Source: an uncultured Pseudomonadota bacterium
GTDB lineage: Bacteria > Pseudomonadota > Alphaproteobacteria > Rs-D84
Direction of reading: 5' to 3'
DNA: 64,000 nt
Assembly: GCA_949283535.1 (NCBI GenBank)
Contig: CASDTC010000007.1
Coordinates: forward strand, 18,746 to 82,745
In this document: piece by piece, positions 1 to 64,000 of the stretch
How the letters are laid out: each line of letters opens with the position of its first letter
Numbering within the stretch: the first letter of the stretch is position 1
Made by a program: the position numbers and the translations under genes
Notes under the pieces: generated by a model
Seen by the model: only the letters and a program-made list of their open reading frames with translations
Databases searched by the model: none
What the model was told of the DNA's origin: nothing

Positions 1-188
1 TCTGCAATTGTCGATAAATTATCAGAATTTTTAATCTGGACCGGATTTCTTTTTTGATAATGCCATAAACGAATTTTTTCAATTATAACCGCCCAAGAAA
101 TAACACTGCCCAAAATCAGAACCAGCGAAATAAACAATGTCATTAAATCGCCCGTGAACAATGTTGTAAAAGAAAACGCATTTGTCAT
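1..188 (-). CDS. tolQ: TolQ-like MotA/TolQ/ExbB family protein, N-terminal ~62 codons only (CDS runs off the window start)
   Basis: Own minus-strand translation from ATG at 186-188: MTNAFSFTTLFTGDLMTLFISLVLILGSVISWAVIIEKIRLWHYQKRNP... It has one TM helix followed by an SWA-I-E-K type motif, as in TolQ N-termini. It lies directly downstream of ruvB-ybgC, the usual tol-pal neighbourhood. It is truncated, so it is not in the ORF track. Confidence 0.6.
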   Translation of the reverse strand, partial: MTNAFSFTTLFTGDLMTLFISLVLILGSVISWAVIIEKIRLWHYQKRNPVQIKNSDNLSTIA

Positions 189-217
189 TTTATTTTTTCC
201 CTTTTTTATTGTTTCTA

Positions 218-595
218 TTATTCTTTAAATGGTGCTGCAACTATATCTGGAATGCGCTTTGGCATCATATTCGCACCAATATATGCCGCCGTTCCCGACA
301 GTATAGCACAAATTTCACCATCTTTCACGAATTTTTGTTCAACCGATAACGATGCCGCCCCCAGTTTAACAACCGTTGTTTCAACAATAAACGCATCACC
401 CAGAAACAGTGGCTTAATATATCGTATGCTTAAATCACGGACAACAAAACCGACATCGCCATCTGGAAATTTAATTCCGCGCAAAATATCCATACGCGCC
501 CGTTCTGCAATTTCGATATATCGCCCATGATACACAATCCCACCGGCATCGGTATCTGCATACGCGATTGAGAATGGAAATTTATATACTTTCAT
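218..595 (-). CDS. ybgC: YbgC/4-hydroxybenzoyl-CoA thioesterase family acyl-CoA thioesterase (tol-pal associated)
   Basis: 125 aa. The N-terminus [29 protein letters not shown] matches the hotdog-fold YbgC signature (D-x-D...VYH..Y). It sits between ruvB and tolQ. Confidence 0.85.
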
Positions 596-1623
596 TTTTC
601 TAGTCCCAAGTGTTTATACCCCGCATCTGTAATAACGCGCCCCCGTGGCGTGCGCTGAACAAACCCCAATTGCATTAAATATGGTTCGATTACATCTTCG
701 ATTGTATCTGCCGGTTCGGATAACGCCGCCGCCAAATTTTCGATTCCAACCGGGCCACCGGCATAGTGCCGAACAATTGCATTCATATATTCACGATCTA
801 TTTCATCCAAGCCACTTTCATCAATATGCAATTGAAACAATGTCGTCTTTATCGTATCTGATGAAATTTCATTCCGTCCCAACGCGGTTGCAAAATCCCG
901 CGCCCGTTTTAACAAACGATTTGCGATACGCGGCGTGCCACGCGCACTGCGTGCCAACATTTTCGCGCCATCGACATCAATTGGCATTCCCAATATATTC
1001 GCACTGCGCATAATAATTTTTGCCAAATCATCCGTTGAATAAAACGACAGTCGCAAATCAATTCCAAACCGATCCCGCAATGGATTTGACAACAAACCTG
1101 TACGCGTTGTTGCCCCAACCAGCGTAAACGGGGGCAGGTCAATTCGCACACTTTTTGCCGATGGACCTTCGCCCAGCATAATATCTAACTTAAAATCTTC
1201 CATTGCGGAATACAGAACTTCTTCGATTGCGGTTGGCAAACGATGAATTTCATCAATAAATAAAACATCCATCGGTTCCAGCGATGTTAATATCGCCGCC
1301 AAATCACCTTGCTTGGTCAGCATCGGTGCCGCCGTTGCACGAAAATTTGTTCCCAATTCATTTGCAACAATATGCGCCAATGTTGTTTTTCCCAATCCCG
1401 GGGGACCATATAACAAAACATGATCCATTGCCTCGCCACGCGATTTTGCCCCCGATATGAATACAGACAAATTCTGCTTTAACGCGTCATGCCCAATAAA
1501 ATCCGCCAATGCGCGCGGGCGAATTGATGCCGCCATTTCATCTGGGATATTTGGATCTAAAAATCTGTCTTTGTTTTGCATGTTATTATAACAACTTGTT
1601 ATCTGCATTTTCACGACCGACAT
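592..1623 (-). CDS. ruvB: Holliday junction branch migration helicase RuvB
   Basis: Walker [15 protein letters not shown], Walker [10 protein letters not shown], sensor and arginine-finger region, and a C-terminal winged helix. The true start may be an internal Met (1608 or 1581), because the long form overlaps the upstream gene. Confidence 0.95.
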
Positions 1624-2245
1624 ATGCCTTTAAGTCATTATACATCTGGCGTAAATCTGCCGGTTGACTGTAATGTGAATCTGCATTTTTAACACGAATT
1701 GTTTCCAAATCAATCTGGGCCTGTTTTTTCAAAACCTGGGTCAGATGTGTTGCAAATGCCTTGGATTCATCAGATTCCGCTGCGCCCTGTAATAACAATC
1801 CACGGTTTGGTCGCGGTGATAAAAATGCAAAATCTGCAACCGATGGATCAGGTGAAACCAACGCGAATCCTGAAACCTCTGGGCGGCGCATCATTGCCTG
1901 TAATACATACCATGCGCCCAATTGATTCCCCGCCAGCCATATTTTATCACTATCTTCATTTCTATTTTGAATCCAGTCAATTACTGTTGCGATATCCAAC
2001 ATATTTTCAGCTGTTGTACCGATTGCCCCCTCAGAATAATTTACACCACGATAATTAAAGCGCACAACAGAAAACCCGATATCCATAAATGCACGAAACA
2101 TTGCATATGACACGCGGTCATTCATATGATACTTTTGCCGTGGATTTCCAGACAATATAACCGCCAATGGTGCGGATGCAGTATCAGATTTATGATAAAC
2201 CGCATGTAATTTTCCCGCTTCTCCTGAAATCATTATATCAACCAT
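1586..2245 (-). CDS. alpha/beta-fold hydrolase (COG2945-like)
   Basis: 219 aa with a pattern typical of small alpha/beta hydrolases: [11 protein letters not shown]... then a nucleophile-elbow-like LAGNQLGAW. Family-level call only. Confidence 0.6.
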
Positions 2246-2390
2246 TATAATCGCCTTTCCATTTTTAATAAAATTCTTTTTCGAATTACTTATAGAACAA
2301 ACATGATATAATTTTCAATAAAAATTTTTGCTTTGACATAATATCCCGTAATGTTCTAAGATTTATCACATATAATCAAGGGCGAAAATC

Positions 2391-3314
2391 ATGGCAAGAT
2401 TTATTTTAATGACTGCTGTTGCTGGATTAATTGCATTTAATGCGGTTGCTGCAACCGAAGAAGTCGTATATGACAACTTTCAAACAATATATACTGAAAC
2501 ACCGGTTCAGTCATATTATGCATATCCAGATGATCCAAATTTTATCCCAGAAACCGAATTTATGAACCGTGCCGACAGTCTGGATTACGATTTAAATATC
2601 GAAGAAGCGCGTCAAATTGAATCTATGATGTATCCAGGCGTAATGTTTGCAAACAAGCCAATGATAATATGCCGCAATTTCGGTTGCACCAGATTAAACG
2701 ACAGAATAACGCGTACATTTTTGTTTAACAGTCTGGCAAATATGTTCATGATGAATGAATATTCACGCGTTTATATTTGCGAGGCTGACCCATTTTCGCG
2801 CGATTGCCTGCAATCTGGAATATCATTCCCTGTACGCAGTGGCATTGCAAATGCGCTGGTGAAAATACCCAAGGCCACAATTTCCCAGGTTACAATTTCA
2901 ACGGGTCTGTCGCGTGCCACAGTTGGTATGACATATGAATTCTTGGTAAACGGCATCGCCCGAACATGCGAACCAACAATTATGGATATTGTAATACCTG
3001 TGAATTCCCAGGCAACATTATCTAACCGTGAATTTACATGTAATATGACCAGTGACGGTTTAAGCAATGTTTCATTACTGGTAAATATTGATTATATCGA
3101 CCTGGACTATGGTATCCTGGGCGGATATTATTCTGTTGGGATGCAGGGACCAACAACTGGCGGCGGCACTGGGTACGCATTGTTTAAAACAGAATTCACC
3201 ACTGGGGGCATGCAATTCCGTGCGGCGACATTAGATGAAACTGATATGATGGGCGCAAATTCAATGATGACAATTCAGCCTGGCGAATACGCGGTAGAGC
3301 CACTAAAAAAATAA
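2391..3314 (+). CDS. secreted hypothetical protein (signal peptide, several Cys)
   Basis: 307 aa. N-terminal signal MARFILMTAVAGLIAFNAVAATEE. A TTGACA...TAAGAT-like promoter lies upstream and the hairpin terminator at 3318-3340 lies downstream. No family recognised. Confidence 0.6.
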   Translation: MARFILMTAVAGLIAFNAVAATEEVVYDNFQTIYTETPVQSYYAYPDDPNFIPETEFMNRADSLDYDLNIEEARQIESMMYPGVMFANKPMIICRNFGCTRLNDRITRTFLFNSLANMFMMNEYSRVYICEADPFSRDCLQSGISFPVRSGIANALVKIPKATISQVTISTGLSRATVGMTYEFLVNGIARTCEPTIMDIVIPVNSQATLSNREFTCNMTSDGLSNVSLLVNIDYIDLDYGILGGYYSVGMQGPTTGGGTGYALFKTEFTTGGMQFRAATLDETDMMGANSMMTIQPGEYAVEPLKK

Positions 3315-3351
3315 CCACCGCGCCCATGGCGCGGATTTTTGTATTAAAAAT

Positions 3352-4017
3352 ATGAACAAGACAATTTTAATTATTGACGATGATGATATGTTGCGCACGA
3401 CACTGGCACGTGGATTGCGAAATGATGGATTTTATGCTGTAACCGCTGAATCCGCCGAACATGCATCTGAAATACTATCCAGAATATCTGTTGACGCAAT
3501 TGTACTGGACAGAATGATGGGCGGAATGGACGGATTGGCATTTTTAAAACAACTGCGTACAAAAGGCGTTTCAACCCCTGTAATAATGTTAACCGCGATG
3601 ACCGGACCAGAAAATGCAATTGATGGTCTGGCGGGTGGGGCAAATGACTATCTGGCAAAACCGTTCCAACTGCGCGAATTAATATTACGATTAAACAATA
3701 TAATCGGAAATAAAAACAACACAGAATTTAAAATGCCAAACGGATTAATGTTCACAGATGATGAATTTTTTATAACAACCGGCAAAACACCAAAAATATT
3801 GGGATTGTCTGGCGAAGAAAAAAAATTATTACAGCGTCTGACCATGCCAATCGGCAATATCGCCCCGGCATCCCCAATGGTTGCAAAACGCTTGCGCAGT
3901 AAAATAAATAGTGTATTATCAAACATAGATATTATAACTGTTCGTGGTCGTGGATATAAATTAATACAGATTGATTCCGCCACGCCCAGTACAAATACAA
4001 ATGGTGATAAAGAATGA
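3352..4017 (+). CDS. OmpR/PhoB-family response regulator
   Basis: Receiver domain (ILIIDDDD..., D at VLDRMMGGMDG, LTAM, KPF). The C-terminal winged helix ends in TVRGRGYKL. Overlaps the kinase gene by 4 nt. Confidence 0.85.
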   Translation: MNKTILIIDDDDMLRTTLARGLRNDGFYAVTAESAEHASEILSRISVDAIVLDRMMGGMDGLAFLKQLRTKGVSTPVIMLTAMTGPENAIDGLAGGANDYLAKPFQLRELILRLNNIIGNKNNTEFKMPNGLMFTDDEFFITTGKTPKILGLSGEEKKLLQRLTMPIGNIAPASPMVAKRLRSKINSVLSNIDIITVRGRGYKLIQIDSATPSTNTNGDKE

Positions 4018-5294
4018 GATTAATACCACGCAGCTTTTTATGGCGAACAATATTAATGATTTTAATACCATTAATTATCGCCCAGGTAATTATTGCGAAT
4101 GTATTTTTTGGCAATCACTGGTCACGCGTACACGCAACATTGGCACGCAGTCTGGCTGTTGAAATCAGTACCATGATGAATTTCATGGACGAAGGTGAAA
4201 CCACAACTGCGCGTACAATGGCGCGCGACATGGGGATAAACATATCAGTAAACCCAAAGTTAAATCGCCCCAGCAAAAATGATAACGATTCCCGCGAAGC
4301 AGGGTTATTGGCGACCGAATTGTCAAACCGTCTGAAACGATCTGCACAAATATATATTGATAAAGGCAAACGTCTGGTATTCATTGATGTTCCAACAAAC
4401 GACGGTCAAATTGCGACATTTGGCACATCATTGTATCGCATATATTCAACCAGTACCGAAGTGTTTATAATCTGGTTAATTGGGTCAATTTTAATTGTAT
4501 CCATATTGATTTCGCCGTTCATCATAATGCACACGCGCAGCATCCGCCGCATTGCCAAGGCAGCGGGGCGTTTTGGGCGCGGACTGGACGCACCAGGGTT
4601 CCAACCAACCGGTTCCAAAGAAATCCGTGAAGCGGCATCTGCAATGATCACAATGAAAGAACGACTGAACAGATATAACCGTACACGCACAGATATGTTA
4701 AATGCGGTCAGTCATGACTTAAAAGCGCCACTGACCCGCATGCGGTTGGCGGTTGAAACAGATGCTGCATCTAAAGCAGATTTGTTGCGCGACATTGACC
4801 GCATGACAGAAATGGTCAATGGATACCTGGCATTCGCGCGTGGCGAAATGCCGGAAATTGAACAAGCAACTGAATTACCCGCAATGTTATTACGCATTGC
4901 GCGCGACGCGGCACCAGATAAAAATATCGAAACTGATTTTCCAAATGAACCGGCACAGTTTTATGCCCGCCCAATGGCATTGGCACGCGCATTCGGTAAT
5001 ATAATTGAAAATGCCGCCCGTTATGCAAAAAAGACAATACGCATTACTGAACACGATTCCCCCACCCAAGTAGAAATCATTATCGAAGACGATGGTCCCG
5101 GTATCCCAGACGATAAAAAACGCGATGCATTGCGTCCATTTGTGCGCCTGGATGACGCACGCAGTGATAAGACTGGCGGCACTGGGCTGGGACTGTCAAT
5201 TGCACAAACCGCAATTGAAAATCATGGCGGGCAAATGTTCTTGGAAAACAGCGAACTGGGCGGATTACGCGTCAGAATAGTTTTACCAATATAA
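4014..5294 (+). CDS. EnvZ-like sensor histidine kinase
   Basis: Two TM segments flank a periplasmic loop. H-box SHDLKAPLTRMRL, N-box NIIENAARYA, G-boxes DDGPGIP and GGTGLGLSIA. Confidence 0.85.
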   Translation: MRLIPRSFLWRTILMILIPLIIAQVIIANVFFGNHWSRVHATLARSLAVEISTMMNFMDEGETTTARTMARDMGINISVNPKLNRPSKNDNDSREAGLLATELSNRLKRSAQIYIDKGKRLVFIDVPTNDGQIATFGTSLYRIYSTSTEVFIIWLIGSILIVSILISPFIIMHTRSIRRIAKAAGRFGRGLDAPGFQPTGSKEIREAASAMITMKERLNRYNRTRTDMLNAVSHDLKAPLTRMRLAVETDAASKADLLRDIDRMTEMVNGYLAFARGEMPEIEQATELPAMLLRIARDAAPDKNIETDFPNEPAQFYARPMALARAFGNIIENAARYAKKTIRITEHDSPTQVEIIIEDDGPGIPDDKKRDALRPFVRLDDARSDKTGGTGLGLSIAQTAIENHGGQMFLENSELGGLRVRIVLPI

Positions 5295-5312
5295 AATATT
5301 ACGGATATAAAA

Positions 5313-6965
5313 ATGAACTTATACAAATATGTTTCTGAATCAATAAATAATAAACTGGGCTTTATTGCTAATTTAGAGGTTCCACGCAACCGCGCATTTG
5401 GTGATTTTTCCACAAATGCCGCAATGGTTATGGCAAAATCCGCAGGTAAAAATCCGCGCGAACTGGCGGCGGAAATTCTGCCACAATTACAGGAACTAGA
5501 TTTCGTTGCCGATGCTTCAATCGCGGGTCCGGGATTCATAAACATAAAACTGCGTAATGATTTTTTATGGCGCGCAGCATCACAGCAAAAAAATGCAAAA
5601 ACAACTGCGCCAAAAAAAATAGACTTAGATTACGGCGGGTATAATGTTGGCAAGGCATTACATATTGGGCATCTGCGTACATCTATTGTTGGCGACACAT
5701 TCAACAGGATTGCAAAATATCTTGGGCACACAACCAAAAGTTATAATCACATCGGCGATTGGGGACGCCCAATGGGACTGATAATCGCATGGATTTTGGA
5801 ATATGGTATGCCCACCAATGCACATGAATTGAACAAGATATATCCTGCATCAACTGAACGGGCAAAAAATGATGATGCATGGATGGCGCGCGCCAAAGAA
5901 ATTACTGCTGAATTACAGTCTGGCAATCCAGAATATAAACAGATTTATGACGATTTTATGAAAATATCATTGGCACAAATGGATGATGTTCTGCATCGAT
6001 TAAACCTGTTGCCATTTGACGCAACAATGGGTGAACGCGGTGTTGCACCATATGTTGCCGACACACAAAAAATTCTAGAAGAACACAATCTGTTAACAGA
6101 ATCAGATGGCGCAATGATTGTAAATGTAAAAACAGATAATGACAATGCACCAATGCCGCCATTAATGTTTCGCACCAGTTCTGGCACACAAACATATGCC
6201 GCAGCTGATTTATCTGCGATATATTATCGTACAAAAACAGATCACCCTGATATAATTGGCTATTTCACAGATTCACGGCAAAATTTACATTTCCAGCAAG
6301 TATTCCGTGTGGCAAAAATGGCGGAAATTACAAATGCAGAACTGTTTCATACTGGATTTGGCGCATTAACGGGATCTGATGGCAAGCCATTTAAAACGCG
6401 TGATGGCGGTGTGGCAGAATTACTGGATATATTAGACCTGTCAACAGACGCCGTTCGTTCGCGCGTTTCAGATGCCGGTAAAAAATTAGATGACGAAACC
6501 ATATCTGCAATTGCCCTGGCGGCGGTAAAGTTTAACGACTTGTTGCATGATGTTCGTGCCGATTATGTATTTGACCCAAATCAAATCACCAGTTTCGAAG
6601 GGCGCACCGGACCATATATCTTATATACAGCAGTTCGCCTGAACAGTGTTTTAAAACGGGCAGGGGATATAAAAAATACCACCGCAACAGAATTAACTGA
6701 TGATGAACGAAATCTGTTAATTGCAACGCTGGATTTTGAACGCACGGTACAAAGCGCGTTTGATAATCGTGCAACAGATATGATTGCAAATTATGCATAT
6801 GATTTATGCCAACTGGCGAACACATTCTATCATAACTGTCCAATTTTGCGCGATGATGTGGATGATGCCACACGCGCACGCCGCCTGCAAATTGTCCAGA
6901 TTACCCGTGATACATTGGCATCAGCAATTGATTTAATGGGTCTGACAATTCCAAATGAAATGTAA
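5313..6965 (+). CDS. argS: arginine--tRNA ligase
   Basis: 550 aa. Class I HIGH motif (KALHIGHLRTSIVGD) and a DALR-type anticodon-binding C-terminus ending in ...IPNEM. Confidence 0.93.
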   Translation: MNLYKYVSESINNKLGFIANLEVPRNRAFGDFSTNAAMVMAKSAGKNPRELAAEILPQLQELDFVADASIAGPGFINIKLRNDFLWRAASQQKNAKTTAPKKIDLDYGGYNVGKALHIGHLRTSIVGDTFNRIAKYLGHTTKSYNHIGDWGRPMGLIIAWILEYGMPTNAHELNKIYPASTERAKNDDAWMARAKEITAELQSGNPEYKQIYDDFMKISLAQMDDVLHRLNLLPFDATMGERGVAPYVADTQKILEEHNLLTESDGAMIVNVKTDNDNAPMPPLMFRTSSGTQTYAAADLSAIYYRTKTDHPDIIGYFTDSRQNLHFQQVFRVAKMAEITNAELFHTGFGALTGSDGKPFKTRDGGVAELLDILDLSTDAVRSRVSDAGKKLDDETISAIALAAVKFNDLLHDVRADYVFDPNQITSFEGRTGPYILYTAVRLNSVLKRAGDIKNTTATELTDDERNLLIATLDFERTVQSAFDNRATDMIANYAYDLCQLANTFYHNCPILRDDVDDATRARRLQIVQITRDTLASAIDLMGLTIPNEM

Positions 6966-6990
6966 AAATCTGCTTCGGCAGATTTTTTTT
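6964..6990 (+). terminator. Rho-independent terminator after argS
   Basis: AAAAATCTGC-TTCG-GCAGATTTTTTTT hairpin plus T-run. Confidence 0.8.
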
Positions 6991-7042
6991 GTTTACCTGG
7001 ATGGTATATTTATGATACAATTCTTTGTATATGGAGGGTATA

Positions 7043-7258
7043 GTGCGGAAGATATTATTAATTTTGCTGGTTACATTAACAGCAACGCCCGCGATTTCTG
7101 CGCCTGTGGACAGAATTGCGTCTGTATCATATGTCAACAAAATCACGGAAACACTGAACGGAAAGGTTGATTTAGGATCCAAACAAACCATTACTGGCGA
7201 AAAGACTTTCTTAGTCAGTCCAGTTGTTCCGACACCACCATTGCCACAATCATTATAA
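7043..7258 (+). CDS. small secreted hypothetical protein (71 aa from the GTG start)
   Basis: GGAGGG Shine-Dalgarno lies 4 nt before the GTG at 7043. Signal-like VRKILLILLVTLTATPAISAP, then a Pro-rich tail VVPTPPLPQSL. No family recognised. Confidence 0.45.
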   Translation: MRKILLILLVTLTATPAISAPVDRIASVSYVNKITETLNGKVDLGSKQTITGEKTFLVSPVVPTPPLPQSL

Positions 7259-7304
7259 TGATTGGCAAAAACATACGGTATAATAATACCATATCAAAAA
7301 TTTC

Positions 7305-7333
7305 TTGACTTTTCTGGCATGGCGGGGCATAAT
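7305..7333 (+). promoter_or_regulatory. sigma70-like promoter for rplM-rpsI
   Basis: TTGACT, 17-nt spacer, CATAAT, about 35 nt upstream of the rplM ATG. Confidence 0.5.
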
Positions 7334-7366
7334 TGTCCCGCTAAAATTAATAAAAAGGTAAAAATT

Positions 7367-7840
7367 ATGGCAGCGACAAAATCGTTAAAAAAGTGTGAAT
7401 TAGATGCCAAATGGTATCTGATTGACGCAACAGATTGCACGCTGGGGCGTTTGGCGGCATTTACCGCAAACATTCTGCGCGGCAAGAACAAACCAACATG
7501 GACACCAAACATGGACTGTGGCGATCATGTTATTATTATTAATGCAGACAAGGTTGCTTTATCTGGCAAGAAAGCAGATAAAACAAAATTCTTTTGGCAT
7601 TCACTGTGGACCGGCAGCACCAAAGAACGCACCCTGGGGCAAATGCGCAACGAAAAACCGGAAAAATTGGTTTTCAACGCGGTAAAGCGTATGATGGGAC
7701 GCCGTACAGCAGTTGCATTGGCAAACCAGCGTTTAACAAAACTGCATGTATATGCTGGGGCGGAACACAAACATGCCGCACAAAATCCAATTGTTATTGA
7801 CTTTGCGGGCATGAACCGTAAAAACAAAAGGGGCGAATAA
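7367..7840 (+). CDS. rplM: 50S ribosomal protein L13
   Basis: The internal ATG at 7367 gives [30 protein letters not shown]..., the canonical L13 N-terminus. The longer tracked ORF (from 7262) would run through the promoter. Confidence 0.93.
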
Positions 7841-8331
7841 TGACAGAAACAAAAAAGACTGCAACAAAGGCAGCAGCAAAAACAACAAAAAAAGCGGCCC
7901 CGGCAAAAGCAACTGCTAAAAAAGTGGTCGCCGATGTAAAATTATCAAATGCAACATATGCAACAGGTAAACGTAAAGATTCTATTGCGCGCGTATACAT
8001 GGTTGCCGGGAAAGGTCAAATATTTATCAATGACATTCCAGTAAATGAATATTTTCGCCGTCCAGTGCTGCAAATGATTATTGCCCAACCGTTTGGCATC
8101 ACAAAACGCGACAGTGCATATGATATTCACGCATTCGTTGCAGGCGGTGGTCTGTCTGGTCAGGCGGGCGCCGTAAAACACGGCATTTCCAAAGCATTGG
8201 AAAAAGCGGAACCAGATTTACGCAAAACATTAAAAGCGGCTGGATTCTTGACACGCGACAGTCGTGTTGTTGAACGCAAACACTTTGGTCGTCACAAAGC
8301 GCGTCGTTCAACCCAGTTCAGCAAACGTTAA
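7840..8331 (+). CDS. rpsI: 30S ribosomal protein S9 with a Lys/Ala-rich N-terminal extension
   Basis: The C-terminus ...[18 protein letters not shown] is the S9 signature. The first ~35 aa are K/A/T-rich (histone-H1-like). The start overlaps the rplM stop (TAATG). Confidence 0.93.
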
Positions 8332-8345
8332 ATCGTTTCTGCAAC

Positions 8346-8372
8346 AAAAATCCGCCAAATGGCGGATTTTTT
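8346..8372 (+). terminator. Rho-independent terminator after rpsI
   Basis: AAAATCCGCC-AAAT-GGCGGATTTTTT. The same 24-nt sequence recurs at 40464. Confidence 0.85.
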
Positions 8373-8391
8373 ATATTATAAAAAAAGAGTA

Positions 8392-8419
8392 TTGCGTTTA
8401 TAAAAAAACTGTGTATAAT
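8392..8419 (+). promoter_or_regulatory. sigma70-like promoter for tig
   Basis: TTGCGT, 16-nt spacer, TATAAT. Confidence 0.5.
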
Positions 8420-8453
8420 CATTCGGCAATTCATATTTTTAATGGGGAAAACA

Positions 8454-9764
8454 ATGTTTAAAAAAGAAAAAATCAAAGATTTGCATTATTCAGTCACAGG
8501 ACATCTGTCGGCTGATGAAATTCAGGCTGCGGCGGATGAAATTTTAACAGAATATGGTAAAAAGGCAAAAATGCCGGGCTTTCGTCCGGGACATATTCCA
8601 TTATCAATTCTGCGTCAAAAATATAATCCGTCTGCGATCAGTGAAGCAGTTGATAAATTAATGAATCGTGATTTAAACGAATACATTGCTGATAAAAAAA
8701 TCCGGCTGGCAGGTTCACCAAAAGCAGATCTTGCCGGATGGGAAATTGGCAAAGACGCAGAATATTCACTGGATTTTGATATCTTGCCAACATTACCAGC
8801 AATCGATTTAGAAAAATTCACAATTGTAAAAAAAACAACAAAACTGGATGAATCCGAAGTTGATGCCGCACTAGAAAACATTCGCAAAAACCGCAGTACA
8901 GCAGAAAAGCAGGCGGATGATTACATTGCACAAAACGGTGATACCGCAGTAATTGACTTCAAAGGCTTTATCGGCAATGACGCATTTGATGGCGGTGCCG
9001 CAGAAAAGCATCACTTGGTACTGGGGTCTGGTGCATTTATTCCGGGATTCGAAGATCAAATTATTGGTCATAAATCCGGCGATGAATTTGATGTAAATGT
9101 AAAATTCCCATCTGATTATCATGCATCTAATCTGGCGGGCAAAGATGCACGTTTTGCCGTCAAGATTCATGAAATACGCAAACATATATTGCCAGAATTA
9201 AATGATGAATTGGCAAAATCTGTTGGTCATGAATCTGTTGAAAAATTGCGTGAACACATTCGCAACATATTAAACGAACAATATGTCGAAGCCGCCAAAC
9301 GCGAAATGCGTAATGAATTGCTGGACATATTGGCAGATAAAGTAAAATTGGATTTGCCAGAAACTTTGGTTGACCAGGAATATAATATGGCAAAACAAGA
9401 ACATGATCGTGAACATGCAAATTGCCATGGCGATTGTGGAAACGAACATAAGTGGGATGAAAAGAAAGAACGCAAAGACGCTGAACGCCGTGTTAAACTG
9501 GGCTTAATTTTGGCAGAATGGGGGACACAAAATAAAGTAGAAGTTACCCGTGACGACCTGCAACAGGCGGTTTGGGCAGAAGCAGCGCGCTATCCAGATC
9601 CAAAACAAGTGTTTGAATTTTACAACAAAAACCAAAACGCTTTGGCAATGTTACGTGGAATGATTTTTGAACGCAAGGCATTAGACGCAATGTTAAGTCA
9701 TGTTAAAACAAAAGAAAAGCCCGTAAAGCCCGAAGAGTTGTTTAAACAGGCTGGCACAAAATAA
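8454..9764 (+). CDS. tig: trigger factor
   Basis: Ribosome-binding motif GFRPGHIP. Central FKBP-like PPIase region (DFKGFIGNDAFDGG...FIPGFEDQIIG). C-terminal arm domain. The ATG at 8454 has a GGGGA SD 5 nt upstream; the tracked ORF starts at 8442. Confidence 0.9.
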   Translation: MFKKEKIKDLHYSVTGHLSADEIQAAADEILTEYGKKAKMPGFRPGHIPLSILRQKYNPSAISEAVDKLMNRDLNEYIADKKIRLAGSPKADLAGWEIGKDAEYSLDFDILPTLPAIDLEKFTIVKKTTKLDESEVDAALENIRKNRSTAEKQADDYIAQNGDTAVIDFKGFIGNDAFDGGAAEKHHLVLGSGAFIPGFEDQIIGHKSGDEFDVNVKFPSDYHASNLAGKDARFAVKIHEIRKHILPELNDELAKSVGHESVEKLREHIRNILNEQYVEAAKREMRNELLDILADKVKLDLPETLVDQEYNMAKQEHDREHANCHGDCGNEHKWDEKKERKDAERRVKLGLILAEWGTQNKVEVTRDDLQQAVWAEAARYPDPKQVFEFYNKNQNALAMLRGMIFERKALDAMLSHVKTKEKPVKPEELFKQAGTK

Positions 9765-9867
9765 ATATACAAACGCCCAAATGGGCGTTTTATTTTTCGC
9801 CAAAACATATTGACATATTTCATAACAGTGTTAATATTTAGCCTGATTAAATCAAAGAGACAATAAA

Positions 9868-10353
9868 ATGGAACAAAAATTATTACCAATATATACACTG
9901 CGTATAATGTTTTTGGAAAAGTTAAATCCTATATTTTTCTCAAAAAACGCCGAATTGATTTATCGCACATCAATGGCTGCCCAAGATTACTTCTTATCGG
10001 GCGCATATAAAGAATACAATAATAATATGGGACATCTTTTTAAAACATTGCCGGGCTATATTGCAATACATAACAAATATAATCTGCCATATGACCCATA
10101 TTCAGTAAAATATGCTGCTATATTAAATCCTGGGCTGGTTATGGATTTAACATGGTCATTAAAAACAGATATAACAAATACTGTTGTAAATAAAAATGGC
10201 AGTATTAATGCAACAGATAAATTACCCCAATCAGAAATTTTGCAAGTATATCATAATTCAAAAGAAAACGGCATTCCTATTAACGCCATCCACATGTTAA
10301 TGCCGCATCAAATTGAACAGTTAGTAAGAAATGCACAAATATATTCAAAATAA
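9868..10353 (+). CDS. hypothetical protein
   Basis: 161-aa ORF with an upstream TTGACA-16-TAATAT promoter (about 9810-9838) and a downstream bidirectional hairpin terminator (10353-10385). No family recognised. Confidence 0.5.
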   Translation: MEQKLLPIYTLRIMFLEKLNPIFFSKNAELIYRTSMAAQDYFLSGAYKEYNNNMGHLFKTLPGYIAIHNKYNLPYDPYSVKYAAILNPGLVMDLTWSLKTDITNTVVNKNGSINATDKLPQSEILQVYHNSKENGIPINAIHMLMPHQIEQLVRNAQIYSK

Positions 10354-10382
10354 AAAGTCGCCTAAACAGGCGACTTTTTATT

Positions 10383-10790
10383 TTATCGTATTTTCTGCCG
10401 CTGTTTCTTTAATTCTTCCTCTTCTTTATCTTTTGCAATCAATCTTCCTGTCATTGCGCCAAACGCCGCACTTAACGCTGCAAAGGTGCCAATTATTCCA
10501 TACATTCCATATGGTGTCATAATATATTCCGTTGATTGCCCATTGTTCAGATAATAATGTTTATGAGATTCTGGGGTTTTAAAACTGTACGCTGTTTCAA
10601 AACGGTTTTTCAACGAATATTCACGGGCATTCCAATTAATAACATAACCAGCGCCATGCGCCACCAATCCCATTGCCGCCAACATTGCCGCTGTTAAAGT
10701 CGCAGAACACACCGCACTAAACGCCCCCAGTCCTGTAGAATACGCAACACATTTAAGTTTATTTTTTGTAGAAGCCATATTGTTTACCAT
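10383..10790 (-). CDS. hypothetical membrane protein with Gly/Ala-rich (glycine-zipper-like) helices
   Basis: 135 aa with two hydrophobic G/A-rich segments (GLGAFSAVCSATLTAAMLAAMGLVAHGAG and GMYGIIGTFAALSAAFGAMTG) and a charged C-tail. Confidence 0.5.
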   Translation of the reverse strand: MVNNMASTKNKLKCVAYSTGLGAFSAVCSATLTAAMLAAMGLVAHGAGYVINWNAREYSLKNRFETAYSFKTPESHKHYYLNNGQSTEYIMTPYGMYGIIGTFAALSAAFGAMTGRLIAKDKEEEELKKQRQKIR

Positions 10791-10862
10791 CCTTTTTTAT
10801 ACCATATATATATACTCAATTTAAAAAATTTGTCAACTTATTTTATCTTTGCATAAAACATC

Positions 10863-10891
10863 TTGATTTTTCAAAGATTTCTGTATATAAT
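10863..10891 (+). promoter_or_regulatory. sigma70-like promoter for rpsA
   Basis: TTGATT, 17-nt spacer, TATAAT, leaving a leader of about 105 nt before the rpsA ATG. Confidence 0.5.
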
Positions 10892-10996
10892 CATCACGAT
10901 TTTGCGGGTGGGCGCATAATCAATCCGATTAACCCCACAAGACCTCGCTGTCAGAAATAAAAATTTAGCGATGGCAAGCTTTGTTTAAATTTCTAT

Positions 10997-12685
10997 ATGA
11001 AAGATTTATCCAAAGATTTATTTAATCCCGTATCTGGCGAAGATTTTGTCCAGATGTTTAACAAGGACTATGGCACTCAAGAAACATTGCAAGGATACGC
11101 AACCAAAGGGACTGTCAAAGACATCCGTGGTGATTGCGCAATTGTTGATGTTGGTTTAAAATCTGAGGGTCGCATTCCTTTAAAAGAATTCGGCGCATCC
11201 GTTCCGTCTGTTGGCGATATTATCGATGTTTTTGTCGAACGTTATGAATCCCGTGAAGGAACCGCCGTTCTGTCTTATTCCAAAGCGCGCGCAGAAAAAG
11301 CATGGAAAGAATTGGAAAAGACCGTTGCCGAAGGTATTGATCCCGAAGGTACAATTATTGATGTTGTCCGCGGCGGATATACCGTTGATATCAATGGCGT
11401 ATTTGCATTTATGCCATCATCCCAGGTGGATCACAAACCTGTCCGCGATGCAAAATCGCTGATTGGATTAAAAGACAAATTCCGTGTACTGAAAATGGAC
11501 GCATTGCGTACAAACGCAATCGTTTCCCGCCGTGCGATTCAAGCAGATGCCATTGCGGCGGCACAACGCGAAGCAATGAAGAACATTTCTTTGGGCGCTG
11601 TTATCGAAGGCACCGTGAAAAACATCACAGATTACGGTGTATTTGTTGACTTGGGCGGAATTGACGGTTTGTTGCATGTAACGGATCTGTCATGGAAACG
11701 GGTAAATCATCCACGCGAACTGGTTCATGTTGGACAAAAAATAAAAGTAAAAGTTATCCAATTCGACCCAGAAACCCATCGTATCTCATTGGGCGCGAAA
11801 CAACTGGAAGAAGACCCATGGGAAAATGCATCACGGGCATTCAATGTCGGCGACACAGTATCTGGCAAGGTTTCATCCCTGACCGATTACGGCGCATTTA
11901 TCGATTTGGGCAACAATATCGAAGGTTTGGTACACATGTCCGAATTATCATGGACCAACAAAAACATCCACCCCAGCAAAGTTTTACAGGTTGGTCAGGA
12001 TGTAAATGTTGTTGTTCTGGGCATCGACCAAGACAAACGCCGTATTTCATTGGGGTACAAGCAATTGCAACCAAATCCATGGAAACAATTTGCCGAAACG
12101 CATAATGTTGGCGATGTTATTACCGGTCCTATCAAGAACACAACTGAATTCGGTTTATTTGTTGCATTGACACCTGAACTGGACGGCATGGTTCATATTT
12201 CCGACCTGTCATGGAACAAACTGGACGAAGAAGAATTGAAAAAATTCGTCCGTGGTCAAGAAGTAACAGCGAAAATCTTGGACATCAATCCAGAAAAAGA
12301 ACGCATTACATTAGGCATTAAACAATTGACCGAAGGTGCGGACAACAACAGTGCATCTTTAAAGAAAGGCGCCGTTGTTTCTGGTACAGTATCTGAAATA
12401 ACACCAGACGAATTGATTTTGGCATTGCCAAACGATATCAAGGGTGTTATTCGCCGTACAGACCTGTCGCGCGAAAAATCAGAACAAGATACCAGCAAAT
12501 TTAACATTGGTGACACAGTAGAGGCATCTGTTGTTTCTGTTGACAACAATGTTGTAAAACTGTCTATCCGTGCGTTACAAGTAACACTGGAAAAACAGGC
12601 AGTCAAAGAATATGCGAACCAGGCAGACAGCGGTTCTGTATTGGGCGACATTCTGGGTGCTGCAATTGAAAACAGCAAAAAATAA
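10997..12685 (+). CDS. rpsA: 30S ribosomal protein S1
   Basis: 562 aa with six S1 (OB-fold) repeats carrying the recurring G.V..I...G.FV.L motif. Confidence 0.95.
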   Translation: MKDLSKDLFNPVSGEDFVQMFNKDYGTQETLQGYATKGTVKDIRGDCAIVDVGLKSEGRIPLKEFGASVPSVGDIIDVFVERYESREGTAVLSYSKARAEKAWKELEKTVAEGIDPEGTIIDVVRGGYTVDINGVFAFMPSSQVDHKPVRDAKSLIGLKDKFRVLKMDALRTNAIVSRRAIQADAIAAAQREAMKNISLGAVIEGTVKNITDYGVFVDLGGIDGLLHVTDLSWKRVNHPRELVHVGQKIKVKVIQFDPETHRISLGAKQLEEDPWENASRAFNVGDTVSGKVSSLTDYGAFIDLGNNIEGLVHMSELSWTNKNIHPSKVLQVGQDVNVVVLGIDQDKRRISLGYKQLQPNPWKQFAETHNVGDVITGPIKNTTEFGLFVALTPELDGMVHISDLSWNKLDEEELKKFVRGQEVTAKILDINPEKERITLGIKQLTEGADNNSASLKKGAVVSGTVSEITPDELILALPNDIKGVIRRTDLSREKSEQDTSKFNIGDTVEASVVSVDNNVVKLSIRALQVTLEKQAVKEYANQADSGSVLGDILGAAIENSKK

Positions 12686-12710
12686 AAAAAATATAATTTG
12701 CTGTATTTAT

Positions 12711-12741
12711 AAAACCCGACACTTGTCGGGTTTTGTTTTTT
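12711..12741 (+). terminator. Rho-independent terminator after rpsA
   Basis: AAAACCCGACA-CT-TGTCGGGTTTTGTTTTTT. Confidence 0.85.
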
Positions 12742-12757
12742 ATGATAAAATTACAGC

Positions 12758-13312
12758 ATGGTAAAATTAATTGTCTTAATGGGTGGTCAAGGTGTGGGCA
12801 AAGGAACATTTGCCCGCATATTATGCGAACAACATGATTATAAATATATTGAAACGGGCGCAATGTTACGCCGTGCCGCTGCGACCAATCATAATATTGC
12901 AGAAATATTAAACCACGGTGAATTATTACCAAATGATATATTACTGAATCTGATGACAGAACAAATATCTGGCACACACGACATTATATTGGATGGATTC
13001 CCGCGCACACTGGACCAGGCAAAATGGCTGGTTCAAAATTACGCAGACAAATTTAATATACATGTGCTGTACCTGGATGTCCCCGAAGAAATCATGATTG
13101 CCCGCATTCAAAAACGCATTCGCGAAGGTGGGGGCCGTGCCGATGACGCCGATAGCGCCGCGATTCGCAAACGCCTGGATATATTCTGGAACACAACAAT
13201 GCCGGCGATAAAATGGCTGGAAACTGTCCCTGGGGTAAAGTTTTCTGATGTTGATGTCACGGGGGATGTGAACGATAACTTTAAAAACATACTGACGGCA
13301 CTGGGGGAATAA
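12758..13312 (+). CDS. adk: adenylate kinase (short, lid-less type)
   Basis: P-loop GGQGVGKGT, NMP-binding region, DGFPRTLDQA motif; 184 aa. Confidence 0.85.
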   Translation: MVKLIVLMGGQGVGKGTFARILCEQHDYKYIETGAMLRRAAATNHNIAEILNHGELLPNDILLNLMTEQISGTHDIILDGFPRTLDQAKWLVQNYADKFNIHVLYLDVPEEIMIARIQKRIREGGGRADDADSAAIRKRLDIFWNTTMPAIKWLETVPGVKFSDVDVTGDVNDNFKNILTALGE

Positions 13313-13340
13313 AAAAATCGCCACACACGGCGATTTTTTT
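13311..13340. terminator. bidirectional hairpin terminator shared by adk and corA
   Basis: AAAAAAATCGCC-ACACAC-GGCGATTTTTTTT between convergent genes. Confidence 0.8.
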
Positions 13341-14224
13341 TATACGACACGCCGGCGAATAAAACTGAACAACGCGAACCCCACCAACAAAATCATTATC
13401 AGCACAAAAATCGCCGTGGCGGTTTGATCGTTATCTGCGAACGGCAACTTTGTATTCATGCCGTAATATCCGACAATAACCGTTGGCACAACCAAAATAA
13501 TATTCCACATGGTCAAACGATTAATGTATGTATTGGAATCCATGTTAATAATACTTTCGAATGTTTCTTTGATTGATTTCAGCATTTTACTGTACGATGT
13601 AACGACTTCTATTCCCTGGGACAGTTCAATGCGCGCATCTTCGGTTAACTCTTGCGCTTCTTCGGTTTTAACAAAACCGCGCACCTTTTCCAATTTATCC
13701 AGCACAGCGACATTACCTTTCAGTCCCGCCATATACAATGTATAACTATTTTCAACTTCTAATAATGCCATCAATTCTTTTTTACGAACGCGTTCTTGCA
13801 AAACCTTTTTTGACGCCAGCACGCGTTTATTTAATTCTTTCAACGACCGCAAATAAGATTCAGCAATATAGTAAATTATATTTAACACGAATTCTTCACG
13901 CGACAACTTCTCGTCAGGCCGTATCTTATCCAACAAGTCACAGCGTTTACGACACACCGTAATAACCCGATTCGATGAATAAATAATCGACAGTGGTTCC
14001 GTATGCCACAGCGTATCTGTTTCGCGATTAATAATTGGGAAACGAACAATTATAACCTTATAGTCATCTTCAACTTCAAAGCGCGGCTGTTCATCCGGAT
14101 CTAAAATATCAGAAATAGTATCTTCATCTATTTTATATTCTGTTTGCAACCGTTCGAAATCATCATGATCCGGGTTGCCAACATTTATCCATGAAAATCC
14201 CTTTAATTTTTCTGCAACAAACAT
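13340..14224 (-). CDS. corA: CorA-family magnesium/cobalt transporter
   Basis: YGMN signature (VGYYGMNTKLPF) between two C-terminal TM helices. I place the start at the ATG at 14224 (MFVAEKLKGFSW...), because the longer tracked ORF would read through a terminator and tRNA-fragment repeat. Confidence 0.85.
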   Translation of the reverse strand: MFVAEKLKGFSWINVGNPDHDDFERLQTEYKIDEDTISDILDPDEQPRFEVEDDYKVIIVRFPIINRETDTLWHTEPLSIIYSSNRVITVCRKRCDLLDKIRPDEKLSREEFVLNIIYYIAESYLRSLKELNKRVLASKKVLQERVRKKELMALLEVENSYTLYMAGLKGNVAVLDKLEKVRGFVKTEEAQELTEDARIELSQGIEVVTSYSKMLKSIKETFESIINMDSNTYINRLTMWNIILVVPTVIVGYYGMNTKLPFADNDQTATAIFVLIMILLVGFALFSFIRRRVV

Positions 14225-14274
14225 CACCACACCCCATAATTTGCGCATATTGTATGACAATAAATATAAAAAAG

Positions 14275-14516
14275 CAAACGCCACTGCGGGCGTTTCTTTA
14301 TTTTTGGTCGGGGCGACAGGAATCCCTCGCACGGCACAAAGCGTGCCGGCTGTGGGGCATTCCTAACGATTTGACCGCGCGATGCTTGTCAAATCTACTC
14401 ATTGTCGAACCTGGGGCATACTGCGTATGCGATGTTGATTTCCGTGATACCCATACAAAAATAAACAAACGCCACTGCGGGCGTTTCTTTATTTTTTGGT
14501 CGGGGCGACAGGAATC
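14275..14516 (-). repeat. pair of ~50-nt direct repeats (14275-14324 and 14466-14516), each the 3' end of tRNA-Pro plus its terminator, bracketing a ~140-nt structured insert
   Basis: CAAACGCCACTGCGGGCGTTTCTTTATTTTT(T)GGTCGGGGCGACAGGAATC occurs twice on the plus strand and differs only by one T. Confidence 0.9.
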
Positions 14517-14573
14517 GAACCTGCGACCCCTTGCACCCCATGCAAGTACTCTACCAGGCTGAGCTACGCCCCG
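14497..14573 (-). tRNA. tRNA-Pro (anticodon GGG)
   Basis: Minus strand CGGGGCGTAGCTCAGCCTGGTAGAGTACTTGCATGGGGTGCAAGGGGTCGCAGGTTCGATTCCTGTCGCCCCGACCA. Full cloverleaf, loop AU-GGG-GU, encoded CCA. Confidence 0.93.
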
Positions 14574-14692
14574 ACATGAACATATTTATACAATCACCAC
14601 ACATTAAAAGCAAGAATATATTTTATACTTGCGCGAATCGGAAAAATGTTATTAGTATTCGCATATCATAAAAAACAAACAGGGGGACAGCA

Positions 14693-15070
14693 GTGATAGT
14701 AGGCATAGGAATTGATTTGGTCGAATGCGGCCGATTTCTGGATTGGTCCGCATTTAAAAAGCAACGCATTTTTACAAAAAAAGAACTGGAATATGCAGAC
14801 GCCGACAACGCAAATGCTGAAAAACATTTGGCGAATTTCTGGGCTGCACGTGAAGCATGCTTAAAAGCATTGGGGACTGGCTTTGGCGATGATATTGCGT
14901 TTTCTGATGTATCTGTTGTTCATAATGATATGGGCAAACCCGAATTATTATTGGCGGGCGGGGCAAAAGCTGCACTGAAAGAAATCGCTGGTGGCGATGC
15001 AGTTGTTCACCTATCAATAACCGATCAAGACGATTATTCTGCTGCAATTGTTGTAATTGAAAAAATGTAA
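14693..15070 (+). CDS. acpS: holo-[acyl-carrier-protein] synthase
   Basis: GTG start preceded by AGGGGGA. The N-terminus IVGIGIDLVE and the length (125 aa) are typical of AcpS. Confidence 0.88.
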   Translation: MIVGIGIDLVECGRFLDWSAFKKQRIFTKKELEYADADNANAEKHLANFWAAREACLKALGTGFGDDIAFSDVSVVHNDMGKPELLLAGGAKAALKEIAGGDAVVHLSITDQDDYSAAIVVIEKM

Positions 15071-15092
15071 AAAATGCCCAAAACGGGCATTT

Positions 15093-15530
15093 TTATTTAC
15101 ATTGCATTTCAATTTCATCATTAATTTGTTGTTGCATTGCGAATTGGCGCCCCGATCCAATTGCACACGGATCACAATCGCGTCTGATTTGTCCCGGACG
15201 ACATACAAAATTCACATCATTACATACACCACTAGTGTGCACAGTGATTTGTTCATTCACATAATTATTCGCAATATTTATATATTTTTCTGGAACAGAA
15301 TCAATATTATATACCCACAATTGCGAAATGGCATTGTTTACCTGTTGAACGCACGGATCCGTATTTGTTATACGAATAACATTATCAACAGATTGCCCAC
15401 TATTATTGTTCTTGTCGGCTTTACCCGCTGTAAAAATCCATATAATTATACCAATACACAACAGCGCAACTAAAAACATCAAAATATATTGTGCAATTTT
15501 AAATGATGTTGTTTGTGTCGACATTTCCAT
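15093..15530 (-). CDS. bitopic hypothetical protein with a periplasmic Cys-containing domain
   Basis: 145 aa with one N-terminal TM helix (YILMFLVALLCIGIIIWIF). Seven Cys residues lie after the TM helix, five of them in the C-terminal 45 aa. Co-oriented downstream of the 736-aa protein. Confidence 0.55.
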   Translation of the reverse strand: MEMSTQTTSFKIAQYILMFLVALLCIGIIIWIFTAGKADKNNNSGQSVDNVIRITNTDPCVQQVNNAISQLWVYNIDSVPEKYINIANNYVNEQITVHTSGVCNDVNFVCRPGQIRRDCDPCAIGSGRQFAMQQQINDEIEMQCK

Positions 15531-15626
15531 ATCCTTTATATGTAAAGTATTTTATCACGACAATGTTAAATATCTTATAAAACTTTATTCCTAAAAAAAA
15601 CACCCATTAAAAAATGGGCGTTCAAT

Positions 15627-17837
15627 TTAAAACAATGGTGGGAAACAATCACCGCCATTTTCTGGGCAACAGTTAAATCCCATATCACCCATATCAGTAT
15701 ATATTTCACCCGTACAACACCCATTCATATCTGGGGCGGTTCCATCTGGACACATTGGAATATTTTCATCAACCGCAACCGTTTCTGTTACCGATGAATT
15801 TAATGTTTCTGTATCATATTCAGGCGCTGCAACAAACATCTTTTCATTTTGTGAAACATTATACGCTGGTTTGCTGGCTAAAATTTCTTCTTCGCTTTGA
15901 ATTACCGGTGCAGGTTCTGGTTCCACGACAACAGGTTCTGATTCCACCACCGGGGTCGGGGTAACCACTGGCGCTGCATCAACAACAGGTTCTGGTTCAA
16001 CCACAGGCTGTGGTTCTGGCACTGGGGCTGCATCCACGACAACAGGTTCTGGTTCTGCGACCGGTTCTGGTTCTGCAACATCAACCGTATCTGTTGTTGA
16101 TTCAACAGTTTGCACGGTTTCATCAACATTAATTTCTGGAACAAATGGACTGTCTGCATCAGAATCAGCCACCGTTGCGGTTGTATCTGCAACATTTTCA
16201 ACCGGTACTGTTGCCGCCAAATCTGGCGTATTCTTATTCGTATTTTTCTGATACAGCCACAGCGTAAATATTGATAACGCAATTAAAACAACCAGCATGA
16301 CATAATATATCATTGTTGGCTTGCGCGGTGCCGGATTTGTTGGCGCCGGTGTTCCTGTAATTGGCGACACAGGTCTGGTTCCCGACGCCATTGGCGCCGG
16401 ACCAATGTTTTGCATTGGCTTTGCCGCCGCCCCCGCCGTCATTGCAGTGGCACCAACAACATTTGCATTTGCCATGTCTGGTGCAACCGGCGCCGGACGC
16501 ATTGCACCATTTACATTGCCCGGCTGAACATTCATATCATTCTGGGGCATTGGCGCATTCACAGATGTAATCGTGTCCAATACTGGTGCGCTTGACGATT
16601 GCATGGTTGCTTGATCCATTTGTTCAGAAATCGGACGCACATTAATTGGTGTTTCATTCGTACTACTATCTGAATTTTTCGACACTGGCGGCGTAAATGA
16701 CAATGGTGAATTATCCATATTTTCACCGTACGCATCCATATTTTTATTTGTTTCTGACATTGTTGTTGAATTATCTGCTGGACTGGAAACACCAAATTCA
16801 ATTGGTTTAAACGCAATTTCTTCATCCAAAATTTCTGGATCTTTATCAAATAATGGTTTTACATCATTTTCATTTTCTGCCATCGTTTCCGCCTTTGTCT
16901 GTTCTGATAATTCTTTATTAATTGTTATATTTTCATCGTATTCAATGTCATTGTCCAACAATTGCATACCATCATCATATCGAAAATCGTCTGCATTGTC
17001 ATTATCATATTCATCGGCATCATCTGTCTGGACTGGCACAGGCGCATCTGTCCGCACAACCAAATCATTTTGTGCCACCGCCGCCGGTAAATTTATATTT
17101 TTTGTATCTTTATTATTTAATGACACCGATGTTGTATGCGAAACACCAGACGCATTTCGTGGTGCGTGCGCCAAAATATCACGCGCAATTTCTGCATCTT
17201 CATCTGCAGCAACCAAACGCCGCTGTGCGTTATCCAGTCTCTTTTTCGCACGCCGCAATTTTTCATTAATGGCATCAATTTGTGCATCTGTTTTTAAAAT
17301 TTTTGATGCAGATTGCTTTGTTGGTTCGCGTCCAACTTGCTTTTTTTGCTGGCTCAACTTTGATTTCAACTGTTTTAACCGCACGCGCAATTCTGCAATT
17401 GAATCATTCGCACGAATAATTGTATCGCGCGCCTTGGCGGCATTTGATTCCGCCATTGCCAAACGTTCTGCGGTGGCACGATATATTGATTCATCCCGGA
17501 ATTGCATTAATTCTGTCAATTCATTTGTGATATCCGCACCATTTTCGTACGCATGAATTAAATTATCATATTGTGCCAGTCCGCTGTATTCAATATCCAA
17601 CTTTTGATATTTATTATCTTTCTTTGGTCGGACTGTTTCCAAATCAACATTATAATCATTTGCCAGAATATCATCCCACTTTCTGTCCCCCACAGGATTT
17701 ATAACCAACAGCACATTTGGCTTTCTATCATCAACAGTACTATCCAAAACGAATACTAATTTACCATCTGCATCATAATATGCCCGAAACACATTACCGA
17801 CAATATTAAATTCCCGCGATGTTAAAACAGAATTCAT
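15627..17837 (-). CDS. large bitopic hypothetical protein: coiled-coil N-domain, TM helix, Pro/Glu/Val repeats, C-terminal Cys-rich knot
   Basis: The ATG at 17837 has a strong GAGGGGG SD. Single TM helix MIYYVMLVVLIALSIFTLWLY. (E/A)PEPV repeats. The C-terminus is CPDGTAPDMNGCCTGEIYTDMGDMGFNCCPENGGDCFPPLF. Confidence 0.65.
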   Translation of the reverse strand: MNSVLTSREFNIVGNVFRAYYDADGKLVFVLDSTVDDRKPNVLLVINPVGDRKWDDILANDYNVDLETVRPKKDNKYQKLDIEYSGLAQYDNLIHAYENGADITNELTELMQFRDESIYRATAERLAMAESNAAKARDTIIRANDSIAELRVRLKQLKSKLSQQKKQVGREPTKQSASKILKTDAQIDAINEKLRRAKKRLDNAQRRLVAADEDAEIARDILAHAPRNASGVSHTTSVSLNNKDTKNINLPAAVAQNDLVVRTDAPVPVQTDDADEYDNDNADDFRYDDGMQLLDNDIEYDENITINKELSEQTKAETMAENENDVKPLFDKDPEILDEEIAFKPIEFGVSSPADNSTTMSETNKNMDAYGENMDNSPLSFTPPVSKNSDSSTNETPINVRPISEQMDQATMQSSSAPVLDTITSVNAPMPQNDMNVQPGNVNGAMRPAPVAPDMANANVVGATAMTAGAAAKPMQNIGPAPMASGTRPVSPITGTPAPTNPAPRKPTMIYYVMLVVLIALSIFTLWLYQKNTNKNTPDLAATVPVENVADTTATVADSDADSPFVPEINVDETVQTVESTTDTVDVAEPEPVAEPEPVVVDAAPVPEPQPVVEPEPVVDAAPVVTPTPVVESEPVVVEPEPAPVIQSEEEILASKPAYNVSQNEKMFVAAPEYDTETLNSSVTETVAVDENIPMCPDGTAPDMNGCCTGEIYTDMGDMGFNCCPENGGDCFPPLF
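15897..16085 (-). repeat. in-frame imperfect tandem repeats encoding (V/A)EPEPV-type Pro/Glu-rich spacer
   Basis: Reiterated GGTTCTGGTTC(N)ACNACAGG units on the plus strand; peptide AEPEPVAEPEPVVVDAAPVPEPQPVVEPEPVV... Confidence 0.8.
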
Positions 17838-17872
17838 ATTTTCCCCCTCGCTTGACCTCATGCGCCCCACGA

Positions 17873-18418
17873 TTATTTCTTTTTCGGTGGTGTAAATTGA
17901 TATGCCTGCTTGCAGTGTTCATAACAATACGGTTTACCAACAAAAACAGGTGCACCACAAAAATGGAAATTTTCAGAATCGGGATCGCCAATTGGCCAAC
18001 GACACTGATTTGGCTTTAAGTTTGCCATTTCCAACGAATGCTGAATAATGCGTTGATGCATTGCCAATGTTTTATTCAGGTTTTTACCGGCACCACCAAC
18101 AGACTTTTTGCCTGCGACTGCCTTTGGCGCGACAGTTTTTTTATCTGCGTCCTTTACTTTTTTTACACCTTGAACAGTTTTTTTACCCGACACAGACTTG
18201 CCGACAACCTTTTTTCCAGAATTCTTTTTTGCTGCGCCAGATACCTTGTCCACTGTGGCAACACCGCCCGCCTTGGAATTCCACCCCAGGCGATTTAACT
18301 TACCAACAACCGCATTTTTTGACATCCCCAGCCGTTTTCCAATTTCCGATGTTGATAATCCTTTACCCATCAACGACTTTAATTTTTTCAGCATCACGCT
18401 GTCCCAGCCTTTACTCAT
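17873..18418 (-). CDS. gcrA: GcrA cell-cycle regulator
   Basis: N-terminal W..LKKL...GLSTSEIGKRLGMSKNAVVGKLNRLGW, a basic K/A/G-rich linker, and C-terminal CRWPIGDPDSENFHFCGAPVFVGKPYCYEHCKQAY. This is the alphaproteobacteria-specific GcrA signature. Confidence 0.9.
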   Translation of the reverse strand: MSKGWDSVMLKKLKSLMGKGLSTSEIGKRLGMSKNAVVGKLNRLGWNSKAGGVATVDKVSGAAKKNSGKKVVGKSVSGKKTVQGVKKVKDADKKTVAPKAVAGKKSVGGAGKNLNKTLAMHQRIIQHSLEMANLKPNQCRWPIGDPDSENFHFCGAPVFVGKPYCYEHCKQAYQFTPPKKK

Positions 18419-18489
18419 TTCAAAAAATCCTTGTTATATATATCGGTATAATTGTAGCATAGTTTCGAATCGAAAGGCAAGGGGGAATT

Positions 18490-18978
18490 ATGAATATATC
18501 ATTTGATTTATATAATATATTTTTCTGTGTCTTGGGGCTGATTGCGGCATGGTGCGCATGGCGTATATCCGTTGCCGACTGGCGCCGCCGTATAATTCCG
18601 GACGCATATTTGTTCCCCATGTTGCTGATTGGGCTGATAATTGTTGTATTTTTCCCATGGATTACAGGGGTTAGCGATGCAGTAATCGCCGCAGTATGCG
18701 GATACGCCCTGGCGGCAATTATTGGATATTTGTTTGATATTACAAAGACAAAACATCATAAACATTCAGTTGTTGCCCCAATTGGTATGGGCGATATAAA
18801 ACTGATATCAGTTGGCGGGATATGGCTGGGGACATTTGGTCTGGCGCTAGCATTGGTAATTGCATGCGTATCTGGAATGCTGTGGGGATATATCAAACAC
18901 CAAAAATTTATTCCATTGGCACCATTTTTTATTGGCGGTGGAATTTTATCTTTAATTATAAATGCCTTTTTGTTATAA
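18490..18978 (+). CDS. A24-family prepilin (type IV leader) peptidase, CpaA-like
   Basis: Polytopic, 162 aa. The two catalytic-Asp contexts are ADWRRRIIPD and GMGDIKL. Confidence 0.75.
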   Translation: MNISFDLYNIFFCVLGLIAAWCAWRISVADWRRRIIPDAYLFPMLLIGLIIVVFFPWITGVSDAVIAAVCGYALAAIIGYLFDITKTKHHKHSVVAPIGMGDIKLISVGGIWLGTFGLALALVIACVSGMLWGYIKHQKFIPLAPFFIGGGILSLIINAFLL

Positions 18979-19010
18979 TAAATTAATAATAGGGAATAAA
19001 TGGACAGGGA

Positions 19011-19928
19011 ATGAAACAACAAACAGTATTAAAAATTTGCGCAATATTTGGGCTTGCACTGATTACGCCTGCGATGGCGACAACATTTCCGTCTGCGACA
19101 ACGCCTTTTTCACAATATGGCCAGATTCAAAATGTCCAAAACTATTCATCAAATCCGTTTTGGAATCCAAACGCACCATATAACCAGCGACCGCCCGTTC
19201 CAGTATATGTCCAGGGTACAGATGTCGACACATCTGATTGTCAATCAATTGTTTCTGCATTGGTTGCGTCATATTGCGCATCACATGATAATTGCAAAAA
19301 CATTGATGTAAATGACGCCCGTCCAACAATTACGGTCCAATTGGCCAGTTTGCCAAACCATAATTATGTAACCCCATGTGCTGGATATATTGATACAGTA
19401 TTTACAGAATATGTTTCAAAAAATTCCGTATTTATCCCCAGCAGTGTTCCCGTTGCATTTCCCCAGGCACAAAATCCAGGTTCAAACATACAATCTGGCG
19501 GTGCCAAATTTGAAAATCCATACCAGCCACAATTACCAACATGGAATGGCGAACCATGGATGCAAGAAATGATTCAACGCCAGCAAGAATTACAAAACCT
19601 GCAATCTGCAAACGGTGGTAATAATCCCCAACTGGTCAAGGCGGAATTTCCCAAAACCGCCAATGATTTAACATTTATCCAACGCACACAAAACGATGCC
19701 GCGGGATACGCACCATACGCCGGGAAATCTGCATACGAAACATTAAACCTGGACGCGGTGGTCGCCGAACAAAATGAGATTGTAAAACAGCGCCAAAACG
19801 CATATTGCAATAATGCCCAACAAATGTTGGCGATATTAAATGCAGATTTAGCAACATTGGAAAAATGCAAAACTGATAATATTGCATATGAAACATGCCT
19901 GACCAAATTACAGGGGGTATATTATTAA
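19011..19928 (+). CDS. secreted hypothetical protein (first of a four-gene operon)
   Basis: Signal peptide MKQQTVLKICAIFGLALITPAMA; Q/N/P-rich; several Cys. The stop overlaps the next start (TAATG). Confidence 0.6.
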   Translation: MKQQTVLKICAIFGLALITPAMATTFPSATTPFSQYGQIQNVQNYSSNPFWNPNAPYNQRPPVPVYVQGTDVDTSDCQSIVSALVASYCASHDNCKNIDVNDARPTITVQLASLPNHNYVTPCAGYIDTVFTEYVSKNSVFIPSSVPVAFPQAQNPGSNIQSGGAKFENPYQPQLPTWNGEPWMQEMIQRQQELQNLQSANGGNNPQLVKAEFPKTANDLTFIQRTQNDAAGYAPYAGKSAYETLNLDAVVAEQNEIVKQRQNAYCNNAQQMLAILNADLATLEKCKTDNIAYETCLTKLQGVYY

Positions 19929-21061
19929 TGCGTATAAATATTAAATGTTTTGTTACATGTATTTTTGGTCTGTGCATAACAAATTCATTTGCCGCGAGAT
20001 GGGATGACCCCGGGGTTCAGCTGGCACAAAGAATTTCTGACAGAACATTCATAGATGGTCGTAGTGGTCAAATTGTCAGTATGCAAGGATATGATTTTAA
20101 TCAAACAAACGGTGGCACAACTGGCACAGGAACAACAGGCACAGGCGGCACCGGTGGTACAGGTACCGGAACAGGAACTGGCACTGGTACCAACACCGGC
20201 ACAAATACTGGCAACAGCACAAACAGAACCGGTAATCGAATTAACGCGCGTGGTGTTGCCAGTGGGGCGTTGGGTGCTGTTGGTGCTATTGGTGGTACAA
20301 TGGGCGTGATTGATTCTGCGTCGGGTTCTGGTGAACATTCATGGGGCGATGTATTACAGGGAACAATCAGTGGTGCCACTGCTGCGGCTGGAACCGCCGC
20401 CGTTGTTAATGCAATTCCTGGGGTGGGACAAATTGGGTACGGCATTGCACTTGCTGTTGGGGCCGTTGGCGGCGCAGCCATTTCTGGATCCCAATTATTT
20501 TCAGAAACAGATTGCTTGCATGACCCAGTCACCGGCTTATTCACATGTTGTCACACACAATTTAACCAGGGTGAACGTTATGCCGATATTGGCGATTACA
20601 TGTTTTGCGGTGTTGAACAAGCAGATGGTTCCGTAAACTTGATTAAACCCGGTGTTCGCCAATGCCTGCAAGGTGGTGAAGCAACTGCTGCATCATGGTG
20701 GGATGGATTATGGAAAGATGATTTTTGGCAACCCGAATGTGTTGTGCGTATTTGCGATAACACTGAACCACCGGCTGAATTCCCGGGATATATAGATTAC
20801 GAACCCGATACTACAAACATATGTTGGAATTGGGTATGTATTAACGGCTATGAACGCCAGGGTAATACATGTGTTGCAACGGGCGGCGGCTCAAATGGTG
20901 GCGGAAATTCGGGTGGCACCCAACCACCATCATCAGAATTACCAATTGACAGATATAATAAATTAATCAATCAAATCCAGACTGAACGTCAACGATTAAT
21001 ACAACAGTGCGGTCATATGCTGGGCAATACTGTAAATATAACATCGCCAACAACAAAATAA
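19928..21061 (+). CDS. secreted hypothetical protein with a Gly-Thr repeat, a glycine-zipper-like hydrophobic region and a Cys/Trp-rich C-domain
   Basis: The ATG at 19928 gives signal MRINIKCFVTCIFGLCITNSFA. This is followed by a GGTTGTGTTGTGGTGGTGTGTGTGTGTNTGTNTGN tract, then GALGAVGAIGG...GIALAVGAVGGAAISG, then a region with multiple Cys. Confidence 0.6.
   Translation: MRINIKCFVTCIFGLCITNSFAARWDDPGVQLAQRISDRTFIDGRSGQIVSMQGYDFNQTNGGTTGTGTTGTGGTGGTGTGTGTGTGTNTGTNTGNSTNRTGNRINARGVASGALGAVGAIGGTMGVIDSASGSGEHSWGDVLQGTISGATAAAGTAAVVNAIPGVGQIGYGIALAVGAVGGAAISGSQLFSETDCLHDPVTGLFTCCHTQFNQGERYADIGDYMFCGVEQADGSVNLIKPGVRQCLQGGEATAASWWDGLWKDDFWQPECVVRICDNTEPPAEFPGYIDYEPDTTNICWNWVCINGYERQGNTCVATGGGSNGGGNSGGTQPPSSELPIDRYNKLINQIQTERQRLIQQCGHMLGNTVNITSPTTK
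20111..20220 (+). repeat. imperfect (GGN-ACN)n coding repeat (Gly-Thr dipeptide tract)
   Basis: GGTGGCACAACTGGCACAGGAACAACAGGCACAGGCGGCACCGGTGGTACAGGTACCGGAACAGGAACTGGCACTGGTACC... Synonymous variation breaks up perfect DNA repeats. Confidence 0.8.
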
Positions 21062-22804
21062 ATGCAACAATTTTTAATTTCTTTTATATTTGCAACATGT
21101 GCGATATCCACCACATTTGGGGCAGATATGATGCCACCAACAGATATTCCCGTTGGTGCCGACTATGTTCCAATTTCGGAAATTCAAACCCGCACGCCCG
21201 ATGATACACAATGTGCCACGGGCGTATTTGCAAACGCACTGTCTGAAACCGTAAATACAGTATCTGAAACAGATGATGAAATAACAATTCGAAAATGGAT
21301 TTATGACGCATTCAGCGCGCCCGAAACACTAGAAAAAGTACTGGCATGTCCTGAAATCGCATCGGCGGCGGATGATGATACAATTACATTTTTACCAATT
21401 GAATATACTTTCCCTGGTGGGCGTCAAATCGTTGTAAATTATGAAACCCAGCCAAAAATACTGAAACAACGATTAACAATTGCCCAAAAACGCGAATTGC
21501 CATCTGACACAAACCCCAGTCCACAAATCGGCGCCCCCGATGATGCATCCGTTTGGACAAATACCGATCCGGCATGGTATGCAATAATGGTTGTTGAACA
21601 TGGCGCACTGGATGAATTTGTGGGACCGGACAAGAATAACACCATATCGCTGCAATGGATAAACGATAATATTGATACCATATATCCCCACGGTAACAGT
21701 TGCACCAGTAAAACCGCACTGGCGGGTGATAATGATATGGTGAATTTGGCGGGCAAGGCGACAGTAAACCTGGCAGACGACACAAATGATTACTATGTTG
21801 CGGGCGATGCAAACCTGCAATGGATATCATACCTGGAAATTGGATTGGATATCGCAATAACGGCGGCAACATTTGGGGGCGGGGCGGTTGTATTGGGTGC
21901 GACCAAGGCGGCCCGTGCATCACGCGCGTTAAAGAATCTGACAACAACAATGCGCGCCCTGCGTCAAACAGACGCGGTTCGTGATTATGTAAAAATTGCG
22001 AACCAATACGCCCGTGCGACACGCGAATTGCAAAATATTGATCGTGCAACAGATACTGCCAGACACGCCGCCAAACTGGACGAAGTCGAAAACCTGGCGC
22101 GCCAAATGCGCAACATGGAACGAAACAGCGCCCAGGTTCGCCAATATCGCCAGGCCAGTGATACTTTTTCATCACTAAATCAATATCGCCGCGCATTACG
22201 CAGTTTGCGTCCGGCACAGCGTGGAAACATTATGGCGCGCGCATGGCGTGCATTTCGTGCGGCAAATACTGGTGGCAAACAAATAAATCGCGCTGCCCGC
22301 ATCGCACGCAACAGTATGAAATCAGGACGCATACGCGACTGGCTGTTTCAATCAACACTCAGCAATGTTGGCGCATTGGCAAAAATGGAAGAGGCCGGCG
22401 GATTTATATACGGCGCATTAAATTTTGTTGGCGGCATGTACGATTGGACCGAAACCAGCACTGGGGAATTTACAAATGATATTGAATTTAAACCATTAAC
22501 ACTGTTGTCTGCCGATGATTTACAGGGTCAAGAAAATGTTGTAAATCATGGAATGTGGTTTATGTGGCAGGGGGATTCTGTCAGTGCGGCTGATGACGAT
22601 GCCGCATATCTGCAGGCAATGGATTTTGCCGATAAATTCCACTATAACCTGGAAGAAATTCAATCGGACAAAGACAATCATGCATGTAATGTTGATATAT
22701 ATGTCGTTCGCCCGATAATACGAAATCCTGGCACAGAAAGCGCTGAAATGTACTATTTGATAATGAATGACGAACCATGGACAACAAATAACAGCGACGA
22801 ATAA
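21062..22804 (+). CDS. hypothetical protein with a signal peptide, a central hydrophobic segment and an Arg-rich helical region
   Basis: The ATG comes immediately after the preceding TAA. Signal MQQFLISFIFATCAISTTFGA. Hydrophobic segment LDIAITAATFGGGAVVLGA, followed by a long R/A/N/Q-rich stretch (RASRALKNL...RAARIARNSMKSGRIRDW). Confidence 0.6.
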   Translation: MQQFLISFIFATCAISTTFGADMMPPTDIPVGADYVPISEIQTRTPDDTQCATGVFANALSETVNTVSETDDEITIRKWIYDAFSAPETLEKVLACPEIASAADDDTITFLPIEYTFPGGRQIVVNYETQPKILKQRLTIAQKRELPSDTNPSPQIGAPDDASVWTNTDPAWYAIMVVEHGALDEFVGPDKNNTISLQWINDNIDTIYPHGNSCTSKTALAGDNDMVNLAGKATVNLADDTNDYYVAGDANLQWISYLEIGLDIAITAATFGGGAVVLGATKAARASRALKNLTTTMRALRQTDAVRDYVKIANQYARATRELQNIDRATDTARHAAKLDEVENLARQMRNMERNSAQVRQYRQASDTFSSLNQYRRALRSLRPAQRGNIMARAWRAFRAANTGGKQINRAARIARNSMKSGRIRDWLFQSTLSNVGALAKMEEAGGFIYGALNFVGGMYDWTETSTGEFTNDIEFKPLTLLSADDLQGQENVVNHGMWFMWQGDSVSAADDDAAYLQAMDFADKFHYNLEEIQSDKDNHACNVDIYVVRPIIRNPGTESAEMYYLIMNDEPWTTNNSDE

Positions 22805-22864
22805 TTCCCCATTGTATTTTTCAAATTGAAAACATATAATAATAATGACAGGGGGCATAATATT

Positions 22865-23182
22865 ATGAAAAAAATATTATCATCATTATTAATCATCATG
22901 GCATTTGTTGGCGGCGCAAACGCATATCAATTATTATCATCCAAAGAATTGGGAAAAAATGATGCAAAGAATCAAACCGTTGTTGTAAAATGTACAACAG
23001 ACACAGGTAAAACATCAAACCAAACATGCACATTACGCCGATATGCAAAATGCACTGGCACCGGCAGTGATAAAAAGTGCAGCGGCTGGCAAGCATGGCA
23101 GGATCTGCGCAACCCCCGTAAACAATATTCTGATTGGCGCAGTGCGGCATCGGCATGTTGCCGCGCCAAGGGATTAAGATAA
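22865..23182 (+). CDS. small secreted Cys-rich protein
   Basis: AGGGGG SD before the ATG at 22865. Signal MKKILSSLLIIMAFVGGANA. The mature part of ~85 aa has 6 Cys. A hairpin terminator follows (about 23190-23217). Confidence 0.6.
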   Translation: MKKILSSLLIIMAFVGGANAYQLLSSKELGKNDAKNQTVVVKCTTDTGKTSNQTCTLRRYAKCTGTGSDKKCSGWQAWQDLRNPRKQYSDWRSAASACCRAKGLR

Positions 23183-23239
23183 AATTTTTATGCGTCTTGA
23201 TTTCAGGACGCATTTTTATAAAATTTATTCAGAAAAACA

Positions 23240-23269
23240 TTGACAAGAACGCCCAATTTGCGTTAGTAT
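23240..23269 (+). promoter_or_regulatory. sigma70-like promoter for the tRNA-Leu/tRNA-Val pair
   Basis: TTGACA, ~18-nt spacer, TAGTAT, about 25 nt before the tRNA-Leu 5' end. Confidence 0.5.
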
Positions 23270-23292
23270 ATCATGCATTGTAAGTCCAATAT

Positions 23293-23379
23293 GGGGATAT
23301 GGCGGAATGGTAGACGCTGAGGACTTAAAATCCTTTGGTTATTGCAACCGTGTGGGTTCAAGTCCCACTATCCCCACCA
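23293..23379 (+). tRNA. tRNA-Leu (anticodon UAA)
   Basis: GGGGATATGGCGGAATGGTAGACGC...GACTTAAAATC...long variable arm...GGGTTCAAGTCCCACTATCCCCACCA. Type II tRNA, encoded CCA. Confidence 0.9.
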
Positions 23380-23398
23380 CCTGATATTATGTGTTTGT

Positions 23399-23475
23399 GG
23401 ATGTGTAGCTCAGTTGGTTAGAGCGCTTCGTTCACATCGAAGAGGTCGTTGGTTCGAGTCCAATCACATCCACCA
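23399..23475 (+). tRNA. tRNA-Val (anticodon CAC)
   Basis: GGATGTGTAGCTCAGTTGGTTAGAGCGCTTCGTTCACATCGAAGAGGTCGTTGGTTCGAGTCCAATCACATCCACCA, followed by the terminator AAAAAATCCGCCATAATGGCGGATTTT. Confidence 0.9.
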
Positions 23476-23625
23476 TACAGTAAAAAATCCGCCATAATGG
23501 CGGATTTTAATACGGTTGAATTATCCAACTCTTTGTTGTTGCTGTAATTGAATTTATTCGTAAAAAAATATAGCGACACTATAAAAATAAAGCAATAAAA
23601 AACCGTCCATCGGACGGCATAATTT

Positions 23626-23701
23626 TGGTGGAGCTGATGGGACTCAAACCCACGACCTCTACGATGCGAACGTAGCGCTCTATCAACTGAGCTACAACCC
23701 C
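23626..23701 (-). tRNA. tRNA-Ala (anticodon CGC)
   Basis: Minus strand GGGGTTGTAGCTCAGTTGATAGAGCGCTACGTTCGCATCGTAGAGGTCGTGGGTTTGAGTCCCATCAGCTCCACCA. The G3:U70 alanine identity pair is present. A terminator hairpin (CCGTCC-ATCG-GACGG) lies downstream. Confidence 0.9.
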
Positions 23702-23706
23702 AAAAC

Positions 23707-23761
23707 TGGTGCGGATAAGAAGACCTGAAACTAGCGCGTCTACCAATTCCGCCATATCCGC
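23707..23761 (-). pseudogene. internally deleted tRNA-Leu(CAG)-like gene (55 nt)
   Basis: Minus strand GCGGATATGGCGGAATTGGTAGACGCGCTAGTTTCAGGTCTTCTTATCCGCACCA. It keeps the acceptor 5' and 3' strands, the D-arm and the 5' half of the anticodon arm (loop with CAG) plus ACCA. It lacks the 3' anticodon stem, the variable arm and the T-arm. Confidence 0.7.
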
Positions 23762-23771
23762 AGCGCTTGCT

Positions 23772-23800
23772 ATATTATCTTAACTTTGCATAATTTGCAA
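23772..23800 (-). promoter_or_regulatory. sigma70-like promoter driving the truncated tRNA-Leu and tRNA-Ala
   Basis: Minus strand TTGCAA, 17-nt spacer, TAATAT, about 10 nt before the 5' end of the truncated tRNA. Confidence 0.5.
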
Positions 23801-23808
23801 CAAGAAAA

Positions 23809-24411
23809 TCAATTTTGTTTTAAATCACATATATCATACCGTGCCAACGCGCGTTCTAATGCCCGTTCTGGCATAAACCAAATTGCCGCAACAAAAACAT
23901 ATATCCCCAGTGATACAAACGAATGAACAAACGCCAATGGGATTGCCACCAGAAACGCAATCATTGATACCTTTTCACGCCGCCCAGGGCGTAAAATACG
24001 CACCAACAACGCATCTGCATCATGAACTTTAAATAAAACCAATTCCAGTATCCTGTATGATGCAACAACCATGAACAGCGATACACCATATGCGGCAACA
24101 GGTACCGGTGAAATATGATTTTCGTCAACCCACGATGTAAAAAATGGTATCAGTGATAACCAGAATAAAAAATTCAAATTCGCCCACAGAACGGCACTGT
24201 TTATCCGCCGCGTTGCAGCCAACAAATGATGATGATTTATCCAAAAAATCGATCCGTATATAAAACTAAGCACATAACTTAAAAATACTGGTATCAACGG
24301 CACCAATGATGCCAGTGTGGCATCCGATGGGGCGTCTAATTCCAAAACCATAATTGTAATGACCACCGCAAACAGCCCATCACTGAACGCCTCTAGCCTT
24401 GACTTATTCAT
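23809..24411 (-). CDS. TMEM175/DUF1211-family potassium channel
   Basis: The N-terminal RLEAFSDGLFAVVITIMVLEL is the DUF1211 signature; six predicted TM helices; 200 aa. Confidence 0.8.
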   Translation of the reverse strand: MNKSRLEAFSDGLFAVVITIMVLELDAPSDATLASLVPLIPVFLSYVLSFIYGSIFWINHHHLLAATRRINSAVLWANLNFLFWLSLIPFFTSWVDENHISPVPVAAYGVSLFMVVASYRILELVLFKVHDADALLVRILRPGRREKVSMIAFLVAIPLAFVHSFVSLGIYVFVAAIWFMPERALERALARYDICDLKQN

Positions 24412-24544
24412 TTTTTATTCCTTTAACATCCATACACACTAACAAAATCACATATAAAAATCTGTGGGAAACAAATCTGATAAATTAAAAGTTTATAAAA
24501 AGTCTTGCCCTGAATTTTGCAAATTTGCTAATATTTAATCAGAG

Positions 24545-27193
24545 ATGAAAAAACTTTTATCTTTTTCATGTATTTTTGCAATTTGCATTGGCATTGCCAA
24601 CGCGGCTGTTCGTGATGAAAATGCCACGAATCGGTCTGGCGGTAATACAGTCAATAACACCGCCCAAAATGTATTACCCCGCGCGGCAACATCAACGAAA
24701 ACAGGTTCCGCCAACACCCGCGCCATAACATCACGCGGCACATCACAAACAATTGTTCCGCGTTCAAGCACACGCGCCACAGCATCACGAAACACCACAA
24801 CGCCAACTGAAACAACCACTGCACGAACAGCGGCAACCATTTCACGCAGTGGCACAACACAACGACCATCATCTGCCATAACGCGTCGCGCCACAGCACA
24901 ACCACAAACAATATCCCGTGCAGCAACAACCACCGCTGTCACAATGGCTGATACACAGATTGGCGCCGAATATGAACAGTGTAAAAGTGCATACTTCACA
25001 TGCATGGATCAGTTTTGCCAACTAAAAAACGATGACTATCGCCGTTGTTCGTGCAGCAATCGTGTATTTGATTTAACAGATATTCGCAACACCATGCAAG
25101 ATGCCAGTGACAGATTAACCGTATTTACCGAAAATCTGGATGTTGTTGGTATGACCGCGGAACAGGCAACCGCCATGAAAACCGCATCAGAAGGGGAAAA
25201 TGCATTAACCGCAGACACATCTGCATCCAAGGCATTATTACAGGCGATAATGAATTCTATCCGTGGCGATGACACAACCGTTGGCGGTAAATTCACAGAT
25301 TTAAACAGCATAAATTTATCATTTGATTCAACAAATGCATTTGGATTAACTGATGCAGGGCAAATTATTTCGACATACAACGGACAAAATTTATACAGCG
25401 CCGTATATCCACAATGTCGCGAAGCTGTTCGTGCCGACTGTACAGACGCCCAATTACAACGCGCCATAAACGCATACTTGATGGCAATTGAACAAGATTG
25501 TAATACTGTTGAAAGCGCACTGGAACAACAACAATCGGAAATGAAGGCAGCAGTACGGGAAAGCAGCGCAATGCTGGATTTGGCGCGCGTGGAAAATCGC
25601 CAAAAACATAATTCAGATGATATTGCAACATGCCTTGCAAATGTAGAGGCAGCAATCCTTAGCGAAGAAGTCTGCGGTGCAAATTATCATAAATGCCTGG
25701 ACAATGGTCAATTTATTGATGTTTCAACCGGCGCACCAATTGCGGGTGTTGAAAACTTTTATGAACTGGGAAATTTGTTAAAATTTGCCGACAATGTTGA
25801 TGCGGCAGACCAAAAATTATCAAAAATTTCATCAAATCGCGCATTCGTACAAAATTTTGAAAACCGTGTAAAAAAATTTGCCGAACCCGCACTGGATAAA
25901 TGTACGGAACAGGCGGACACAGTATGGTCTGAATACCTGGATAAGGCAATGCTGGACATATATTACGCCCAACAGTCCAAGGTTGCAGAAATTAAACAAG
26001 GATGTTTTGATTTTGTATCTGCATGCTATATGAACGGCGAAACAGCATTAACCGCGGCAATGGCGGAATTAACGGGCGATGACGCTGTTTTACTACAACC
26101 GGACAAGGTTACATTATCAACAGAAATGTGTCGTGATTATATTGATTCCTGCAACATGATGTTTTATGATCAAACAGGCGGTGAAAATATCGTCACAGAC
26201 TACATAAACAACCGTCAAGATACAGACACATTAACCGCATGCCGCGCGGTTGTACAACAATGCTTTGACAGTTTTGGTGGCAGTAATTATGAAAACTTTT
26301 ATTACCCATACAGCGGTCTATTTACCGCCGGCGAAGCGTTAAACTGGTTCACATTATACGAATATAATAATGGAAACATAGACATGACAAAACCCGTATC
26401 TGAATGCGCAAAGCAATTAATGGAAGTTTCATCATGTAATAACGCTGATATAATAAAGCAAGCATTTGGTGGCTTTGATTTGGTTCCTGTATCCGATGGT
26501 ATATATGGCGAAACAACTGTTTCCTATTTTGACGCAGCAAACGCCACCGGCGAAAAATACGGTACTTTACAAGACGACCCAACAGAAATTACAAAGCCTG
26601 ACCAATCAACAATAACCGCACGCATATTAAATCATCACACACCGCGACCAACCGGTGTTGCCACCGAAATATACAACCAAGTTGTTGATATTTTGACAAC
26701 ACAATGCACCAACGTCCAGGGCAGATTTGTAGAATATCAATTTATAAAAAATGCATATAATCCAACAAATTTCTGCTTAGCGAAATTTGACAATTCAGAA
26801 TATGACCAGGATGGTATAAATATTGGAGATTACTATGGCGTTGCTGAAAATGAAGATATGTGTCCGCGCAATTATGGATTAAATGTCGACACACAATCAT
26901 GGGGCGCATGCTTATGCTGGGAAAATGGTGGGCGACGCAGCAAGTGGGGAACCAGTCCAAAATGCGTTGCTGCAATTCCTGTTGCCACTGGCGGCAAACC
27001 AGTAGATGATGCCGCATGTACTGGACAAACGCCAACAAAACACGATGATTCAACCCAGGTATCTTACTGGTGTACACAAACACCAACAAAAAACAACCAA
27101 GTCTGTCCATCAAATGGCGGAACAAATGTAAATGGTTTGTGCACTAACAAAGACGGAAATATTATCAAAGACCTGCCCGAAGGGCTGGAATAA
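24545..27193 (+). CDS. large secreted Cys-rich hypothetical protein (882 aa) with a Thr/Arg/Ser/Ala-rich N-terminal low-complexity region
   Basis: Signal MKKLLSFSCIFAICIGIANA. Residues ~25-140 are a T/R/S/A-rich tract. After that, many Cys in CxxC-like spacings (YEQCKSAYFTCMDQFCQLKNDDYRRCSCSNR ...). A TTGCCC-18-TAATAT promoter lies upstream and a terminator follows at about 27205-27245. Confidence 0.65.
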   Translation: MKKLLSFSCIFAICIGIANAAVRDENATNRSGGNTVNNTAQNVLPRAATSTKTGSANTRAITSRGTSQTIVPRSSTRATASRNTTTPTETTTARTAATISRSGTTQRPSSAITRRATAQPQTISRAATTTAVTMADTQIGAEYEQCKSAYFTCMDQFCQLKNDDYRRCSCSNRVFDLTDIRNTMQDASDRLTVFTENLDVVGMTAEQATAMKTASEGENALTADTSASKALLQAIMNSIRGDDTTVGGKFTDLNSINLSFDSTNAFGLTDAGQIISTYNGQNLYSAVYPQCREAVRADCTDAQLQRAINAYLMAIEQDCNTVESALEQQQSEMKAAVRESSAMLDLARVENRQKHNSDDIATCLANVEAAILSEEVCGANYHKCLDNGQFIDVSTGAPIAGVENFYELGNLLKFADNVDAADQKLSKISSNRAFVQNFENRVKKFAEPALDKCTEQADTVWSEYLDKAMLDIYYAQQSKVAEIKQGCFDFVSACYMNGETALTAAMAELTGDDAVLLQPDKVTLSTEMCRDYIDSCNMMFYDQTGGENIVTDYINNRQDTDTLTACRAVVQQCFDSFGGSNYENFYYPYSGLFTAGEALNWFTLYEYNNGNIDMTKPVSECAKQLMEVSSCNNADIIKQAFGGFDLVPVSDGIYGETTVSYFDAANATGEKYGTLQDDPTEITKPDQSTITARILNHHTPRPTGVATEIYNQVVDILTTQCTNVQGRFVEYQFIKNAYNPTNFCLAKFDNSEYDQDGINIGDYYGVAENEDMCPRNYGLNVDTQSWGACLCWENGGRRSKWGTSPKCVAAIPVATGGKPVDDAACTGQTPTKHDDSTQVSYWCTQTPTKNNQVCPSNGGTNVNGLCTNKDGNIIKDLPEGLE

Positions 27194-27250
27194 TATGACA
27201 TAAATAAAAAACTGCCGATTGTTAAACAGCGACAGTTTTTTATTATCTAA

Positions 27251-28408
27251 TTACTCATATTTATTAACTGTATTGCGAATGGATTCTGCAATCAATGTAC
27301 ATGGTGCACCATCTGGGCGTCGCCATAAATCATCCGCCATATGCAGTTCATTAATCATTTTTTCACGTACAGACGGTATTGTCAGTTGCTGAACCGCATT
27401 TAAAACATTTTCTGCGGTTGCATTTGTCCCCAAAAATTCTGGATAAACGCCACGATTTAACAAAATGTTAACCAATGAGACCCAATTAACCCGAATAACC
27501 TGGCGAACCAACCATGTTGTTATCGGATTCATTTTATATATAACAATTGCAGGAATATGTAACATTGCCAATTCTGCTGATACGGTACCACTGGCAACAA
27601 TGGCAATATATGTATTTGCATAAATATCATATCGTTGTGATGATGATACCAAATCCGGTCTAACCCGCCAATGTTTTACATGTTCTTGAACATATTCTGC
27701 TGTTGTTTCAACTGTTGGTATAACAAATTTATACCCCACATATCCATTTGCCGCCAACTGTTCGGCAACATTACGAAATATTGGCATCAGTCTTTTTACC
27801 TCTGACATCCTGCTGCCAGGAACCAGTGTTATTATTTTTTCGCCACATTGCTGTTTTTTACGCGGGGCGGGGCGGTTAATTAATCCATCTGCGATTGGAT
27901 GCCCAACTGCAACCGTATCCAACCCATATCTTGTAAAATACGGTATTTCAAAATCAAAAAACGCGTACAATTTATCAAATGTTTTGGCATATTTTTTTGC
28001 CCGTCCGGCGCGCCACGCCCAAACCTGTGGGGCAACAACATGGTGAAATTTTAATCCATTTCTAATTAATTTTTCGCCTGCCGGAACATGTCGTATTTGC
28101 TTTATAACACTGCGCGCGAAGCCTGGTGCGTCAATTGTCAAAACAATATCTGGGCGTGCTGATATTATCGCATTCACAGTTTGATTAATGCGCCGCGTCA
28201 ATGTGCGCGCATGTGCCAAAACCTCTATAACCCCCATAACTGCTAAATCTGACATTGGGAACAGCGAATTCAATCCTGCGGCAATCATATTTTCGCCACC
28301 AATTCCGATAAATTCTGCATCTGGCATTTCGCGTATTATACGCGCGCCCAAAACATCGCCCGATACTTCCCCCGCAATAATAAATATTTTGATTTTCTTA
28401 TTCCGCAT
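27251..28408 (-). CDS. lpxB: lipid-A-disaccharide synthase
   Basis: From the ATG at 28408: MRNKKIKIFIIAGEVSGDVLGARII..., the LpxB N-terminal signature, with GT-B fold length. Overlaps the lpxA stop by 11 nt. Confidence 0.9.
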   Translation of the reverse strand: MRNKKIKIFIIAGEVSGDVLGARIIREMPDAEFIGIGGENMIAAGLNSLFPMSDLAVMGVIEVLAHARTLTRRINQTVNAIISARPDIVLTIDAPGFARSVIKQIRHVPAGEKLIRNGLKFHHVVAPQVWAWRAGRAKKYAKTFDKLYAFFDFEIPYFTRYGLDTVAVGHPIADGLINRPAPRKKQQCGEKIITLVPGSRMSEVKRLMPIFRNVAEQLAANGYVGYKFVIPTVETTAEYVQEHVKHWRVRPDLVSSSQRYDIYANTYIAIVASGTVSAELAMLHIPAIVIYKMNPITTWLVRQVIRVNWVSLVNILLNRGVYPEFLGTNATAENVLNAVQQLTIPSVREKMINELHMADDLWRRPDGAPCTLIAESIRNTVNKYE

Positions 28409-29192
28409 TTTTAGATGTACCAATTCCGCGTTTTGAACGATTTTCAATAAAATCAATCGCGTCCATCGCATACTTGTTATTTTTTACTTCCTTGCGAACA
28501 CGCGCCAAGCGTTCTGCGACAGTACCATCTGTTTCACGAAATACTGCCGAATAAACAGAATGTATTGCATGCATATCTTCATTTGTAAAGCCATGCCGCA
28601 TTAATCCAACGCGATTTATTGTGCGATATACTGCACGCGCCCCATCATAAATTGCATATGGCAAAACATCGTTTCCAACACCCGACATTCCCCCAATAAA
28701 CGCATTTCGACCAATGCGGGCAAATTGTAAAACCATGACACCACCCGATAATATCGCATAATCTTCAACTTCGACATGACCAGCAACCTGAACCAGATTA
28801 GACATAACAACACTGTTGCCAATTTTACAATCATGCCCGACATGCGCATTAACCATAATTTGACAATCATCACCAATAACCGTGCCATCAGACGCCGGTG
28901 TTCCAGAATGAATTGTAACATATTCGCGAATCTTGCACCGTTTTCCGATACGCAGCCCCGTCATTGCAGCTTCATCTTGCCATTTTAAATCCTGACTCAT
29001 TACGCCCAAGACAGCGAACGGATAAACAATTGAATCATCGCCGATTGATGTTTTCCCATCAATTATAACATTTGAAACCAGTTCAACCCGGTCCCCTAAA
29101 ACAACATTTGGTCCCACAATACAAAACGGACCAATTTTACAGTCGGCACCAATAACTGCGCCATCGTGAACAATTGCGGTTGGATGTATCAT
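28398..29192 (-). CDS. lpxA: acyl-ACP--UDP-N-acetylglucosamine O-acyltransferase
   Basis: MIHPTAIVHDGAVIGADCKIGPFCIVGPNVVLGD hexapeptide (left-handed beta-helix) repeats plus a C-terminal helical domain; 264 aa. Confidence 0.9.
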   Translation of the reverse strand: MIHPTAIVHDGAVIGADCKIGPFCIVGPNVVLGDRVELVSNVIIDGKTSIGDDSIVYPFAVLGVMSQDLKWQDEAAMTGLRIGKRCKIREYVTIHSGTPASDGTVIGDDCQIMVNAHVGHDCKIGNSVVMSNLVQVAGHVEVEDYAILSGGVMVLQFARIGRNAFIGGMSGVGNDVLPYAIYDGARAVYRTINRVGLMRHGFTNEDMHAIHSVYSAVFRETDGTVAERLARVRKEVKNNKYAMDAIDFIENRSKRGIGTSKNAE

Positions 29193-29282
29193 TTATATAT
29201 GCCTATATCTATATTTTTTCTTTCTTTTGATTGAAATAATACATTATAAGCATCCGATTTTGTATTAAATAAATATAACGAA

Positions 29283-30293
29283 TTATAACATGCGCCCTAA
29301 TTTACGCCATACGGCATTATCCACTGGTTGCGTAATCCAGTATAAAATCCCAACAGCGGTTAATACAGGCAATGTTGTTATAATTCCAAACAAGCCAATT
29401 GTTATTGCAAACATAGCATGCGCCAAATCATCAGAAACACTGTCCGCATGCCAAACCGACAGTGCAAATAATAAAAAGAACATGAATGTCATGCCTAAAA
29501 ATACTGGCACAGATTCTGTCAGCACAAACAATGCCATACACAATATCGACATTAAACGCGCCAACCATTTTAATTTACTATACATGCCCGCCTTTATACG
29601 CCCACGCGGATTTATATTACGCAACGCAAGTGTTAATGCGGTTGCCATTGCAATTAAAATCAAAAACAGTATATGCACCGGTGTCAGCACCCCCAGTTGC
29701 CCAAACCTGAAAAATTCTGGTTGCATTAATATCGCAATTGTCGCGGCAAACATTATCAATAAAGCCCCCGCAACAGGACGCATTTCATGCCGTCCAATCC
29801 GTCCAATCAACAAACCAACAATAAACGCACCAATTTGCAATATTGGACCCCACCATGTATGAATGTCCGACAATCCAATCGCCAATAATAAAACCGCCCA
29901 ACATGCAATAATTCCCCACCGCTTTTTGCGGGGCATTTCACGCAATACTGGCAAATTCATTTTGCGCCAATATGACCCGATAAACATTGCCCCAATAAAA
30001 ACAATTGCGGCAATCATAAATGGCAACACCGTTGCATTATCGCGTAAAACCGCATAGTTTCCGCCAAACAAAACAATCCACGCCAATGTAAAAATAACCG
30101 TTGTCAATGAAACATTGACAGTTATATTATTTTTATTCCATCCAATACGCTGTAAAAACGCCCCCCCGCAAAAATAAACCAGCGCAAATAACGGCACCGC
30201 CAATAAAGCCCACCAAAAAAACGCTGGTGCAATCAACGCCGCATTATTAAATGCACTGACCGCGCTTTGAACAACCAAACTTTCATCAAACAT
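29283..30293 (-). CDS. polytopic inner-membrane hypothetical protein
   Basis: About 10 hydrophobic helices. Start placed at the ATG at 30293 (MFDESLVV...) to avoid overlap with the divergent gene. Co-oriented directly upstream of lpxA-lpxB. Confidence 0.55.
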   Translation of the reverse strand: MFDESLVVQSAVSAFNNAALIAPAFFWWALLAVPLFALVYFCGGAFLQRIGWNKNNITVNVSLTTVIFTLAWIVLFGGNYAVLRDNATVLPFMIAAIVFIGAMFIGSYWRKMNLPVLREMPRKKRWGIIACWAVLLLAIGLSDIHTWWGPILQIGAFIVGLLIGRIGRHEMRPVAGALLIMFAATIAILMQPEFFRFGQLGVLTPVHILFLILIAMATALTLALRNINPRGRIKAGMYSKLKWLARLMSILCMALFVLTESVPVFLGMTFMFFLLFALSVWHADSVSDDLAHAMFAITIGLFGIITTLPVLTAVGILYWITQPVDNAVWRKLGRML

Positions 30294-30331
30294 ACACTTG
30301 CCTTTTATTTTCGTTGAATTATTATATACAT

Positions 30332-31015
30332 ATGTCTGAAAAACAAGCAATTTTTACCCTGATGGGCGGTCGTATACGCATGCATCGCGGTCATTACAAT
30401 CCAACATCTGACGCAGTATGGTTGGCATCATATGCCCCACATAATGTTAACACTGTTCTGGATGTCGGCATTGGTACTGGTGGGGTGGGACTGTGCATAT
30501 CCGCAAACAATCCATCTGTTAACTTAACTGGTTTAGATATATCTGATGACATGTTGCGCGAATGCAAACAAAACGCCGATTTAAATAATACAACAATTGA
30601 ATTAATAAATGCAGACATTACATCATGGCGCACATCACGAACATTTGATTTAGTTATTACAAACCCGCCATATTTTCGCGGCACCCCCGCACGCCATAAT
30701 GCGCATCACAATGCCAATATATCCGCATGGACACGCAAATGCATTGCACGCGTACGTCCCCGCGGGTATTTTTGCACTATTGTTTCTGCCGACCGAATAT
30801 CCGATATTATTACCGAAATGCACAATCATTGTGGCGACATTCAAATTATGCCATTATTTGGCGCAAAACACATGGCTGAACGGGTCTTGGTTCGCGGTCG
30901 TGTTGGTGTGCGGGGTGGCGACACTTTGTGGTCGGGTCTGCCAATGAATTACGAACCTGTTTTGCGTGATGGCTTGACTATTGATGATGTATTGGCTAGA
31001 CTAAACTGGATATGA
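30332..31015 (+). CDS. class I SAM-dependent N6-adenine methyltransferase, TrmN6/YfiC-like
   Basis: SAM-binding motif VLDVGIGTGGVGL and catalytic DLVITNPPYF. The start is uncertain (30314 or 30332). Confidence 0.7.
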   Translation: MSEKQAIFTLMGGRIRMHRGHYNPTSDAVWLASYAPHNVNTVLDVGIGTGGVGLCISANNPSVNLTGLDISDDMLRECKQNADLNNTTIELINADITSWRTSRTFDLVITNPPYFRGTPARHNAHHNANISAWTRKCIARVRPRGYFCTIVSADRISDIITEMHNHCGDIQIMPLFGAKHMAERVLVRGRVGVRGGDTLWSGLPMNYEPVLRDGLTIDDVLARLNWI

Positions 31016-32292
31016 TAAATTTTATAACCAGATATTTTACATCCCTGTGGGCATTTATAACATCGCCATTTCGTGCGATGTGGCGCGTTATATGTCGCGT
31101 ATTTCCACCACGGGAATTTACTGTAATGGATACCCCGCGCGGTAATGTTTACACATTTAAGCAAAGCAGTTTTTGGCGATTTACAAAATTCTGTGGCAAA
31201 ATTGGTCTGATTATATGGGCGTCATGGTCAACATATGTATTTGTCTATCACCGCCCATTATTACAAAAGCGCACCCAACAACTGGAAGAAGCAAAATCCA
31301 CCCACGCCCGTCAAATGACAGATTTACAGGTATACTTGGAAAAATATAACGAATTAACACGCAATCTGAATGTTATTGACGATAAAATATTGAATGCCAG
31401 CGACCTGAAAGATTCAGAAAAAGAAGAATTAATGAACAATCGCCTGAAAACATGGGGCGAATTAGATTTTCTGCGTACCCGACTAACTGAAATATTTACA
31501 AACGAAGAATATTCCGCCGAATATACAAAATTATCAGAATTGTCCGCAGAATTTGAATTAACGCGGGCTGAAAATAATGAATTAAAACGCCGTAATGCGG
31601 AAATGGCTGAAAAAATGGAACAGATTGCCACCGCCGATATTCAAATTGTTGACATGGTATCAAAGCTGGCGACGGAAAACATCGACGCATTACGCGATAA
31701 TATTAAAAATATAAATTCAACCATTGCAACATTGGGATTGACGCAAAAGGTACTGATTAATAATGCAAACAAATTCTCAAATCCGATGGTTGGCGCGGCA
31801 TTTAATCCATTGGAATTTGATGACGACATGGATCCAAAATATCAAAAGCTGGCAGACGATTTAGAATTATGGAACGGATTAAAGAAACTGGATACCGTAT
31901 TACCACTGGGGGCACCGGTTGAAAAAATGCGTGTTACATCAAACTTTGGCACACGAAATGATCCATTCACTGGCAAGCCTAAAAAACATCGTGGCATTGA
32001 TTTTGCCGGAAAAATTGGCACAGAATTAATGGCGGTGGCACCGGGGCGCGTTGTATCGGCGGGGGAACGCGTTGGATATGGAACAACAGTTGAAATTGAT
32101 CATGGTTTGGGATTTACAACATTGTATGCCCATTTATCCCAGGCAATGGTTACCCGTGGCGATTGGGTGCGCCCCGGAACCGTTATCGGATTGGCGGGTT
32201 CAACCGGACGTTCAACTGGACCACATTTACACTATGAAATTCGATATAAAGGTGTTCCATTTGACCCATCAAAATTTGTAAAGGAAGAATAA
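31012..32292 (+). CDS. M23-family (LytM) peptidoglycan endopeptidase with N-terminal TM helix and coiled coil
   Basis: HRGIDFAG ... VEIDHGLGFTTLYAHLS ... GSTGRSTGPHLHYEIRYKG (HxxxD and HxH zinc ligands). Confidence 0.88.
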   Translation: MINFITRYFTSLWAFITSPFRAMWRVICRVFPPREFTVMDTPRGNVYTFKQSSFWRFTKFCGKIGLIIWASWSTYVFVYHRPLLQKRTQQLEEAKSTHARQMTDLQVYLEKYNELTRNLNVIDDKILNASDLKDSEKEELMNNRLKTWGELDFLRTRLTEIFTNEEYSAEYTKLSELSAEFELTRAENNELKRRNAEMAEKMEQIATADIQIVDMVSKLATENIDALRDNIKNINSTIATLGLTQKVLINNANKFSNPMVGAAFNPLEFDDDMDPKYQKLADDLELWNGLKKLDTVLPLGAPVEKMRVTSNFGTRNDPFTGKPKKHRGIDFAGKIGTELMAVAPGRVVSAGERVGYGTTVEIDHGLGFTTLYAHLSQAMVTRGDWVRPGTVIGLAGSTGRSTGPHLHYEIRYKGVPFDPSKFVKEE

Positions 32293-32293
32293 A

Positions 32294-32647
32294 ATGCTGG
32301 CATTTACAAACGCAAAAGAAAAACAATCACCAACAATAATTGGCGCCGGTTGCAAATTAACTGGTGATATGAAAACAGATCACACTGTTCAAATACATGG
32401 TCATGTTGTTGGAAATATAACCGCCGAAACCGTTGTAATCGGGCGGGGTGGACGCGTTGTTGGGAAAATCAGTGCAAATAACTTATTCCTGCATGGAACA
32501 TTGGATGGACCGGCAACTGTCAACACAGCGAACATTTTCAGCAATGCACAAATGACTGGAACATTGGCGTATTACACATTAAACATAACCGGTAATACCG
32601 GACTGGAATGCAAATTATCTAAACGCAAGGATAAAAAGAATGAATAA
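32294..32647 (+). CDS. bactofilin (polymer-forming cytoskeletal protein)
   Basis: 117 aa beta-helical repeat pattern: IIGAGCKLTGDMKTDHTVQIHGHVVGNITAETVVIGRGGRVVGKISANNLFLHGTLDG. Confidence 0.82.
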   Translation: MLAFTNAKEKQSPTIIGAGCKLTGDMKTDHTVQIHGHVVGNITAETVVIGRGGRVVGKISANNLFLHGTLDGPATVNTANIFSNAQMTGTLAYYTLNITGNTGLECKLSKRKDKKNE

Positions 32648-33086
32648 AACAATATCAAAAATTTACATTGCTGCCGATCATCGTGGGGTGGGGGTAAAAT
32701 TATACCTGATAGAAATGCTGAACGCTGTGGGATATAATGTTGTAAACTTGGGAACAGACGACCCAAACACCCCGGTGGATTTTCCAGATATTGCAAAAAC
32801 ATTGGCAGATACAATGGAATCAGATGAAAAATCCCGTGGTATTTTAATTTGCGGCACAGGGGCAGGGATGCAAATTGCGGCAAACAGATATCGCCACCTG
32901 CGTGCATCGCGCTGTGATCGTCCAGACCAGGCACGCGATGACCGCTTTCACGATGATATAAATGTACTGGCATTGGCATCAGACGACATTGATATCGAAG
33001 TATCATTTTTAATCACGCGCGCATTTCTGGAAAGTCCATTTGACGAAACCGAACGCCGCATACGCCGATTAAAGAAAATTTCATAA
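32640..33086 (+). CDS. rpiB: ribose-5-phosphate isomerase B (RpiB/LacA/LacB family)
   Basis: IYIAADHRG...ILICGTGAGMQIAANR... is the typical RpiB core; 148 aa. Confidence 0.85.
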   Translation: MNKTISKIYIAADHRGVGVKLYLIEMLNAVGYNVVNLGTDDPNTPVDFPDIAKTLADTMESDEKSRGILICGTGAGMQIAANRYRHLRASRCDRPDQARDDRFHDDINVLALASDDIDIEVSFLITRAFLESPFDETERRIRRLKKIS

Positions 33087-33114
33087 AAAATCCCGCATTC
33101 GCGGGATTTTTTTT
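33085..33114. terminator. bidirectional terminator between rpiB and leuS
   Basis: AAAAAATCCCGC-ATTC-GCGGGATTTTTTTT. Confidence 0.85.
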
Positions 33115-35509
33115 ACTTTTTTATAACAAAGTTCACCATTTTATTCGGCACAACAATTGTTTTAATAATTTCTGCGCCGTCTAACTTGCGCGCTGCCGCT
33201 GCGCGCGCCGCATCAATAATTTCATTTTCTGGCGCATCAACACCAATTTCAAAATCCGCCGCGCGTTTGCCATTAACAGACGCAACAATTTTCATCGTTG
33301 TTTTAACCAACTTTGCCGCATCATATTTTGGCCATGATTGAAACACTAGCATATTGTCATGCCCCAATTTTTCCCATATTTCTTCGGTCATATGTGGCGC
33401 AAATGGATTCAACATCTGAATCAACACTTCATACGCAGGGCGGGGCATTTTACCATTAAATTGGTTTATAAATTCCATCATCGCAGAAATCGCTGTATTA
33501 AATCGCATGTTTTCCAATCGTTCTGTCATATCTGCAATTAATTGATGTACCAATCTTTCCTGGTCCGCGTTCATCGGACCATCAGTTAAATTATCTGCCA
33601 TATTTTCTACGCGTTTCAAGAACCGCTGTACCCCTGCCAGCGCACCATCCGACCAATTAACATTTGCGTCCCACGGTCCCAGTGATAAAACCGCCGTACG
33701 TGCGGCATCCGCACCAATTTTTTCCACAATTTCATCCACCTGGAACCCATTGCCCGCAGACTTTGACATTTTTTTACCATCAGAACCCATTAACAACCCA
33801 TTTGTGGTACGCTTTTTATATGGTTCAACGGTATTAACAAACCCCAAATCATATAACGCCTTGTGCCAGAATCGCGAATAAATCAAGTGCCGCGTATTAT
33901 GTTCGTTTCCACCGTTATAATGATCAACTGGCATCCAACGTTCCATTTGTTCTCGCGAACAAAATTCTTTATCGTTATGCGGGTCTAAATATCTCATATA
34001 ATACCACGACGACCCCGCCCATTGTGGCATCGTATCCGTTTCACGACGGGCCGGCGCACCACATTTTGGGCATGTTGTATTTACCCAATCGGTTGCGCGC
34101 GCCAATGGGCTTTCGCCGTCTTCTGTTGGACGATAATCTTCCATATACGGCTGCATTAACGGTAATTCAGATTCTGGCACTGGCACCCATCCGCATTTTT
34201 CACAATAAACCAATGGAATTGGTTCACCCCAATACATTTGACGCGAAAATCCCCAATCACTCATTCTGAATCGTGTTTTTGGTCGGGCGAAGCCATGTTC
34301 TGCGCCATACTTAATTGCCGCCGCAATTGCGTCCACCTTGTTCATACCATCCAAGAATCCAGAATTTATATGTAATCCGTCCCCAGTCCAAACTTTACCA
34401 GGTTCCCCACCGTCAATAACAGGGATTATTTTCAATCCAAATTTTTGTGCAAAATCCCAGTCGCGATCATCATGCGCCGGAACTGCCATAATTGTACCAT
34501 GCGCATAATTCACCAAAACATAGTCTGCAACAAACACTGGAATTTCATCACCCGTAAATGGATTTCGCGCCATTATGCCTTCTAACCGCACACCTGTTTT
34601 TTCTTTTGTTATATCTGTGCGGTCAAACTCAGACTTTACAGCAGACTCTTTTATATACACACGCACAGCATCAGCATTTTTGATTTTACCCATATCCAAC
34701 CATTTGGCAACCAGCTTATGTTCTGGGGCAATTGCACAAAATGTTGCACCGAATATAGTATCAATACGCGTTGTGTACACGGTCATAACATCATCACCAA
34801 CCATAAAGTCCACATCCGCCCCGGTTGATTTACCAATCCAGTTTGTCTGGTCGCGCTTTACGCGTTCCGGATAATCCACCAACGTCAAATCATCCAACAA
34901 ACGCTGGGCATATTTAGTAATTGCCAAATTCCACTGCATTTTTTCACGAATTTCCACCATCCCATGACAACGATTGCATTTGCCGTCTTCCAATTCTTCA
35001 TTCGTCAACGTTGTTCGACAATTCGGGCACCAATTCATTGGCAGCATAGATTTATATGCCAGACCCGCATTAAAGAACTGAATAAACATCCATTGTGTCC
35101 ACTTAATAAATTCTGGGTCTGATGTTGCAACCTGGGACTTCAAATCAATTGACCATCCCATTTCAATCATATTTTTTGTGAATTTTTCAATCAGTTCACG
35201 CACAACCACCGATGGATGCTTGCCAATTTTGGTGGCATAGTTTTCTGCGGAAATTCCCAAAGAATCAAACCCCAACGGATATAAAACATCATATCCCTGC
35301 ATACGGCGAAATCGCGCCATAACATCACATCCCGTATAATTCAACATATGACCGCCATGCAACCCGGTCCCAGACGGGAATGGAAATTCCGCCAACATAT
35401 AGAACGACTGCTTTGTTCCATCGTTTTTTGGTGTAAACGCACCAGAATCTTTCCAACGCTGCTGCCATTTTGCTTCGCATTCACGGATTCTTTTTATATC
35501 ATCTGCCAT
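33113..35509 (-). CDS. leuS: leucine--tRNA ligase
   Basis: From the ATG at 35509 (MADDIKRIRECEAKWQQRW...). HIGH-type motif (GLHGGHMLNY), KMSKS motif (GKKMSKSAGN), CP1 editing domain. The tracked ORF adds 18 improbable codons from a TTG. Confidence 0.95.
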   Translation of the reverse strand: MADDIKRIRECEAKWQQRWKDSGAFTPKNDGTKQSFYMLAEFPFPSGTGLHGGHMLNYTGCDVMARFRRMQGYDVLYPLGFDSLGISAENYATKIGKHPSVVVRELIEKFTKNMIEMGWSIDLKSQVATSDPEFIKWTQWMFIQFFNAGLAYKSMLPMNWCPNCRTTLTNEELEDGKCNRCHGMVEIREKMQWNLAITKYAQRLLDDLTLVDYPERVKRDQTNWIGKSTGADVDFMVGDDVMTVYTTRIDTIFGATFCAIAPEHKLVAKWLDMGKIKNADAVRVYIKESAVKSEFDRTDITKEKTGVRLEGIMARNPFTGDEIPVFVADYVLVNYAHGTIMAVPAHDDRDWDFAQKFGLKIIPVIDGGEPGKVWTGDGLHINSGFLDGMNKVDAIAAAIKYGAEHGFARPKTRFRMSDWGFSRQMYWGEPIPLVYCEKCGWVPVPESELPLMQPYMEDYRPTEDGESPLARATDWVNTTCPKCGAPARRETDTMPQWAGSSWYYMRYLDPHNDKEFCSREQMERWMPVDHYNGGNEHNTRHLIYSRFWHKALYDLGFVNTVEPYKKRTTNGLLMGSDGKKMSKSAGNGFQVDEIVEKIGADAARTAVLSLGPWDANVNWSDGALAGVQRFLKRVENMADNLTDGPMNADQERLVHQLIADMTERLENMRFNTAISAMMEFINQFNGKMPRPAYEVLIQMLNPFAPHMTEEIWEKLGHDNMLVFQSWPKYDAAKLVKTTMKIVASVNGKRAADFEIGVDAPENEIIDAARAAAARKLDGAEIIKTIVVPNKMVNFVIKK

Positions 35510-35916
35510 TTTATTATACCTGTGGTTAAAAAAATACATAAAACAGTAAAACTTTATACACAAATACCGATAAATTCAAGACATTTTAAACCACAACCAA
35601 ACGAACAATAAAATCAGGGGACTGGATATTGCGCGTGGTGAATACATTTTCCCGCGGAACAAACAAAAAATCGTGAACATACAATATTGCACTTTTATGC
35701 GATAAAACCGTATTATTACGAAGCGATTCCACGCCAGACATATTTATTGTTCTATAATCTGTCCAAAGATATCGGAATACATCCCGAAGATTTCATAAAA
35801 CACGAACAAAAATACGCGCGACGCTTATTAAAAAAATCCACAAAATATAAAGAAATACCATTCATTCGTATCAAAGGAAATAAAATAAAATTATTTGGCA
35901 TAACGCTGGCACAAAT

Positions 35917-36630
35917 TTAATCTTTCTTTCTAAAATACACCAAATATTCTATATTGCCACTGCCACCACGAATTGGTGATTCAATAATACCAAATTGCAC
36001 ATAATCATGCTTTTCAAATGCCGCGACTACATTTTTTATCGCATTTTGCCGGTCGACCGCACTTTTTATAACGCCATGCGCGCAGGCGGCAATACTGCGC
36101 GAAACCTCGAACTGTGGCTTTATTAATGCAATGATTTGTGCTGCATTCCATTGAACCAACGCATCAACAATATTAACCAACGATATAAACGACACATCAA
36201 CAACAATCAAATCAACTGGCGCAATCGGGGTCATTGCACGGATATCAGTCTGTTCCATCGACACAACACGTGAATCATTCTTTAATTCATCTATCAATTG
36301 ATTTGTGCCAACATCAACCGCAAAAACCTTTGCCGCATTATGTTTTAATAAAATCTCTGTAAATCCGCCTGTACTGGCACCAACATCTAAACAAACACAG
36401 CCCGCTGGATTAACACCAAACACATCTAATGCACGCGCTAATTTCAAACTGCCGCGACCACTGGAATAGGGCAGTTCACCCGCCACAACAACATCTGTAT
36501 CAGACACAGATTGACTGGGTTTTTGCGAAACCACACCATTAATCCGCACCAAACCCGCCCGAATAGCAGCAATTGCCTTTGCCCGGCTAGAATACAAATT
36601 TCGTGCAACCAATGCTAAATCCAATCTCAT
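35917..36630 (-). CDS. tlyA: TlyA-family rRNA (cytidine-2'-O)-methyltransferase
   Basis: From the ATG at 36630: MRLDLALVARNLYSSRAKAIAAIRAGLVRINGVV (S4 domain), then LDVGASTGGFTE (SAM motif I). The 160 codons upstream in the tracked ORF have no TlyA counterpart. Confidence 0.88.
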   Translation of the reverse strand: MRLDLALVARNLYSSRAKAIAAIRAGLVRINGVVSQKPSQSVSDTDVVVAGELPYSSGRGSLKLARALDVFGVNPAGCVCLDVGASTGGFTEILLKHNAAKVFAVDVGTNQLIDELKNDSRVVSMEQTDIRAMTPIAPVDLIVVDVSFISLVNIVDALVQWNAAQIIALIKPQFEVSRSIAACAHGVIKSAVDRQNAIKNVVAAFEKHDYVQFGIIESPIRGGSGNIEYLVYFRKKD

Positions 36631-36814
36631 GACAGTGATTTTACATTGCACATACATAAAAATCAATATTATGTTCTTGCGTTTTGGGGTGGGGCATAAG
36701 CCCCCATTGAATGCGCCTGTGTAAATCGAACACATGCAAAAAAACAAAATCCAACCAAACATTGGTTGGAGTGCGATGAATATACAGAATAAAAAGAAAA
36801 AAGGAGATAAGAAT

Positions 36815-37087
36815 ATGAGAAAACATTTAATTATTGCCGGCATAATTTTCACCGCGCCAATTCCGCCCGCCACCGCCGTCACCAAGTGTGCAGCCCCAGA
36901 CAGATACGCAACGCGCCAAAACATCATGCGCAATATACCTGTGCCAAAAGCTCCCTTGCCGCCAGCGGTGCATTTCTTACCGCAATATTTTCTAACTTGT
37001 CGGATTAAAACGGGGACGAAGTATGAAAAAATATTTGTATTTGTTTTGGCGATTGCACCGTTCGGCGCATTTGCGACGACACAATAG
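36815..37087 (+). CDS. small ORF with a strong RBS; possible remnant of secreted-protein gene(s)
   Basis: AAGGAG lies 7 nt before the ATG at 36815. The 90-aa product begins with signal-like MRKHLIIAGIIFTAPIPPATA and ends with a second signal-like block (M)KKIFVFVLAIAPFGAFA-TTQ just before the stop. Confidence 0.3.
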   Translation: MRKHLIIAGIIFTAPIPPATAVTKCAAPDRYATRQNIMRNIPVPKAPLPPAVHFLPQYFLTCRIKTGTKYEKIFVFVLAIAPFGAFATTQ

Positions 37088-37139
37088 TTACAGCGATACC
37101 AGTGGAACATACGAATTTACATCTGTGCGTCTAATGAAT

Positions 37140-38070
37140 TAAATTTTAGGCGTCAATTTGACGCCCAAAATTTATTGAAGTAAATTATAAAAATATAAAA
37201 ATAATACTATATTTTTTAATTTTTATTTATTAAATATACTAGCAACAAAAAGCACCAACAGTTTTATACAATATATTTTATGCAAATACTGTGTAAAAAC
37301 AATAAAATATAATAAACATTTTATAAAGCACACCAAGATAGCATTAAAAAGCCCAGATTTCTGCACTTTTTAGCTAAAAAACATACTAAAAAGCAAAAAA
37401 AATCGATATAAAAGGACACCAACCAACAAATCCCATGCAATTTCAGCACAAATATTGTAAAAACAACTTTTTCAATTATAACGCTAAAAACAAGTTATTA
37501 TTTTAATTACCGAATAAATATTTTTAATTTTGCACAACATACAAAATAATTATTCATACAAAGATTTTACCATCAGACAAAAATTATAAAAATAACAACA
37601 ATCCGACATCACAAAAACAACAAGCAAGCACCACAAATCAAATAACCGAACAAACGCCACAAAACAGCCCGCCAGAACACCAAACTATACATAATATACA
37701 TTATGCGCCTTTTGTATAATTATGCCCTAAGACAAAAAACGGCGTATCGTAAAGACATTAACGCCAAACATAACGACGCTCACACCATGTTCACATATAA
37801 CAAATAAACTAAACCCACACCTTCGCCCAAAGCAATTCCACCTTAGCGCCACTCACACACAACGAAACAACACATAAAACATACACAAATGCACAAATGC
37901 CAGCCTTGACAATATGCAACTTCCTTCTGGACCTTATAGAGACCGACAAATTTTACCAAATCTACCTCATTCTCAACCCAGCCTTTATTTGTCGCCTAAA
38001 AAAAAAACAATTACACATCACAACAACAAAACTATACATAATCCCAAATTATACAACCACCCACAAAGAC
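37140..38070 (+). other. ~0.9-kb region with no convincing ORFs; the proximal part is AT-rich and the distal ~500 nt is strongly A+C-rich and G-poor on the plus strand
   Basis: No tracked ORF lies between 37111 and 37896; the only two after that (37897-38121, 37914-38102) are short low-complexity plus-strand ORFs in the A+C-rich tract. Hand counts of G in four 60-nt lines (37561, 37621, 37801, 37861) give 3, 7, 4 and 6, with A+C 46-51 of 60. Confidence 0.8.
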
Positions 38071-38100
38071 AAAAACCGGGGCAAAAATTGCCCCGGTTTT
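38071..38100. terminator. hairpin terminator usable on both strands (mscL on minus; any plus-strand transcript of the AC-rich region)
   Basis: AAAAACCGGGGCA-AAAA-TTGCCCCGGTTTT. Confidence 0.8.
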
Positions 38101-38124
38101 AATACTAAACCAAAACATTAAATA

Positions 38125-38682
38125 TTATTTTGAACTCTTTGTTATTTTTGCAATTTTTTTCAAATGCCTGTTCGCTTTTTTTGCTATATTTTTTATATCC
38201 ATTTCTAATTCACTGGGCTTATCTGGATCATCTTTTATTGGTTCAACATCTGAACAACAATTCGGACATTTTGACGCCTGGGCATTTATTGTTGATTTAC
38301 AATATGGACATGCGCGCGTATACGTTCTTGTTCGTACCTTGTTCATAATTTTCACCAACATAAATACTGCAAACATTGTGATTAAAAAACTGACCACTGA
38401 ATTCAGAAACACGCCAATGTTCATTGTTGTGGCACCTGCCGCTTGGGCTTCGGCAACAGTATTATAGTGCGCCCCAGGCGCCCCGCCCGATAAAACAACA
38501 AAAAATTGCGAAAAGTCAATATCACCCAACAGCATCCCTATTGGTGGCATAATAATATCTTTGACCAATGAATTTACCATACTAGTCATAACACTGCCGA
38601 CAATAATACCGACAGCCATATCAATTGCACTGCCCCGTTCTATAAAAGTACGAAATTCTGATAAAAATTTACTTTTAGCCAT
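38125..38682 (-). CDS. mscL: large-conductance mechanosensitive channel MscL with a C-terminal zinc-ribbon extension
   Basis: FRTFIERGSAIDMAVGIIVGSVMTSMVNSLVKDIIMPPIG is the MscL signature; two TM helices. After TM2 there is an extra CPYCKSTINAQASKCPNCC four-Cys motif and a basic tail (185 aa in total). Confidence 0.88.
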   Translation of the reverse strand: MAKSKFLSEFRTFIERGSAIDMAVGIIVGSVMTSMVNSLVKDIIMPPIGMLLGDIDFSQFFVVLSGGAPGAHYNTVAEAQAAGATTMNIGVFLNSVVSFLITMFAVFMLVKIMNKVRTRTYTRACPYCKSTINAQASKCPNCCSDVEPIKDDPDKPSELEMDIKNIAKKANRHLKKIAKITKSSK

Positions 38683-39232
38683 TTTTTATCCCTTTTTTTG
38701 AATATTCTGTAATCGCATTAATAACTTTATCCAATGTCTTACGCAAACTTTCGTCACGCGTTTGCACAGTTATATCAGCCATTGCGTATATGTCATATCG
38801 TTCTTTGATTAACTGTGCCAGAATTTTCCGACTGTCCGCATGCAACAATTGTGGACGCGTATTACGAAAATTAGTCCGTTTGACCAATAAATCCAAATCC
38901 GCACGCAGCCATACAGAAATCGCACGCGCCAGCACCATTTCGCGTACCGCCGGGGTTATAAAAGCCCCCTCGCCCGTGGAAATAACTTTTAACATTGGCG
39001 GGGTATCCAGCAAACGCGCAATAATACGTTGTTCTGCGCGTCTGAATTCGGCCTCGCCATACATGGAAAAAATATCCACAACACTGCAACCTGCGGCGGC
39101 TTCTATCTCTTTATCAGAATCAACAAACGGTATCCCCAGCCGACGCGCCAATGCGCGCCCGACACTGGTTTTACCCGCCCCCATTAATCCGACCATAACA
39201 ATCGGCTTATCCAATACTATATTTTCTATCAT
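38675..39232 (-). CDS. aroK: shikimate kinase
   Basis: From the ATG at 39232: MIENIVLDKPIVMVGLMGAGKTSVGRALARRLGIPFVDSD (P-loop plus shikimate-binding DSD). The upstream 50 codons of the tracked ORF are low-complexity. Confidence 0.88.
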   Translation of the reverse strand: MIENIVLDKPIVMVGLMGAGKTSVGRALARRLGIPFVDSDKEIEAAAGCSVVDIFSMYGEAEFRRAEQRIIARLLDTPPMLKVISTGEGAFITPAVREMVLARAISVWLRADLDLLVKRTNFRNTRPQLLHADSRKILAQLIKERYDIYAMADITVQTRDESLRKTLDKVINAITEYSKKGIKNG

Positions 39233-39344
39233 AAGCAAAATTTTAATAAAAAACACATCAATTCTCAATAAATAAAAATCGCTTTTTAATAATAAGAAAA
39301 ATATGCTATAATATATATTAATAAGAACAAGGGGACGAGAGGAT

Positions 39345-40460
39345 ATGAAATTATTACCATTTTTATCACTATCTGTATTCATATTATCAACGAACGGTGC
39401 ATTTGCATACGGATCGCACGTTTATGCAAATACATTTACTGCAAATAACATAACTGCATTCCAGCATTCAATCATGACATCTGCAATGCAAACATTCGAA
39501 GGAACTGCATCTGCGGCACTGGCGGGACGTCGTATATTATCCCCCGCCCCAAAATCTGATACAGTAGAAAATTCCGCCGATTTATATGGTCGAATGCCAA
39601 TGTATGGTCGTCCGCACCTGTACGGTGAATATGGTGATGATGGCACCGTATTACAAACCGGGCGTAATGGTGGCGATATTGACACAGACCCCCGCCCTGT
39701 TATAAACAGCATGTGGTTAAACTGGCAACATTTTAATGATGATGTAAAATTCAAGGGATATGATGAACTGGATTCTGATTATGACCTGATAATGTTCGGA
39801 CTGGCGGGCGGTGAAGCGCAATGGGGCATCGGTATATCAGAGTGGGGAATATTTGGCGGATATGTTGGTGGAACCCAGGATAATGAATTTATAAACATTG
39901 ATGAAAACGGCGGATATGTTGGTCTGTACAGCGGATATAATATCCAAAATTTCAATCTGTCATTGGCGGCAAATGCGGGCGCATTATACAACAATGCCGA
40001 AAATGTGTATGGCACCGATGAATTTGCTAATTTATGGGCAGGCGCGGCGTTAAATGCGACATATAATATTGCACTGGACGACACATTTACCCTGCAACCG
40101 GGTGTATATGCTGGATACACATGGATTGGTTCTGCAAATTATATGTCAATGTCTGGGGATTCTGTGGCAAATCAAAACTTTAACACATTTGAAATCGCAC
40201 CATCTTTGCGCGCGATCAAACATATTGGACGCGGGTGGTTTGGATATATTGGCGTGAAATATGCATTTATGTCGGGTCATGGTGGCGAAGTGGTTATAAA
40301 CGGCACAAAACTGGACGAACTGGATACACGCGATTATGCCGAATACGGAATTGGCATCGAAAAATCAATCGACAGATTTAATATCGCATTAAACTTAAAT
40401 CGCCGCGATGGCGGACGCAGTGGTTGGAATGGTTCTGTAAATTTAAAATATATATTCTAA
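39345..40460 (+). CDS. outer-membrane beta-barrel protein (autotransporter beta-domain-like)
   Basis: Signal MKLLPFLSLSVFILSTNGAFA. Alternating beta-strand pattern rich in G/Y/N. The C-terminal ...WNGSVNLKYIF has a terminal Phe typical of OMPs. Confidence 0.7.
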   Translation: MKLLPFLSLSVFILSTNGAFAYGSHVYANTFTANNITAFQHSIMTSAMQTFEGTASAALAGRRILSPAPKSDTVENSADLYGRMPMYGRPHLYGEYGDDGTVLQTGRNGGDIDTDPRPVINSMWLNWQHFNDDVKFKGYDELDSDYDLIMFGLAGGEAQWGIGISEWGIFGGYVGGTQDNEFINIDENGGYVGLYSGYNIQNFNLSLAANAGALYNNAENVYGTDEFANLWAGAALNATYNIALDDTFTLQPGVYAGYTWIGSANYMSMSGDSVANQNFNTFEIAPSLRAIKHIGRGWFGYIGVKYAFMSGHGGEVVINGTKLDELDTRDYAEYGIGIEKSIDRFNIALNLNRRDGGRSGWNGSVNLKYIF

Positions 40461-40463
40461 AAT

Positions 40464-40487
40464 AAATCCGCCAAATGGCGGATTTTT
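40464..40487 (+). terminator. Rho-independent terminator (24-nt sequence identical to the one at 8349-8372)
   Basis: AAATCCGCC-AAAT-GGCGGATTTTT. Confidence 0.85.
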
Positions 40488-40509
40488 ATTCTGGTATTTA
40501 CAATAAAAA

Positions 40510-41574
40510 TTATTCCATATTTGCCAATCGTTCTAATTGATCGGCGGCAATTAATGCATCAATCATTTCATCCAGTGCCACACCACCCGCCAAGATATCA
40601 TCCAACTTATACAATGTTAATTTTATACGATGATCTGTCACGCGTTGTTCTGGGAAATTATAAGTTCTGATTTTTTCACTGCGATCGCCCGACCCAACCA
40701 TAGATTTGCGCGATGCATTGCTGGCATTTTCTTGTGCGATGCGTTGCTGTTCATATAATTTTGAACGCAATATATCCATTGCCAACGCTTTGTTTTGAAT
40801 TTGGCTGCGTTCGTTTTGACATGTAACAACGATTCCGGTTGGAAAGTGCGTTATACGAACAGCGCTGTCTGTTTTATTAACATGTTGCCCGCCGGCACCA
40901 GATGCGCGAAACACATCGATTCGGATATCTTTATCATCAATTACGACATCGATATCTTTTGCCTCTGGCATAACCGCAACAGATGCCGCACTGGTATGGA
41001 TTCGCCCACCTGCCTCGGTTTCTGGCACGCGTTGAACCCGATGAATTCCCGATTCGAATTTCAATCGTGCATACGCACCAACGCCATCAATCTTGAATAT
41101 AATTTCTTTATATCCATGTAATGATGTTGCGTTTTCTTCAATAACTTCTACTTTCCAACCGTGTCGCAATGCATATGATTTATATTGATTGTATAAATCA
41201 CCCGCAAACAGTGCCGATTCTTCGCCCCCAACACCTGCGCGAATTTCCATAATAACACTGTTATCATCTGCTTCATCCCGCGGCAATAACGCGATTTGCA
41301 ATTTCTTTTCAATTTCTGGCAACGCATGATTTAAATCATTTAATTGTTGCGCCGCAATCGATTTTAATTCCGCATCATGCAGCATTTCATTTGCATCATC
41401 AATCCCACGCTTTATCTGGAAATATTCATCAATCAACGGTAAAATTTCCGCCAATTGCGAATATTCTTTGGATAATTTTGTTAATTCTGCACCAGAAACC
41501 GCCCCAGAATTCATCTGGTCGGCAATTTCTGATGCATGTAATTGAATATCTTTCAGCTTGCCATCAATTATCAT
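40510..41574 (-). CDS. prfA: peptide chain release factor 1
   Basis: GGQ motif ([19 protein letters not shown]) and RF1-type tripeptide region [17 protein letters not shown] (P-x-T); 354 aa. Confidence 0.93.
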
Positions 41575-41575
41575 T

Positions 41576-42868
41576 TTACGCCGTCTTTAATAAATTAATT
41601 GTCTGTTCCAGATTTAAGTTTTGCTGGGTCCCGGCGGTCATATCTTTTACCGCCAAGATTTCGGATATGCGTTCGTTTTCACCGATAATAATACTGTAAT
41701 CCGCATTAATTTTATCGGCAAATTCAATTTGATTCTTGAATTTTTTATTGGCATCCAGATATGGAACCACGGTTATACCATTTGCACGCAACGCCGCAAC
41801 AACACGCATTGCGTATGGAACCTGCCCCGCCCCCATTGCCAAGACTGCCGCGCGTACTGGTCGCATAAATGGTGTTAAATCAATCTTATTTTCATCCATT
41901 AACGCAACCATTAACCGCGAAAATCCAACCGCGGCGCCAACGCCAATAATTTTTGTCTTGGAAAATTTAGACGCCAAATCTTCATATCGACCACCACCAC
42001 CAATCGCACCTAACTCAGGAAAGTTATCCAAGAAAAATTCGAACACAATCCCCGTATAATATGCATGCCCACGCATAATACCCAAATCTATTTGCGCATT
42101 TTTTATTCCCATCGAATCCAGCAAAACCATAAATTCATCCATTTCACGAATTGCCGAATCCAGTGCATCAGACACACCAACAAACGAACGATATCCGCTT
42201 GAAAATACTTTATTTATTTCAACCGCGGCATTTTCACCAACTGTTTCCACCAATCCATCATAAAAATCATCCATCTTGTCTTTTTTATCGATCAAGACAA
42301 ATGCACTGCGACATTGCTCGGATGTTAAATTTAAATATTCAAACATTGCGTTCCAGAATCTGCGATTTCCAATCCGAACATTCACTGGTCCGATAAATTC
42401 GGCAACAGAATCATATGCTGCCGCCAATGTTGCAACAATTTCGGCATCATAATTTTCAGACAGACTGTCAATTCCCATAATATCTAAATCCATCTGATAA
42501 AATTCACGATATCGACCGCGCTGTGGACGTTCACCACGATAATTGCGTGCAAATTGATACGCGCGAAATGGGAATACTAAATCATTCATATGCCCTGCGA
42601 CATATCGTGACAATCCAACAGTTCCATCATAACGCAGCCCCATTTTCGTATCGCCCTTTTGGAACAAGAACATTTGCGTTTCAATTTCATCCCAATTGTC
42701 TTTATCGGTTAAAACCTCTGCCCGTTCAATTGCCGGTAAATCCAGGTGTGAAAACCCGGCTGTTTTCAAAACGCGCTGCATACGGGCGGCGCATTCATCA
42801 AAGCACCGTTGCTGCAATGGCAATAATTCTATAAATCCCGATAAAGTTTTTGTTGGTTTCAGTTCCAT
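41576..42868 (-). CDS. hisS: histidine--tRNA ligase
   Basis: Class II motifs including GGGGRYEDL (motif 3) and a C-terminal anticodon-binding domain; 430 aa. Confidence 0.85.
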
Positions 42869-43050
42869 TTTTTTATTTCCTATGGTTTACCGTAAAAATT
42901 CGGCATTTTTTTAATGTCTGTATTAATATCACAAAATATAAAAATGCTATAAGCAGTCGCCCCATGGGGCGTGATGAAACACGGCAAAGATATTTTTTTG
43001 AATATTCACGCTGTTAATTCTACCTGAAATTCAGCATTTTTCAAGTTTTA

Positions 43051-43758
43051 TTAAAAATATTTATGTAATTCCCCACCGTGTACATTCAGCCATCGCCGCG
43101 CGCGTTCTACGCCGAATCCATATAATTGCGATACCGTTTGCCAAAATGCCGGCGAATGATCCATATGCACACGATGTGCCAATTCGTGCATAACGACATA
43201 TCGCATAACATCAACGGGCGCAAATGCCAATCGCCATGAAAAAGACATTGTTCCACTGGTTGAACAGCTGCCCCAGCGACTGGTCGTATCACGAATTGCA
43301 ATTCGGCGTGGCCATAATTCCCGCGGCGCCGTATGCACCATTTGCTTTACCGCAATCAGAAAACGCGCACGAATAAAATCACGAACCCGGCGATCAAACA
43401 TATCCGCACCACCACCAATAATCAGTTTCGCACTGCCATCTTCGTTTTCAATAAAATCATTTGAACGCCGCGCACCATCATGCACAATTAACACCCGGCG
43501 CCCTAAAAATTCAATTTCATCGCCCGGACGCAAATGTTCCTTTGCCGGCGCATTTGCAAATACCCGTTCACACCAACGGCGTTTTTGTTCCAGAAAATGC
43601 AATGCCGCAGATGTTGGTGTCATCCATGGCTTTGATATATGAATTTCACGCAATGGACGCGTTTTGGGGCGCAATGTAATATTACGCAACCCGCGCCGCG
43701 TATTAATAACAATCGGGATTTTTTCACCCGATGACAAAACAAATTCGTATTCAGACAT
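43051..43758 (-). CDS. YgjP-like M48/DUF45 metal-dependent hydrolase
   Basis: HELAHRVHMDHSPAFW (HExxH...H) near the C-terminus, with the length and layout of the DUF45 family. Confidence 0.75.
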   Translation of the reverse strand: MSEYEFVLSSGEKIPIVINTRRGLRNITLRPKTRPLREIHISKPWMTPTSAALHFLEQKRRWCERVFANAPAKEHLRPGDEIEFLGRRVLIVHDGARRSNDFIENEDGSAKLIIGGGADMFDRRVRDFIRARFLIAVKQMVHTAPRELWPRRIAIRDTTSRWGSCSTSGTMSFSWRLAFAPVDVMRYVVMHELAHRVHMDHSPAFWQTVSQLYGFGVERARRWLNVHGGELHKYF

Positions 43759-43772
43759 TTCTTGATATATGC

Positions 43773-45557
43773 TTATTTTAACTTCTTTAAAATATCGCGC
43801 GCAATTGCGTCTATGTCAAATCCAAAATGCGAATATACCGCATCACCGTCACCCGATGCGCCAAAAGAATCAATTCCAACGACCGCATCCGCAAATTCAA
43901 ACCAGGGTGCAGTTGCCGCCGCCTCTATAACAACGACATATCCCACTAAAATTTTATTCTTGTATTCTGCATCTTGGGCGCGAAAATCAGAAACAGACGG
44001 CATACTAACCACCTGAACCGCATCGCCCAGTTTTTCAGCAACCCGTACCGCCAATGGTACTTCGGACCCAGTTGCAATTATTGTTACCCGCACGCGGCGC
44101 GCCAGTGCCGGCAATATTATATACGCACCACGCGATATGTCCGCACCAACCGGCGTTGGTACCCGCACCATTTTTTGACGCGATAATATTATTGCGGTTG
44201 GATTTGATTTATCTGTTATTGCGCGTTGCCATGCATATGCTACTTCTGCCCCATTACACGGACGAATAACATTCAAATTTGGGATTAATCGCAATGATGG
44301 CAATTGTTCAATTGGTTGATGTGTTGGACCATCTGCGCCAACAGCAATACTGTCATGTGTAAAAACATATATAACCGGCAAATGCGACAATGCCGCCAAC
44401 CTGATACTGGGGCGCAAATAATCGCTGAACACCAAAAAAGTCGAACCATATGGTCGCAATCCGACATATGCCATGCCGTTCATAATTGCCCCCATTGCAT
44501 GTTCCCGCACGCCATAATTTATATAATTACCATTAAATTTAGGTGGCATAATATCAACACTGGCATCTGTTTTAACATTTGTGCTGGCACCTAAATCCGC
44601 ACTGCCCCCGATTAAATCGGCACCCGCATTGATAAGTAATTTTAAATAAATCCCCGACAATTCACGCGTAGATATATTCGAATCGAATTCTGGCATTACA
44701 ACAGAATCCAGACTAACGACATCCGTTTCAAACAAATTTTCCACCGGCGCATTATTTGCAACAATTTCCCACAAATCATCACCAGACGGCGATATATATC
44801 TTTCCATCAATCGCATTAATTCCGCATCAGATAATGCCAAACCGTGCGCCGCCGGCGTCCCCGCCAGACTGGAATCCCGCCCAATAATCGTTTTACATTG
44901 AATAAATGTCGGCACATTGCATTTATGCGCATCACTTAACACGCGCCCCAGTTTTTTAAAATCATCACCCGGCACACTGATAACATTCCACCCTGCCGCA
45001 CGCATTCGCATTGGCATATCAACATCAGTTATCGCATTACCATCGATACTGACACCATTATCATCCCACAGCAATATCAAATTATTCAATTGATATCGTC
45101 CGGCAAAAGAAATCGATTCGGACGCAACACCTTCCATTAAATCGCCATCGCTGCACAAACAATAAACAAATTCATCTGTTTTGCGTATTTTTGCCGCCAA
45201 TGCCATACCAACCGCATTTCCAATTCCCTGCCCCAGCGGTCCTGTGGTTGCGTCAACCCCATCAAATCCAAATTCTGGATGACCGGGCAATCCGCCCAAT
45301 CTTCTAAAACTTTCTAAATCACCAATATTATATCCCGCCAGTTTTAATACCGCATATAACAATGCACTGCCATGCCCTGCGGATAAAACAAATTTATCCC
45401 GACCACGCCGCAAGAAATTTGCGTAAATAATTGTTATTATATCTGCGGCATCCAAAACAATTCCAACATGCCCAGCCCCCGCACAACGCACAGCATGCAG
45501 TGCATGCGCACGCACGGATTTGGACATTTCTGCTAATTGTTTGGCATCAAATCTCAT
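43773..45557 (-). CDS. tkt: transketolase
   Basis: N-terminal ThDP-binding region (GAGHVGIVLDAADI..., SAGHGSALLYAVL, GPLGQGIGNAVGMA, DGDLMEG), pyrimidine-binding and C-terminal domains. It is 594 aa, somewhat shorter than the usual ~660. Confidence 0.9.
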   Translation of the reverse strand: MRFDAKQLAEMSKSVRAHALHAVRCAGAGHVGIVLDAADIITIIYANFLRRGRDKFVLSAGHGSALLYAVLKLAGYNIGDLESFRRLGGLPGHPEFGFDGVDATTGPLGQGIGNAVGMALAAKIRKTDEFVYCLCSDGDLMEGVASESISFAGRYQLNNLILLWDDNGVSIDGNAITDVDMPMRMRAAGWNVISVPGDDFKKLGRVLSDAHKCNVPTFIQCKTIIGRDSSLAGTPAAHGLALSDAELMRLMERYISPSGDDLWEIVANNAPVENLFETDVVSLDSVVMPEFDSNISTRELSGIYLKLLINAGADLIGGSADLGASTNVKTDASVDIMPPKFNGNYINYGVREHAMGAIMNGMAYVGLRPYGSTFLVFSDYLRPSIRLAALSHLPVIYVFTHDSIAVGADGPTHQPIEQLPSLRLIPNLNVIRPCNGAEVAYAWQRAITDKSNPTAIILSRQKMVRVPTPVGADISRGAYIILPALARRVRVTIIATGSEVPLAVRVAEKLGDAVQVVSMPSVSDFRAQDAEYKNKILVGYVVVIEAAATAPWFEFADAVVGIDSFGASGDGDAVYSHFGFDIDAIARDILKKLK

Positions 45558-45593
45558 TTTATGATATTATATCACAAAACAAGGTTATAAAAA

Positions 45594-46028
45594 ATGCTAA
45601 AAATTTGGACAGATGGCAGTTGTTTGGGAAACCCCGGGCCCGGCGGGTGGGCATTCATTGCAACAAACGGCACACAAACCGCCGAACGCAGCGGATACGA
45701 ATCAAACACAACAAACAACAGAATGGAATTAACCGCTGTAATACGGGCATTGGCGGCATCGCGTCATCATGATGAAATTGAATTGCACACCGACAGTCAA
45801 TATGTAAAAAATGGTATGCAATTATGGGTTCCACAATGGAAAAATAACAACTGGAAAACCGCCGCAAAGAAACCTGTAAAGAACAAAGAATTATGGCAAC
45901 AACTGGATGAATTGGCACACAGCAAGAAAATTCATTGGGTTTGGGTTCGTGGTCATGTCGGCAATCCATTTAATGAACGCTGTGATGAATTGGCGCGTAC
46001 CGCCGCAGAATCAATAAAAAATAAATAA
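45594..46028 (+). CDS. rnhA: ribonuclease HI
   Basis: IWTDGSCLGNPGPGGWA ... TNNRMEL ... HTDSQYV ... NERCDELA (DEDD catalytic residues). Confidence 0.92.
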   Translation: MLKIWTDGSCLGNPGPGGWAFIATNGTQTAERSGYESNTTNNRMELTAVIRALAASRHHDEIELHTDSQYVKNGMQLWVPQWKNNNWKTAAKKPVKNKELWQQLDELAHSKKIHWVWVRGHVGNPFNERCDELARTAAESIKNK

Positions 46029-46041
46029 ATATCGTACAAAA

Positions 46042-46770
46042 ATGGCACTACAAGATACATTCTTTAATGGAATTGCTAATATATTGCGTAAATCGCGCCC
46101 TGCATTATGGCGTGAACTGTATCATACAATGCATACAATTGATACAGACAAAAAATTGCCGCTATATTATGCCATATGGCTAAATATGAAACTTGGTTTT
46201 CTGGCCAGTCAGCGCGGACGCAGAACAAAAAACTTGGTCAAAGAAATACGCAGAAATTTATTTTCAGCACTGGTTAATCATTCTGACCAAACCACAATTG
46301 AAAATTATCATATTGCAACACTAGAAGAAAAACAAAAGTTAGCATTTTATATAACATGGCGTCTGCATTCATCTATGACATATAGCCATCCCAACATATA
46401 CGACAATCTGCAAGAAGTGTTTTTTCACGATTCCCAAGAATATGAAAGAACACACAAAGACCCCACCCCACACGGAGAATATAATACAAAAAAAGGCACG
46501 GTCCATTATTATTCAAAAACCTTTGAAATGGATTTAAACGAATTGCTAAATACAATCGTCCATGAATATATTCACGCAATGCAACAAAATTCTGAATCAA
46601 TATTACCCAAAAAAATAATAAATTTTCAAAAAAAACATTCCAAGGCATATTGGAAAACACCGTATATTTTTCGTCCCGATGAAATAGAAGCAGACAGGCT
46701 GGCTGGGTTAGTATTAAAAAACTTTGATAAAAATTTTAAACGATATAAACAAACTAATAATGAATTATAA
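46042..46770 (+). CDS. hypothetical protein with an HExxH zinc-metallopeptidase-like motif
   Basis: 242 aa with TIVHEYIHAMQQ in the C-terminal half. No signal peptide and no family recognised. Confidence 0.5.
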   Translation: MALQDTFFNGIANILRKSRPALWRELYHTMHTIDTDKKLPLYYAIWLNMKLGFLASQRGRRTKNLVKEIRRNLFSALVNHSDQTTIENYHIATLEEKQKLAFYITWRLHSSMTYSHPNIYDNLQEVFFHDSQEYERTHKDPTPHGEYNTKKGTVHYYSKTFEMDLNELLNTIVHEYIHAMQQNSESILPKKIINFQKKHSKAYWKTPYIFRPDEIEADRLAGLVLKNFDKNFKRYKQTNNEL

Positions 46771-46788
46771 CGCAACCAGCATTAAGGA

Positions 46789-47448
46789 TTATCCACGAAA
46801 CCCCATTGCAACAATGAACATTTCAACACTGTCTTTGCGTGATGCCGGCGGTTTTATATGATGTACAGATTCGAATTTTTCTTTGATTTGCTTTAACAAA
46901 TCACCTGTTGTGCCACCTGTAAAAGATTTTGCAACAAATGTTCCACCCTGCTTTAACGCACGACACGCAAAATCAAATGCGTATTCCAATAAAACCATTT
47001 GCCTTAAATGATCTGTTTTTTTATGTCCAACTGTATTTGGCGCCATATCGGATAAAACAACATCAACAGTTCCGCGTTCCCCGGAATCCGTCGGTAAGTT
47101 TAATTTTTTTTCCAACCATTCCAGCGCATCATCTGTTGTAAAATCGCCACGATAAAATTCCACCCCTGGTATCGGCACAATTTCCAATAAATCCATTGCA
47201 AAAACTTTTGATTTTGGAAACGCGCGCATAACATACTGCGACCACGACCCCGGCGCCGCGCCTAAATCAACAACGACCTGACCATTTTTCAGAAATTTAT
47301 ATCGGTCATTCATTTCAATTAATTTATATGCTGCACGCGCACGATATCCATCGCGGTGCGCGCGTGCAACATATGGATCTGCCGCCTGGCGCTGGATCCA
47401 TGCCGCAGAAGATTTTTTTGATGCAATTTTTTTATTTAATATTTTCAT
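46789..47448 (-). CDS. rlmE: 23S rRNA (uridine2552-2'-O)-methyltransferase RlmE/FtsJ
   Basis: WIQRQAADPYVARAHRDGYRARAAYKLIE...VVDLGAAPGSWSQ...VLSDMAPN is the classic FtsJ motif set. Confidence 0.92.
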   Translation of the reverse strand: MKILNKKIASKKSSAAWIQRQAADPYVARAHRDGYRARAAYKLIEMNDRYKFLKNGQVVVDLGAAPGSWSQYVMRAFPKSKVFAMDLLEIVPIPGVEFYRGDFTTDDALEWLEKKLNLPTDSGERGTVDVVLSDMAPNTVGHKKTDHLRQMVLLEYAFDFACRALKQGGTFVAKSFTGGTTGDLLKQIKEKFESVHHIKPPASRKDSVEMFIVAMGFRG

Positions 47449-47746
47449 TTCTGCTGTTTATTGTCGCGCGAATATTATTACGCGTACTTTTATAAAACTT
47501 TATTGCACGATACAGCGCGCGCCGCCGCCCAACTTCGCCTAAATTATCCGTTGTTGGAAATAACAAAGTATAAACACCATGATGCCGATATGTTATTTGA
47601 ACTTCATATCCCAATAACACACGCCCCGCATCTTTATATACTTCATATCGCGGCTGTGGCACTTGAACATCTGTTGGCGTCCAATCAAACCAGTGTCTTA
47701 ACACATGCCAATTAATTAAATTTTTCCACTTCATTTTATTATTCAT
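47432..47746 (-). CDS. hypothetical protein (104 aa)
   Basis: ORF tightly packed between the SRP54-M-like gene (1-nt gap) and rlmE (17-nt overlap). Trp/Tyr-rich; no family recognised. Confidence 0.45.
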   Translation of the reverse strand: MNNKMKWKNLINWHVLRHWFDWTPTDVQVPQPRYEVYKDAGRVLLGYEVQITYRHHGVYTLLFPTTDNLGEVGRRRALYRAIKFYKSTRNNIRATINSRNENIK

Positions 47747-47747
47747 C

Positions 47748-48275
47748 TTATTTATTCACTGGTCCTGGTTGTTGCTTTTGCAATTTTTCCATAACCGCTT
47801 CCATTCCCCCCATACGCTGAACCATTGCCATTTGTTGACGCATTTTTGTATACTGCTTTATAATATGTTCAACATCACGCACAGTGCAACCTGCGGTTTC
47901 CGCGATACGCGCCTTGGCATTTGCAAAGATTTTTTCTGGTTCTGCGCGTTCTGCTGGGGTCATTGCTTCTAATATCTTGATTTGCGCATCAACACTGCCG
48001 TCTTTAATTTTTTCTTTCATTGCGGCAACTGCGCCCGACATTCCCGGCACCATTTTCAACAGCCCACTGAAACTGCTCATCTTTTTAATTTGCTTTAATT
48101 GAGCCAACATATCATTCATATCAAATTGACCCGACATCATGCGCTGGGCAGTTTCTTTCATGCCGCTGGGCATTTTTGCTTCCATTTTCTGTAATTCTTT
48201 TTCATCAATTTGAATATTTTCATTTTTATTTTCTGTATCAGCAGTTGATACTTTCTTTTTCCCGAAACCAAACAT
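47748..48275 (-). CDS. stand-alone SRP54 (Ffh) M-domain-like protein, no NG domain
   Basis: GQFDMNDMLAQLKQIKKMSSFSGLLKMVPGMSG ... ILEAMTPAERAEPEKIFANAKARIAETAGCTVRDVEHIIKQYTKMRQQM aligns by eye with E. coli Ffh GFDLNDFLEQLRQMKNMGGMASLMGKLPGMG ... [48 protein letters not shown]. The ORF starts in the G-M linker. Confidence 0.7.
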   Translation of the reverse strand: MFGFGKKKVSTADTENKNENIQIDEKELQKMEAKMPSGMKETAQRMMSGQFDMNDMLAQLKQIKKMSSFSGLLKMVPGMSGAVAAMKEKIKDGSVDAQIKILEAMTPAERAEPEKIFANAKARIAETAGCTVRDVEHIIKQYTKMRQQMAMVQRMGGMEAVMEKLQKQQPGPVNK

Positions 48276-48318
48276 ATTTTTTCTCCTTCTTGATATTTAT
48301 ATTTACTATATATTTAAT

Positions 48319-57536: not shown

Positions 57537-60473
57537 TTATATCAATGTGCCTTGTGCACGGGTGCGTGTTAGTTTGCTGTGCGACAATATGTCCTGAATG
57601 TTGGCATTTTGGTCACGCAAGGCATAAAAATTACTGCCAGTCAATAACACATACGACCATTCACAGCCCATGCGTTCTGATTCAGGCAATTCGTTTATCT
57701 TGGCCACCCAGTCAACCGCACTGGTTTCTTTACTACACACATCGGCCGTTTTTGCCCTGTCATCACCTTTGGTTTCTACAACATACATTTTATTGCCGAT
57801 TTTTACCATAAAGTCCGGATGATAGGTTCCCAACATGCCGTCCTGGCGTAAATAACGCAGGTGTGCAAACGTATGCTTGTGCTCATCAATTTTTATCAGA
57901 CGTTCAACGGCACTGTCCGCATCGCAATATTCCAGAAAATCTTTTTCCAGTTTTGTTGTTGACGGATAGAATGTTTTTTCATAAATCGACTTTTTTATGT
58001 CCAATGCAAAATTTTCACGCCCAAACATTGTATCAACTTGCGAAAACCAATGTTTTTCCACAACTGCCTCGGCCACATCGATTCTGGTGTGCATTTCATA
58101 AACCGCCTTGGACAGTTCTGTCAGGGTATGTTGCAATATTTGCCCGTTTGATAATATCAGCACACGCCAATTCCCGTCCACTAATGGGTCAAATTCCTGG
58201 CCGAACAGACGAGTCCGGATATACTTATCGATGGTTCGCATTAACAACGCCTGGTCAATCTGCATCAATGGCAGTTCAGCTTTATGCCCCTTGCTGCTCA
58301 TCTTGGCCATATTCACAATAATTGTGTTCAGCATTTTTTGCAGATATTCATTGTATGACTTTGCGTTAAATATATCGCCACGCACCCTGTATTCACCAAA
58401 GCGGGTTTTGACCTGCATTTCAACCCCAACGAAACGTTCATCATTGTCATTTGGCACCAATTTTTTCAAATCGTCCAGTCTTGCCCCGTCCCATTGGTTC
58501 ATGCTTTCAACAGATATAACATCGCCCGACATAGTTTCTTCTTTGTCTTTTACAATGCGTGGCCAAAACAAATTCAATTCTGCAAAGTTCGGTTTCAAAC
58601 CAACGGAAATCATATCACCCAACGCCTTGCCTTTGCCACCAGGACGGGTTGCAGGTTCTTCAACCAACAAACTTTTGTCCAGGTCATCATAGAACTTTTC
58701 AAACGCCGGATGTTCAATAACAAACAAAGTATCCAGATAATTAACCGGCTGTTGTTTCAGGTCGTATATGTTATGTCTGTTTTCTGCCTTGCTGTCTTGG
58801 AATTCGGGTTCACGCCACATTAAACGCAATCCACGTCCCAAAACCTGTTCCAGCAATATTGGTGCCTCGGATGAACGCAGGGGCACAATAACGCAAATAC
58901 TGTTCACGTCAAACCCCTCACGCAACATCATAACACTGACAACAACCTTGGGTTTGTCAGACTTGTCCATGTTAAATAACTGCTGTTTTGTTTGTTCCCA
59001 TTCTTCTGGTGGGATTTCACCTTTACGGTTAGAGTCAATACGCATAATATCGTCTTCGGCCAATCCCTCGGACCGCAGAAAGTCCACTACAAACGGCGAC
59101 ACATCTGTATCTTCGCAGACAACCAACATTTTAGGCGATTTTTTGGCGTTAAGTTTTTCAAAATCTTCACGCAATATATTCAAACGTGACAGCCCCGCAC
59201 GCAACATTAAACGTTGGCCCTCGGACAGACCGATTACTTGTTTGCCCTCACGCACGGCCTTGAATTCAATTTCTGCATTAGACAAGGCCCCCAATTCCTT
59301 ACGCTTGTCCAGAATAAAGGTCTTAACAAACCCGGCTTTCATCGCAGTTGCCAATTCAAAGTTGGTCACAATGTGCGGGAAAAAGTGTTTGGTTCTGTTC
59401 TTGCCACCACCCGTCACAATATACGGGGTCGCAGAAAAGTCGATTTGAATAAAACTGTTGCCCTTGGGTTCAGCAATAGTATTCAATGCACGTTGCCATT
59501 CAACCTCAGCCACGATGCCGTTCGATTTACTTTCGTGGATATGATGTGCTTCATCATTAAATACACACAAGTCTGGCAAACCTGCCAGATATTCAATTAC
59601 CCCACCACGCAGGTATTTTGCATCCAGCGCATCCAATGCATTACCACTGGCAACACCCGGTGTCACAGGCAGGATTTCAGATGCCATATTTTGTGTGTCC
59701 CCAAAGTCAAAACCCATAATTTGGGTTTCTGATTCACCATCCGGCGTATCTTCATTCAATTTATGCCAATTCGTTATCGCAATTATGCCACCGCCAGTTG
59801 TTTTGTTGCCGATTTCCTTTTTATCAGCCACCGCATTCTGAATAAATGAAAATACATCCTGGCGGTATTTTTCAGGCACAAACAATTCCTGGTTGCTTTT
59901 CAGGTCAGATGTTTCAAAATCACGCCGTCCAAGGGCAATTTCTTTACCACGAAACGCATCTAACAGACGTTCATATACAATCAGTCCCGGCGCAATTAAC
60001 AAAAAGTTTTTGGTATATTTTACACCATTACTAGTTTGATATTTAGCATTCAAATACTGCCATATTAACAATGCGTTCAGCACCCACGTTTTACCCGTGC
60101 CAGTTGCCATTTTAACACAATATTTTGGATAGCGATATTTGTCAGCGGTTATAACATCTGTAAAATTCTGGTCAACATAAGACGTGTCCGTCACATTGGA
60201 GAGATGTGCGTACATATCAACCACAGAATTGGACTTTAACACTTCATGCACATATATTGTGTTCAAAATCGCCTGACGTTGGCCATCATGGAAATTACGG
60301 TCACGCACATCACAAAACGATGGGTCGAACCAATAACGCAACAGGTCGGCTGTTATCGGTGATACAGCGTCCAAGAAACGCCCGTTTTCCCATTCGACAT
60401 TAACCAGTTCAGTTAACCCCTTGGCGAATTTTAATGGAATATCACGTGTTCCAGAATTTGTTGGTGATGACAT
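57537..60473 (-). CDS. res: Type III restriction enzyme, Res subunit
   Basis: Helicase motif I (MATGTGKTWV), motif II (FNDEAHHI), later SF2 motifs, and a C-terminal PD-(D/E)xK-like nuclease motif (HPDFMV...VVETKGDD); 978 aa. Confidence 0.9.
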   Translation of the reverse strand: MSSPTNSGTRDIPLKFAKGLTELVNVEWENGRFLDAVSPITADLLRYWFDPSFCDVRDRNFHDGQRQAILNTIYVHEVLKSNSVVDMYAHLSNVTDTSYVDQNFTDVITADKYRYPKYCVKMATGTGKTWVLNALLIWQYLNAKYQTSNGVKYTKNFLLIAPGLIVYERLLDAFRGKEIALGRRDFETSDLKSNQELFVPEKYRQDVFSFIQNAVADKKEIGNKTTGGGIIAITNWHKLNEDTPDGESETQIMGFDFGDTQNMASEILPVTPGVASGNALDALDAKYLRGGVIEYLAGLPDLCVFNDEAHHIHESKSNGIVAEVEWQRALNTIAEPKGNSFIQIDFSATPYIVTGGGKNRTKHFFPHIVTNFELATAMKAGFVKTFILDKRKELGALSNAEIEFKAVREGKQVIGLSEGQRLMLRAGLSRLNILREDFEKLNAKKSPKMLVVCEDTDVSPFVVDFLRSEGLAEDDIMRIDSNRKGEIPPEEWEQTKQQLFNMDKSDKPKVVVSVMMLREGFDVNSICVIVPLRSSEAPILLEQVLGRGLRLMWREPEFQDSKAENRHNIYDLKQQPVNYLDTLFVIEHPAFEKFYDDLDKSLLVEEPATRPGGKGKALGDMISVGLKPNFAELNLFWPRIVKDKEETMSGDVISVESMNQWDGARLDDLKKLVPNDNDERFVGVEMQVKTRFGEYRVRGDIFNAKSYNEYLQKMLNTIIVNMAKMSSKGHKAELPLMQIDQALLMRTIDKYIRTRLFGQEFDPLVDGNWRVLILSNGQILQHTLTELSKAVYEMHTRIDVAEAVVEKHWFSQVDTMFGRENFALDIKKSIYEKTFYPSTTKLEKDFLEYCDADSAVERLIKIDEHKHTFAHLRYLRQDGMLGTYHPDFMVKIGNKMYVVETKGDDRAKTADVCSKETSAVDWVAKINELPESERMGCEWSYVLLTGSNFYALRDQNANIQDILSHSKLTRTRAQGTLI

Positions 60474-60847
60474 TATGCTACCCCTTTATTAAAAAGTTTT
60501 ATAATTACGTCTGCCAAACTTATCCACGCTGCAACCGCTACTGGCACCGTAAAAACAATCACATAAGCGACCTTTGCTATTATAGATTTGCGAAAATACC
60601 ATTTGCCTTTTGATGTGATTTTTATGTTCGTGAATGACTTACCGTTTGAAAACGTCTTTTCATCACACGAAATGAGTCCACGCCTTAACAGCTCTTCTAA
60701 ATGCGCCCGCATTTCACACAACACCTTTTGTGCCCATTCTTTTTGAATGTTATTACGCCTAACACCGTCACGCCCGCATATTTCAATATCGTTTGTGTCT
60801 GGCATGTCTTTAATATACTGTAAGATTTCACGTTGTTTAGATTGCAA
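60473..60847 (-). CDS. small winged-helix (LexA-N-like) protein with a C-terminal TM anchor, wedged between mod and res
   Basis: TTG at 60847 lies 6 nt after a GGAGG SD that sits in the last codons of mod. The stop overlaps the res ATG (TAATG). The 124-aa product starts (M/L)QSKQREILQYIKDMPD..., continues EMRAHLEELLRRGLISCDEK, and ends in the TM helix VAYVIVFTVPVAVAAWISLADVII. The tracked ORF extends into mod in another frame. Confidence 0.6.
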   Translation of the reverse strand: MQSKQREILQYIKDMPDTNDIEICGRDGVRRNNIQKEWAQKVLCEMRAHLEELLRRGLISCDEKTFSNGKSFTNIKITSKGKWYFRKSIIAKVAYVIVFTVPVAVAAWISLADVIIKLFNKGVA

Positions 60848-60848
60848 T

Positions 60849-62834
60849 TTACACCTCCTCAACAACCATTGATTCAAACCCAAATACGTCCACCGCCTTG
60901 ACACAAATCTTGCGTTTGCCTGGGTGCGCTGGGGTGATAATTTCGGCATTGTGCACCACACGAACGGCGTCGCCGTCATTTGCGGTGTTTTCACGATAAT
61001 CCTGCCATACAGAACGGAATGTCTGCCCGTCATAGCCCGGGTCAATCGACCAATATTCAATCAAATCCAATGGGCGTTCTGCCATGACCTGTTGAACCTT
61101 TGCCTTGGCTTTATCGTCCAATGGCAAACTGTCCGGTGATAACAGCACATAGTTATCCAATTCAACGGTTATCTTAACCTTGCCGTCTTCATTGGCCGGC
61201 ACAACCAATGGCCGCTTAATGGTTAAATATTGCAGGGACGAGAATGTTATTTTCCCGCTGTTAACCAGGTCTGCATACCCCTTTTTACGCAACATATCCA
61301 ACAAATCTGGTGGAATAACCAGGACTTCGCATTCTGATTTATTCAACCCCTGGATAGTGGCACCAATATCAAATGCAAAATTCCAGCCCAAAACAACAAC
61401 CTTGTTCCAACCGCCCATATATGATTCACGCAGTTCCAGCGCACGTTTAACCGTGTTTGCATTGGTCACCTTGTTCGGACTGTCCACATATACCAGGGTG
61501 CTGCTATTGCGAATGTGTCCCAGGTTGGATGGCGCATCCGCCACATCAAACGGTAATGCGCCATACAACCCCATAACAACACGTGCCAGGTCGGACACAC
61601 GGCGGAATTGTTTGTCGGACAGGAATGCCTCACGCGAATAATCACCAATACTGTGATACAAGAATGGCTTGCAATCCGGAATATCAATCAGACGTTTACG
61701 CATAATCATACATGACGGCTTGCCCAGGTCAGATGTTATCCAACGCCGTCCCAACTTTTCGGCAACCGCTGCGGTCGTTCCAGACCCACCAAAGAAATCC
61801 GCTACAATAGAATTTTCATTGGACGACGCTTTGATTATCCGTTCCAATAACGCCTCTGGTTTTTGTGTTGCATAATCAACACGCTCTTTCCCTTTATTAA
61901 GGAAAGGAATGTCACACCACCAATCATCGCATGGTGAGCCATTAAAAACATCCAAAAATATTGTGTCATCACTAGCGTTGCCTCGCATCGCCAATCTTTT
62001 ATATGCACCAGGACAGTTTTCTTTCATGTATCCATAAGTTATAACACCGTTATCATCAAAATGTCGTCCCCAAACATCTAGTGTGCTTTTTGCCAAAGGA
62101 GTGCCCTGTGGATTAAATATATGTTTGTTTGCTTTACTGTAAAATAGCAATATGTCATGTTTCCTTTTATAATGGTCAGTCCCGACCGCAGGGCTTTTGT
62201 ATCCCCACACAATTTCATTTTGGAAATTGTTTTTCCCAAATATATCATCCATTATAACTTTCAGATAATGCCCTGCATGCCAGTCGCAATGAACATAAAT
62301 TGACCCCTGGTCGGATAACAATTCTTTCATCAACGCCAAACGTGGATACAACATTTTCAGATACGATATTGTGCCGTCTGACCATGTATCCGAATAAGCA
62401 AACTGTTCCAACACGGTTGGTTTTTGTTCAATATCGCCATTCGGCAGCTTTATTTTTGTTCTATAATCTGCCTTACTATCGAATGGAGGGTCAATGTATA
62501 TCAGGTCTATTTTACCACGCATACTGGGCAGCCCAGTTGCCGGGTCACCGGTCAATAATGCCTGCATCGCAAACAGGTTGTCACCGTTTATCAATCGGTT
62601 AAACCAACCGTCTGTTTCGCAATATTCTGCACTGGTGTTATCGGGTGGGCAACATGCCCGAATTGTGCCACGGAACAAACCGCTTTCATCACGGGCGGGC
62701 AGAACATATTCATTTGTTTGCAACATCATTTTATTGTCAGATTGTGCACGTGCCAAAATCTGTTCAACCTCACGTCGCCCCTGTTTTACTACGTCTGGCA
62801 ATGCCTCTATCAGCGATTTCATGTTCCACCCCAT
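60849..62834 (-). CDS. mod: Type III DNA N6-adenine (or N4-cytosine) methyltransferase, Mod subunit
   Basis: Beta-class motif order: catalytic IYIDPPFDS first, SAM-binding [14 protein letters not shown] later, with a variable region between them; 661 aa. Confidence 0.9.
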
Positions 62835-62840
62835 TGTGTA

Positions 62841-62869
62841 AAAATTAAACCGCCAATGGAATGGCGGTC
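62841..62869 (-). promoter_or_regulatory. terminator-like hairpin in the mod leader
   Basis: Minus strand GACCGCC-ATTCCATT-GGCGGTTTAATTTTT, ending ~7 nt before the GGGGTGG SD and mod ATG. A TTGTCC-17-TGATAA promoter candidate lies ~40 nt further upstream. Confidence 0.4.
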
Positions 62870-63111
62870 AGGGTGTTTGCAGTCGCTTTATCATTGACCC
62901 CGCGCTTTTAGGACAAGCCCTATTGTATGGCAAACGGCACCCCAACCATAGTTGGGGATGATAACGATGCAAAAAGCATCGAAAATACATCAGAAACGAT
63001 GCTTTCGCATCGGATAAAGCGGGCTTGCAACGGCCCTGAACCCATTTCCACTGGATTCAAGTTTCAGTTTAACATACTTTTTCGCAAAAAACAATTTCAA
63101 TGTAAAATCCC

Positions 63112-63774
63112 TTGAAACCGCCACTTTTTGCGATACCATTACGCATTATGAAACACAAAACAGAAATCTTTGAAAACTGCACCCTGCAACAGGCATGTGA
63201 ATGGATTGCGTTTAAAATTCCGCCGATGGAACAAATCCGTGCAAATGCACAGGGGTTTTCATCATTAGAATTGCATTTTGCAACCCAGGCCGACAAAGAT
63301 TATTCTAAACAAATATACGATGCCGCCGCCAAATTAAAACTGGCCCTTTATGATGGCGATATAAATGCCTTTGGCGTGGTTTTATCCCCCAACGAACAGC
63401 CCCAACACCAACAAATAACCAATATTCCAAATACGGTTAAACTGGACATTGGTAAAAATACAATCCAAATAAACGACACAACATACACCGACATATACAT
63501 ACCATTCCGGAACTTAAAACATGCGTTTTGTCCCGCATATGCCGAAACCGCATTTAATGCCATTGAAAAACGATATTCCACACCATACATGGAAATAATG
63601 GTCGAAGTAATCAACGAATTTAAAATTACCGATGCCAACCAGCCATTAAAAAAGATTTTAACCGATGTTATTATACAAAAAATGACAGAACATGGCCTTA
63701 GACCATCACAATCTTTGGCGGAATATATGGCAACAATTATCCGTTTACCAGAATCCCAAAAAGGCCACGCATAG
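63112..63774 (+). CDS. hypothetical protein divergent from the R-M operon
   Basis: 220-aa ORF (TTG at 63112; first ATG at 63148 gives MKHKTEIFENCTLQQACEWIAF...). No motif recognised. Confidence 0.45.
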   Translation: MKPPLFAIPLRIMKHKTEIFENCTLQQACEWIAFKIPPMEQIRANAQGFSSLELHFATQADKDYSKQIYDAAAKLKLALYDGDINAFGVVLSPNEQPQHQQITNIPNTVKLDIGKNTIQINDTTYTDIYIPFRNLKHAFCPAYAETAFNAIEKRYSTPYMEIMVEVINEFKITDANQPLKKILTDVIIQKMTEHGLRPSQSLAEYMATIIRLPESQKGHA

Positions 63775-64000
63775 CACGCCCTACGATTCGCAAAACACCG
63801 TTTTTATACCGTTTCCAGAAAAAGTTTTCTAATAAAAAAGCCCAGATTTTCGCATTTGTTTTGGGTCCGACCCAAAGGGTCTGACCCTTTGACCCTTTGC
63901 TTTACACATGTCGTGCCATTTACATTGTTGGTATGACAAATACGCAAGCGTTATCTTTGCAGTTAAAAACACTATATCCTGGACAATCCCTGTCTGACCA

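Follow-up and report, generated by a model that had tools for sequence, protein, structure and literature searches.

Why does a very compact bacterial genome keep about 1 kb of DNA free of genes, and why is that DNA so extreme in composition? The question concerns the tract at positions 37140-38100 of the window, a 64,000-nt stretch of the genome G000 (830,597 nt, ~830 kb; assembly 93% complete). The host lineage is a reduced-genome gut alphaproteobacterium, with relatives whose genomes are labelled Candidatus Enterousia or Alphaproteobacteria. The first-pass annotation had seen no convincing ORFs here, and this held. The ORF listing gives 74 aa as the longest ORF from the hairpin at 37140-37174 to the mscL stop codon at 38125, and the tract's ten ORFs of 30 aa or more all lack a Pfam match at E<=1. 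The ORF-free gap, 1014 nt long, is the fourth-longest stretch of G000 that has no ORF of 90 aa or more. Its features are collected in Table 1.

Table 1. Features in and around the gap (positions in the window; ranges inclusive)
Feature	Position	Strand	Evidence or remark
TlyA-like rRNA methyltransferase gene, left neighbour	35917-36639	-	Pfam S4 and FtsJ
Disrupted small secreted-protein gene	36816-37142	+	tblastn with a 97-aa homologue of G013
Bidirectional hairpin, ends small plus-strand ORFs	37140-37174		Inverted repeat I10
A+T-rich spacer	37175-37559		Composition (plus strand A>T and C>G); unconserved in 40 relatives
Possible decayed copy of hairpin plus T-run	37351-37366	+	GCCCAGATTTCTGCAC then TTTTT
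A+C-rich, G-poor flank, XerD-arm side of dif	37560-37683		Composition
dif, 28-bp XerC/XerD recombination site	37684-37711	-	E. coli dif match; 27-mer conservation; KOPS flip
XerD arm of dif	37684-37694	-	Minus orientation
Central hexamer of dif	37695-37700	-	Minus orientation
XerC arm of dif	37701-37711	-	Minus orientation
A+C-rich segment between dif and second site	37712-38030		Composition; direct repeats D2, D3, D6
Second site	38031-38058	-	Perfect XerD arm 38031-38041, unrelated centre, degenerate XerC-like arm
Intrinsic terminator of mscL, bidirectional hairpin	38072-38100	-	Terminator scan; inverted-repeat search
mscL, right neighbour	38125-38682	-	Pfam MscL, 115.7 bits, residues 6-120 of 185

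On the left, the S4 (residues 161-208) and FtsJ (residues 219-394) domains lie on a 397-aa ORF at 35917-37110. Judging by eye from the translation, we estimate that the real start of the TlyA-like gene is near 36639, at MRLDLALV. The small secreted-protein gene beside it has its signal-peptide ORF (MRKHLII...) and its conserved C-terminal motif in different frames, and the homologue from G013 matches 37059-37139 only (39% over 28 aa, E 3e-5). Each end of the tract carries a hairpin. The left one has 17-nt arms, 94% complementary, with 1 nt between them. The right one, with a 13-bp stem and a 3-nt loop, had been described as a strong terminator usable on the plus strand. The hairpin is there, but the terminator scan calls it on the minus strand only, where TTTTTGTCTTTGTG then follows. 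Since it starts 24 nt past the stop of the minus-strand mscL, it is primarily the terminator of that gene, whose product has a Cys-rich 65-aa C-terminal extension.

The reported A+C-rich, G-depleted plus strand was borne out, and the quoted string and the hand counts fit. Between 37560 and 38070 (511 nt) there are 225 A, 147 C, 96 T and 43 G, so that G makes up 8.4%; the preceding 420 nt (37140-37559) hold 195 A, 132 T, 62 C and 31 G. Among 16,393 sliding 500-nt windows over all 830,597 nt, the tract is the genome minimum for the rarer of G and C (34 per 500 nt; mean 88.3, sd 12.6) and has the highest A+C content (361 of 500 nt, with 345 at the next separate locus). The gap as a whole has a GC skew of -0.45 and an AT skew of +0.29; among the 45 longest of the 148 gaps, the GC skews that come closest to this are +0.31 and -0.24. 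The same gap is the most skewed of 44 in the relative G003 (0.53 vs a median of 0.12) and of 40 in G013 (0.35 vs 0.07), and the sole window with C<=6% in 327 kb of G003 falls in it. The compositional anomaly is not a general property of non-coding DNA here. Of seven genomes fetched from other families of the order, the four in which the corresponding site was located do not have it. As for similar tracts elsewhere, which the first-pass annotation had proposed to look for, blastn against the genome itself found no further copy, and the equivalent flanks in relatives resemble 37560-37683 in composition, not in sequence. A tandem-repeat search of the tract returned two 8-nt mini-arrays only.

Judged by its sequence, the gap holds the chromosome dif site. 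The reverse complement of 37684-37711 reads AAGGCGCATAA-TGTATA-TTATGTATAGT and agrees with E. coli dif, as given in PMC3025954, at 22 of 28 positions, including all six of the central hexamer. When the tract was compared with 40 relatives by blastn, the dif core alone was conserved, in 24 of 24 same-genus genomes, and the conserved portion amounts to about 30 nt only. A seven-genome alignment gave the same picture, with an invariant 31-nt run at dif and a mean column identity of 47%. Across 25 genus genomes, a 27-mer spanning dif had no substitution in 17, one in seven and two in one, and the dif pattern was present in at least 120 species-level MAGs assigned to Candidatus Enterousia or Alphaproteobacteria. 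The full site occurs once in G000, in non-coding DNA. The XerD-arm 12-mer occurs twice, against 0.35 copies expected, with a XerC arm beside one copy only. The first-pass annotation had overlooked dif, the sole conserved element of the tract.

As for the machinery that would act on such a site, G000 has a XerD-like recombinase gene (C6:40316-41137, 295.9 bits) and an FtsK gamma domain (78.3 bits). The XerD-like gene is the one tyrosine recombinase found in this 93% complete assembly, and XerC was not found in it, a point against the dimer-resolution reading; the other genus genomes have at least two tyrosine recombinases in 30 of 30 cases, and G003 and G013 have one XerC-like and one XerD-like gene each. 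The strand bias of the KOPS-like motif GGGNAGGG switches exactly at dif in these two relatives: the plus/minus counts are 9/1 before and 1/5 after dif in G003, and 7/0 and 0/7 in G013. In G000 the counts are small and agree with the relatives (3/0 to the left of dif and 0/1 to the right), and GGGGCGGG gives 4/0 on the left and 1/4 on the right. Another point against that reading is the GC3 skew, which changes sign ~95-100 kb away from dif in G003 and G013, roughly 10% of their 0.9-1.0 Mb genomes. In G000 the GC3 skew does not switch over the 56 kb left of dif nor over the 26 kb right of it; the whole 82.8-kb contig has one sign on both sides of dif, and so do the flanks of dif in 80 genomes. 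Proximity of dif to a GC-skew switch is described in PMC3025954 as a usual correlate, not a requirement. A replication origin at the tract was rejected, as the skew keeps its sign here and dnaA lies on another contig.

Our preferred reading, to which we give a probability of roughly 0.78, is that the tract is the chromosome dimer-resolution locus and that its flanks are fast-evolving spacer at a hotspot of Xer integration. By analogy with E. coli, XerC and XerD would bind dif, FtsK guided by KOPS-like motifs would activate recombination there, and this recombination would resolve chromosome dimers at division. The rest of the kilobase would be rapidly evolving spacer, probably kept gene-free because insertions, duplications and deletions happen at dif. 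That small ssDNA microviruses have a dif mimic and insert beside dif is seen in relatives and in free phage genomes, not in the window. The A+C-rich flanks do diverge fast among relatives, and their predicted folds are no better than those of shuffled sequence (z-scores of 0.11 and -0.10). Most relatives carry a hairpin plus T-run element to the left of dif, with variants CCGCAGA(A/T)TTCTGCGG; positions 37351-37366 may be a decayed copy of it, a likeness judged by eye. The first-pass annotation had also offered an unstructured spacer or a nucleoid-protein landing pad. This suggestion came closest to the evidence, with the tract as the spacer around a XerC/XerD/FtsK landing site; a nucleoid-protein platform returns below as part of a rival explanation.

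The G-poor composition with C>G would follow because a local replication-strand substitution bias, in which G on the plus strand changes to A or T, acts on weakly constrained DNA, and slippage in A/C-rich simple sequence would add to it. The single skew sign across dif, in the contig and in the flanks of 80 genomes, is in keeping with such a bias. In the dif gaps of relatives, polarised changes per site were 0.102 for G>A vs 0.037 for A>G, and 0.040 for G>T vs 0.009 for T>G; these are crude values, obtained by parsimony from four small triplet alignments with distant outgroups. They predict an equilibrium with 11.5% G, a GC skew of -0.33, and A and T at 34 and 32. The claim that decay cannot produce such strand asymmetry was therefore too strong. 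The bias explains the G depletion but not the excess of A over T: the crude equilibrium misses both the pronounced A-over-T skew and the GC skew of -0.45 to -0.55 in G000. Moreover, a skew of neutral DNA would be common to other gaps, and the other gaps differ, which counts against a simple neutral bias. The persistence of a 0.8-1.0 kb gap in three otherwise short-gap genomes may mean that it is kept by selection.

The XerC-side flank contains a second, partial site, 347 nt from dif and in the same orientation, with a XerD arm only; its XerC-like arm, compared by eye, agrees at six of 11 positions. In the window, exact copies of the 13-mer AACTATACATAAT lie at 37683 and 38030 only. The segment bracketed by dif and this direct dif-like site consists of 40.7% A, 29.3% C, 9.5% G and 20.5% T, and it sits where an integrated Xer-exploiting element (IMEX) would. 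Going by repeats D2, D6 and D3, the second-site copy in G000 is apparently a shortened duplicate of the dif region, and the ~317 nt from dif to the second site would be a duplication or an integration scar.

Elements that exploit such sites are present in the genus. Gut microviruses carry a near-identical dif site: a complete microvirus genome has a 32-nt exact copy in an intergenic position, and an 81-nt dif query returned 35 phage records at E<=1, 30 of them with microvirus-type names. The first dif pattern had no match in a viral contig collection, and a shorter dif core matched seven contigs there, two of which have microvirus capsid or Rep similarity; a plasmid collection gave no match to the tract. 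A microvirus capsid gene was found in 6 of 151 genus genomes, in all six within ~2-5 kb of dif or a dif-like site, and three prophages lie between two dif or dif-like sites (G083, G107 and G058). Capsid genes are broken in G097 and G107, and fragments of Rep, ns and hyp3 adjoin dif in L082 and L157. In the tract of G000, no protein or DNA similarity to a microvirus is left. The free virus has 43% A. Decayed microvirus DNA was dropped as the cause of the A-richness, since the genus prophage regions have an A+C content of 46-57% (five measured, of six capsid-bearing genomes).

How far, then, do other explanations account for the locus? The segment 37712-38030 could itself be a decayed Xer-exploiting element (a microvirus prophage or satellite) left between two attachment junctions, a reading that we regard as possible rather than probable. 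It has dif on one side and, on the other, a direct dif-like site whose XerD arm is perfect, the same bracket surrounds the three prophages named above, and decaying prophage pieces adjoin dif in relatives. The free microvirus site stays identical to the host site for 7-8 nt beyond the XerC arm (TTTTGTA), and the match ends inside the XerD-arm flank, as expected if the XerC-side flank is phage-derived. However, the G000 segment has no ORF and no microvirus similarity, repeats D2, D3 and D6 are equally compatible with a local tandem duplication, and in G107 the prophage is on the other side of dif while an A+C-rich 240-nt segment and a half-site remain in place. Intact genus prophages are not A+C-rich either, which, together with the lack of phage similarity in G000, leaves a phage origin of the tract unproven. 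It has also to be considered whether the architecture around dif is selected. The extra XerD-arm sites would then act as polar roadblocks, so that FtsK reaches dif and does not overrun it, and selection would maintain the A-rich, G-poor spacer because of its physical properties or because a nucleoid protein uses it as a platform. In this SMC-less genus, dif might thus sit in a purpose-built module that combines a half-site polar FtsK trap with a selected gene- and transcription-free spacer. The module would lie at the KOPS convergence, ~100 kb from where the forks meet, and the window would show dif plus its backstop at 38031-38041. Taken jointly, we find these proposals unlikely. The evidence for them includes an orientation rule: the 80 species genomes have, within 1.2 kb of dif, 61 additional exact copies of the XerD-arm 12-mer, and every one follows it, 51 being inverted on the XerD side, 10 direct on the XerC side and none arranged otherwise, so that the outer face of the XerD arm is always towards dif. 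Inverted-left arms with 0, 1, 2 and 3 mismatches number 50, 16, 36 and 28, against 0, 1, 3 and 43 for direct-left arms; the direct-right arm is exactly conserved amid diverged surroundings; and in three of three genomes viewed at large scale, no gap is as extreme in composition as the one around dif. According to PMC2800217, XerD on a dif half-site in vitro halts E. coli FtsK ~5-fold better from the outer than from the inner face. An AT-rich 1.9-kb intergenic region around dif in Thermococcus kodakarensis is described in PMC11840125 as an SMC boundary that is independent of dif and XerA. Yet SMC (TIGR02168, E<=1e-10) was found in none of 31 genus genomes, with 31.5 bits as the best match in G000, which leaves the known XerD/XDS and archaeal mechanisms without their target; SMC unloading by XerD sites was dropped for this reason. 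Furthermore, a device centred on dif should show mirror symmetry, and the skew keeps its sign across dif; no more than 42 of 80 genomes have any extra XerD arm; many of the inverted copies have degenerated or form tandem arrays, as scars would; and the direct-right arm of G083 is the far junction of a prophage.

Two further explanations start from the RNA that the plus strand would encode. That the C-rich, G-poor strand is a Rho-utilisation zone, which would stop stray plus-strand transcription from passing dif and entering mscL in antisense, seems to us very improbable, even with a C:G ratio of 147:43 over 511 nt, a nearly unstructured predicted plus-strand RNA (MFE of -33 kcal/mol for 512 nt) and an encoded Rho (651.7 bits). 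The strong hairpin at 37140-37174 already ends the sole upstream plus-strand ORFs, transcription of the left neighbour leads away from the tract in several relatives, and the anomaly is missing from the four other-family genomes mentioned above. We give hardly any credence to the idea, put forward in the first-pass annotation, of a long CA-rich non-coding RNA acting as a sponge for Hfq, Crc or some other RNA-binding protein. The plus-strand sequence is indeed A- and C-rich and unstructured, and one metatranscriptome run contained 39% of the sampled words of 36600-38700, which may come from any part of that span and are no expression evidence. But Hfq (PF17209) was found in none of the 31 genus genomes, of which 22 have a completeness of 90% or more, nothing except dif is conserved in the 40 relatives, and the fold z-scores are those of shuffled sequence. 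At gathering score, Rfam recovered five tRNAs only in the whole window, and an E-value search of 36900-38300 gave five weak matches, all far below gathering score: four over the mscL terminator hairpin into mscL and one on the hairpin at 37140-37174. The tRNA/tmRNA scan found nothing in the tract, and we know of no precedent for a dif inside an RNA gene. CrcZ-type Hfq/Crc-sponging sRNAs have in common with the tract an A-rich, CA-containing unstructured sequence; the tract departs from them in that Hfq was not found, and in its lack of conservation, of an Rfam match and of a defined transcript. Most likely, the tract is not a regulatory RNA gene.

With dif as its core, this gap, the fourth-longest of its kind in a very compact genome, is assigned a function. 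Placing the dimer-resolution site in an uncultured gut lineage aids contig orientation and helps to locate the terminus and the points of prophage insertion, and the dif mimic ties gut microviruses of rodents, lemurs and cattle to a candidate host clade. A compositional oddity taken for an RNA gene can mark a recombination hotspot. Two results are open to direct tests in the fields of FtsK/Xer and replication termination: the strictness with which the extra XerD arms are oriented, and the 100 kb that separate KOPS convergence from the skew switch.

Several known systems bear comparison with the locus. The XDS of Bacillus subtilis, XerD-binding sites reported to unload SMC in the terminus (Karaboja et al. 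2021), are likewise dif-like sites near the terminus that keep the XerD arm and have a non-working XerC arm. The XDS are scattered over the terminus region, whereas the genus sites lie within 0.66 kb of dif, in genomes of which 0 of 31 yielded SMC. The Thermococcus kodakarensis region (Yamaura et al. 2025) also has large gene-free, compositionally odd dif surroundings, but it is archaeal and TrmBL2- and SMC-dependent, its oddity is AT-richness instead of strand skew, and no homologous machinery is shown here. Microvirus (gokushovirus) prophages that enter dif by way of XerC/XerD (Kirchberger & Ochman 2020; Krupovic & Forterre 2011) also carry the phage dif mimic in a non-coding region and, like the genus prophages, lie between one canonical and one variable dif motif. 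Unlike in those cases, the host is a reduced-genome alphaproteobacterium, and the window holds an ORF-free segment of ~317 nt, rather than a prophage, in the same bracket. The IMEX bracket is present in G000, and element genes, which were not found there, occur in relatives and in free phage genomes. The site itself resembles dif of E. coli and other Proteobacteria (Carnoy & Roten 2009; Kono et al. 2011), with which it has in common the 11-6-11 layout with palindromic inner arm parts, the same central hexamer, a non-coding low-G+C setting, a single copy, a better-conserved XerD arm, KOPS convergence, an FtsK gamma domain and Xer recombinases (both types in G003 and G013, a XerD-like one in G000). 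The distance from dif to the skew switch is 7-14 kb in some of the cases tabulated by Carnoy & Roten 2009, vs ~95-100 kb in the two relatives. Unlike the usual dif, the G000 site lies in the most strand-skewed gap of its genome, and the sites of the genus are often flanked by oriented XerD-arm copies.

The gene-free kilobase listed in the table contains no ORF longer than 74 aa, and Pfam gives no match at E<=1 for any of its 10 ORFs that reach 30 aa, in agreement with the first-pass annotation. The A+C-rich, G-poor composition described there was also recovered, at the extreme of the genome. Positions 37560-38070 (511 nt) hold 225 A, 147 C, 96 T and 43 G, and positions 37140-37559 (420 nt) hold 195 A, 132 T, 62 C and 31 G. 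Among 16,393 sliding 500-nt windows across the 830,597-nt assembly, the rarer of G and C reaches its genome-wide minimum in the tract (34; mean 88.3, sd 12.6), and A+C its maximum (361/500, with 345 at the next separate locus). With a GC skew of -0.45 and an AT skew of +0.29, the tract is the most extreme among the 45 longest of the genome's 148 gaps in which no ORF reaches 90 aa.

Features of the tract and its surroundings (window positions)
Feature	Positions	Strand	Remark
tRNA cluster	23293-23701		Leu-taa, Val-cac, Ala-cgc
Small secreted-protein gene	36816-37142	plus	apparently frameshifted
Gene-free tract	37140-38100
Hairpin	37140-37174		left border of tract; follows small plus-strand ORFs
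Candidate element copy	37351-37366		may be decayed
Source of duplicate	37589-37742
dif	37684-37711	minus
Shortened duplicate	37998-38079		repeats D2, D6, D3
Second perfect XerD arm	38031-38041	as dif
mscL terminator hairpin	38072-38100		right border of tract
mscL	38125-38682	minus	Pfam MscL, 115.7 bits

Several features lie outside the tract. In the secreted-protein gene, for which an intact 97-aa gene in the relative G013 served as reference, the signal-peptide ORF and the conserved C-terminal motif YSDTSGTYEF.. fall in different frames; this may be an assembly error. The mscL product carries a 65-aa C-terminal extension past its Pfam match (residues 6-120 of 185) with a zinc ribbon-like motif, CPYC...CPNCC, and the 3' parts of relatives' mscL also show similar Cys codons. 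Near the tRNA cluster, raw GC skew goes from about 0 to negative, which mostly reflects gene orientation.

What the tract holds is the chromosome's dif locus, with one extra XerD-arm site and a fast-evolving spacer. When 37100-38124 was compared by blastn with 40 relatives, the sole conserved piece (query ~574-619) was present in 24 of 24 same-genus genomes, and a 7-genome alignment with a mean column identity of 47% contained an invariant 31-nt run. The minus-strand site reads AAGGCGCATAA-TGTATA-TTATGTATAGT and shares 22 of 28 positions, all six of the central hexamer among them, with the E. coli dif that Kono et al. give in their Methods (PMC3025954); by the arm assignment stated in Carnoy & Roten (PMC2731167), positions 1-11 form the XerC arm and 18-28 the XerD arm. 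Of 25 genus genomes, 17 carry the dif 27-mer unchanged, 7 differ from it by one substitution and 1 by two. When one genome per species was scanned for the pattern, at least 120 contigs had it. The 80 contig titles listed named Candidatus Enterousia, which PMC12306168 describes as a gut lineage with reduced genomes in the order Rs-D84, Alphaproteobacteria or an uncultured proteobacterium, apart from three (Rickettsiales, Muribaculaceae and Neomarinimicrobiota). We assign the site to the well-known dif kind with a probability of about 0.95.

The genome encodes an FtsK with the gamma domain and an XerD-like recombinase with Phage_integrase and SAM-like N-terminal domains (295.9 bits against TIGR02225, whose cut-off of 329.6 it does not reach). 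This assembly, 93% complete, yielded a single tyrosine recombinase; at least two occur in 30 of 30 other genus genomes, and the relatives G003 and G013 have one XerC-like and one XerD-like gene each. The motif GGGNAGGG, which from E. coli work we take to be FtsK-guiding (KOPS), switches strand exactly at dif. Its plus/minus counts are 9/1 before and 1/5 after dif in G003, 7/0 and 0/7 in G013, and 3/0 to the left and 0/1 to the right on the contig of the window, where GGGGCGGG gives 4/0 and 1/4.

The skew result at dif was contrary to expectation, as GC skew at third codon positions (GC3 skew) does not change sign there. A single sign prevails throughout the 82.8-kb contig of the window. In the regions drawn from loci L050-L081, the sign changes near 488 kb in G003 (C1 188-515 kb) versus dif at 388.7 kb, and near 235 kb in G013 (C2 1-288 kb) versus dif at 139.4 kb, a distance of ~95-100 kb or roughly a tenth of the genome. 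General G/T-rich words track the skew, and KOPS-like words track dif. KOPS-like motifs thus converge on dif, but with the GC3 skew switching so far off, replication forks seem to pass dif in one direction and to meet far from it, which fits the same-sign skew on both dif flanks.

After the second perfect XerD arm come an unrelated centre and an XerC-like arm that is degenerate, and the shortened duplicate lacks the dif centre and XerC arm. Genome-wide, the XerD-arm 12-mer has 2 copies against 0.35 expected, only one of them beside an XerC arm. Exact XerD arms were counted within 1.2 kb each side of dif in 80 species genomes (L082-L161), 42 of which have at least one extra arm. The 61 extra arms fall into two arrangements, inverted on the XerD side (51) and direct on the XerC side (10), with 0 in the other two, and therefore the outer face of XerD always points towards dif. 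Tandem arrays of as many as 7 units occur (period ~45-70 nt, the first 33 nt from dif), and a good many of the copies are degenerate. The relevant experiment of Graham et al. (PMC2800217) has XerD on a half-site stopping FtsK ~5-fold better from the outer face, which makes a backstop role of the extra arms conceivable. SMC, which the XerD sites of B. subtilis target, was found in 0 of 31 genomes of this genus, the present one included.

A further dif-linked element, CCGCAGAAATCCGCCATTTTT, ~20 nt, then CAGAATAGGGCG with T-runs, is conserved in most relatives at 300-800 nt from dif on the XerD side (L082-L161); the loci of the 80 relatives and the present genome together give 86 matches with <=4 substitutions, and positions 37351-37366 of the window may be a decayed copy. 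The element resembles two weak hairpin terminators and is not a genome-wide repeat in the present genome, G003 or G013.

Whether similar tracts recur in relatives, a check raised by the first-pass annotation, received a divided answer: the composition recurs at their dif gaps on the same strand relative to dif, but the flanks cannot be aligned between species. Averaged over 80 genomes, G drops from ~18% to 10-13% and A climbs from ~30% to 38-43% between -500 and +300 of dif, and GC skew on both sides is -0.19 to -0.37 versus about -0.17 in coding flanks. The anomaly is peculiar to dif. Within 327 kb of G003, the only C<=6% window and the longest G+T>=72% stretch both fall in the dif gap. This gap ranks first in skew among the 44 gaps there (0.53; median 0.12), as does that of G013 among 40 (0.35; median 0.07). 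Four genomes of other families within the order lack the anomaly.

As the cause of the composition we lean slightly towards a substitution bias acting on DNA under weak constraint at an integration hotspot, together with slippage: the bias would deplete G, and slippage would add to it. A crude polarised count (parsimony with distant outgroups, on four alignments of dif-gap triplets from relatives) gave per-site rates on this strand of 0.102 for G>A against 0.037 for A>G, and 0.040 for G>T against 0.009 for T>G. The implied equilibrium (A 34, C 23, G 11.5, T 32%; GC skew -0.33) accounts for the G depletion, and leaves the large excess of A over T and the stronger values of the present genome unaccounted for. 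Simple-sequence slippage contributes, as in a (CAACA)n run in G024; tandem repeats of 56-100 nt occur in G022 and G023. That the dif surroundings were selected for an architectural role appears unlikely. Phage ancestry was rejected as the explanation of the composition because the genus prophage regions measured are only 46-57% A+C. The earlier proposal of a non-coding RNA sponging Hfq/Crc gained no support: none of 31 genus genomes, this one included, yielded Hfq (22 of the 31 at least 90% complete), no Rfam family reaches its gathering score in the tract (weak E-value hits sit on hairpins or in mscL), and shuffled sequences fold as well as the 512-nt distal half (z = 0.11 and -0.10 on the two strands). 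Rho is encoded in the genome, which leaves a rut role conceivable though improbable.

In relatives, dif serves as an integration site for microviruses. At E<=1e-5 the tract matched a single record of the phage collection, a complete 5,756-nt microvirus genome with an exact 32-nt dif copy in the gap between the replication-initiator gene and the next gene; PQ007109.1 (L202) is a phage record with such a dif mimic. An 81-nt query matched 35 phage records at E<=1, 30 of them with microvirus-type names and from rodent, lemur and cattle samples. A microvirus capsid gene was found in 6 of 151 genus genomes (G166, G083, G107, G135, G058 and G097; L218-L223) and not in the present one. All six have a dif or dif-like site ~2-5 kb or less from the capsid gene, and two such sites bracket the prophage in G083, G107 and G058. 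The prophages include intact and decaying ones (the capsid gene is in three pieces in G097 and has a stop codon in G107), and Rep, ns and hyp3 fragments adjoin dif in two further genomes. In 11 of 24 same-genus relatives dif lies <=3.6 kb from a contig end, which fits strain-level differences at dif; assemblies seem to break there, perhaps owing to prophage content that varies among strains. The ~30 free microviruses from animal guts with a near-identical dif mimic suggest that their hosts belong to this lineage or are close kin of it. XerC/XerD-dependent lysogeny was shown for enterobacterial gokushoviruses in the work reported in PMC7062461, and the dif-adjacent microvirus prophages of this genus match that lysogeny as described there.

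Follow-up and report, generated by a model that had tools for sequence, protein, structure and literature searches.

Candidatus Enterousia and five allied genera of alphaproteobacteria keep only Ffh's M domain and have lost FtsY and 4.5S RNA

In Candidatus Enterousia and five allied genera of Rs-D84 alphaproteobacteria, Ffh lost its N and G domains in place through a single ancestral event. Of ffh there survives the closing motif of the G domain, followed by the GM linker and a Met-rich M domain, and the clade has lost both FtsY and 4.5S RNA. The system formed by Ffh, its RNA and FtsY is regarded as a near-universal and usually essential route of co-translational targeting; complete loss of SRP is known in mitochondria and in insect symbionts with extreme genome reduction. 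In keeping little besides the signal-peptide-binding piece, this widespread clade of small-genome gut bacteria resembles mitochondria. The clade departs from the general pattern: at least 179 species-level genomes searched, which come from the guts of humans, livestock, poultry and rodents, lack the GTPase pair and the RNA, and the signal-binding domain that they retain is under tighter constraint than before. Our literature search found no report of a bacterial M-only SRP state; work on Ca. Enterousia from 2023 (Microbiology 92:S50; see PMC12306168, which cites it) may bear on this point.

Results

We analysed a 64,000-nucleotide stretch of DNA (the window). The minus strand carries a confirmed open reading frame of 175 aa (47748..48275, including the stop codon; protein P0001), identified as the M-only ffh orthologue by its PF02978 match and its position. 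Proteins of this kind are annotated as 'hypothetical protein' in public records. The initial annotation had read the product as a stand-alone Ffh M domain, and profile searches agree. PF02978 (SRP_SPB, the Ffh M domain) was matched over its full length (profile 1-91 of 91, residues 50-149, E = 2.1e-23) and scored 83 bits where the cut-off is 27, and the ffh model TIGR00959 was matched at positions 313-427 of 428 only, with 85.4 bits, below its cut-off of 473.2. The best-matching solved structures are M domains of E. coli Ffh (5aka_5, E = 2e-15; 1dul_A), and the top PDB matches in a Foldseek search with the AF2 model are Ffh/SRP54 M domains. The model is all-helical, with pLDDT of 84-96 at residues 91-150 and below 50 across residues 1-32. 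The SRP_SPB core (residues 50-149; 47829..48128, minus strand), recognized by PF02978, AF2 and Foldseek, includes the finger-loop motif K74..P77 G78. Signal-binding residues common to the M-only protein and Ffh include F51, M56, K74, P77, G78 and M105, among others. The signal-binding architecture, with its Met-rich groove and finger loop, has been retained.

The protein begins with the peptide MFGFGKKK (residues 1-8; 48252..48275, minus strand), which follows the pattern M-F-G-[FL]-G-[KR]-K-[KR] in 80/80 loci. It aligns with ILGMGD, the end of the G domain in sister Ffh: G3 and G5 are common to both, positions 1, 2 and 4 are fixed differences, and the start Met occupies the Ile position. The frame therefore does not strictly start in the linker, where the initial annotation had placed it, but at the last G-domain motif. 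The possibility that this N-terminus was copied from FtsY was rejected: sister FtsY starts (MGIFSK, MGLFSR and others) are only vaguely alike, and ILGMGD of Ffh aligns instead. The peptide is followed by a variable acidic linker (residues 9-33; 48177..48251, minus strand), predicted from composition and AF2 pLDDT to be disordered. Across 80 orthologues this linker is 14-32 residues long, carries a net charge of -5 to -1 and consists of 80% polar or small residues. The arrangement parallels that of E. coli FtsY, which begins with MAKEKKRGFFSWLGFGQK and continues into an acidic stretch. The FtsY N-terminus has a lipid-binding role.

The 4.5S-RNA-binding motif reads NAKARIAETAG (residues 119-129; 47889..47921, minus strand) and is degenerate in the alignment with Ffh, as had been noticed initially. 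The reference motif, taken from the relatives aligned here, is [SAG]R[KR]xRIAxG[SA]G, and the M-only protein does not fit the canonical SRP54 RNA-binding motif. Position 120 is Arg in 18/18 Ffh and Ala in 41/41 M-only sequences. Position 127 is Gly in 18/18 Ffh and is replaced in the M-only sequences among the rows listed; position 126 in M-only sequences is acidic or Gln. These substitutions support a loss of RNA binding by the M-only protein. The helix-turn-helix is nevertheless its best-conserved region and retains K121 and R123, so another nucleic-acid or protein partner is possible.

In genomic position the gene corresponds to ffh. The order uvrA, M-only gene, rlmE was found in 16/16 M-only loci. 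Among sister loci with full-length Ffh, uvrA-ffh adjacency occurs in 6/7 and ffh-rlmE adjacency in 6/7, giving uvrA-ffh-rlmE in sister genera where the clade has uvrA-M-only-rlmE. In the window the conserved upstream neighbour is uvrA (48319..51177, minus strand; Pfam UvrA domains), and the conserved downstream neighbour is rlmE, an FtsJ methyltransferase gene (46789..47448, minus strand; PF01728, E = 4.8e-58). The uvrA stop codon (48319-48321) and the M-only ATG (48273-48275) are separated by 43 nt (48276..48318), which confirms the spacing and shared strand reported initially. The M-only gene is the positional orthologue of ffh with the N and G domains deleted in place. It had also been suggested to encode a paralogous chaperone without RNA binding; the loss of RNA binding is supported, but the gene is an ffh orthologue truncated in place and not a paralogue, because the genome has no resident Ffh. 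In a UvrA tree, a 100/98 branch sets the 14 M-only rows apart as one group, and sister genus g15 is closest to it.

We found no SRP-type GTPase domain in the genome that carries the window. PF00448 gave 0 matches at E ≤ 0.001 and PF02881 gave 0 matches at E ≤ 0.1, and we conclude that neither Ffh-NG nor FtsY is encoded. The missing NG domain, first noted at this locus, is thus missing genome-wide. A tblastn search of the same genome with sister Ffh and FtsY recovered the M part only, all else having E ≥ 0.013. In the MAG of a relative that is recorded as circular (958,618 b), the best PF00448 score was 13.7 bits and RF00169 gave no match. A full SRP GTPase match was obtained in 0/179 genomes of the six M-only genera versus 22/22 genomes of nine sister genera, and both Ffh and FtsY are kept in all 22 of the latter. 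The M domain was found in 200/201 genomes searched, and in all 178 clade genomes plus the genome analysed here. In the genus, PF00448 also gave weak hits (17-23 bits, over model positions ~71-151, in frames of ~450-480 aa); these were considered as a hidden SRP GTPase and dismissed: the frame in G003 is a 451-aa tandem-GTPase protein that reads by eye as EngA/Der. The genes that flank the former ftsY neighbourhood are assembled on one contig from which ftsY is absent. Genomes of the clade are reduced, at ~0.7-1.1 Mb.

The RNA component is missing as well. RF00169 (4.5S RNA) gave 0 matches in the genome analysed here. Because RF00169 under-detects in this family (2/5 sister genomes only, at 26-30 bits), we built a lineage-specific 4.5S model, R1. 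This model found 4.5S RNA in 0/128 M-only-clade genomes versus 20/22 sister genomes, and with filters off its maximum score on the genome analysed here was 8.4 bits. A scan of that genome for the 4.5S core pattern returned 0 strict hits and 22 fuzzy hits, none with conserved context. Sister genera carry ffs immediately 3' of the gene orthologous to ORF 30314..31015. At the syntenic site in the window (31012..31015, plus strand) this ORF overlaps ORF 31012..32292, leaving zero intergenic space.

Other parts of the export machinery are present: the genome encodes SecY, SecA, YidC and trigger factor, the last of which is also kept in 24/24 Enterousia genomes. When we compared the YidC C-terminus in 6 M-only and 5 sister genomes, it was equally short in both and had no added basic or ribosome-binding tail, and Oxa1/YidC2-like compensation was rejected for these genomes. 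Prediction of a complex between the M-only protein and YidC's membrane core (from alignments A2 and A4), run without controls, scored 0.00 and is neutral as evidence.

The M-only gene is conserved in relatives, with an intact ORF in 80/80 species loci, and its median dN/dS is ~0.05-0.08. Identity across the M core is ~80% among the six M-only genera, 63% among sister Ffh and 46% between the two groups; conservation of the M-only protein exceeds that of the M domain in sister Ffh. Purifying selection on the M-only protein is strong. The loss of FtsY and 4.5S RNA, and the clade-wide and selected state of the gene, go beyond what the initial annotation had described.

The spacer downstream of uvrA contains a Shine-Dalgarno sequence rated as strong, AAGGAG (48283-48288, minus strand), 7 nt 5' of the M-only ATG. 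A scan of the minus strand upstream of the M-only gene found no sigma-70-like promoter, and co-transcription with uvrA is therefore likely. Tight packing had been taken to argue for expression. Contigs from an RNA-labelled library (X3) do cover the locus, with 26/30 bins of 46700-48400 covered at ≥99%, but their depth of ~1-7 is low and DNA carry-over is possible, so that these contigs do not demonstrate transcription; the evidence for expression, from contigs at depth ~4-6 in RNA-labelled libraries, is weak.

Between the M-only gene and rlmE lies a 104-aa orphan ORF (47432..47746, minus strand) that is patchy across the genus and has no Pfam, NCBIfam or Atlas match. Homologues with 37-42% identity occur in L023, L024 and L029, and none was found in L021, L022, L025, L026, L027 or L028. 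It was ruled out as a conserved partner because it is restricted to some species, occurring in only some Enterousia loci. The singleton P0007 has no near-identical gene in 301 genomes of the order and none in metagenome contigs.

Discussion

We think it probable that the ffh remnant works as an RNA-free and GTP-free binder of nascent signal and transmembrane segments at the ribosome exit, analogous to mL105/MAP67. Judged by homology, the hydrophobic groove and finger loop would capture the signal peptides and transmembrane segments of nascent chains where these leave the ribosomal tunnel, needing neither RNA nor a GTPase cycle. Cargo would pass passively to SecYEG or YidC, and docking of the ribosome on the translocon would displace the M-only protein. 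The N-terminal aromatic-basic peptide, held on an acidic disordered tether, may replace the membrane or translocon contact of FtsY. Binding to the ribosome, to signal peptides and to the membrane are steps that we infer from homology. In canonical SRP the N domain is the main uL23 contact, and its absence from the M-only protein is a point against placing the protein at the ribosome exit. Trigger factor uses the same ribosomal site; its retention, and the need for cargo release without a GTPase, also weigh against this reading. So do the YidC of the clade, which gained no ribosome-binding tail, the well-conserved helix-turn-helix with its possible other partner, and the weak evidence of expression.

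The mitochondrial proteins offer the comparison on which the ribosome-exit reading draws. PMC7326499 and PMC9576764 describe mL105 as a homologue of the M domain that lacks NG and sits where the mitoribosome tunnel opens, with its C-terminal helix in the tunnel and in association with density attributed to the Oxa1 insertase. MAP67 belongs to the same family and occurs broadly among eukaryotes (PMC8321541). Passive capture of nascent segments, with displacement on ribosome-translocon docking, is also the proposed mode of action of mL105/MAP67. The mL105/MAP67 proteins of Tetrahymena and Polytomella mitoribosomes resemble the protein studied here in having an M domain without NG, no SRP RNA and an alphaproteobacterial lineage context, and the M-only protein matches mL105 (chain 6z1p_AT) weakly in sequence (E = 3e-4) and at Foldseek rank 20. 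They differ in being eukaryotic, nuclear-encoded, fixed mitoribosomal proteins, some of which have SecA-type C-terminal additions, whereas the M-only gene is bacterial, arose within the family Rs-D84 when the resident ffh was truncated, and encodes a putative ribosome binder. That the truncation maps inside Rs-D84 speaks for an origin separate from that of MAP67. The MFGFGKKK peptide is not reported for MAP67 in the extract of PMC8321541.

With canonical Ffh (SRP54 family, TIGR00959) the M-only protein shares gene position, M fold, finger loop and hydrophobic core, with ~46% M-core identity to Ffh of the same family. Unlike the M-only protein, canonical Ffh has the N/G GTPase, the receptor FtsY, 4.5S RNA and an intact motif. 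RNA-free organellar SRP54 proteins (seed-plant cpSRP54, and mtFfh of Naegleria and others) are alike in that loss of the SRP RNA gene ffs correlates with mutated RNA-binding motifs (PMC8321541); PMC5115805 treats the cpSRP43-binding motif only and holds no definition of the RNA-binding motif. In contrast to the clade, where the GTPase pair is gone, cpSRP54 and mtFfh keep the NG GTPase and an FtsY homologue, and cpSRP54 gained cpSRP43. The isolated E. coli Ffh M domain, a laboratory construct (Yosef et al. 2010), is the same domain on its own; co-migration with both 70S and 50S has been observed for it, as has a selective drop in membrane-protein expression (PMC2921155). It differs from the M-only protein in being artificial, in being overexpressed beside intact SRP and in keeping its RNA-binding motif.

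A further-reaching version of the ribosome-exit reading, which we hold only tentatively, is that one 19-kDa protein stands in for the whole Ffh/4.5S RNA/FtsY cycle as a mini-SRP, the M domain holding the signal at the exit and the N-terminal peptide anchoring the complex to the membrane or translocon. Such an arrangement would need no GTPase handshake, because the invariant peptide on its FtsY-like acidic tether would anchor the complex. If this is true, the protein would be a natural and independent model of the proto-mitochondrial step from Ffh to mL105/MAP67, since it comes from reduced-genome alphaproteobacteria.

Other roles at or away from the ribosome fit part of these data. The M-only protein could be a soluble, ribosome-independent holdase that binds hydrophobic segments after translation and keeps small, tail-anchored or released membrane proteins competent for YidC or SecYEG. 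Retention of the Met-rich groove and finger loop agrees with this, as does loss of the N domain for ribosome contact, and E. coli SRP is able to act post-translationally on small membrane proteins (PMC7549839). We nonetheless consider such a holdase unlikely: the E. coli M domain in isolation does co-migrate with ribosomes, the natural M-only relatives known so far are all ribosomal proteins, and the conserved C-terminal helix matches the segment which in Ffh and mL105 reaches into the tunnel. Less likely still is a protein that governs translation by binding ribosomes making hydrophobic chains and slowing or limiting their synthesis, so that untargeted membrane proteins are spared aggregation in a cell with slow direct ribosome-translocon docking. 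The selective effect of the overexpressed E. coli M domain, with mRNA level and protein stability unchanged (PMC2921155), speaks for it, but that effect is seen on over-expression only and no arrest element is evident. This role is also compatible with, and hard to tell from, binding of nascent segments at the ribosome exit.

Decay of a functionless ffh remnant, also raised in the initial annotation, would suit shrinking genomes of ~0.7-1.1 Mb that have lost the other SRP components. It is very improbable given 80/80 intact ORFs, the presence of the domain in 178 clade genomes and the one analysed here, dN/dS of 0.05-0.08, conservation above that of the M domain in working Ffh and a strong Shine-Dalgarno sequence. 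A split Ffh with its NG domain elsewhere, or a full ffh broken by a frameshift or assembly gap, had been entertained as well, and a 23-contig draft that is 93% complete leaves some room for either. We give these next to no credence: neither PF00448 nor PF02881 was found anywhere in this genome, the same state recurs in the circular-recorded relative and in 179/179 clade genomes, uvrA lies just 43 nt away, and assembly of both the ftsY and the ffs neighbourhood shows neither gene.

The clade opens the questions of what an M domain alone suffices for, of GTPase-free targeting to SecYEG and YidC, and of the origin of the mL105/MAP67 state. It also has a practical consequence. Since ffh and ftsY serve as universal markers, the completeness of Enterousia-clade genomes is probably underestimated.

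The M-only ORF and its distribution

The ORF at 47748..48275 on the minus strand encodes a 175-aa protein, P0001, whose residues 50-149 match the complete SRP54 M-domain profile of Pfam (SRP_SPB, 1-91 of 91; E 2.1e-23, 83 bits, cut-off 27). The NCBIfam ffh equivalog was matched in its C-terminal quarter alone (model 313-427 of 428), at 85.4 bits and below the cut-off of 473.2. Among solved structures, those of E. coli Ffh M domains come closest (5aka_5, E 2e-15; 1dul_A, 7.7e-15). An AlphaFold2 model from a 59-row protein alignment (A2) contains helices only and has a mean pLDDT of 70.5, with values of 84-96 at residues 91-150 and <50 at residues 1-32. All of its top Foldseek matches in the PDB are Ffh/SRP54 M domains (5aka_5 at 1.5e-4, 2xxa_A, 4xco_C and others). 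Profile, fold and structural relatives thus bear out the initial annotation of this ORF as a stand-alone Ffh M domain. A Shine-Dalgarno sequence, AAGGAG, lies 7 nt ahead of the ATG. In a run labelled metatranscriptomic (X3), contigs at least 99% identical span the gene at a depth of about 4-6, which may include DNA carry-over, conveys neither strand nor expression level and does not weigh as evidence of expression.

We found 493 stretches encoding relatives of P0001 in 185,579 species genomes. The best 80 of the 493 are 78-91% identical, are labelled Candidatus Enterousia, uncultured Alphaproteobacteria or 'Rickettsiales', and carry source labels naming, among others, chicken, human, sheep, goat, yak, cattle, buffalo, roe deer and wild mouse gut. 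In public records the M-only proteins are named 'hypothetical protein'. Enterousia belongs to the order and family Rs-D84, reduced-genome gut bacteria of about 0.75-1.0 Mb, and the portion of that account available to us mentions neither SRP, ffh nor ftsY (PMC12306168). The literature searched, whose coverage stopped short of Microbiology 92:S50 on Enterousia, held no report of a bacterial M-only Ffh or of SRP loss in Enterousia or Rs-D84.

We surveyed 200 genomes of the family and the window's own, all at least 85% complete. Six genera, Enterousia (169 genomes and the window's own) and the allied g12 (1), g17 (1), g19 (4), g22 (2) and g24 (1), encode an M domain in 179/179 genomes and a full SRP GTPase match in 0/179. 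Among the matches listed, the stop-to-stop frames that hold their M domains are about 154-273 aa long. A lineage model of 4.5S RNA (R1, below) found no gene in 128 of these genomes (118 Enterousia, the window's own and 9 from allied genera). Nine sister genera (g11, g13-g16, g18, g20, g21 and g23) have a full SRP GTPase match in 22/22 genomes, an M domain in 21/22 (missed in G064) and 4.5S RNA by R1 in 20/22. Both Ffh-type and FtsY-type matches were seen in 21/22, G064 having one. A relative's genome labelled as a circular MAG (958,618 b) gave PF00448 scores of at most 13.7 bits and no match to RF00169. The M-only state is clade-wide and no assembly accident.

The sole matches to the SRP-type GTPase profile PF00448 in the six genera score 17-23 bits over model positions of about 71-151; their frames are about 450-480 aa long, and two of the scores are nominally above the 22.7-bit cut-off. 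A hidden SRP GTPase was rejected for the frame in G003, a 451-aa tandem GTPase that reads by eye as EngA/Der.

The Rfam model RF00169 matched only 2/5 sister genomes, at 26-30 bits and below its gathering score. It under-scores or misses 4.5S RNA genes of the family, such as those at L154:1501-1593 and L155:1501-1579. Because RF00169 is a poor test here, R1 was built from six 4.5S RNA sequences belonging to the order, each with the conserved core intact. In order Rs-D84, a negative Rfam result is no reliable sign that SRP RNA is absent unless a lineage model is used as well.

Two sister genomes that keep the full SRP have an ffh that looks interrupted. At G044:C66:1037-2048, NG lies in a 329-aa frame and M in a 152-aa frame of one contig, and at G075:C8:15460-16428 one in-frame TAG falls inside the ffh match. 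Either these interruptions are sequencing errors, or they may be steps on the way to a split or M-only gene.

SRP partners in the host genome

The host assembly comprises 830,597 bases in 23 contigs and is 93.2% complete. In a six-frame search, its single SRP_SPB match is the M-only ORF. None of 13 scored candidates matched PF00448 at E<=0.001, whereas control genomes were positive in 14/14 cases, and the SRP54 N domain (PF02881) gave no match at E<=0.1. Since PF00448 spans Ffh and FtsY, the receptor FtsY is absent too. When full Ffh and FtsY from the closest sister genera were used in tblastn, only the M part was found (E ~1e-32 to 1e-34), the rest being P-loop-level noise (E>=0.013). The initial annotation had considered a split gene with its NG domain elsewhere; PF00448, PF02881 and tblastn revealed neither such a domain nor a complete ffh in the genome.

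RF00169 had no match in the host genome. The 4.5S RNA gene (ffs) of sister genera sits immediately 3' of the orthologue of the ORF at 30314..31015, which in the window is overlapped by 4 nt by the next ORF; R1, with filters off, reached at best 8.4 bits. The genes that flank ftsY in g11 and g23 sit about 5.8 kb apart on contig C1, a contig free of N, with no ftsY between them. Both neighbourhoods are assembled. SecY, YidC, SecA and trigger factor are all present.

Truncation of ffh in place

The order uvrA, M-only gene, rlmE is found in 16/16 M-only loci. In sister genera, full-length Ffh (439-489 aa) is encoded next to uvrA in 6/7 loci (L128 lacks a uvrA match) and next to rlmE in 6/7 (the exception is L127); rnhA, tkt and the next ORF follow rlmE. 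In a maximum-likelihood tree of UvrA, the M-only rows fall on one side of a 100/98 branch, as a group that sits among full-Ffh genera and has g15 for its sister. This tree has 20 rows, 14 M-only from the six genera and 6 full-Ffh, and omits L128 (no uvrA), L024, L027 and L029. The M-only gene is the resident ffh, cut short at its own locus in a single event. In alignments, the M-only N-terminal MFGFGK pairs with the final G-domain motif of Ffh, ILGMGD, with G3 and G5 in common and fixed differences at positions 1, 2 and 4; the ORF therefore begins at the G-domain end, with Met replacing Ile. As first annotated, uvrA is on the same strand, and its end lies 43 nt upstream (spacer 48276..48318). 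Match coordinates place this spacer at about 0.6-1.6 kb in allied M-only and sister genera (L130, L133, L135, L136), so Enterousia compacted the interval after the NG deletion.

The interval between rnhA and rlmE differs among genomes. In the window it holds a 242-aa ORF (46042..46770, plus strand) with no Pfam or NCBIfam family and a single weak match among the related loci compared (L134, 45% over 54 aa). Between the M-only gene and rlmE, a 104-aa ORF (47432..47746, minus strand) starts directly after the M-only stop and overlaps rlmE by 17 nt. It gave no Pfam, NCBIfam or Atlas lead, and homologues (37-42% identity) occur in only 3/9 other Enterousia loci.

Constraint and the RNA-binding motif

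The short gene is conserved in relatives, with an intact ORF of 163-181 aa in 80/80 species loci examined. Median dN/dS (Nei-Gojobori) is 0.05-0.08 in every dS bin, dS being mostly saturated (3160 pairs, 1730 with finite dS >0.05). Over the M core (residues 45-165), the six M-only genera share about 80% identity and full Ffh of the same family 63%, against only 46% between the groups, a pattern that fits a stem burst of change followed by constraint tighter than on the canonical M domain.

Residues common to M-only proteins (at least 90% of rows) and Ffh (at least 80%) include G49, F51, D55, M56, L57, Q59, Q62, K64, K65, G71, K74, P77, G78, Q98, I101, M105, T106, E109, R110, P113, K121, R123, I124 and A125. 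They fall where the protein aligns with the M domain of E. coli, including the K..PG stretch ahead of the finger loop, and judging from known structures they probably belong to the signal-binding groove.

The RNA-contacting residues of E. coli Ffh we take to be those of the 1DUL literature. The motif is [SAG]R[KR]xRIAxG[SA]G in 18/18 Ffh and F[AV]NAKxRIA[EDQ]x[AS][GKD] in M-only proteins. The degenerate motif initially annotated in P0001 (residues 119-129) was confirmed, with Arg changed to Ala and the first Gly replaced relative to Ffh. The Arg is Ala in 41/41 M-only sequences, the position before the replaced Gly is acidic or Gln, and several species have Lys in place of the last Gly. In the part of PMC8321541 available to us, ffs loss is linked with mutated RNA-binding motifs in cpSRP54 and mitochondrial Ffh. 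The same pairing is seen in the M-only clade.

Proposed function

To our knowledge, the only natural M-domain-only relatives known are the mitochondrial mL105/MAP67 proteins. The design is known from mitochondria and not from bacteria; the bacterial Rs-D84 protein probably arose independently. In the excerpts available, mL105/MAP67 are mitoribosomal proteins at the tunnel exit whose C-terminal helix enters the tunnel and contacts the uL23 homologue, and the Polytomella protein is associated with density ascribed to the Oxa1 insertase (PMC7326499, PMC9576764, PMC8321541). P0001 matches Tetrahymena mL105 (PDB chain 6z1p_AT) at E 3e-4, while the Ffh M region of a sister genus (L125) does not at E<=0.01 and matches E. 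coli Ffh far better than P0001 does (3.8e-22 versus 2e-15). The 6z1p_AT match could reflect chance, or convergence once the RNA was lost.

According to the available part of PMC2921155, the E. coli M domain by itself co-migrates with 70S ribosomes and 50S subunits, and selectively reduces membrane-protein expression with or without co-expressed 4.5S RNA. This co-migration and the position of mL105/MAP67 lead us to favour the reading that the M-only protein is a receptor for nascent chains that needs neither RNA nor GTP and acts at the ribosome exit, where it would keep signal and transmembrane segments shielded until the ribosome reaches SecYEG or YidC. Less probably, the protein might be a soluble holdase, against which the ribosome co-migration speaks, or a translational governor, for which the reduced membrane-protein expression speaks. 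A relic, also considered initially, is contradicted by the intact ORFs and low dN/dS, and a split gene by the searches for NG. YidC and trigger factor comparisons were negative as tests of compensation: no added YidC C-terminal tail was found in the M-only clade, and trigger factor is kept in 24/24 Enterousia genomes and the window's own, and in 15/16 genomes of other families (the genome where it was missed is 84% complete).

The N-terminal peptide

M-only proteins begin with an invariant 8-mer, M-F-G-[FL]-G-[KR]-K-[KR] in 80/80 species loci examined, followed by a linker of 14-32 residues that varies in sequence. The linker, always net acidic (-5 to -1) and with polar or small residues making up 80% of it, is predicted by AlphaFold2 pLDDT to be disordered. 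E. coli FtsY, whose N-terminus binds lipid, starts MAKEKKRGFFSWLGFGQK and continues with a long acidic stretch, a layout that resembles the M-only protein in design only. FtsY was ruled out as the source of the peptide, sister FtsY beginning MGIFSK. In the favoured exit-site receptor, this peptide might make the contact with membrane or translocon.

P0007, a singleton, is a metagenome protein of 138 aa from a 2.6-kb contig; it starts MGLFGKKK, and a short linker leads to an M domain whose RNA motif, FNAQKERIAADSK, is degenerate. It shares 49% identity with P0001, and its best matches in 301 genomes of the order (55-56% identity) are to full Ffh of family Rs-D84. P0007 may represent another M-only lineage, either a second or a deeper one, that has an N-terminal peptide of this type.

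Follow-up and report, generated by a model that had tools for sequence, protein, structure and literature searches.

Between the modification (mod) and restriction (res) genes of a bacterial Type III restriction-modification operon lies a conserved third gene, here termed X, and the favored reading, to which a probability of about 0.5 is given, is that it is an accessory defence cassette embedded in a mod-res junction that serves as a slot for many different genes. The window analysed is a stretch of 64,000 nucleotides from an uncultured Pseudomonadota bacterium, Candidatus Enterousia, and the three genes are on its minus strand in the order mod, X and res (Table 1). As a conserved third gene in a slot where accessory genes recur, X is a good candidate for a new anti-phage function. 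The original prediction had an extra gene at this place, with a TTG start 6 nt after a GGAGG in the last mod codons and a stop overlapping the res start, and on all of these points, including the coordinates, direct inspection of the sequence agrees with it.

Table 1. Features of the operon and its surroundings, in coordinates of the window
Feature	Coordinates	Strand	Basis
Conserved structured leader or small-RNA element, 5′ of mod	62848..63060	-	RNAalifold
mod, Type III beta-class N6-adenine DNA methyltransferase, 661 aa	60849..62834	-	Pfam, PADLOC, motif order
Alternative mod start, in-frame second ATG preceded by GGGGTGG	62822	-	
Variable target-recognition region of mod	61876..62204	-	blastn alignment break
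GGAGG ribosome-binding site of X, within last mod codons, 6 nt ahead of TTG	60854..60858	-	
Gene X, 124 aa, TTG start	60473..60847	-	direct reading, homologues, dN/dS
X residues 1-81, basic winged-helix domain (H1, H2, long H3, beta-hairpin wing)	60605..60847	-	AlphaFold2, Foldseek
X residues 93-116, conserved hydrophobic segment VAYVIVFTVPVAVAAWISLADVII, probable tail anchor	60500..60571	-	
AAGGGG ribosome-binding site of res, within last X codons, 7 nt ahead of ATG	60481..60486	-	direct reading
res, Type III restriction subunit, 978 aa, SF2 helicase-like ATPase and C-terminal PD-(D/E)xK nuclease	57537..60473	-	
Perfect 10-bp hairpin, AAAGCCGTGG-ATAA-CCACGGCTTT, 3′ of res	57274..57297	.	terminator scan

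A single nucleotide separates the stop codon of mod, whose product ends ...GAGGAGGTGTAA, from the TTG of X (60847-60845). The gaggagg-N6-start geometry there is also found in the homologous operons L001 and L006, with a related one in L003, and the homologous start is ATG in L003, L013 and L094. At the other end of X the final A of its TAA stop (60475-60473) is common to the res ATG (60473-60471), giving TAATG. The best reading of this arrangement is that X shares a transcript with mod and res, and that its translation is coupled to that of each neighbour. A longer X frame in a mechanical ORF list, 195 aa from a TTG at 61060, overlaps mod and lacks comparative support.

The flanking enzymes look intact, as had been thought. 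Mod matches Pfam N6_N4_Mtase (PF01555) at 9.4e-43 and PADLOC MTase_III at 2.9e-81, and its translation has the anticipated beta-class motif order, with DPPF (motif IV, DPPF/Y) ahead of FGGSGT (motif I, FxGxG). Its target-recognition region is unalignable with L001 and L006-L008 (the blastn break extends from about 62205 to 61875), operons that are otherwise 86-95% identical. Res, for which 6544 homologues were found, matches Pfam ResIII at 4.8e-13, Helicase_C weakly and PADLOC REase_III at 8.2e-25, with RE_endonuc slightly under its cut-off (21.1 against 23.4 bits), and the expected SF2 and PD-ExK-like motifs are present in its translation as KMATGTGKT, FNDEAHH, QVLGRGLR and PDF...VVETKG. Instead of the classic adjacency of res to mod, a 375-nt gene separates the two; the system is still Type III, and an insertion accounts for its departure from the two-gene layout. 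Cleavage by Type III enzymes is ATP-dependent and takes two unmethylated sites in inverse orientation. Downstream of res, homology to the sister operons L001 and L006-L008 stops at 57289-57303, at the hairpin that is likely to mark the end of the transcription unit. Upstream of mod, the leader or small-RNA element, to which Rfam has no match, closes with a hairpin that resembles a terminator (62869-62848), some 13 nt short of the ATG of mod; RNAalifold predicts 59 pairs in it, with compensatory changes in 11.

Homologues of X are few, with 12 clusters among 5.8 billion proteins, nine at 64-99% identity and three at 30-34%, and they come from independent assemblies. The mod-X-res layout is kept in the window, L001-L008, L013 and L094, and it is the context of X in every case seen. 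Pairwise dN/dS for X, from pairs with unsaturated dS, is 0.16-0.31, well under 1, for comparison with 0.03-0.07 for res and 0.10-0.22 for mod, and this purifying selection spans a long divergence, over which identity falls to 31% and the layout stays the same. Comparative analysis of the sequences thereby shows X to be a real gene, under purifying selection and strictly linked to its operon, so that the coding signature and the conservation on which the original prediction depended are both present.

That X is inserted, as was also proposed, is evident from operons without it. Neither L009, whose Res is 68% identical, nor L012 has X at the junction, and L012 and L013 share an identical Res protein (P0030) in flanks that are 95-99% identical, with a clean indel and an X-like gene only in L013. 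In L010 and L011 (Res 65% identical) the slot of X is occupied by a different, 205-aa protein that is N-terminally anchored. When 84 related mod-res junctions were sampled without regard to X, unrelated inserts were found at 17; a third gene is absent from about 80% of related operons, and in these the mod-res gap is -21 to +36 nt. Among the cargo are YoeB and HigB/HigA toxin-antitoxin pairs, Schlafen-type ATPases with SLFN_AlbA_2 plus HATPase_c_4, a DUF3800 protein that matches the PADLOC candidate PDC-M04A at 3.4e-32, an HNH protein, an IS1380 element with a dehalogenase gene on plasmid pDC06, and several unrelated small membrane proteins. The cargo families that are tightly coupled on both sides, namely X and those of L010, L035, L039 and L031/L044, are all predicted membrane proteins; the L035 protein matches phage family phrog_7512 at 4.7e-11, and, from one membrane cargo protein to another, the soluble domains show no similarity. 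At the level of these sequence comparisons X is shown to be accessory cargo, dispensable for operon integrity and not a core subunit, and the junction to be a recurrent cargo hotspot in a widespread Type III clade, holding known defence-type genes. Because the junction is a general cargo slot, X is one cassette among many and not a unique three-gene design.

The same slot holds plainly selfish elements, insertion sequences and toxin-antitoxin pairs, and so embedding there is no proof of a defence role. X could instead be a selfish or neutral passenger, or serve a host function other than defence, persisting because the junction tolerates insertions and offers free expression signals; the 3′ end of mod does supply a ribosome-binding site to whatever ORF is inserted behind it, and the rarity of X fits as well. 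Purifying selection over so long a divergence counts against such a passenger, as does the precise coupling on both sides kept in two lineages, which suggests selection for co-expression, and this explanation is judged quite improbable.

The coupling on both sides also implies that X is co-produced with Mod and Res, and an unlikely, though better placed, alternative builds on this: X would be an optional third subunit that holds Mod2Res or incoming DNA at the inner membrane where DNA enters the cell, and it may also cap or roadblock the free end of injected linear DNA and so stop Type III run-off. Type III cleavage is inefficient on free-ended DNA and recovers when the ends carry bulky caps (PMC3413136). 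X is restricted to this Type III family, in two lineages, and the unrelated small membrane proteins in the same coupled position could represent convergent membrane anchoring. However, Res is identical in operons with and without X, most related operons lack any third gene, and the dissimilarity of the cargo soluble domains means that each would need a separate docking mode.

The winged-helix N-terminus first ascribed to X was supported at the level of fold when the protein was modelled by itself. The AlphaFold2 model (pLDDT 77) has a basic winged-helix domain followed by a single long helix, and up to the hydrophobic segment the protein has a pI of 9.6 and a net charge of +7. Nearly all of the top 50 Foldseek matches are MarR or other winged helix-turn-helix proteins with probabilities of 0.9-1.0, but with E values of 4e-3 or worse and TM-scores of 0.4-0.5; the best of them (MarR, PcaV, FabT and MepR, probability 0.97-1.0) are to be read at fold level only. 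The sole Pfam match, HTH_34, is at 19 bits under a cut-off of 27, and a sequence search of the PDB gave E values of 0.16 or worse. The model nevertheless shows the fold class of X to be winged helix. Family membership is another matter: nothing in Pfam, NCBIfam, PADLOC or PHROGs is above threshold, no PADLOC candidate-defence model is matched, and PADLOC, PHROGs and NCBIfam reveal no homology to a known defence, toxin, holin or exclusion protein. The hope of placing X in a known defence family thus came, at most, to a weak match of its winged-helix part to CARF3--CARF_TM (E 7.9e-4, 17 bits).

A winged helix with a basic surface, encoded directly upstream of res and overlapping it as in the Type II C-R order, invites the proposal that X is a C-protein-like controller that delays or tunes expression of res or of the operon on entry into a new host. 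The divergence of its recognition helix between the two clades of X (19% identity in H3) is what would be expected if operators co-evolve. Of the four roles put forward at the outset this is the one that has been weakened, as those of tether, envelope or phage-injection sensor and abortive-infection add-on have not, and it now seems very improbable. The fold is not an XRE-type HTH (there is no HTH_3/XRE match), the hydrophobic tail is better conserved than the recognition helix, and the slot is filled elsewhere by membrane proteins that do not bind DNA. Promoter-like sites number 19 against 16 +/- 3.7 in shuffled sequence, none prominent before X; no operator-like inverted repeat is seen near X or the mod start, where short, degenerate operators are possible; and from one X-bearing lineage to another the sequence upstream of mod is unrelated.

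The best conserved parts of X between clades are the wing and the hydrophobic helix, with 43% identity in the hydrophobic segment, and Y95, I97, F99, P102, V103, A104 and W108 are invariant in both. Of the C-terminal transmembrane helix originally described, the conserved hydrophobic segment stands, with a Kyte-Doolittle value of 2.26 (range 1.6-2.3) that passes the test, while its membrane competence is marginal: the Hessa sum is +1.1 kcal/mol (range +0.3 to +3.5 kcal/mol), a score that is due to the invariant central proline. There are 4-5 Lys/Arg ahead of the segment (5 within the preceding 15 residues) and 2 after it, and from this bias the N-terminus is predicted to be cytoplasmic. With this conserved and marginally hydrophobic segment at the end of its long helix, X is probably a tail-anchored membrane protein, to judge from its sequence, though the helix could be a protein-protein interface instead of an anchor.

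From these features we infer that X inserts in the membrane and binds nucleic acid, and that it has a defence phenotype. As an embedded defence cassette, X would be a protein of about 14 kDa whose basic MarR-like winged helix faces the cytoplasm, and whose conserved C-terminal helix (F-T/S-x-PVA-x-A/G-A/G-W) is most likely its anchor in the inner membrane, where it would be a dimer or oligomer. It would give the restriction system a further line of defence, located at the membrane: the winged helix would engage nucleic acid, or Mod and Res in complex, on the membrane's inner face, and the protein would then block or abort infection in the manner of AbiP or of superinfection exclusion. Alternatively, in the last step X could be a PrrC-like back-up that is released on inhibition of restriction. 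Dependence of X on Mod and Res and independence from them are rated about equal. As Res is identical with and without X, no co-adaptation of Res is needed, which weakens the PrrC-like, Res-dependent version; conversely, a free-standing defence gene might be met outside such operons, and the confinement of X to mod-X-res in all cases seen counts against the defence-cassette reading.

Among known systems, the C proteins of Type II restriction-modification are soluble XRE-type HTH dimers, of about 80 aa, that act at palindromic C-box operators and have a promoter of their own. Like X with its TAATG overlap, they are small proteins of DNA-binding type encoded directly upstream of the nuclease gene and often overlapping it; X differs in that its winged helix resembles that of MarR, its hydrophobic tail is conserved and no operator was detected for it. 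With MarR/PadR regulators X shares, over residues 1-78, the winged-helix fold found by Foldseek, but its sequence matches to them are under family thresholds and, in the model, it appears to be without the N- and C-terminal dimerisation helices (the alpha1/alpha5/alpha6 interface) and to have a long membrane-type C-terminal helix instead.

The lactococcal abortive infection proteins AbiP and AbiC are small single-gene defence proteins and resemble the predicted layout of X in combining a membrane anchor with a nucleic-acid-binding domain, and the phenotype of AbiP, a membrane-anchored nucleic-acid binder, needs both features (PMC13064643). AbiP is larger than X, however, its anchor is N-terminal, it binds RNA and single-stranded DNA, and it is not in a restriction-modification operon. 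A parallel in genetic arrangement is PrrC, whose gene lies inside the Type IC EcoprrI hsd locus, between the modification/specificity and restriction genes with which it is co-expressed, and which acts as a back-up response upon inhibition of restriction (PMC12707154). X is likewise embedded in, and co-expressed with, a restriction-modification operon. The products differ: PrrC, from a Type I system, is a tRNA nuclease that is soluble and ABC-ATPase-like, and X, from a Type III system, is a 124-aa winged-helix protein whose tail is hydrophobic. The two have no sequence similarity. Guards of the PrrC type are latent effectors that binding to the restriction-modification complex silences and anti-restriction activates, and they have NTPase plus anticodon-nuclease domains; Pfam, PADLOC and NCBIfam find no NTPase or anticodon-nuclease domain in X.

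More generally, defence genes are frequent among those embedded in Type I, BREX, DISARM and Hma systems, and TgvAB sits inside a Vibrio cholerae Type I locus (PMC11411939). The ‘guilt-by-embedding’ survey from which the former comes (Payne et al. 2024 preprint, 10.1101/2024.01.29.577857) covered Hma, BREX, DISARM and Type I restriction-modification, not Type III, and a literature search found no report of accessory defence genes embedded in this way in Type III operons. The likeness is that unrelated cargo is nested in a conserved defence operon, and the slot described here includes the survey's own candidate PDC-M04A; the difference is that X and the other small membrane cargo are coupled on both sides, not merely nested.

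[quoted passage not shown] The cargo in the window is X (see table). As the original prediction had it, the layout is mod-X-res: on direct reading the mod product ends in ...GAGGAGGTGTAA, the TTG start of X (60847-60845) comes 1 nt after the mod stop with a GGAGG (60858-60854) 6 nt ahead of it, and a TAATG (60475-60471), with AAGGGG 7 nt upstream, holds both the X stop and the res start. The 3′ end of mod (..GAGGAGGT..) is a ready ribosome-binding site for any gene downstream. A mechanical ORF list starts X at 61060, giving a 195-aa extended form that overlaps mod; since the homologues of X in the related loci L003, L013 and L094 have an ATG at the homologous position, directly behind or overlapping the mod stop, the start of X is settled and the extension is rejected. 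The motifs predicted for the flanking enzymes are present in translation, DPPF preceding FGGSGT in Mod, and KMATGTGKT, FNDEAHH and PDF...ETK in Res, where the Pfam RE_endonuc match is near threshold. Part of the middle of mod (61876-62204) does not align with sister operons that are 86-95% identical elsewhere, which is the signature expected of exchanged target-recognition domains and so of different methylation specificities served by the same Res and X.

Operon features in the window, and cargo at the mod/res junction of related loci (L handles)
Feature	Locus	Position	Strand	Details
mod	window	60849-62834	minus	661 aa; PF01555 9.4e-43, PADLOC MTase_III 2.9e-81
X	window	60473-60847	minus	124-codon ORF; ORF list and direct sequence read
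res	window	57537-60473	minus	978 aa; ResIII 4.8e-13, PADLOC REase_III 8.2e-25
Conserved structured element, ~210 nt	window	62848-63060	minus	upstream of mod
SLFN_AlbA_2 + HATPase_c_4 proteins	L016, L023, L027, L040			cargo
DUF3800 protein	L033			cargo; PADLOC candidate PDC-M04A, 3.4e-32
HNH protein	L073			cargo
DUF4177 protein	L070			cargo
YoeB and HigB/HigA toxin-antitoxin pairs	L053, L090, L092			cargo; reverse-oriented
Small membrane protein	L035			cargo; 149 aa; phrog_7512 4.7e-11
Small membrane protein	L039			cargo; 195 aa
Small membrane proteins	L031/L044			cargo; 4-5 helices; 38% mutual identity
IS1380 element (transposase) + haloacid dehalogenase gene	L095, Rhizorhabdus wittichii plasmid pDC06	CP021187.1 12925-23822		cargo

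In a search of 5.8 billion proteins the homologues of X form nine clusters, 64-99% identical to it and with called lengths of 118-124 aa in almost every case, and the only name in any source is 'hypothetical protein' (MBO5834033.1). Queries with X alone return close relatives as sole matches, and a profile that includes the L013 protein adds three further clusters at 30-34% identity. A profile search of 1.84 billion representatives gave two proteins only and missed existing L013-type relatives, so that the family may be somewhat larger than is apparent. Comparison of X with PHROGs, NCBIfam and PDB sequences gave no match, and a search for viral homologues came back empty. Gut Alphaproteobacteria, Candidatus Enterousia, are the hosts, and all related sequences are metagenome-derived. 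A mis-called ORF or assembly artefact is rejected by occurrence in more than 10 independent assemblies, three MAG species representatives among them, together with the coding signature, and the reading that X is not a gene is effectively excluded. Two ways in which the original prediction could have failed, lack of conservation in homologous operons and a dN/dS near 1, are answered by the recurrence of mod-X-res and by Nei-Gojobori values for X of 0.16-0.31, well below 1. With corresponding values of 0.03-0.07 for res and 0.10-0.22 for mod, X is under purifying selection while evolving about five times faster than Res.

Annotation searches on the X protein gave little: HTH_34 matches at 19 bits, under the 27-bit Pfam cut-off, PADLOC gives only a 17-bit CARF_TM match over the winged-helix part, and X matches no curated family and no known or candidate defence model. 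A shallow alignment left the first AlphaFold model uninformative (pLDDT 50). Once 12 sequences from both X clades were aligned, AlphaFold2 reached pLDDT 77; in this model helices H1 and H2 are followed by the long H3, a beta-hairpin wing and a single continuous helix over residues 79-121. Foldseek against PDB and BFVD returns almost uniformly MarR/PadR-type winged-helix proteins at high probability, though with E of 4e-3 or worse and TM-scores of 0.4-0.5. The winged helix foreseen in the original prediction is thus supported by modeling as a class of fold, and membership of a family is not. A pI of 9.1-9.6 and a net charge of +4 to +7 mark the N-terminal domain as basic. Residues 93-116 form a hydrophobic segment (Kyte-Doolittle 1.6-2.3) with more Lys/Arg before it than after it, from which a cytoplasmic winged helix and a tail anchor are predicted. 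An invariant proline keeps the simple Hessa sum for the segment marginal (+0.3 to +3.5 kcal/mol), and membrane insertion, the other half of that prediction, is probable. Between the clades the wing (52% identity) and the hydrophobic helix (43%) are best conserved and the recognition helix worst (19%); that conservation and seven invariant residues (Y95, I97, F99, P102, V103, A104 and W108) point to a tail with more to it than a greasy anchor.

Wherever the context of X or of a distant relative is visible, it is mod-X-res (L001-L008, L013, L094). The Res family is far wider, with 6544 matches at 43-68% identity from many phyla. In L009 (Res 68% identical) res lies directly behind mod, and in L010 and L011 (65%) the position of X is taken by an unrelated protein of 205 aa whose hydrophobic helix is N-terminal. 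Two contigs encode an identical Res, L012 without and L013 with an X-like gene; their flanks match at 95-99% identity up to a clean indel, and mod and res are intact in both. The L013 protein is a true homologue of X (33% identity, pairwise E 6e-17, hhalign probability 97.8%). In this Type III family, to which it is strictly linked, X is an optional cassette, co-expressed and open to precise exchange.

For a junction census, loci were fetched by Res similarity alone and the distance from mod end to res start was taken; it covers this Res clade only, in the best 80 of more than 555 metagenomic matches, and yields 84 junctions, 74 metagenomic and 10 from viral contigs. An insert is present at 17 of the 84, and the other 67 have distances of -21 to +36 nt. 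The slot gathers defence-type and selfish genes. In L016 two tandem SLFN_AlbA_2 + HATPase_c_4 genes (558 and 402 aa; 1456-4501) fill it, and with the single copies in L023, L027 and L040 this is the most frequent large cargo type. The IS1380 element in L095, a cultured relative, indicates that the junction is also struck by transposons. Such use of the slot by IS elements and toxin-antitoxin pairs would suit X being a selfish or unrelated passenger, a reading that is quite improbable as long-term purifying selection and retained coupling argue for function; were X a mere passenger, the slot would still be of use for finding new defence genes.

Tight coupling on both sides, with a start -1 to +5 nt from the mod stop and an end overlapping the res start or within 2 nt of it, is found for X and for the cargo of L010, L035, L039 and L031/L044. 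By Kyte-Doolittle window, cargo coupled in this way consistently consists of small predicted membrane proteins, one family of them being the unannotated protein with predicted winged helix and membrane anchor. Kinship of the others with X is ruled out by BLASTP, which gives no pairwise E below 0.1 beyond X/X and L031/L044 pairs. The polytopic (4-5 helix) cargo of L031 (3860-4498) and L044 (3845-4498) ends in a small Lys-rich domain, e.g. GKIIKLGNDFISFF..., by its pattern possibly a small beta-barrel and candidate nucleic-acid binder, which, if so, would parallel the anchor-plus-binder layout of X.

The original prediction had offered a C-protein-like controller among the roles for X, and position before res and a DNA-binding fold are the sole points that fit. 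That role is weakened to the point of being very unlikely: the fold is of a type other than XRE, conservation of the tail exceeds that of the recognition helix, promoter-like sites are no more frequent than expected by chance, there is no palindrome near X or the mod start, upstream regions are unrelated among X-bearing lineages, and the same slot is filled by proteins that do not bind DNA. Neither an internal promoter nor an operator emerged from scans for promoters and terminators and a search for inverted repeats, and no simple-sequence repeats suggestive of phase variation were found. The highly structured element upstream of mod is common to L001 and L006-L008, has a diverged form with compensatory changes in L094 (59 predicted pairs, 11 compensatory), and matches no Rfam family. 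It ends in a terminator-like hairpin (GACCGCCATTCCATTGGCGGTT plus T-run, 62869-62848) ~13 nt before the mod ATG, and may serve the R-M operon as a leader of attenuator type or represent a small RNA of its own.

Directly upstream of mod, L012 (2822-2963) and L013 (720-861), contigs otherwise 94-99% identical, carry a 142-bp segment in opposite orientations, adjoined by a PF00239 resolvase/invertase gene; by sequence the segment has the look of a phase-variable switch (an invertible promoter) for the Type III operon concerned. In the window a tRNA-Arg(tct) gene (54364-54440) lies ~3 kb beyond res, with a short ORF nearby (55626-55877) that has a weak resolvase-type HTH_7 match. Homology with sister operons stops at a hairpin (57274-57297), so that the downstream flank differs between genomes, and it may be the remains of an integration event. 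A HigB-like toxin gene a few kb upstream of mod-X-res in the sister loci (L001 998-1279; L002 971-1252) may mark a small neighbourhood of defence or mobile genes.

Judged by the embedded genes of other immune systems (Payne et al., TgvAB, PrrC), X most likely adds a defence function, and the reading adopted here, with a probability of about one half, is an accessory defence cassette acting at the membrane. It splits roughly evenly between X as a PrrC-like guard that would rely on Mod and Res, and X as an Abi- or exclusion-like protein that would be independent of them. Dependence is favoured by exclusive operon linkage and by coupling on both sides, independence by the identical Res that occurs with and without X and by the base rate for embedded systems. 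On DNA with uncapped free ends Type III enzymes slide off and cleave poorly (PMC3413136). A DNA binder held in the membrane where DNA enters could aid enzymes with that tendency, but that X is a tether or end-cap subunit of the enzyme is rather unlikely as most relatives do without a third gene. A wider proposal, possible but less likely than not, is that some Type III enzymes consist of three components and are coupled to the membrane. Small membrane proteins that are unrelated to one another and coupled in translation between Mod and Res, X with its winged helix and others anchored N-terminally or built of 4-5 helices, would either keep the enzyme or the incoming DNA end at the entry site, capping the free end from which the sliding enzyme otherwise escapes, or trigger a membrane-based abortive response once restriction is blocked. 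The slot yields a concrete set of candidate anti-phage genes, cheap to test, and raises the question of whether some restriction enzymes work at, or signal via, the membrane.

Genes embedded in R-M operons are of a known kind, exemplified by PrrC, TgvAB, the rlo genes and the 'guilt-by-embedding' approach, and the Payne et al. preprint (10.1101/2024.01.29.577857) deals with embedded genes in Hma, BREX, DISARM and Type I systems, Type III not being covered. In a literature search with subscription journals mostly outside its coverage, neither embedding in Type III operons nor a winged-helix membrane protein in any R-M operon was found described. AbiP requires both a membrane anchor and a nucleic-acid-binding domain (PMC13064643), and X, with a basic winged helix and a conserved membrane-type helix, is like it in logic only. 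X is a specific, cheap-to-test lead and not a demonstrated new mechanism; what is new with respect to the known systems is Type III as the host system, a defined slot between mod and res, a new protein family, and the pattern of tightly coupled small-membrane-protein cargo.
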